A stretch of DNA of 64,000 bases from Heptranchias perlo (Eukaryota), in contig NC_090339.1 in NCBI RefSeq assembly GCF_035084215.1, positions 38,502,001 to 38,566,000 of the forward strand, written 5' to 3'. The notes below the pieces were generated by a model, which saw only the letters and a program-made list of their open reading frames with translations, was not told the DNA's origin and searched no databases. This document shows positions 1 through 64,000 of this stretch, piece after piece; positions within the stretch are counted from its first letter, which is position 1; every line of letters starts with the position of its first letter. The position numbers were made by a program, and so were the translations under genes.

Positions 1-12942: not shown

Positions 12943-15324
12943 CCTGAAAATGAGGGCAGGAAAGTGATGTGCTTTTAGAACTCCACCAAGATTGCCCTGA
13001 AATGTGCTGTTGGGAGCTGTTCAAGATTAGCCTGGCAGTGACTCTCCTTTAGATTTTTCCCTCCTTGTGAGAGCAGCTCATCATTTTCTCCATAGCAACA
13101 CAGCGGAGATCATCAACTCAGCATCTGGATGCAACCCCAGGCCCTACCAATCCAAGGAATTGTGCACTGGTGCTCCTACATTAGGACCACTCGACTGCCA
13201 AAGAAGTAGAATATTTCCAAGTCTAGTCTGATAGTGGAATTATTTGTCTAATTTAGAGCTTTTCTATATTTTCCTATTTTTTTGGATTCTCCTTTGGACT
13301 ACTTAGCTGAAATCTCACAGTCTACAGCATGGTGAGATGAGGAGAAGTATATATCAAAGCTAAGGCCTTCCTTATGCAATTATATATTTAAATTACAGTA
13401 CAGAAGCATCAGTTCACAAGGAGTTAATATAGGTTTGGAATGGACTATGATCACATGAAATGCACATAATGCCTGGTACCCCATGGAACACCTTTGACAA
13501 TCAGCCTAGGTACATACACAGAACCAACAAGTTGTGGTTGACAGCAGCTTGATAGTTTGTTCAGGTGTGACTGTTAATACTAAATAGAAAATAATGGACA
13601 CCTGGAAACTGTTTCAAGGCAGCAATCCGGTCAAGCGATTCAGATGGCTTCATTTTTGCAAGATTGAAACTTAAAAGGTTTTGTAAGTGTTATCTGAACC
13701 CAGAGATAAGATTACAGCATTGAAATTATTCCAAGTTTGCTATTTTGTGTAATTTATACTATAAACTTTTTGTGGTGTTTTTATTGTGTTTGGGTCATTC
13801 TTTTTATACCACAATGAATCTTACGTACTTCATGCTGTCGAAACAATCTTCACCCTGAAAAATTAATGATTTTGATGCAATATTGAGATGTCCTCAACAG
13901 TTGACTATGGGGAAATACTGCAGTCAATATTACATAATAGCATAATAAAGTCAAGGTTGAGAAAAGAACTTTGGAAATTCGTCCTTCTAGTACCCTGACT
14001 CCCCTATCTCAGCATTCAACTGCATCAGCTGGGGGGATTGTGAAAATGTCATTATTATTCCAGGTATGATCTTTTTGATACCCCACATGTACCTGCAGCA
14101 AACAACTTTTTTAATGGCAGTACAATGACTCTTCTAATGAAAAAACAACTTTCTGGATGAGATGTTCCTCTTGCTAAACATGTTCTGCCATCTGAAAGCT
14201 ATGCACTAGACTGAAGCCAAGTCAAAACAGAGAAGAAATATCATTTTTCTTACAAATACTCTATAATAAGTAGAAGTTTTCTAAGAGTCATTGGTTGGTG
14301 TTATCAGTTAGAAACACTGGCCTCAATATTTCTTTCTGTAGACCTGGGGAACACTCAGTTCCCAGGCACTATGGAGAGAAAAAGGGAGCAGAGACCTGTT
14401 ACATCAGGTCTCTACGCCTTTGACTTTGCCCCAGGATTTCCAGGGCTTCCCCTAAGAAGCAGTTCTGGGCCTGAACCTGCACCTACAACAGGCACAAGAT
14501 AAGGGCAGCTTTGGAGTTGAAGAAGGAATGAACGTTTCTGGTCCTCCTGCTGCAGTTCCCTCTATCTGTGACATAAAGGCATTCATTTTGATCAGGCATT
14601 AAGCCTTGTGCCTGCGTCCCCTCAGATCAGAGGGGTTGTGCCTGTGGCAGGGTGCAATCAGACCATGCATGTGATCCAGCCTACCAAATTCAGGCATTCG
14701 GAGGCCTAGATAGGCACAACACACATTGAGAGCCTGAGCAAAGTGGAGGAGGAATATCAAGGTTATTATCTGTTCATCTTTGGGTCCTGGATTTGCACAA
14801 ACTGATGAGATGAATGTTTCCCCTCATGTGGAGGCTCTATGTGTCCATTTGGGAGAGTCTCTGAATTTGGCAGAAATTTCCATTTATTTGGCACACATAC
14901 TCAGAAAGGCCTCCCCAATAGCTCAGTTGATAAAATCACTGGGTAACTGAGCCAGAAGGTTCCAAGTTTGATTTCTGGTGTGTATTGAGTTAGCTAATTT
15001 TAGTTGAGGTGGCAGTAGGGGTGCTATAACTGGCTTTAGCAGCCCTAAGGTAGAGAGATGAAAATCAGCGAGGATTCCTCATGCTAATTGCTATTCTATC
15101 AGACAACTTTTTATACTACTAGTCGATCTCCAACAACTCAACCCAGGGCCTGTGCCATCCTAGGCCACAGCCCTAGCCTGCACCCTCCACCAAGATCCAC
15201 CTTCCCTCCGCCTGACTGTGTCACTTGCATAGCCTAGCCTCAACATCAGCCTGCAAGCAGTGCCTTAGGAGATGCATTAAAATTATAATAAGAAAATCTG
15301 TAACTGGGTGATCCAGTGCGTTAA

Positions 15325-15510
15325 ACATTAGCTTTCACCTCAGACATAGGCTCAGAATCCATCCCAGCCTGAGGTGATGAAAGTCTTCTCTGTCCGCAGA
15401 CTGTAAGGGTCCTATGTGAAACGAGTTTGGACAGCTTCAGTCCAATTCTAGGATCGACAGCACAAAACTGTCCCTGATTTGGCACTAATTAGCAATCTCA
15501 TGCAGAAAGG
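15325..15510 (+). mobile_element. LF-SINE-like old SINE; related copies at ~2565-2700 and ~26355-26700
   Basis: ctttcacctc...gatgaaagt...ctgtaagggtcctatgtgaaa.gagt...ttggcactaatt; resemblance to LF-SINE is from memory. Confidence 0.45.
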
Positions 15511-15768
15511 ATGTTACACTGGTTCTCTATGGTGTGATCTTTTGAGGTTGGAGCTGAGGCATATTTTTAGGGCACAGTAGATGAGCTTTACTGAACATCT
15601 AGACGCACGATACCTGACCTGGGAGTGTCTGTTGAAACATGGCATACCTGAAATGGAATGTGTTCCAATCCCCAGCATTAATATCCCTCAGCTTGATGAG
15701 CATAAAATTGAAAATTGGGAGAAAAAAGGTTATAGCAGTAAAATTTATACAGGTTGTTGATGCACTAC

Positions 15769-15967
15769 CTAACACTGTGAGCACTACTGATCCGATGTTA
15801 GTGCCTGTGAAATCCGGTGGATTATTAACTTCACACAGATAACTCCCAGAGTCAGATGGTCGCAACTTTTCAATGGTAATGGATGCATTTCCTGAGTCAT
15901 GTGCTGCCAGTAATCTTCCTTTGAAGTCTTGGCTTATATACGTCAGATTGACCTCAGAAAAATATAT
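15769..15967 (-). CDS. vsig1: vsig1 exon 3 (second half of V domain)
   Basis: Acceptor ttcatttacag|ATA; IYFSEVNLTYISQDFKGRLLAAHDSGNASITIEKLRPSDSGSYLCEVNNPPDFTGTNIGSVVLTVL; donor TTAG|gtagtg. Confidence 0.95.
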
Positions 15968-18373
15968 CTGTAAATGAAAACAGGCACAGTCACAATACAC
16001 AGAATTCAGGATTAAATACCAGCCACAAACCCATGAATGCCTCTACCCAACACAAAACTTCCCCTAATTCGGCACAGACAACACTAGTTCAACAAAGCAC
16101 CAACAGAGGATAGAGCATGTACAAAACAAGAAAGAAGAGCAGGGGCTGCTGTTCTGAGATTTAGGTGCAGATTTAATTTCATTTATGGCACTGGCCTACA
16201 GCTGGAATTAATCATATACAGGCCCAGGAGTACTGATTTCATTTTTTGCTTTCTACTAATTTTTTCCTTTCTACCGGTTGATTCCTTGATGCTGAATGAT
16301 TCCACAGGCGGCCTCCAGTACTTCATCCAACTTGACTTCATCATATATGAGCCAAGACACTGAATGTTGGCAAGCTATTCTTCAATGGAGGGCATCACAG
16401 TCAAGCCCAATCCTGTACTCACCTAACATCCACACATGCATATACAGCAGCAGTCATTGGATAGCGATCAAGAAAAGAAGTCCTGACCAATACACACCAA
16501 TACATGCATTCAGAATTCCTGGACACCTGCCTCCTTTTCCTGTCCTTTCTGGTTGCTTGATTTTGATTTTCTATTTTACTTTCTATTATTTTGCTGCACT
16601 GTATTACCCACCCACCCACCACCACCACCCATTTACCCACCTTTGCTGCTTTCCTTCAAAATCTTTTGCTCTTACTATCTTCTCTCCTTGTCATGCTCTC
16701 CCTCTGTTTATCACTCAATTAACACTGCTGCATCTCAGGAAAAAAGTGGAGTGCTAATTACTATTTCAAAATAAATTATTTCTAACATACGACGTTTCTC
16801 TTATATGGTCTGAAATTCTTCCACAGAGAAAGGGGAGATTTATGCTCATCAAGGTGAAGAATGACGGTGATGGCGGATCTAAAGCCCCTAAATTCCACTC
16901 CGCTGACAGAAGTGTAGCTGGGCAGAACTTATATTTGCCTTAATGTACAGGGGCTGTCCCTGTCAGAGATCCCAGAGTCAGCTGATTAGTAGATTGCTGG
17001 ATGCAACATGAATAGCAATAGGCCTGAAATGCCTTAGGAGGCCCAGAAAACTCACTGTGGGGGGCGGGGGAAGGGGAAGCAGAGGAAGGCAGAGTGTGTT
17101 ATAATTTAAAGGCATCCTGCAATTAAAAGTAACCAGAAAGTGCAGATGGCAGCAGCAAGTGGTAAAAAAAGAAGAGCTGACAATTTTGCTGACAGTGAGT
17201 TGGAGCATTTCTTAAATGAAATAAGGCAGGGCAGGGTTGCATGTTTGGAATCAGTGGCAAAAAGCCTGCAAACTATGCTTCGAGAGCAATTTTGAAGGAA
17301 ATAGCACTGGCAGGAAGTGGAACATTGCTACAGGACACACCTGCAATGTCACAAAAGGTTCAAAGATCTGACAAGGGCAGCAAAGGGAGATGCCATGATA
17401 GCCATGTGTCAAGACTAATAACATAGAACCACAGAGACAAGTGTGCACTGCCATTAGTGTTCCAGCACTACCCTGTGAGATGTCACAGTAAGCAAGGTAT
17501 TAGCAGCTACAATTACTCTATCATCTAGATCCATCCAAATCACCTTCCATCTTATGCATACCTACCTTCTTATACATCACCTTTCATGTTAAAGTTCTCA
17601 TATAGCTGCCAATCTTCTACAAGAGGTAAAAGATGACCAAAATTGAAAAGGAAGGATAAGAGGATGTTTAACACCAATAAGTCCCTTTTTATGCAGGTGT
17701 AAATTGCTCAAAATGGACAGGAACATCAGGCGACAGGCGGAGGACCACCAGATATCTGCATTTTAATCCAGCGTTAAGAAGAGGCAATGGAGGTATTGGA
17801 CATGTACTCCTCTAAAGCAGTAGAGGACAGAGAAGTTGGAGACCCTCCAGCCACAATGGGTTCATTCAAAGCAGATGAATACGTTGCAAATGAAACCTAC
17901 TCCATGTGTATCACATTTGTTGCTTTTATTATTCGGAGAGCCCAAAAGGAGCAGAAAAGGTAATGGATACAACAACTTTAAAGTGATTCTTTTTATCTCC
18001 ACACAAGGAATAAATGGTCAAGCACTGCAAGAAGGCACAGAAGATGAGTTACCTGGACTTTCAAAATTGAGCAGCATCACAAGTAATTCCACTACTATGT
18101 CATTCATTCGATCACTAGCACACACCAGCTTAGAGAGAGAGAGAGTCACTCGGGGTGAATTGGATAGTATACATAAGAACATAAGAACATAAGAAATTGG
18201 AGCAGGAGTAGGCCAATCGGCCCCTCGAGCCTGCTCCGCCATTCAATAAGATCATGGCTGATCTGATCCCAACCACAAATCTAAAGAACACAAGAAGTCG
18301 GAGCAGGACCCGGCCACATAGCCCCTGGGCCCTCTCCGCCACCCACAGGGCATTGACCGATCCGAACTCAGCT

Positions 18374-21322
18374 TCATGTCCAATTTCCTGCCCGCTCCCC
18401 ATAACCCCTAATTCCCTTTACTTCTAGGAAACTGTCTATTTCTGTTTTAAATTTATCTAATGATGTAGCTTCCACAGCTTCCTGGGGCAGCAAATTCCAC
18501 AGACCTACCACCCTCTGAGTGAAGAAGTTTCTCCTCATCTCAGTTTTGAAAGAGCAGCCCCTTATTCTAAGATTATGCCCCCTAGTTCTAGTTTCACCCA
18601 TCTTTGGGAACATCCTTACTGCATCCACCCGATCAAGACCCTTCACAATCTTATATGTTTCAATAAGATCGCCTCTCATTCTTCTGAACTCCAATGAGTA
18701 GAGTCCCAATCTACTCAACCTCTCCTCATATGTCCGCCCCCTCATCCCCGGGATTAACCGAGTGAACCTTCTTTGTACTGCCTCGAGAGCAAGTATGTCT
18801 TTTCTTAAGTATGGAGACCAAAACTGTATGCAGTATTCCAGGTGCGGTCTCACCAATACCTTATATAACTGCAGCAATACCTCCTTGTTTTTATATTCTA
18901 TCCCCCTAGCAATAAAAGCCAACATTCCGTTGGCTTTCTTGATCACCTGCTGCACCTGCATACCAACTTTTTGATTTTCTTGCACTAGGACCCCCAGATC
19001 CCTTTGTACTGCAGTACTTTCCAGTCTCTCGCCATTAAGAAAATAACTTGCTCTCTGATTTTTCCTGCCAAAGTGCATAACCTCACATTTTCCAATATTA
19101 TATTGCATCTGCCAAATCTCCGCCCACTCACCCAGCCTGTCTATATCCCCTTGCAGGTTTTTTATGTCCTCCTCACTCTCTACTTTCCCTCCCATCTTTG
19201 TATCATCTGCAAATTTTGATATGTTGCACTCGATCCCCTCCTCCAAATCGTTAATATAGATTGTAAAGAGTTGGGGACCCAGCACCGACCCCTGTGGAAC
19301 ACCACTGGTTACTGGTTGCCAGTCCGAAAATGAACCATTTATCCCAACTCTCTGCTTCCTGTTTGATAACCAATCCTCCACCCATGCCAGAATATTACCC
19401 CCAATCCCGTGATTTTTTATCTTAAGTAATAATCTTTTATGTGGCACCTTGTCGAATGCCTTCTGGAAGTCTAAATACACTACGTCCACTGGTTCCCCTT
19501 TATCCACCCTATACGTTATATCCTCGAAGAACTCAAGCAAATTTGTCAGACATGACTTCCCCTTCATAAAGCCATGCTGACTTTGTCCTATTAAATTATG
19601 CTTATCTAAATGTTCCGTTACTGTCTCCTTAATAATAGACTCCAAAATTTTACCCACCACAGATGTTAAGCTTACTGGCCTATAATTTCCAGCCTTCTGC
19701 CTACTACCCTTTTTAAATAACGGTGTTACATTAGCAGTTTTCCAATCTGCCGGGACCTCTCCTGAGTCCAGGGAATTTTGGAAAACTATCACCAAAGCAT
19801 CCACAATCCCTACTGCCACTTCCCTCAAGACCCTAGGATGGAAGCCATCAGGTCCAGGGGATTTATCCGCCTTGAGTCCCATTATTTTACTGAGTACCAT
19901 CTCTTGAGTGATTTTAATCGTATTTAGCTCCTCCCCCCCGAGAGTCCCCTGTTTGTCCAGTGTTGGGATATTCTTAGTGTCCTCTACTGTAAAGACTGAA
20001 ACAAAATATTTGTTCAGCATTTTTGCCATCTCCATGTTTCCCACCATTAATTTCCCGGTCTCATCCTCTAAGGGACCTATGTTTGCCTTAGCCACCCTTT
20101 TTCTTTTTATATAACTATAGAAACTCTTGCTATCTGTTTTTATATTTTTTGCTAATTTCTTTTCATAATCTAACTTCCCTTTCTTAATCAATCCTTTAGT
20201 TACTTTTTGCTGTCTTTTGAAGAATTCCCAATCTTCTATCCTCCCACTAAGTTTGGCTACCTTATATGTCCTTGTTTTTAGTCGGATACTATCCTTGATT
20301 TCTTTACTTAGCCACGGGTGGCTGTCATTTCTTTTACACCCTTTTTTCCTCAGTGGAATATATTTATTTTGAAAGTTGTAAAATAACTCCCTAAATGAAC
20401 ACCACTGCTCATGTACCGTCTTACCCTTTAATCTATTTTCCCAGTCCACTTTAATCAATTCCGCTCTCATACCATCATAGTCTCCTTTATTCAAGCTCAG
20501 TACGCTTGTTTGAGTTTCAACCTTCTCACCCTCTAATTGGATATGGAATTCAACCATGTTGTGGTCGCTCGTTCCAAGGGGATCCTTAACTAGGACATTA
20601 TTAATTAATCCTGACTCATTACACAGGACCAGGTCCAAGGTTGCCTGCCCCCTTGTAGGATCAGTTACATACTGCTCAAGAAATCCATCCCTGATGCACT
20701 CAATGAACTCGTCCTCAAGGCTGCTCTGCCCAATTTGATTTGTCCAGTTAATATGATAATTAAAATCCCCCATAATTATGGCTGTTCCCTTATTACATGC
20801 CCCGACTATCTCCTGATTAATACTTCTTCCAGCAGAGTTGCAACTATTAGGAGGCCTATATACTACGCCCACTAATGTTTTTTTTCCCTTATTATTCCTT
20901 ATCTCCACCCAAACTGTTTCATTATCTTGATGCTTTGTCCCAATATCATTTCTCTGTATTACAGTGATTCCTTCCTTTATTAACATAGCCACCCCACCTC
21001 CCCTTCCTTCCTGCCTGTCCTTCCTGATTGTTAAATACCCTGGCATATTTAATTCCCAGTCGTTGTCACCCTGCAGCCATGTTTCTGTAATGGCCACAAG
21101 ATCATACCCATACGTAGTTATTTGTGCCGTTAACTTGTCCATTTTATTACGAATGCTACGTGCATTCAGATAAAGAACTTTCAAATCTGTTTTGTGACGC
21201 TTAGTTCCTGCTTTTTCCTTTTTTAACACTTTACCTATTACTCCATACCTTCTGTCCCTTCCTGTTACGCTTTCCTCTCTCTCCCTGCTCAGGTTCCCAA
21301 CCCCCTGCCACTTTAGTTTAAA
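18374..21322 (-). CDS. CR1 ORF2: AP endonuclease + reverse transcriptase; frame open from the slippery site, no ATG before the first APE motif
   Basis: YLNARS, AITETWL, MGDFN, SDH (APE); [36 protein letters not shown] (RT). The track start at 21229 is GTG, and the frame extends without stops to 21337. Confidence 0.95.
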   Translation of the reverse strand, partial: FKLKWQGVGNLSREREESVTGRDRRYGVIGKVLKKEKAGTKRHKTDLKVLYLNARSIRNKMDKLTAQITTYGYDLVAITETWLQGDNDWELNMPGYLTIRKDRQEGRGGGVAMLIKEGITVIQRNDIGTKHQDNETVWVEIRNNKGKKTLVGVVYRPPNSCNSAGRSINQEIVGACNKGTAIIMGDFNYHINWTNQIGQSSLEDEFIECIRDGFLEQYVTDPTRGQATLDLVLCNESGLINNVLVKDPLGTSDHNMVEFHIQLEGEKVETQTSVLSLNKGDYDGMRAELIKVDWENRLKGKTVHEQWCSFRELFYNFQNKYIPLRKKGCKRNDSHPWLSKEIKDSIRLKTRTYKVAKLSGRIEDWEFFKRQQKVTKGLIKKGKLDYEKKLAKNIKTDSKSFYSYIKRKRVAKANIGPLEDETGKLMVGNMEMAKMLNKYFVSVFTVEDTKNIPTLDKQGTLGGEELNTIKITQEMVLSKIMGLKADKSPGPDGFHPRVLREVAVGIVDALVIVFQNSLDSGEVPADWKTANVTPLFKKGSRQKAGNYRPVSLTSVVGKILESIIKETVTEHLDKHNLIGQSQHGFMKGKSCLTNLLEFFEDITYRVDKGEPVDVVYLDFQKAFDKVPHKRLLLKIKNHGIGGNILAWVEDWLSNRKQRVGINGSFSDWQPVTSGVPQGSVLGPQLFTIYINDLEEGIECNISKFADDTKMGGKVESEEDIKNLQGDIDRLGEWAEIWQMQYNIGKCEVMHFGRKNQRASYFLNGERLESTAVQRDLGVLVQENQKVGMQVQQVIKKANGMLAFIARGIEYKNKEVLLQLYKVLVRPHLEYCIQFWSPYLRKDILALEAVQRRFTRLIPGMRGRTYEERLSRLGLYSLEFRRMRGDLIETYKIVKGLDRVDAVRMFPKMGETRTRGHNLRIRGCSFKTEMRRNFFTQRVVGLWNLLPQEAVEATSLDKFKTEIDSFLEVKGIRGYGERAGNWT

Positions 21323-21885
21323 CCCTCCCCAACAGCACTAGCAAACACTCCTCCTAGGACAGCGGTCCCGGCCCTGCCCAGGTGCAGACCGTCCGGTTTG
21401 TACTGGTCCCACCTCCCCCAGAACCGTTTCCAGTGTCCCAGGAATTTGAATCCCTCCCCCTTGCACCATTCCTCTAGCCACGTATTCATTTGAAATATCC
21501 TCCTATTTCTACTCTGACTAGCACGTGGCACTGGCAGCAATCCTGAGATTACTACCTTTGAGGTCCTATTTTTTAATTTACCTCCTAACTCCCTATATTC
21601 TGCTTTTAGGACCTCATCCCCTTTTTTACCTATATCGTTGGTGCCTATGTGCACCACGACAGCTGGCTGTTCGCCCTCCCCCTCCAAAATGTTCTGTAGC
21701 CGCTCCGAGACATCCTTGATCCTTGCACCAGGGAGGCAACACACCATCCTGGAGTCTCGGTTGCGGCCGCAGAAACGCCTGTCTATTCCCCTTACAATTG
21801 AGTCCCCTATCACTATAGCTCTGCCACTCTTTTTCCTCCCAGCCTGTGCAGCAGAGCTACCCGTGGTGCCAGGAAGTTGGCTGCT
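21313..21885 (-). CDS. CR1 ORF1 C-terminal SGNH/GDSL esterase domain (5'-truncated)
   Basis: IGDSIVRG, CLPGA, HIGTND, DGLHL motifs; ends GEGLN*. Confidence 0.9.
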   Translation of the reverse strand, partial: SSQLPGTTGSSAAQAGRKKSGRAIVIGDSIVRGIDRRFCGRNRDSRMVCCLPGARIKDVSERLQNILEGEGEQPAVVVHIGTNDIGKKGDEVLKAEYRELGGKLKNRTSKVVISGLLPVPRASQSRNRRIFQMNTWLEEWCKGEGFKFLGHWKRFWGRWDQYKPDGLHLGRAGTAVLGGVFASAVGEGLN

Positions 21886-22242
21886 GAGGAAATGTCACTG
21901 GGTGAGTCACACAACACTAGGAATCTTAAGGATGTGAGTGTGGAAGAGAAACCTCAAGTTCCTGAGAGGAGAAAAAAATCAGCTCCTGGCTCTGGAGCAT
22001 GCAGATAATGATCTCAAGGCAGCTCCAATGAAGAGAAGGATGCTAGGGGAGCATCATACAAATATGGAGGCTCTGTGTTCTCACAACATGTGTGGCATAT
22101 GGCTGGAGTTGTGTTCGAATCCAATTCCATCCTCTGTGGCAATGTCAGAGAGGGATTGTCATTGATGCAGTGCATCCTGGAGTGAGTGACAGCTACACGA
22201 ACATCCACATCCATTCCCCAGAACAGGGATGCCACTGAGTGT

Positions 22243-23020
22243 CTCCAGACAAGTGCCAGGCAATGACCACCTCCAACAAGAGAGAATCTAACCACCTCCC
22301 CATGACATTCAACGGCATTACCATCGCCGAATCCCCCACCATCAACATCGTAGGGGTCACCATTGACCAGAAATTTAACTGGACAAGCCACATAAATACT
22401 GTGGCTACAAGAGCAGGTCAGAAGCTGGGTATTCTGCGATGAGTGACTCACCTCCTGACTCCCCAAAGCCTTTCCACCATCTACAAGGCACAAGTCAGGA
22501 GTGTGATGGAATACTCTCCACTTGCCTGGATGAGTGCAGCTCCAACAACACTCAAGAAGCTCGACACCATCCAGGACAAAGCAGTCCGCTTGATTGGCAC
22601 CCCATCCACCACCCTAAACATTCACTCCCTCCACCACCGGCGCACAGTGGCTGCAGTGTGTACCATCCACAGGATGCACTGCAGCAACTCGCCAAGGCTT
22701 CTTCGACAGCACCTCCCAAACTACGACCTCTACCACCTAGAAGGACAAGAGCAGCAGGCACATGGGAACAACACCACCTGCACGTTCCCCTCCAAGTCAC
22801 ACATCATCCCGACTTGGAAATATATCGCCATTCCTTCATCGTCGCTGGGTCAAAATCCTGGAACTCCCTTCCTAACAGCACTGTGGGAGAACCTTCACCA
22901 CACGAACTGCAGCGGTTCAAGAAGTCGGCTCACCACCACCTTCTCAAGGGCAATTAGGGATGGGCAATAAATGCTGGCCTTGCCAGCGACGCCCACATCC
23001 CATGAACGAATAAAAAAAAA
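22243..23020 (+). mobile_element. 3' fragment of a second LINE family (CR1/L2 group, A-tailed)
   Basis: RT thumb LGVTID..W..HI, YKAQVRSVMEYSPLAW; 3' end caagggcaattagggatgggcaataaatg...aataaaaaaa. Confidence 0.88.
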
Positions 23021-24237
23021 TATGGAAGCATTTACAAGTGATCTGCAGGTCTTGGGAGACTGAATGGAGAGATGGATGAGTGTCGGATTCTGATTTTTCC
23101 ACTGCAGCATCGCAAAGCGCTTGGAGGATATCAGGTACACTCTCTCCTTCAGGGGTTTAAGGATATTATTGATTCCATTAGGTCTGTTCTCCCGCCACTC
23201 AGTGGTCACCAGTATCTTAGCCCTGTTTCCAGTGGAATAGCAGGATAGCAGCACAAGATATCTCTCTAGACTTTCACTCATGACGCCTTCACAAGTGAGA
23301 GTAATTTTGCAGGCTGCTGAGGAACAAGCCCAGAGATGTAGCCTGCCATTAGTCCATCCCAGGATACAGTGGTCCTGAGAGGAGGGATATCTCTGCCCAA
23401 AGTGGCTCTTTATAAATGTAAGTAGCCATTCACACCATAGACCCCAGGCCCTGGGGTGGGACTTCAAGAAGTATGAGTATAGGGCAAAAGAGACACCATA
23501 AACTCACAAGGGGTAAGCACAGGGGTGATTCTTAGTTTCTGTTTCACCAAATTGTTCCAGAACGATAATGATGCATTACATACTTTCATTTCATCTGTAT
23601 TTCATCATCACAATATAAACTGGAACTACTATTGTTGTTAATGTTTGTTGCATTAGATTCTTTCAGTTACAGGTGGAGCGCCATTTTGAACGTGATCTGC
23701 AGCTCATCATGAAGAAGGGTGCAAAACTCTTCTAAGTCTTCAGGAGTGAAATGAAACTGCTGGGGTCATAACTGTAATGACATTTTGGAAAATGACTATT
23801 GTAGTCGTTAGATCCTGCTTATAGGATATCGATGCTGAATGATTCTCCTGGCTTCTTTGACACCTTCTTGCTCGTCATCCTCCTTTCTCCAACATTTACA
23901 GTATATACAAGGGAATGTCCATTGCTAATTACATTCTGAAGCCTTGGATAATGTTCTCGAACATTTGCTCAGTGGAGATGGAGGATCCCCAAATACTGCA
24001 GTATGAAGTTTGAAGCGCCCCCAAGGTACAGCCCCAATTTTTTTTCCAGAAATACCAAGGTGAAGCGAAGTTACAGCTCCAAAAAGTTTTACGTGACTTT
24101 AGCCTGTTCAGGTCTCCTTTAAGAAATTACTTCTAACCAGATCAAAAGGTCCTGCCAGAAACGGCTGTTAAATACTTTCAGTCCCATACTGTGAGTTAGG
24201 AACAGAATAAAGTTCCTTCTACACTGTCCTATTAAGT

Positions 24238-24622
24238 TTTTTTAATTCATTCTCAGAATGTGGACCATTCCTAGATGCCCTGAGAAGGTGGTGGTGGGTC
24301 TTCATCTTGGAACTATATCTTGTAGCGGTTTGATACAACTGAGTGGCTTGCTAGGCCTCTTCAGAGGGCACGTTGGCATGGGACTGGAGTCACATATAGG
24401 CCAGACCAAGCAAGGACGGCAGGTTTCCTTCCCTAAAGGACATTAGTGAACCAGTTGGGTTTTTACCAACACCCGATAGTTTCATGGTCACTTTTATTGA
24501 AAGTGATTTTTTTCAATTTCCAGATTTTTTAAAAACTGCATTCAAATTCTCAAACTGTCATGGTGGGATTTAAACTCACGTTCTCTGGATTATTAGACCA
24601 GGCCCAGCAGTGTGACCTAACC
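24238..24622 (-). mobile_element. tRNA-derived SINE whose 3' tail matches the second LINE family
   Basis: Head homologous to 12727-12942; tail caccaccaccttctcagggc...aattaaaaaa resembles 22930-23020. Confidence 0.75.
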
Positions 24623-26956
24623 CCAACTGAAGCACTGCCTACTAAATCCATGTCACATTTCTTTATCTCACACCAGGCATCTTATGGGCACTCTGGGTGA
24701 AATTGTCAATTTTGTGCCCATTAGTACCCAACAGGTAGTTCCGTGCTATGGGTCCACACCCACTGGTAAACTAGTACAGGCTGCCCAAACTCATCACATG
24801 TTATAGTGAGCAGGGAAAGTAGACTTTCACCCCATCAGTCTGGTCTGGATTTAAATCAATAACCTAGTGGTGAAGAGACAATATTGATTTTGTTAACTGA
24901 ACAATTGGAATTCCTCTATATTCTTCTTATTGCCCTGTTCTCCTGGGGCAACATACCAACTTCAGCTGAGGTGAGAAGGGTGGAACCTACTTAAAAGTCA
25001 CTGCCAGTGCCTCTGAACCAGCCATTGGAAATCTTAGAGCAGTCCAGTGATGACTCTTCCATCGATTTGTCCTTAACACCAACCCCCACCCCCCCACCCC
25101 CTTAGCTTGCTTGCTACCTCAGCAAGGCAATGCAGCCAAGATCAAGGCCATAAACCCATATCTCATCACTCTATGATGTACGTTTAAAAGGAGAGATGCT
25201 AAATAGTGCTCGCAAGATCATTTCCTTTAGACTTCACCTGTGTGAAAACGTGAGGCCTACAACAGCAATCAGGAGAGAGTTGGACATCATTTGATTCATT
25301 CTTATCTTCAGAGAGAATGTACAAGTCAGAGATGTAGAAACCATTCACGAGACTGAGAGAAATAGAGATAGATTCAGAGGAAAGAATCAGCTTCTGTAGG
25401 GCTCCAGATAAAAAGTCAATTTGCAAATTTTGTACTACAGCTAAAGGGGCTCTTCCTTTCTTTACAAATGTATGGCGCAATGGGCATGTATCATATTGCA
25501 TCACATTGTCATATCACTCGCATGTAACAACATTTTGAAGAAAATAACAATCCTTTTCTCTTCTCCAAAGAAAGATTTGTGTAGCATTTTTTTCATGATG
25601 ACTGTGGGCCTTTAACCATTCATTCAGGAATTAAATCAAAATGTTTTCATTCTGTCTGTAACCACTGGGAGATTTTTATATGATCCAATTAGGTGATCCC
25701 AATATTTATAAATTAGCTCCAAAAATATCCAGTTTGAAACACTTTGAGGTCAGAGTTCAGTTCGGATCATTTCCGTCCCTTCACATTGTTTCAATCATTC
25801 TTATCTTCAGAAAGAAAGTACAAGTCAGACAAGTGTCACAGACTGAGAGTAACAGAAGTCAGTTGAACCTTAAACTGGGAGCAGAAAGGTAACATTTGAG
25901 TCATTAGGGTGATGATTCCAGAAGCTAGGAATTTAGTGTTCAATGTTAACTGCACATAACACACCTCAGTGCATTCATCATTGGTAAATGTGGACTGTTT
26001 GATAAAAGGGCTGCTGGATATAGGTGTGGTATACCAAATTTCTTTGCGTTTGAATTTGCATTATTAAGAGCACTGTTTGCTTTCTGCTGTGTAAAGATAT
26101 TATTGTTTGCATATTCTGGTTGTGCTAGGCACTTTGTGTGACTCCTCCTTCTCAAGGAGATAAAGAGAGCACTCAACATAAGTAAGTCCATAAAGGTTTG
26201 CTCATTGCCATGAGTGATCAAAGAGTAACCATTATCAGATACACTCTTGGAGAGATCTGAAAAGCCCAGAGTTGAAAGGTCGGCCAAGCCCACTACATTC
26301 CTTTCAGAGAGACCTTTTCTGGCCTTTCTGATAATACAGATTACGTTAGGACTTATTTGTCACCTTGAGGAACATGGGTTGAATTCAGTTCAGATCAGTG
26401 AGATGAAAGTTTCCGCACTCAGCCTCCTATATGGGCCAAAAGTAGGTTGTCTCAATTAAGTCCCTAGTAGGGACGTGCCTATGGAATAGAATTTTCACAA
26501 GTTCAGTACTAGCTGACATAAGTATTCAACTTAACTCAAAGAAGTCACAAGGATGCTAGTGTAGGAAATAGAAGTGTCACACTGATTCAGCTGAGGGTAC
26601 TATTCTGAAGTTGGAGTTAAGGCATGTTGTTTGGCAGAGCCGAGAGAGTTCTTCACTGCATGTGGTCCATGTTGTACCTTACCTAAGAATGCTTAAAGGA
26701 AGAGTGCAACAAGCACATCTGCTAAAGCACAAGAGTTCACAGAGTGACTTCAGATTTTGTCTTAATTTTAGGGGCCAAGCATGATCAGCAATGTATTGAC
26801 TTCATTGCATCACTAATCCCACAATCCTCTGTATACCAGCATAGCAAAAGAGATCTCCAGGATATTTACCTTTCCAACTCATTCAAAATTAATGTTAAAA
26901 AATGAAAAATGTCAGTGGGTGATGCAGTTGGCCCCAGAATGCTCAGGCTAGAGTAA

Positions 26957-27921
26957 GAGGACTTGAATGTGGGTAGCCTGATCAAGAAGTTTGCAGATGA
27001 TACAAAAATTGGCCATGTGGTTGATAGTAAGGAGGAACGCCATAGACGGCAGGAAGATATCAATGGACTGCTCAGGTGGGCAGAAAAGTGGCAAATGGAA
27101 TTCAATCCAGAGAAGTGTGAGGTAATGCACTTGGGGAGGGCAAACAAGGCAATGGAGTACACAATAACAATAAATGGGAGGATACTGAGAGGTGCAGAGA
27201 AACAAAGGGACCTTGGAGTGCATGTCCACAGATCCCTGAAGGTAGCAGGACAGGTAGATAAGGTGGTTAAAAAGGCATACGGGATACTTTCCTTTATTAG
27301 CCGAGGCATAGACTATAAGAGCAGGGAGGCTATGCTAGAACTGTATAAAACATTGGTTAGGCCACAGCTTGAGTACTGCATACAGTTCTAGTTACCACAT
27401 TACAGGAAAGATGTGATTGCACTAGAGAGGGTCACAGGAGGTTTACGAGGATGTTGCCAGGGCTGGTGAATTTTAGCTATGAGAAAAGATTGGATGGGCT
27501 GGGGTTGTTTTCTTTGGAACAAAGGAGGCTGAGGGGAGATTTAAATGAGGTATATAAAATTATGACGGGTTTAGATAAAGTGGATAGGGAGGACTTATTT
27601 CCCTTAGCAGAGGGGTCAGTGACCAGGGGGCATAGATTTAAAGTAATTGGTAGAAGGATTAGAGGAGAGCTGAGCAGAAATTTTTTCACCCAGAGGGTGG
27701 TGGGGATCTGGAACTCACTGCCTGAAAGGGTGGTAGAGACAGAAACCCTCAACTCATTTAAAAAGTACTTGGATGTGCACTTGAAGTGCCGTAACCTACA
27801 GGGCTATGGACCAAGTACTGGAAAGTGGGATTAAGCTGGATAGCTCTTTTTCAGCTGGCACAAATACGATGGGCCGAATGGCCTCCTTCAGTGCCATAAC
27901 TTTCAATGATTCTATGATTCT
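26957..27921 (+). mobile_element. CR1 3' fragment
   Basis: KFADDTKIG...RPQLEYCIQF, RNFFTQRVVGIWNSLP, (TTCTATGA)n-like tail. Confidence 0.92.
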
Positions 27922-28460
27922 AAGAGAATAAATCCGAGGGGCTCCTGCCGCAGATTGCTATCTAGTGGCCCCTTGTATGGACATTGGTTAGTCTGCCTGT
28001 GATGTCCCTCCATTCTCTCCAAGTCAAATAGTTGCTGCCAGCCATAAAACCAATATCCTGTATAAGTCAGAAGGAGCAGGGAGAAAATTGGAGGGAGTAT
28101 CACTTAGCTGGTTGATTTTTGAGATATTACAGACACATCAAAGATGATATGGAATCACAAACAATTCTACCTCAACAAGATCACAAATATAGTTTACTTT
28201 TTAAACATGATAATGTAGGGATGCAAGATGCCTCGAAGCATTAAATCATAATATTGTTTAATAATACTCAGAGTATGTGCCAGTGGCTCCAATCTGCACA
28301 AAGTATTCTCACAGGCATGTGAGAGGATTGCATCTGTGATGATAGCAAGTTTGGAGATGGTGGTCGTTGGTGCAACGTTTCCTATATTACAACAGTGACT
28401 TCACTTCAAAAGTACTTCATTGGCAACTGTGGGTAAATTTACATTGTTGGATGTTAATTA

Positions 28461-28620
28461 TGATGTGGAGATGCCGGTGATGGACTGGGGTTGACAATTG
28501 TAAACAATTTTACAACACCAAGTTATAGTCCAGCAATTTTATTTTAAATTCACAAGCTTTCGGAGGCTTCCTCCTTCCTCAGGTAAATGTTCAGGAGCTC
28601 CTCGAAGCCTACGCATTTAT
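28461..28620 (-). mobile_element. Penelope-like element terminal (pLTR) fragment
   Basis: Homologous to the 3' end of the GIY-YIG element at 48859-49613; flanked by TGTTAATTA at 28452-28460 and 28628-28636. Confidence 0.8.
28548..28588 (-). ncRNA. Minimal type I hammerhead ribozyme
   Basis: AUUUAC-CUGAGGA-A-GGAGG aag CCUCC-GAAA-GCUU-GUGAAU: intact core, 6-bp stem I, 5-bp stem II, palindromic AAGCUU stem III. Confidence 0.8.
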
Positions 28621-29094
28621 ACCAGCTTGTTAATTAAACCAGCTTGACAGAGGAGTCAATCACAGCAAGGTGAGAAGGTGTGGCGATGGCCCTTTTCTGG
28701 GTTGGAAGATGCCACAGCTATCCTCTCATTACGATGAAAAGGTCCCACTCACAGTCATGGAGCCCTAAAAGCAGGTAGCTGCCTTTTCTCTTTCATATTC
28801 TTTCCCCCCCTCTATTTTGCTCTCTTTCTGTCTCTGATGAAAGGCTTCTACCTGAAACACTAAGTATTTTTTCTCTTTTCAGATCGCATCAATCACATTC
28901 CTTACTGTAAACTCTAGTTTTATTGGCTATTCATAACACTGGTGGCACTACACTGCATTTGGAAAGATAATTAACAATTTTTATACTTAAAGGAATAACA
29001 CAATCCATCTAAATGGCAGAATACAGCCTACATGAGAAATAAACGAAAATCCTCCATACACATTTAACTTAACTGCAATACCAGATAAGTCAAT

Positions 29095-29338
29095 GAACAG
29101 CAGGGGAGTTCTCCCCGATATCCTGGCCAATATTTGTCTCCCAACCAACTTCACTAAAACAGATTATCTGGTCATTATCACATTGCTGTTTGTGGGATCT
29201 TGCTGTGTGGAAATTGACTGCAACGTTTCCTATATTACAACAGTGACTTCACTTCAAAAGTACTTCATTGGCTGTAAAGCGCTTTGGAACGTCCTGAGCT
29301 TGTGAAAGGCGCTATATAAATGCAAATCTTTTTTTTTT
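29095..29338 (+). mobile_element. Deu-domain SINE (SacSINE1/AmnSINE1-like), 3' part
   Basis: ggggagttctcccc...acagattatctggtcattatcacattgctgtttgtggg...aaggcgctatataaatgcaa; family name from recalled consensus. Confidence 0.7.
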
Positions 29339-31104
29339 AATGCTGCTACCAGCAGAAGTGCCTGGAGCTTTTCCAAAACACTCAAAAAGGTCCTCCATCC
29401 TTCTTGCTCTGAGCACACAGATGATTCACACATCAAGAGAGCACTATTTTGATGCAAGGGATATACAGCTGAATACAAACATTCTGAATACAAACATTCT
29501 CAGTAGCATGTATTTTTGTTAGTGGTATCTCCCTGCTATGCAATAGGATTGAGCATGACTGACTCAGATGAATGCACAGCTAACTCCCACCCAGCTGTAT
29601 AATCGCTGGTACTGTTTGATTTCTGCAGTCAGCCGTATAATGAAACTTGTCTGTTTTCAGACTGGCAAGTTTTTTTTTTGCAGATTGTCCGGAAATTTCT
29701 AAGAAGTAAACTGGATCCCAAAAGTCCAGTTTAAAAATTAAAATCTATTCCTTTGTCCTTCATTCTCTTATGATCCTATCTATAGCCTGGCCCTTTCCCT
29801 GCTTGCTGTCTGCTTTTGATTTGGCAAAAGTAGACATCCCTTCTGAAGTAAGTGACAGTGAAATAAAGATTTTTTTAAAAATAAAAATGCACAAATGATT
29901 TAAGGGAATTTGGTGACATAGTTTAAGTGAAGCTTGAGTTAGTAAGTTCTTTTCATGGGACCATGAGCGTACTTGCAAATGTTATTGTTCCAAGATACCT
30001 TCTTGTCTCCTCAGATTGTTAATGGGAGTGTAAGTCAGCACCAAAATTGTGCACATTTTACATGAAAAGTGTATATCCCGTGGACTTGGCATTCAAAAGG
30101 GAGAATTTGGAGAGCTGCTTAAATACATTGCTCTGCACTATGGTGTGTGCATCACAGAGAGACAGAACTTACCTTGAATTGCCAGCTACACAATCCTCGT
30201 TTATCAAATATGTGTACCGTCTTGGGGCAATGCATCACGCTGCTCTCATCCACATTGTAACCAGTAGGACAGGAGGTCTGCTGGATTTGGGTAGAAATGT
30301 GCTGGTTGGATAGCTTACTACGTAAAGGCTTATACTCTGTCATGCTATGTTAGTGAAGATCCCACTTTATATTGATTTAGAGCGATTTATAGCTTTGGTT
30401 AGAGCTGGTTATTTACTAGTTTTGATCTCACTTAGTAACCTTATTTTCTTTCCTCCAATTTTTTCCTGACCTCTTCTAAAAGCGTTAATTCATTCTGAAG
30501 CATTTACAGTCACATAAATAACATGCACCCCCTCTATACTCAGCAAATGACTGGTGTACCTGAGTATCATTAACCCTCAACATCCCTGGGTTCAGAGGTA
30601 AAAATCAGACAGCATTCCCATTCTAATCAGTGACCCCTGCTTGAAAGTGACCTATTCACTGGCTTTGACACAAGTATCCGCCCTTAGGTGCAACAGGTTG
30701 GATCCCCTGCTCTAAACCACCTTCTCCTTTCTACCTAAGCCAGAGATTGACCCTCACCACACTCTATAAACTCTCAATATGTTGTCAAAATTAGTAAATA
30801 CTCAGTACATGTACCTGGAAGTGTCATGTAACCTACAATGTATCAAAACCCAAGAAAGTGTATAAAAAAGAAATAAAACAATGTTTGGGAACAGAAAAAG
30901 GTATTTGACCAAACAAACCAGTTCTTTTTTGTATTATCTCAATCCTACCCGCCCACCTTCCATCCACCAGACAGAAGAGCTAGGGTGATAAAAGTATTTT
31001 TCTTTATTAATATCTATCTTGTGATCTTGTAAGCTTTTGTTGGTCCAACAACACATGTAATTCTTTCCTGAACTCAATTGTACTATTACAACGCCTAATG
31101 CCTA

Positions 31105-32586
31105 TAAGTAAAAACAATGGTAATGGAGAAAATAATGGGACTTAAGATAGACAAATCTCCAGGACTTGATGGTTTCCACCCTAGGGTATTAAAAGAAACA
31201 AATGGGAAAATTGCAGATGCATTAATCAGAATTTTTCAAAGCTCTCTAGATTTGGGAATTGTGCCTTTGGACTGGAATATTGCAAATGTCTCTCCTTTAT
31301 TTAAGACAGGAGGGAGTGACAAACCAGGAAACTACAGACCTGTCAGTTTAACATCAGTGGGGGGAAGTTAATGAAATCTATCATCAGGGACAGAGTGACT
31401 GAGCATTTGAATAAGTATGAGCTGATCAAAGAGACTCAGCATGGATTTGTGAAGGGTATGTCATATCTGATTAATCTATTTGTTTTATTTTGAGGAGGTC
31501 ACTAACATGATGACAGGGGAGTGTCCATGTGGATTTCCAGAAGGCATTTGATAAGGTTCCGCACAAAAGATTATTAGTAACAATGAGTGCACATGGAATT
31601 GGAAGTCACCTTATGACAAGGGTTAGAAATTGGTTGGGAGGTAGGAGGCAGAGAGTAGGGATAAAGGGATTGTACTCTGATTAGAGAGATGTGACACGTG
31701 GTGTTCCACAGGGATCTGTACTGGGCCTTGAGTTTTTCACCATATATATCTTGGATGAAGGAATAGAGAGTTGTATATCCAAGTTTGCAGATTACACTAA
31801 GTTAGGAAGCACAGTAAGGTGTGAAATTCAATGTGGGGAAGTGTAATGTGACACACTTTAGAACCAAGAAAGACAAATCGGAATATTTTCTTAATGGCGA
31901 TAGACTCAAAACTGTGTAGGAGCAAAGGGATTTAGGTGCCCAGGTACACAAATCACTAAATGCTAGTGCACAGGTGCAAAAAGTAATCAAAAAGGCTAAT
32001 GGAATGTTGGCCTTTATCTCAAGGGGGTTGGAATACAAAAGTGAGGAAGTGATGCTTCAGTTGTATAGAGCCTTGGACAGACCTCATCTGGAATACTATG
32101 TTTTGGGCACCCCACCTCAGAAAGGAGGATGTACAGTGCAGATTCACCAGATTGATACCAGGGCTTAAAGGATTAAATTATGAGAACAAGTTGCATAAAT
32201 TATTACTTTGAGTTTAGAAGGTTGAGGGGTGATCTAATTGAGGTGTTTAAATTGATAAAAGGATTCGCTTGAGTAGATACGGAGAGGCTATTTCCTCTGG
32301 TGGGGGAATCCAGAACAAGGAGTCACAATCTTAAAATTAGAGCTAGGCCATTCAGAAGTGAAATTAGGAAATACTTCTTCACACAAAGCGTAATTCTCTC
32401 CCCCAAAAGCTGTGGACGCTGGGTCAATTAAAATTTTCAAGACTGAGAGTGACAGATTTTTATTAGGTGCGGGTATCATGGGATATAGATCAAAGGCGAA
32501 TAAATGGAGTCAAGGTATAGATCAGCCATTATCTGATTAAATGGCAGAACAGGATCAAGAGGCTGAATGGCCTACTTCTGTTCCTA
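31105..32586 (+). mobile_element. Degenerate CR1 ORF2 3' portion
   Basis: DKSPGLDGFHPRVLKE, NYRPVSLTS, KKANGMLAFISRG, 3' stem-loop; many indels. Confidence 0.9.
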
Positions 32587-33311
32587 AGTAACCCTAGTAA
32601 CAGCAATTGTGTAAATTCCTGATTTCCTATCATTCCGTGCAAATGTCCCAAAACACTAATATTTTTTCTGATATAAAACTTTGAATATGTGTAGATAAGA
32701 AACAATATACAAGAGGGTACAGATAAGAGACAATAGGCCTAATGGTGATACTGGGGTGCAAGTTGGATGCAGGAGGCCTGGTGGAGGTGGGAATTCTGTG
32801 GGAGCCAGAAACGCCATCTCTATACTCAGAATCCCACCGGCTGCCAATTCATTTAAAGGGCCTGGGGCAGGACGATTTCCAACTGCCCCAAACTTGGTAT
32901 CGGGCATCAGAAACGGCGGGGCTATGCAGAGTGAATGCCTATGCTGGGAATTTCCACAGCCCCAGCCTTCCTACCGCCAACTGACCAGGACGCTGCAGTC
33001 ATGGCCTGGAAGATCCTCGAAAGTCTTCCTATGCTTGATCGGATTGGCCCTTCCATAAAGGGGGCTGATTTGCCTGATTCCGCCGGGGGAGGGGGAGGAA
33101 CCACCTAGCCCTATGTTTCCTGTCTCCCTCCTCTCGTGGACACTCAAGATGTGCCCATATTGGCGAAGGTGTCTGCTACTGGCATGCAATTGATGTAACC
33201 CCACCCTGGCCCTGGAGCATCCAATAGAGTCTGGAGCAGAGGTCACCAGCTCCCACTCTGGTGGTAGCAGGGCTGAGGATTTTCAACCTCAACGTTCTGA
33301 GTTGCATTTAC

Positions 33312-33475
33312 CTGCATGTGTTTTTTGAAGGAGTTTCTAAGGAAAGTCCACTGGATGTCCAGCTTAGACAAGTCGTGCAGGGTAGTTTTGTACGTACACG
33401 GCAAGGTGACACTCTCTCCTTCTGTTGCATTCATCCGTCTGTCCTTCACTGTCACCTGAACAGCAAGCGCACATC
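33312..33475 (-). CDS. vsig1: vsig1 exon 2 (first half of V domain)
   Basis: Acceptor tttttctctcag|GA; CALAVQVTVKDRRMNATEGESVTLPCTYKTTLHDLSKLDIQWTF...HMQ; donor CAG|gtaaat; phase 0. Confidence 0.95.
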
Positions 33476-34657
33476 CTGAGAGAAAAACAGATCCACTGAT
33501 GATCAGGACATCCTTGCTGCTAAATCTAACCAACAGGCATGACGTGTAAATTTTACCATAATACATTCAACAGAAGCGGAATCTGTAAAACAATGCATTG
33601 ATCACACACAGGACCATACAAATATGTTAGAAATATTCCTGTAGGATTAAATATATGTGATTTAGATTAATTTTCTCCCTTTATCTTAGGCGACACATGT
33701 ACTCCACGAGTGATGTTGAAATAGCTAAAGGTGATAGCCGGAACTGATGTACATTCTGTTAAGATGAGATCGAAGACAAATCAAGAATCTGGTTTATTTT
33801 GTAAAATACACTTGACTGAACATAAGTAGTAATTCCAGACTTTTAATTTTTTTTTCCTACAATGCTTCCCATAACAAGAAAGATGCACTACCCTATCCCA
33901 AATAACATTAATTTCTGGTCAGCTTCTGAGAAAACCAATCTGCTATTTTTTAATTCCCAACTGCCCCTGAGCATGGGTTTTTCTCTTATTATTGTAAATT
34001 CTGACCCCAGGAAGTGGAATCTCATCAGTCTGCAATGCTGAGCTCAAATGAATCAAGTCATTTCAATCAAAATAGACGTGAACAAAACATTGAGATGTCC
34101 AAACAAACTTTCATTGATAGCAGCATGCTGATTCAGACACCAATCCGAATGTTAATTTACATCTCCATGCCCTATTGTCCTGTGAATTTAACTCCCTGAG
34201 AATAAAGTTTAACTTAATAGAAACATTTTAAATATATATTATACCAAGCTGTGGCAGCACAGACAGAAATCCCAAAATGTGGCACAGGTTTAGATAGCCT
34301 GCATTTAGATAGCACTGGCTGGAAAATCTAAGTTACATTGTGTACAGGACAATAAGGAATTTATATAACATAGCACAGACCAGAGATAGAATCTGGGACT
34401 TCTGGTCTGTGTGACTCAGTACCACTGGCAGTGAATTCTCCCAGTAGGTCATCAGGTGGAGAAAATAAAACACTTCTAAATTGAGAGAAAGAAAAGGGCA
34501 GAGTTCAATTCATTTCCCACCCAGCCTCATACCACTTCCAAAAAGACAGAGCCCATGGCAGCTGTAGTTATAGGGAGTCATTGACTCAAGAAAGCCCTTG
34601 ATGCCATGTGTTACACAGCTCTGATTTAGGTTTTCAATCTTGCAAAGTTGCTAAATG

Positions 34658-34893
34658 CAGCTGTTCAGGGCCCTGGAACAGAGAAGCAGCTTTACAGCGT
34701 ATTGATTAACTGTTCGGGGGCCAGGGAACTGAGGTATAACTTATACAGTGCATTGATCAGCTGGTCAGAGGTCTGGGGAGCAGAGAAACATCTTATACAG
34801 TGAATTGATCAATTGTTCAGGAACCCAAGGAGTGAAGAAGAAACTTATATAGTAAACTGATCAGCTGCTGAGATATCTGAGGAGTGAAAGAGC
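34658..34893. repeat. Degenerate ~51-bp minisatellite, about 4.5 units
   Basis: Recurrent cttatacagtg-attgatcagctgttcag every 51-52 bp. Confidence 0.8.
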
Positions 34894-34989
34894 TTGAGTG
34901 TTTCATTCAGTATGGGCACTGGTTAGGGGCTGGGAAAGTTAAGATACAATGTGTTGTCTCTGATTGAAGCTGATTTTCAACCCATTAAA

Positions 34990-35382
34990 AGAAAGAAAAA
35001 GACTTGCATTTATATAGCGCCTTTCACGACATTCAGCATGTCCCAAAGTGCTTTACAACCAATGAAGTACTTTTGGAGTGTAGTTACTGTTGTAATGTAG
35101 GAAACATGGCAGCCAAATTGCGCAAAGCAAGGTCCCACAAACAGCAATGTGATGATGACCAGATAATCTGTTTTAGTGATATTGGTTGAGGGATAAATAT
35201 TGGCTAGGATACCGGGGAGAACTCCCCTGCTCTTCTTCAAAATAGTGCCGTGGGATCTTTTACACCCACCTGAGAGGGCAGACGTCCTCTTGGTTTAACG
35301 TCTCATCCAAAAGACAGCACCTCCGACAATGCAGTACTGCACTAAGAGTGTCAGCCTAGATTTTGTGCTCAAGTCTCTGGAT
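34990..35382 (-). mobile_element. Deu-domain SINE (SacSINE1/AmnSINE1-like)
   Basis: Reverse complement matches 29095-29338 and extends 5' through taaaagatcccacggcactatttt. Confidence 0.72.
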
Positions 35383-35600
35383 CATGCACCATGACAAAAT
35401 TAAAGAAGCCAATACTAAGCTAAATCTTACACAAAAATGTTTCAAGTTTGTCATATTACTATTGAATAGAGTATGGTGTATGTCCATGCTTGAGTGGGAG
35501 ACGAATGACAGTCCACTTACACATTTTATACTCAGATGTGCTGCTGAGCATGTCATTCAAGAGAAGCTCCTGGTACCTGCTGTCCATTTAGTGAGGGCTC

Positions 35601-35970
35601 AACATAGGAACAGGAGTAGGCCATTTAACCCCTTGAGCCTGTTCCGCCATTCAATAAGATCGTGGCTGATCTGTGACGTAACTCCATATACCCACCTTAG
35701 CCCCATATCCCTTAATACCTTTGGTTAACAAAAGTCTATCAGTCTCCGATTTAAAATTAACAATTGAGCTAGCATCAATTGCCATTTGCGGAAGAGAGTT
35801 CCAAACTTCTACCACCCTTTGCGTGTAGAAGTGTTACCTAACTTTACTCCTGAAAGACCTGGCTCTAATTTTTAGGCTATGTCCCCTAGTCCTGGATTCC
35901 CAACCAGCAGAAATAGTTTCTCTCTATCTACCCTATCAGTTCCCCTTAATACTTGAAAACTTCGATCAAA
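35601..35970 (-). mobile_element. CR1 3' fragment
   Basis: 3' stem-loop (caggagtaggcc...gagcctg) and RT-tail coding remnant. Confidence 0.85.
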
Positions 35971-48858: not shown

Positions 48859-49613
48859 ACACAACCCTGCCACGGCAACCTCTGCAAGACTTGCCAGATC
48901 ATCGACACGGATACCACCATCACACGAGAGGACACCACCCACCAGGTACATGGTTCATACTCCTGTGACTCGGCCAACGTTGTTTACCTCATACGTTGCA
49001 GGAAAGGATGCCCCGGAGCATGGTACATTGGCGAGACCATGCAGACGCTGCGACAACAGATGAACGGACACCGCGCAACAATCGCCAAACAGGAGGGTTC
49101 CCTCCCAGTCGGGGAACACTTCAGCAGTCAAGGACATTCAGCCACCGATCTTTGGGTAAGCGTTCTCCAAGGCGGCCTTCGAGACACACGACAACGCAAA
49201 ATCATCGAGCAGAAGTTGATAGCCAAGTTCCGCACCCATGAGGACGGCCTCAACCGGGATCTTGGGTTCATGTCACGCTACACGTAACCCCACCAGCAAA
49301 AAGGGGGAAAAAATTTATATGTTTTTTAAAATTCTCTCTCTCTCTCTCTCTGCCATTTTGAGTTTCTTTCTGCCTGCCTGTGTAATAGACACAATGTATA
49401 TCGAGTGTACTGGGACGTGCTGTTCTCCGTGACTGGCCTGTTTGAATAACAACGACACCTTTTGATTGGTGTGATGCTGTCCCAACATAGTATAAGATAT
49501 GCGATTTGAGAACCTTTTCATTCATTCATCTGACGAAGGAGATAATCTCCGAAAGCTTGTGATTTTAAAATAAATTTGTTGGACTATAACCTGGTGTTGT
49601 AAGATTCCTTATA
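48859..49613 (+). mobile_element. Penelope-like retroelement 3' fragment (GIY-YIG endonuclease + pLTR) nested in CR1
   Basis: Open frame to the stop at 49287: TQPCHGNLCKTCQII...SCDSANVVYLIRCRKGCPGAWYIGET...GEHF...EQKLI...GLN; 12-bp TSD TTTATAAATAGA (48847-48858 / 49614-49625). Confidence 0.93.
49526..49562 (+). ncRNA. Minimal type I hammerhead ribozyme in the Penelope pLTR
   Basis: UCAU-CUGACGA-A-GGAGA uaa UCUCC-GAAA-GCUU-GUGA. Confidence 0.78.
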
Positions 49614-51474
49614 TTTATAAATAGAGGCATAGAGTACAAAAGCCAGGAGGTTATGTTGAACCTTTATAAAACACTGGTTCGGCCACAACTGGAGTATTGT
49701 GTTCAATTCTGGGCACCGCACTTTAGGAAGGATGTGAAGGCCTTGCAGAAGGTGCAGAAAAGATTTACTAGAGTGGTTCCAGGGATGAGGGACTTCGGTT
49801 ACGTGGATAGACTAGAGAAGCTGGGGTTGTTCTCCTTACAGCAGAGAAGGTTGAGAGGAGATTTGATAGAAGTGTTCAAAATCATGACAGGTTTAAATAA
49901 AGTAAATAAAGAGAAACTGTTCCCATTGAATCAGAGGACACAGATTTAAGGTGATTGGCAAAAGAACCAAGGGTGACGTGAGGCAAAACTTTTTTACGTA
50001 GCGAGTAGTTAGCTGGAATGCGCTACCTGAAAGAGTGGTGGAAGCAGAGTCACTTGTGGCTTTCAAAAAGGAATTGGATAAATATTTGAAGAGAAAAAAT
50101 TTGGAGGGCTACGGGGAAAATGGGTCTAACTGAATTGCTCTTACAAAGAGCTGGCACAGGCTTGATGGGCCGAATGGCCTCCTTCTGTGCTGTAACGATT
50201 CTATTCTAAGAGGAGAGAAGAAAATTGGAGTGGAATAAAATAGATATCAGGCATCAGCTGCTAAAGTTTCACATCTATCATCAAGGAAAATGTGCCCTTC
50301 AACACCACAGTAAACTGTTCAATCTGCTGGAAGATTTAAGAAAATTCTGATGGACTGAGTTCTCTGTAGAGATCCAACAATAGTTCTTGCTCAGCCAGTA
50401 TCTGAGTGAGTCATACCTTGATTACTATATTGAGGAGCCCTACCTCAGGTTCTGTTGAAACTGTGGCAGGCGGCGCCTGGAACCCTTTGTCAGGAAACCA
50501 AATGTGACTCATTTAAAACGAACATCGAAGAAAAGAAAATAATTAGACCAGCACCACTCCCTCTTACATCTCTCACCCAAATATATACTCTGCATTTAGA
50601 TGAGGGTGGGCCCCACTCGCAGTCCCCAAGGAAATCATAACAGATTCTTTAGAGTGGAGCAGGTGTACTGATGATTGTTATGATTCAGACACTTTCCAAT
50701 GTCTTTTTACATGTATTCAATGTAGTAATCAGTCTCGATCGGCAAGTATACACTTCCTGTGAATCAAAACTTGACCCTGTGTACAAGTATCTAGGACAAT
50801 GTCCAGGTATCAATGAACATTTTTACTGTTAGGGGTATACACTTGAAATGATACAAGCTACACAAATGATGCTAAACACCATGCTAACAGTCCATATGAT
50901 TCAGGCTGAAAACTATTAAAGAATATAGGGAGCAAAATTGGGCCATGTAGCGCCCGTTTTGTAGGCGCTACGCAGACAACTAACTCCTGAAACTGGCATC
51001 TGAGATGCACGCGCACACTTCCGATGAGAAGTGCACAAGACGCCATCTTGCTCAAAGTGTTTGTGTGTATGCACCTAATGACCGCCTGCAGCATGTAGAG
51101 TAGGGAGATTATGATGCGAATCAACGAAGATTTGAAGCAGCTGGTGAAATTTTGGAACTCCATGCTCCAGCCAAGGCCCTGACTTAACCTCGCACAGCTG
51201 AACAGGACTTAAACGGCATTAAGGACCCCCCCCAACCAGCGCTATTTAAAGGGATTATAAACAACTTACAGGTTAGTTGCTGGATTATTTCTTCTAGCTG
51301 CTGGTGCAATTGTACATGTTTTTGGAAGTTTCCTATACTTGGATAAAGTTTCAATGTTCTATAGGGAGTGGTCTGGCTGATTTTGCAGTACTTTAATGGC
51401 ATTTAAAATAAAGTGCTAAAGAAAGTTGCTCCCAGACTTGGGTGGCCTGCTGGGACTTCCTCTGGGAATTTAAC

Positions 51475-52746
51475 ATGACTGGGAGAATGAAGAGAGGCCA
51501 CACAGAGCAAGAGAAGCTGCTAGAAGAGGGAGGAGTAGGAGGAGGAAGAGCAGGGCACTCAGGAGGAGGCCATATCCAAGGAGGGTCTTCAGGGACCAAT
51601 TCTCTTACCTCAACTTCAGTGACGACCAGTGCATCCGATGGCTGCGGTTCATTAAAGAGGTTGTGACTGAAATTTGTCAACTACTGCCGCCTCAAAACAG
51701 GGCAAGGACAGCATTGCCTGTGGCTGTCAAGGTAACAGTGGCACTTAATTTTTATGGCTCTGGCTCCTTTCAGGCTGCTGCTGGAGATATAAGTGACATC
51801 TCGCAGTTTACAGTGCACTGCAGTATAACGGGGGACACTGAGGCTCTGTACGCACTCAGAAACAAATTCATCTCGTTCCCCTTTGTCAGAGACTAGCGGG
51901 AGGAGCAAGCACAAGGGTCTGCTCGTATTGCAGGCTTCCCCAAGGTGCAGGGTGCCATTGACTGCACACATATGCCATGCATGCTCCACATCTGAACTCG
52001 GCCATAATAAACAGAAAGGGGCTCCACTCCATGAATGTACAGCTGGTGTGCGACCACACGCAGCGCATCATGCAGGTCAATGCCCTCTACCTGGCAGCAG
52101 TTATGATTCCTTCATCCTGCGGCAGTGCTCTGTTCCACCTATGTTTCAACCAGCACAGCAAGTCAAAGGAGCTCACTATTGGGCGACAAGGCGAAATGGC
52201 TCAGGACTCTGGTCCAGAATGCACGCACACGTGCACAGCAGGTCTACAACAAGAGCTATGCTGCCACATGGAACATCATAGAGCACATCATAGGTGTCCT
52301 CAAGCAACAGACTGGTGGAATGGATGGACGCATGGCAGATGAAATTTAATGCAGGGAAGTGCAAAGTGATACATTTTGGCAGGAAGAACGAGGAGAGGCA
52401 ATATAAACTAAATGGTGCAATTCTAAAGGGGGAACAAGAGACCTGGGGATTGCCTGGAACGCTCTGGAGGAGCCCTGCAGTACTCAGCTGAGCGGGTATC
52501 AAGATTTGTTGTTGTCTGCTGCATGCTACACAACCTTGCCATTATGAAAGAACAGCCCTTGCCACCATCTATCAGGCGAGAACCTGAGCAAGAGGATGAG
52601 GCAGAAGAGGTGGAGGAGGAGAAAGTGGAGGACGAGGAGGAGGAAGTGCAGCAGGAAGTGGAGTAAGAGGCAGGGAGGCTACAAGGTAGACAGGCCATGT
52701 CTGCCAGGGTTCTGCGTGATCAGATGATTAATGAACAATACCAGTA
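51475..52746 (+). pseudogene. Harbinger transposase remnant
   Basis: VAVKVTVALNFYGSGSFQ, AGFPKVQGAIDCTH, NRKGLHSMNVQLVCDH, IEHIIGVLKQ, CLERSGGALQYS..VVCCMLHNLA across frameshifts. Confidence 0.87.
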
Positions 52747-52857
52747 ACCTCAATGACACCTCCCCATTCACCACCAGTCCCACACTCCTTACCATTCCTC
52801 TCTCACATAACCATCAAGTCGTCCTCCTTATGATTACACATTGCTTCCTCCCTCAGC

Positions 52858-53913
52858 TTATTACAGGTTGGCAGACTGTGACTAGTGGGGTACCACAGGG
52901 ATCGGTCTTGGGCCCCAGCTATTCACAATCTATATCAATGATTTGGATGAGGGAACCAAATGTAATATTTCCAAGTTTGCCGATGACACAAAACTAGGTG
53001 GGAATGTGAGTTGTGAGGAGGATGCAAAGAGGCTTCAATTGGATATAGACAGGCTAAGTGAGTGGGCAAGAACATGGCAGATGGGATATAATGTGGAACA
53101 ATGTGAAGTTATCCACTTTGGTAGGAAAAACAGAAATGCAGAGTATTTTTTAAATGGTGAGAGGTTGGGAAATGTTGATGTTCAAAGGGACCTGGGTGTC
53201 CTTGTACATGAGTCACTGAAAGTTAACATGCAGGTGCAGCAAGCAATTAGGAAGGCAAATGGTATGTTGGCCTTTATTACAAGAGGATTTGAGTACAAGA
53301 GTAAAAATGTCTTATTGCAATTATATAGGGCCTTGGTGAGACCCCACCTGGAGTATTGTGTACAATTTTGGTCTCCTTATCTAAGAAAGGATATACTTGC
53401 CATTAGAGGGAGTGCAACGAAGGTTCACCAGACTGATTCTTGGGATGGCAGGATTGTCGTATGAGGAGAGATTGAGTAGACGAGGCCTTTATTCTCTAGA
53501 GTTTAGAAGAATGAGAGGTGATCTCATTGAAACATACAAAATTCTTACAGGGCTCGACAGGGTAGGTGCAAAGAGGATGTTTCCCCTGGCTGGGAAGTCT
53601 AGAATCAGGGGTCACAGTCTCAGAATAAAGGGTAGGCCATTTAGGACTGAGATGTGGAGAAATTTCTTCACTCAGAGAATGGTGAATCTTTGGAATTCTC
53701 TACCCCAGAGGGCTGTGGAGGCTCAGTCATTGAGTACATTCAAAACAGAGATCGATAGATTTCTGGATATTAAAGGTATCAAGGGATATGGGGATAGTGC
53801 AGGAAAATGGCTTTGAGGTAGAAGATCAGCCATGATCTTGATGAATGGCGAAATGGACTCGAGGGGCCGGATGGCCTACTCCTGCTCCTATTTCTTATGT
53901 TCTTATGTTCTTA
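52858..53913 (+). mobile_element. CR1 3' fragment nested in Harbinger
   Basis: [22 protein letters not shown], (TTCTTATG)n tail. Confidence 0.93.
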
Positions 53914-54029
53914 AATGAGAACCACCAACGAATGCAAATTCAAATCCACATTTATAAATTAACACACAAAATTATGCAAACAAAATGAGGCTATTCATCC
54001 TTGTGCATTATCTTACTGCCTATCGATCA

Positions 54030-57000
54030 TGTGCCTTTACCTATCCCAGTGCTCCTACAAGGTGCATCCCAAGTGGCTGGAGTATGGGTGGTAGAAGGCT
54101 GCGGACCTTCAATTGAGGAGAGTGCAGATGGCCTTGGAGGATGACCTCGAGCAGTCCTGGGCCGAGAGGGCCCTACTTTGGACTGCACCATCTCGGCCTG
54201 GGCGGCAGCAATCTGGGCTTACTGGCTGACAGGCAACGGCCAGGGCACTGGCGGAGTAGCAAGGGTGGGAGCAGGAATACTGTCATCCTGAGAGAGGACA
54301 GCAGGTTTGTTTTCCATGGTGCCACTGCCACTCTCCCAGGGCGGCACCTCAGTAATCGTGGTGATCTGTTGGAGAACAGGTTGCTGGACTGCTGTGACAC
54401 CCTGGAAGCCTCTTTCAACAGTGGTAACCAGAGCCACGATAGCAGCAGCATGAGCTGCCAAGGCAGCAGTCTGAACTCCAAATGCAGCAGTCAGCCCTTT
54501 GATGGAAGCTGTTTGTGCTGCAATGGAAGCTGTGACATCAGTCATCAGATGCTGCATCATGGTGGGTTCCACGTGTGTGCTGATGGGGGCGACCACCCGT
54601 TCCATGTGGGAAAGGATGGGCTCCAAGCTCTGCACAAAGCCCTGTGCCAAGTTGGAGCTGGACTCCTCCATGCTCCTTGACATTGTGCACAGGCTTACTG
54701 GCAGGCTTTCCAGTGCACCAAGCATTTGGTTGTGTACGCCCATCAATCTTCTTCTGTAGTCTGGCCCATCGAAGTCATCATCTGACTCCTCTGCAGCAGA
54801 ATTAGTGTACGACCTCATCCTCCAACGAGCTGGTACCTGTGGTATCCCTTCCCCCCGCCCCGACTCCTGTGCACTTGTGCCTGGTGTCTCACCACGTGCA
54901 GATCTCTCCTCTATCCTCACCTCTATACTACGCACAGTGTCAGTATCTGAGCTGGTGGCTGCGAGTGTAAGATCGAGTGACCTCATCAACACTGTCTTCT
55001 TCCTCTGACTGGGCAGGTTCCAGGTCTCGGATATCTGAAATGACAAAGTGACACGGGTTGAGTTGTGATGCGGGGAGAAGAGAAAGTAAGACATGTGTGC
55101 TTACACCATCTGCAGCATGTGAGTCAGAAAAGATTGTGGGATGAGGGAGAAGTGGGAAACAAGAGGAAGGATTAGGTATGCAGAGACCCTCATCATCGAT
55201 ACCTCCAGCACTGCCAGTGGCCACGGCCTCAGCGAAGACCCTTCCAATGATGGCCAACGTTGTCTCCTCCGTGGGAGTTAAGACATGTAAGCACGCCTGT
55301 CCTCCTCCAGTTCTTTCTTGCTGCCCACTGTTATGCGCCACCTTCTCCTGCTAGAAAGAGGGAAGTGTGTCAGTGAGTGGTCTGCAAGATGTTTGGGGGA
55401 TCTGGCTGTCATGGTTGAATAGCTGCCAGTGTGTATGAGCTGTGAGTTGTGGGTGTGCGGCTTGCAACAGTGATAATGTGTAAGGGTGAGATGAAGCATT
55501 TGATTTGAAGGGTTGAGTACTGATTGAGTTTGTTGGTCGATGGGTGATGAGGGGTGTAGTGCATTGAGCTGTGGATGAGGCTAGTGGTGCAGTTGGTACG
55601 ATATGCCACTTGAAACTTGAACTCACTCACCTTGACAACTTGTGTTAAATCACTGAATATCTTCCTGCACTGCATCCATGTTCTTGGCGCTATGCTCCTG
55701 GCATTGACCTCGTCCGCTACTTCCTCCCACTGCCTCTTGAGCATATGACTGGAGGGCCTCTTGCCCCCCTGTGGATACAGGATGCCCCTCCTTCTTTCCA
55801 CCTCTTGCACCAAAGCCTCTAGTGCATAAGAACATAAAAACATAAGAGATAGGAGCAGGAGTAGGCCATTTAGCCCTTCGAGCCTGCTCCGCCATTCAGT
55901 GAGATCATGGCCGATCCGATTCTGGCCTCAACTCCACTTTCCCGCCTGTTCCCCATATCCTTTGACTCCCTTGCTGATCAAAAATTTGTCTAACTCAGCC
56001 TTGAATGTATTCAATGACTCAGCCTCCACCATTCTTTGGTGCAAAGAATTCCAAAGGTTCACAACCCTCTGAGAGAAGAAATTTCTCCTCATCTCCATCT
56101 TAAATGAGCGACCCCTTATTCTGAGACTATGCCCCCTAGTTCTAGATTCCCCTATGAGGGGAAACATCCTCTCAGCAGTTACCCCATCAAGCCGCCTCAG
56201 AATCTTAAATGTTTCAATAAGGTCTCCTCTCATAGGGAGAACCTTCACCACACGGACTGCAGCGGTTCAAGAAGGCGGCTCACCACCACCTTCTCAAGGG
56301 CAATTAGGGATGGGCAATAAATGCTGGCCTCGCCAGCGCGCCCACATCCCATGAACGAATAAAAAAAAATTCTTCTAAACTCCAGTGAGCATAGGCCCAA
56401 CCTGCTCAATCTTTCCTCATAAAACAACCCTTCCATACCCGGAATCAAACTAGTGAACCTTCTCTGAACCACCTCCAATGCAAGTATATCCTTCCTTAAA
56501 TAAGGGGACCAAAACTGTACGCAGTACTCTAGGTGTGGTCTCACCAGCACCCTGTACAGTTGTAGCAAGACTTCCCTGCTTTTGTACTCCATACCCCTTG
56601 AAGTAAAGGCCAATATTCCATTTGCCTTCCCAATTACCTGCTGCACCTGTATGTTGACTTTTTGTGTTTCACGTACGAGGACACCCAAATCCCTCTGTAC
56701 CGCAGCATTCTGAAGTCTTTCTCCATTTATATATTTTGCATTTTTATTCTTCCTACCAAAGTGGATGACTTCACATTTTCCCACATTATACTCCATCTCC
56801 AAATTTTTGCCCATTCGCTTAGCCTATCTATATCCCTTTGCAGACACTTTGTGTCCTCCTCACAACTTACTTTTCCATCTATCTTTGTATCATCAGCAAA
56901 TTTGGCCACAGTACACTCACTTCCTTCATCCAAGTCATTGATATAGATTGTAAATAGTTGAGGCCCCAGCACTGATCCCTGCATCACTCCACTAGTTACA

Positions 57001-57671
57001 GATTGCCATCGTGAAAATGACCCCTTTATCCCGACTCTCTGTTTTCTGTTAGTTAGCCAATCCTCTATCCATGCTAATATATTACCCCCAACACCATGAG
57101 CTCTTACCTTGTGCAGTAACCTTTTATGTGGCACCTTGTCGAATGCCTTTTGGAAATCCAAATACACTACATCTACTGGTTCCCCTTTATGCACCCTGCT
57201 CGTTACTTCCTCAAAGAACTCTAATAAATTAGTCAAACACGATTTCCCTTTCATAAAACCACGCTGACTCTCCTTGATTTTATTTTGAGTCTCTAAATGT
57301 CCTGCTACTACGACCTTAATAATCAATTCTAGTATTTTCCCAATGACAGAAGTTAGGCTAATTGGCCTATAGTTACCTGCTTTCAGTCTCCCTCCTTTCT
57401 TGAAAAGGGGCATTACATTTGCAGTTTTCCAATCCACTGGGACCTTTTCAGAATCTAGTGAATTTTGGAAGATTACAACCAATGCATCCACTATCTCTGT
57501 AGCCATTTCTTTTAAGAACCTCGGATACAAGCCATCGGGTCCAGGGCACTTGTCAGCCTGCAGACCCATTAGTTTACCTAGTACTTTTTCTCTAGTGATA
57601 GTTTTTAGATCCTCCCTCCCATTTACCATCATCAGTGAACCTTGGAGCACGCTGTCTCGCAGGCACAGCCA
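54030..57671 (-). pseudogene. Harbinger Myb/SANT gene remnant, exon 1 split by a CR1
   Basis: RQRAPRFTDD (~57660-57630) continues as ALEALVQEV...QWEEVADEVNARSIAPRTWMQCRKIFSDL (~55826-55630); ERTGGG exon; ORF 54219..55094. Confidence 0.8.
55827..57627 (-). mobile_element. CR1 3' fragment nested in Harbinger; itself carries a second-family LINE tail at 56234-56369 (+)
   Basis: ORFs 56727..57650, 56245..56814 and 55928..56251; tail repeats at 55827-55850. Confidence 0.93.
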
Positions 57672-59117
57672 CTCTTCAAAGTATCACAGCCCAGGAATTA
57701 CTTCTCAAATGACTCCCACCACTTTTTGGAGCCACAGTGCACCTCTCCTTTAAGAGGTGCAGGCTGCCTTGAAGTAGCGCTAGCTACTCGCGATATTGGG
57801 GCCCCCTGCTGATGCGTGCAGCCAATCAAAGTGCAGGATAACGCTGGCTGCATGCAGCAATCATTTAAAACAGCAGGCAGCACGAATGATACACAACGAA
57901 TGGGCGTGGGTTAATAGCGGACCTCGATCCCAGTGCCCATTTACGGGGGTGATCCAATTTTAACCCCCAATATATTAAATAGAAGCCAGAGCAAGAAAAG
58001 ATTTAGCTTGATTATAATATTTCACTTAATTTACATTATCTACTTCAAAATGATAAAAGTGATAAAAGCTCTAATGTTGCAACAGTTATCATCAGTAACA
58101 TGCACCCTTAATGAAAGGCTTTACATAAGAGGTGATCCCCTCATGGCCCCTTCTCACTATCATGATTCGAATGTGCAGCCTCCAAGTGAACTGAAGGTAC
58201 TCAGGCTGTTGCACACATATGCATAGCCCAGGCAGCTGGCTCACACTCTTAGAACAAAAGAGACTCTCCTTCATTAAGTGGCATTCTTTGAAGAAGCCCC
58301 AGATAGTCTCTCAATAGTCTGATAAACAAATTGATAATCAATTATGGCCTGGGATTTCCTTGGAACTACTCCTGCTCCATCGTCATGATTTCACCAGTGG
58401 TGTAGCAGAAACCCTGTTTACATACGTATAAAATGTAGAGATTCTTACGATCGACTAATGGGTCTGTCACACAGGTGTACTGATACACTGTGAGCAGGAC
58501 AGGCAATAGATGATGGAAATATCCCCATCGTTATCCTACTTAATGGGCTAACGGTAAAAGAAAGGGAATGTTTTCAGTCTTTGTGGAAATGGATGTCTGT
58601 GCCTCAAGGGCAAACATGGGAATTTCCTTAAAGTCTGAAATGATCTGGGATTCTCCTGAATCCACATGGTTTGGGTTAATCTAATCTCCGGATGTCACTT
58701 GGTGCTCAGTTTACTGGAGTTTAAATTTCCTTTTTTCAATGGGGTGGGGTTGCAGATTAGCAAATGCAGGGATTGGTTGATGCAGTGAGCTAGTATTCTC
58801 CTTCATCTTTAGGATCAAATTGAAATCCTGCCCAAAATGATGCAATTACAGTTTTCCTTTTCTCCATGCTATTTGTAAGGGTCTATGCATTAATAAATTT
58901 GATGCAGTCTGTTTGATCTAGTTTCCTGTGGACGTGGGTTGGCAGAAGAATACACCATCTATATGTTGGCACAGAACTAACAATTTCACAAGATGACTGG
59001 TGTGGGAAACATAAACATGTGATATGGGTGCAGTAAGGGGGCACTCATCTGAGGTTCCTGTTGTTACATTGTAGAGGCAAAGTCAAGGGAACTTTACTCT
59101 GTACATAACCATCCCAC

Positions 59118-60560
59118 ACTCTCTTGATTCAGGAATTGTCTCCTTGGATTGGAAAATTGCCAATATCACTCCATTATTTAAGAAGGGAGGGAGAGAGAAA
59201 CCAGGAAATTATAAACCTATTAGTCTAAGGTCTGTAATGGCAAAGTTGCTAGACTCTGTTATTAGGGACACAGTGGCTGAGCACATGGACAAATATGAAC
59301 TGATTAGAGAGAACCAGCATGTCATGTTTAACTAACCTAGTTGATTTTTTTGAGGAACTTACTAACGTGTTAAATAAGGGAATTTCTATGGATGTTATTT
59401 ATATGGACTTCCAGAAGGCATTCAATAAGGTTCCACACAGGGGACTGTTCGCAAAAAATGAAACCACGTGAAATTAGAGACAACCTATAGACATGGGTAG
59501 GGAATTACCTAGGAGGTAGGAGACAGAGAGTAGGGATAATGTGTATGTATTCCAATTGGCAGGGTGTGACCAGTGGTGTCCTCCAGGGATCTGTACTGGG
59601 GCCTCATTATTTCACTATATATATCAGTGACGAAGATGAAAGAATAGAGAGCCATATATTCAAGTTTGCTGACAACATTAAGTTAGGTGGCACAGTAAGT
59701 AGTGTAGATGAGAGCAGAAAGTTGCAAAGGGACAGTGATAGATTAAGTGAGTGAGCAAAACTGTGGCAGATGGAGCTCAATGTGAGGTCATCCACTTGGG
59801 CCTAAGAAAGATAGATCAGAGTATTTTCTAAATGGTAAGAAGCTAGGAACTGTGGAGGAGCAGAGATTTAGGGGTCCTTATACAGAAATCGCTAAAAGCT
59901 AGTGGACAGGTACAAGAAATAATTTAAAAGGCTAATGGAATGTTAGCCTTTATCTCTAGGAGGGTGGAATACAAAGGAGAGGAAGTTATGCTTCAGTTGT
60001 ATAAAGTTCTAGTTAGACCGCACCTGGAGTACTGCGTTCAGTTCTAGGCACCGCACCTCAGGAAGGATATTGGCCTTGGAGAGGGTGGAGCGCAGACTCA
60101 GCAGAATGATACCAGGGCTAAAAGGGTTCAATTATGATGACAGGTTGCATAGACTAGGCTTGTATTCCCTCGAATATAGAAAATTAAGGAATGATCTAAT
60201 TGAGGATTAAGGGATTTGATAGGATAGATAGAGAGAAACTATTTCCTCTGGTGGGGGAGTCCAGAACAAGGGGGTATAACCTTAAAATTAGAGCATGGTC
60301 ATTGAGGGGTGATGTCAGGAAGCATTTCTTCACCCAAAGGGTGGTGGAAATCTGGAAGCCTCTCCCACAAAAAGCTGTTGAGGCTAGGTCAATTGTAAAT
60401 TTCAAAACTAAGATTGATAAACTTTAGTTAGGCAAGGGTATTAAAGGATATGGAGCAAAGTTGGGTAAATGGAGTTGAGATGCAGATCAGCCATGATCTA
60501 TTTGAATGGGAGAACAAGCTCATGGGGCTGAATAGCCTAATCCTGTTCCTATGTTCTTAT
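59118..60560 (+). mobile_element. Degenerate CR1 3' portion
   Basis: DWKIANITPLFKKG, QGSVLGP, FFTQRVVEIW, 3' tail. Confidence 0.9.
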
Positions 60561-62695
60561 ACCTGACCTGGGACTGCTCAATGCTGACACTGGGGGCTGA
60601 TTTTCATCCCATTAGCCAGATGCAAGCATGGTGAAAATCATGGCGGAGCATTTCCCGCTGCTGCTTCAGCCACCCACCATTTTGGTGGGGCCTTGAGGTG
60701 GGCAGCTCGGGCGCCCACCATGAGCACACGGGAGCCTCTTGCAGAATACAAATCGGGGTCCTATGAGATAAATGAGCACCCGATGCCATTTATGGGTGAA
60801 ATAGCAAGAGGAACACCCAGTGCTGAATCGGCCCAGTAGCACTGGTGGTACAGCCTTGTAATGGCCATTTCCAGCACCTTTTAAAGGGGCACTCAGCTGC
60901 AAGTAGTCATATCATTGGAATCTTCATATAGTGTGCATGCTGAAAAAGAGCAGCAAAAGGGGGAGGTGGCTGCGTGCAAGAAAGTTCCTCCAGTGTGGTG
61001 CGAATGCAGTTTGCAGAACATGAAATGCATTCCATTTGTAACTGGATAGCAGCAGAGTGTTGTTTGTGCTAGTTCTGAGGGCAGTAACAGGTGTTGACTG
61101 TGTAATTGTAAGCAGGAGCTGTAGTGCAGTGTCACGTTGTGATTGGAAGAGAAGCACGTGCCGTGGGGGAAGGGATTAGGAGTGCTGAGAGGAAAGTTCT
61201 GTGTTGCAAGGCTTCATTCATACAAAAAGATTATCTGTTCAACTCTCCCGGTCAAATCGTTGAACCTCTTCCTCCACCCCATTCAGGTCCTGGGTGTAAC
61301 ATGCTCCGCAACCTCTCTCTATGCCTGCTGACTAGTTTGCCTGGCCATCCGTCTGCTATCAAAAGGAAAGCGGGCCTCCTTCCTGACCCTTACTTGCTCC
61401 AGTGGCACATGCACAGCGACATATCAAAAATAGGGAGCCCTGGAAGTTGACATTCTTCTCAGCAGTGTTTAAAAACTGCGCCTACCACAAATCACAATTG
61501 AAAAGGTACTTCCCCTTTAATAGATGCAAGCTCACTAAGTACACGTCAGGCCTACCACATTTACCGGCGTGGAGAGCAGTTCATTCGCGCTACAAATACA
61601 CGGGCAGCTCGCCAATAGAATGTAAATGAGGTCCGACCACCAAAATGGTTCATGCCTCTCGCTTACCCCATGGGACGGGCATCTCGATTATTCATGGCTG
61701 TGCCAGCTCTTTGCTAGAGCAATTCAAAACTAATCCCACTGCCTCGCTCTGTGCTAATGGATAGAGCCATAAAAGTTTACTCAGTTGAAGTACCAAGTGT
61801 TTTGGGGAGTGGATGTGCCGCGGGGCCATCTAGTGACACATATTGAGAACTTTTGCTTTCAAATCCAATCCGGCTACATTCACTTATGGCAGTCTGAGTA
61901 ACTGAAAAGATCATTTTAAACCACCAAACAGAAGAGATGAATAAAGTATTAAGATAATGCAGAAAAGAGGATAAATGGGAAGGAAAGGAGGTTATGAGCA
62001 GTCAGATATCCACAAAGAGAGGATCTTTATATAGCTCCATTGCTCAGATACTAGTCATTAGATCTGTTCTCCGCCGCCACCCCCCCCCCTCCCCCCAAGA
62101 AAAGGTCCCTAGCCATATGCGGATATGTAAGTTGTGAAATGTCTTTAATCTTTCCACAACAACCCCTCAGCAACCACAGTAAACACAACTAGTAGAAAGC
62201 CAACAAAAAGTCCCTCCAACCAATGAAATATAAGAGCTTGAAGCTCATCCAACAGCTTGTTAAATATAGCAGCCAGAAAGGCTTCATTCAATCCTTGGTT
62301 TGTGTTGCAGTAGCTGGTTTTGGCCACAATGCCCCTTGGGGTAGTAATGGTCACTAGCATTGGCCACACTGCTCCTTGGATGGAGAGTAATTGGCCTGGG
62401 TTCCTGTTCTTGATTGCGCTCCAGTAATCCATGATGGAAAGTGCACATGTGGACATTAACTGAGCACAGATTGTAAGGCCTTTTATGGATGATCAGCCCA
62501 CTGACATTCTCTGTTTTGGTTTGAGCATGAAGAATTATCTTTAGAGGACTGGCAGCACCTGTGGAAACAGTCAACTTTAAGAGAAGGGAGAAAATTTGAA
62601 AAAAGTTTTCAAATATGACTTTCTGTCCTTTACTTGCAGTATAAGTTAAAAATATGTTGGGTTCGATATTTGTGCCATGGATGAACGTAGCAAAT

Positions 62696-63272
62696 TATGT
62701 TAAACTTGTACAGAACCCTGGTTAGACCACACTTGGAGCACTGTGCACAGTTCTGGTCTCCATATTATAAAAAGGATATAGGGGCATTGGAAAAGGTGCA
62801 AAAAAGAATCACAAGTATATCCTCTCAGTTCTGGTATCATCTTTATCAGGAAAGATTGAACAGGCTGGGGCTCTTTTCTCTAGAAAAGAGACAGCTGAGG
62901 GGTGACCTGATGGAGGTTTTAAGATAATGGAAGGGTTTGATAGGATAGATGTAGAAAAAATGTTTCCATTATGTGGGAGTCTAAAACTAGAGGTCATAAA
63001 TATAAGATATAATAAATCAAATAAGGAATTCAGTAGAAACTTCTTTACCCAGAGAGTGGTAAGAATGTGGAACGCACTACCACAAAGAGTAGTTGAGGCA
63101 AATAACATAGATGCATTTAAGGGGAAGCTAGATAAGCACGAGGTAGAAAAGTATGGAAGGCTCTGCTGACAGGGTTAGATGAAGAGGGTTGGGAGGAGGC
63201 TCGTGTGGAGTATAAAATCCAGCATAGATAAGTTGGGCCGAAAGGCCTGTTTCTGTGCTGTAGACTTGATGT
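62696..63272 (+). mobile_element. Degenerate CR1 3' fragment
   Basis: LYRTLVRPHLEHCAQFWSP, RNFFTQRVVRMWNALP. Confidence 0.88.
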
Positions 63273-63769
63273 AGCATCCAATCATGTAATTCATCTGGGT
63301 CTACTCACTAAATAAATACCATAGCCACAAGTGCCCCATGCTGATGCTCCGCTTAATTGGACTCAACTTCAGTGGCTAATGGCCCTGAAAAGTAACCCAG
63401 GTCCAGGTATGGTAGGGGGTATAGTAGAGGATAACAATGGCTAAGCTATTTTTAAAATATTTATTCTACAGCAAAGCTATGGAGAAAATGTTGTTTGAGC
63501 AATTTAACTGGCAAATTATGCTTCAAGGCACTGAGTTAGTTGTCAATCCTGATTGTGAAGCAGTACATCCCACTAAAAGCTGGAAGCGAAATAGGATCAA
63601 TGAGGAGCCTAAAAAGAAACAATTAATAAGAACAGCATTGCTTATTTCAATCAAACACCCTGCCCTACTAATCCACTGGAAGTGGTACAATGGATTAGTA
63701 GACACCATCTCACAAACCAGAATTCAAACTCAGTGGAGACTATGGGATGAAAGGGCTTCATGTGAAATG

Positions 63770-63945
63770 GAAAACAGAAAATGTTGGAAATTTATAGATC
63801 TGTCAGCATCTATAAAAAAAGTGAAAAAAGTTCATGCTTTGCCACAACTTCATCAAACTGTATTTTCCCTTTACAGGTGCACTGGTTTACTGTAGATTTC
63901 CAGCATTTTCTGTTTATATTTCAGATTCCAGTAGTTGCAGTTTTT
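63770..63945. repeat. Inverted-repeat element, probably a Penelope-derived relic
   Basis: aaacagaaaatgttggaaat (~63772) is inverted to atttccagcattttctgttt (~63896). Confidence 0.55.
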
Positions 63946-64000
63946 TTTCTTATTTCTCATGTAACATGACATTTATGCCCTGAGATTGGTTTCTTTTCTT

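Follow-up and report, generated by a model that had tools for sequence, protein, structure and literature searches.

A slippery heptamer under nucleotide-level constraint at the ORF1/ORF2 junction of CR1 retrotransposons suggests programmed -1 ribosomal frameshifting

How is the polymerase of a CR1 retrotransposon translated when its reading frame offers no AUG ahead of the endonuclease? The question is raised by an element on the minus strand of the window, that is, of the whole stretch of 64,000 nucleotides that was analysed (coordinates refer to the minus strand unless stated otherwise). Among the LINEs of birds, reptiles and cartilaginous fish CR1 predominates, and its 3' end is formed by short tandem repeats, not by poly(A). 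The 3' end of the window element fits this type, as its 3' UTR (18172..18373) closes with a short (TTCTTATG)n tail and there is no poly(A); on the homology of its ORF1 with proteins of sharks, rays, coelacanth, amphibians, turtles, squamates and birds, the element is assigned to the CR1 LINEs with an esterase ORF1. It comprises the 3' part of ORF1 (21313..21886; SGNH/GDSL esterase, Pfam Lipase_GDSL_2) and an intact ORF2 with APE endonuclease and reverse transcriptase (18374..21337; Pfam Exo_endo_phos and RVT_1). Since the copy is 5'-truncated at 21886, the start of ORF1 is missing from it; a full ORF1 of 316 aa is found in a sister copy (L001:738-1688), and the CxxC..CxxC N-terminus lost by truncation is present in full-length sister copies. 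A first look at the same genome gave about 62,000 ORF1 candidates. The description of vertebrate CR1 LINEs with a type IVB (zf/lz + esterase) ORF1, CR1 subgroup 7, matches this layout in the CxxC N-terminus and SGNH esterase of ORF1, the APE-RT ORF2, the short 3' tandem tail and the frequent 5' truncation (PMC4120745). The translation of LINE ORF2 is described as unclear in the relevant sections of two papers (PMC3708506, PMC5009743), and the portions of the CR1 literature that were searched yielded no description of a slippery site or of the mode of ORF2 translation.

The sequence-only reading had placed a correctly phased slippery site in front of the ORF1 stop, and the junction is indeed built in this way. 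ORF1 terminates with ...GAG GGT TTA AAC TAA (C-terminal peptide ...GEGLN*), so that the heptamer U_UUA_AAC (21316..21322) lies in phase with ORF1 and is directly followed by the stop UAA (21313..21315), the stop at this place being UAA or UAG in every one of the 13 lineages compared below. The -1 frame is closed by a TAG at 21338..21340, 15 nt before the heptamer, which leaves an overlap of 22 nt (ORF1 stop excluded), as had been estimated; from there the ORF2 frame runs without interruption down to 18374, over 987 codons stop to stop or 982 codons counted from the heptamer. An in-phase canonical heptamer is expected by chance in 0.0018 of random codon triples of the window ORF1, and the full ORF1 contains three of them in its 316 codons, two of which are at the stop. 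The overlapping in-phase G_GGU_UUA was also correctly noticed (21319..21325), but it is lineage-specific, being shared by only 4 of the 13 lineages.

Downstream of the stop, a variable basic linker (21173..21312), open only in the -1 frame and devoid of AUG, leads to the first APE endonuclease motif, YLNARS (21155..21172), which aligns with residues 8-18 of the human L1 endonuclease in a profile search of PDB, a single-protein PDB search having given no match. The first in-frame AUG of ORF2 (21140..21142) follows this motif, as the sequence-only reading had it. The same arrangement recurs in a comparison set of 13 lineages, related to one another, of which nine come from the same genome and four from outside, the majority lines of the old families E and C3 being broken by indels. 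In 12 of the 13 a stop closes the -1 frame 3-18 nt ahead of the heptamer. The linker measures 33-89 codons; its -1 frame contains no stop in 10 of 12 lineages, and in those ten its two remaining frames contain 49 and 69 stops. A Met before the APE motif is absent in 8 of the 13 lineages, and no position of an AUG or a near-cognate codon is shared.

The heptamer itself is constrained at the nucleotide level. On the tree of the 13 lineages the third base of codon 24, the Leu25 codon and the Asn26 codon have not changed once, synonymously or otherwise, while the invariant-residue control codons D1, G2, L3, H4, L5 and G9 have undergone 4, 6, 8, 4, 5 and 5 changes, respectively, and the amino acid at residue 24 has been altered six times. 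Background codon usage gives TTA for 38 of 169 Leu and AAC for 27 of 88 Asn; since every one of the 10 lineages that have Asn at residue 6 likewise uses AAC there, Asn26 alone is weak evidence. In scans that left the synonymous codons free, the pattern forcing L/F-N-stop ends, TTTAAAC was found in 4 of 4 retroelement matches and in none of the 41 others (Fisher 3.6e-5 against 26 dereplicated others). A protein test on residue 24 was not significant after dereplication (1/26, p 0.21), which counts against a frameshift reading. Scans of viral sequences returned no match to the LN-type junction. In a random 1.14 Mb searched with a profile lacking the last seven residues, TTTAAAC stood at 14 of 16 ORF1 ends, 12 times in exact register, the matches being classed by the ORF1 profile only.

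More distant relatives speak at the protein level. LN is terminal in 85 of 120 ORF1 homologues, and since these range from sharks to birds, the site is not confined to one lineage. A heptamer-compatible terminal tripeptide occurs in 60 of 98 ORF1 cluster representatives (LN 44, GN 12, KN 3, NL 1), as against 59 of 980 internal positions, the search profile itself having contained LN/GN ends. The residue before GN is Q in 9 of 12 cases, and LN is never preceded by Q. The terminal match is absent in the other 38 representatives, 23 of which match at positions 22-31. The distant LN, GN and KN ends would fit U_UUA_AAC, G_GGA_AAC and A_AAA_AAC, three heptamers that a passage of PMC5009743 names among the four most shift-prone. 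Several searches for DNA from lineages with QGN or KN ends found none, the four candidate matches having no APE downstream, and when a QGN protein was used to search the shark's own genome, all families recovered were of the LN type.

The invariant heptamer, the lack of a shared AUG and a linker whose only open frame is the -1 frame support the earlier proposal, and we consider it highly probable, on this comparative ground, that programmed -1 ribosomal frameshifting joins ORF1 and ORF2. Having read the esterase ORF1 to its end, most ribosomes would terminate at the UAA that adjoins U_UUA_AAC, whereas a minority, with the Leu and Asn tRNAs bound, would slip back by one base and go on to translate the linker, the endonuclease and the reverse transcriptase. 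The product we infer is a single ORF1-ORF2 fusion with the junction ...GEGLN-LKWQG..., of about 1,296 aa in a full-length copy, and the rate of slippage would set the ratio of ORF1p to polymerase, as in Gag-Pol. Among the longer ORF1 homologues no natural full fusion was found, the three matches being chimeric-looking gene models, which makes this a weak negative.

The competitor that survives best, although we regard it as improbable, is termination-reinitiation, in which translation would end at the UAA and begin anew in the -1 frame on an overlapping codon, AUG or not, so that ORF2p would be a separate protein. SART1 and L1 face the same problem of reaching ORF2 on a bicistronic LINE RNA: SART1 uses UAAUG, according to part of PMC3708506, and the L1 section of PMC5009743 describes ORF2 initiation as AUG-independent. 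Indeed, lineage G (three copies) has a SART1-type UAAUG in the ORF2 frame, as do 3 of 30 family-B copies, which counts against frameshifting, and an open linker would be equally expected under reinitiation. However, this stop-start is not conserved, the AUG being missing in 12 of the 13 lineages, whereas the heptamer is the invariant element; of the 8 UAA lineages, 4 have a cognate or near-cognate codon at the place of restart, where chance would give about 7/16, and none of the 5 UAG lineages has one. Reinitiation also leaves unexplained both the fixed U upstream of Leu25 and the LN, GN and KN ends that obey the X_XXY_YYZ rule.

Far less room is left for polymerase slippage, in which RNA polymerase II or the reverse transcriptase of the element would add a base at the G, T or A runs and thereby produce some RNAs with fused frames. 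In five of 31 family-D copies the run ahead of the heptamer is indeed one G longer (9 rather than 8), so that the two frames are fused (1,290 aa in L216, 1,271 aa in L217), but most family-D copies were chosen for long frames and an assembly error in the homopolymer is possible. Moreover, the upstream G-run is missing from most lineages, within the heptamer no base stands more than three times in a row, and no such insertion is among the variants listed for the contigs of four runs; the lack of a listed variant in L329:1604-1620 is not counted as support, since there are similar gaps nearby. We give even less credence to splicing or internal initiation as the source of the ORF2 start: the junction sequence ...ACUAA(N)2-3UGGCAG/G of families A, B, D and G resembles a CUAAC-like branch point with CAG/G just after the stop, but this motif is missing in the other nine lineages and is not accompanied by a pyrimidine tract, and the contigs of four runs, whose status as RNA is guessed, contain no joint crossing the junction, which is weak evidence. 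The notion that a protein need for the C-terminal Leu-Asn, near-invariant in vertebrate ORF1s, or a DNA-level motif accounts for the conservation is scarcely credible and appears largely refuted by the invariant synonymous positions, which a protein need cannot fix, and by the free-codon scans, while distant lineages swap Leu for Gly or Lys with the slippery rule kept and ORF2 would be left without a start.

Programmed frameshifting would bring CR1 close to coronavirus ORF1a/1b, which uses the same U_UUA_AAC, and to retroviral gag-pol, with which it shares the class of heptamer, the short -1 overlap and a polymerase made as a fusion, predicted in the case of CR1 (PMC5009743 and PMC11818727, in the sections covered). 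Unlike these systems, vertebrate CR1 lineages have no pseudoknot or stable stem-loop, the stop directly follows the heptamer, and a G-run occupies the place of the stimulator. Among retroelements, a figure legend in a review states that -1 frameshifting is needed for ORF2 of Dictyostelium TRE5-A and TRE3-A (PMC5911963), while the word frameshift is absent from a second review; the TRE elements are APE-type non-LTR elements like CR1, but of a different clade and with a different ORF1. The novelty of the present case is limited accordingly, -1 frameshifting being known from viruses and stated for the TRE elements.

What would make the ribosome pause is a separate question, and here the suggestion of a downstream CAGG/CCUG hairpin or G-quadruplex did not hold as written. 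The window hairpin is weak (-6.5 kcal/mol, z between -0.3 and -0.7); L121 has a 9-bp hairpin just downstream of the heptamer (z -2.69), L145 has a weak one (z -0.43), and L123 folds to almost nothing; a local hairpin was rejected as a conserved stimulator. Predictions of a G-quadruplex are positive for only 6 of 13 lineages, the window copy being a marginal case. The idea that the G-run pairs with a distant segment was likewise rejected, neither ORF2 nor the 3' UTR offering a recurring partner and the pairing with the 3' UTR not rising above shuffles (34-249 of 300); Rfam has no match at the junction. The feature that does recur is the G-run itself (21296..21305, G5 then G3), a candidate stimulator: all 11 vertebrate-type lineages have at least five consecutive G, the first of them 7-11 nt downstream of the heptamer. 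We tentatively suggest, at somewhat less than even chances, that in vertebrate CR1 the hairpin stimulator has been replaced by this stop-adjacent G-run, perhaps read by a protein, possibly CR1 ORF1p. Speculatively, the pause in vertebrate lineages could come from the adjacent stop together with the G-run, as a two-tier quadruplex or with a bound protein, while two distant elements would have a hairpin in its place.

If frameshifting operates as proposed, the CR1 polymerase would be an ORF1 fusion tethered to an esterase/RNA-binding domain, and, as a consequence, annotating ORF2 from an internal Met would be wrong, and CR1 expression constructs would need the ORF1/ORF2 junction. The cells of vertebrates would then contain coronavirus-type shift sites by the tens of thousands, on which host anti-frameshift factors could act. 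Were the suggestion about the G-run right as well, no recoding signal in the genomes of birds, reptiles and sharks would be more abundant, and the stimulator would be of a new type. A site of 10 nt makes the question of CR1 ORF2 translation cheaply testable. The window itself holds a further instance: a second, older CR1 family has TTTAAAC at its ORF1/ORF2 junction (45903..45909, plus strand) in a copy with a mutated stop and a lengthened G-run, and 24 of 30 copies of this family retain the heptamer.

Among copies within the genome, the heptamer U_UUA_AAC (DNA TTTAAAC, 21322-21316) directly upstream of the ORF1 stop codon is kept in 28 of the 29 covering copies of the window's family, the window copy counted, in 24 of 30 copies of a second CR1 family in the window (45903-45909), and in 11 of 12 and 9 of 15 copies of older families. 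In a random sample of 114 stretches of 10 kb, searched with an ORF1 profile lacking the last seven residues, 16 ORF1 ends were recovered, 12 with TTTAAAC in register, two shifted by an upstream deletion and two with one change. Since copies decay neutrally, the real test of constraint is the comparison between lineages. That comparison took in 13 lineages, nine of them majority lines from the window's genome and four each represented by one outside contig, with 36-90% identity across the 70 nt upstream. Codon 24 is GGT, GCT, ACT, TAT, CAT or TTT, with six amino-acid changes on the tree and none at the third base; Leu25 is TTA and Asn26 is AAC in all 13, the latter with the caveat that Asn6 is likewise AAC in 10 of the 10 lineages having Asn. 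Six control codons with an invariant residue underwent 4-8 changes each on the same tree. At its synonymous positions, which the sequence-only reading had proposed to check, the heptamer is unchanged in these 13 lineages. In pattern scans that left synonymous codons free but forced L/F-N-stop, 45 matches were obtained, TTTAAAC being present in all four retroelement matches (a 257-bp contig that matches ORF1 and three others having APE in the -1 frame) versus none of the 41 others. The junction holds a real, strongly conserved signal of the recoding type.

In the window (G000:C15:38,502,001-38,566,000, in a genome of 3.25 Gb), the esterase ORF1 of this CR1-type LINE ends on the minus strand with GAG GGT TTA AAC TAA (stop at 21315-21313), and the APE-RT ORF2, which is intact and lies in the -1 frame, opens after a TAG at 21340-21338; the coordinates first assigned to these features were all correct. 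The copy is 5'-truncated at 21886; the full 316-aa ORF1 is present in sister copies about 99.5% identical to it, and a homologue search found its closest named ORF1 relatives in sharks and rays, on which basis the genome is termed shark-like. The first AUG of ORF2 indeed comes after the YLNARS motif, which in an alignment falls on the first strand of the L1 endonuclease, so that translation from this AUG would truncate the endonuclease. The 13 lineages share no Met position: eight have no Met upstream of the APE motif and the remainder have it at unshared positions. The linker between heptamer and APE motif (33-89 codons) is unalignable between lineages; its -1 frame is free of stops in 10 of 12 lineages, the other two frames of these ten containing 49 and 69, and the two lineages with stops are majority lines of old families. 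In 12 of 13 lineages, the -1 frame has a stop 3-18 nt ahead of the heptamer.

Very probably, judging from these comparisons, the CR1 junction would operate by tandem -1 slippage on U_UUA_AAC, the Leu and Asn tRNAs slipping together; this would account for the phase and the overlap, for the invariant U ahead of Leu25, for the openness of the linker and for the switches of heptamer type. Translation of ORF2 by reinitiation appears unlikely: the ORF1 stop of lineage G reads UAAUG, which speaks for reinitiation and counts against frameshifting, but main observations would stay unexplained. Main observations are likewise left unaccounted for by polymerase slippage joining the two frames, which is very improbable, and by either a splice event supplying the ORF2 start or protein constraint as the source of conservation, both hardly credible. 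Family G (copies L204, L233 and L245) combines the frameshift signal with a stop-start signal; in L245, ORF2 is intact at 985 codons.

As to a possible stimulator of slippage, the hairpin proposed downstream of the heptamer proved no more stable than shuffled sequences. Six of 13 lineages give a prediction of the suggested G-quadruplex, mostly two-tier and only marginal in the window copy. A run of at least five G begins 7-11 nt past the heptamer in 11 of 11 vertebrate-type lineages; it may simply encode glycine, and a search for long-range pairing with it yielded no support. The two most distant elements, L121 and L145, have hairpins at the corresponding place (z -2.69 and -0.43, respectively).

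At the level of protein sequence alone, ORF1 ends with LN in 85 of 120 homologues, with named members in sharks, rays, a bony fish, coelacanth, frogs, turtles and squamates, along with a bird cluster member. The residue preceding LN is one without a U-ending codon in 2 of these 85, compared to 40 and 39 at the two positions before, a bias that is not significant upon dereplication (p 0.21). A distant ORF1 lineage ends mostly with QGN. Of 150 cluster representatives, 52 were dropped and the C-terminus could be scored in 98; the terminal tripeptide is compatible with an in-phase heptamer in 60 of these (LN 44, GN 12, KN 3, NL 1), compared to 59 of 980 internal positions. A compatible tripeptide occurs at positions 22-31 in 23 of the remaining 38, nine of which have KN at position 28; among control windows the count is 57 of 228. 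The LN, GN and KN ends, known from protein, would agree with three heptamers out of the four that PMC5009743 names as most prone to shifting; a search for DNA of the divergent GN/KN-type lineages returned no match. The divergent esterase ORF1 relatives P0097, P0107 and P0121-P0137 may go beyond the range in PMC4120745, where, as far as its consulted part goes, ORF1s of this type are confined to CR1/L2 groups of vertebrates. Vertebrate-type CR1 sequence also occurs in bacterial records, L164 (NZ_JARUIU010000154.1, a Jeotgalibacillus contig) and P0006 (a protein labelled Pseudomonas aeruginosa), likely as contamination.

Although -1 frameshifting is a known mechanism, for the CR1 family no description of it appears in the literature searched, which covers older papers incompletely. 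The 1997 CR1 papers may have commented on the ORF1/ORF2 overlap. The comparison drew on parts of PMC5009743, PMC11835228, PMC5911963, PMC5405496, PMC3708506, PMC4255032, PMC4120745, PMC3905857, PMC4316615, PMC11818727, PMC5633606 and PMC1925062; the consulted part of the first of these does not mention CR1. In the excerpts compared, TRE5-A/TRE3-A are said to involve a -1 frameshift (PMC5911963); for the LINEs of Paramecium, the suggestion is +1 frameshifting or reinitiation.

In some copies of family D, the run just upstream of the heptamer is longer by one G, which fuses ORF1 and ORF2 in one frame, open for 1,290 aa in L216 (G000:C12:60971500-60977500) and 1,271 aa in L217 (C12:56496000-56502000); a lengthened G-run and a common frame for both ORFs are also seen in the family-D copies L188, L219 and L221-L224. 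The extra G may be real slippage or a homopolymer assembly error, and tells nothing of function. An Ig V-set exon (Pfam PF07686) is located at 15599-16042 on the minus strand, and the window copy of CR1 is probably intronic to an Ig-domain gene of the same strand. The 3' UTR of this copy (18172-18373, minus strand) contains two similar stem-loop and tail units in tandem, at about 18330-18285 and 18225-18172, which suggests that the 3' end was duplicated or swapped. Head to head with its truncated 5' end lies a fragment of a different LINE (22245-22970, plus strand), whose family recurs in or beside CR1 copies L006, L012, L027 and L029. In the full-length copies L001 and L015, the 5' UTR region upstream of ORF1 contains tandem repeats.
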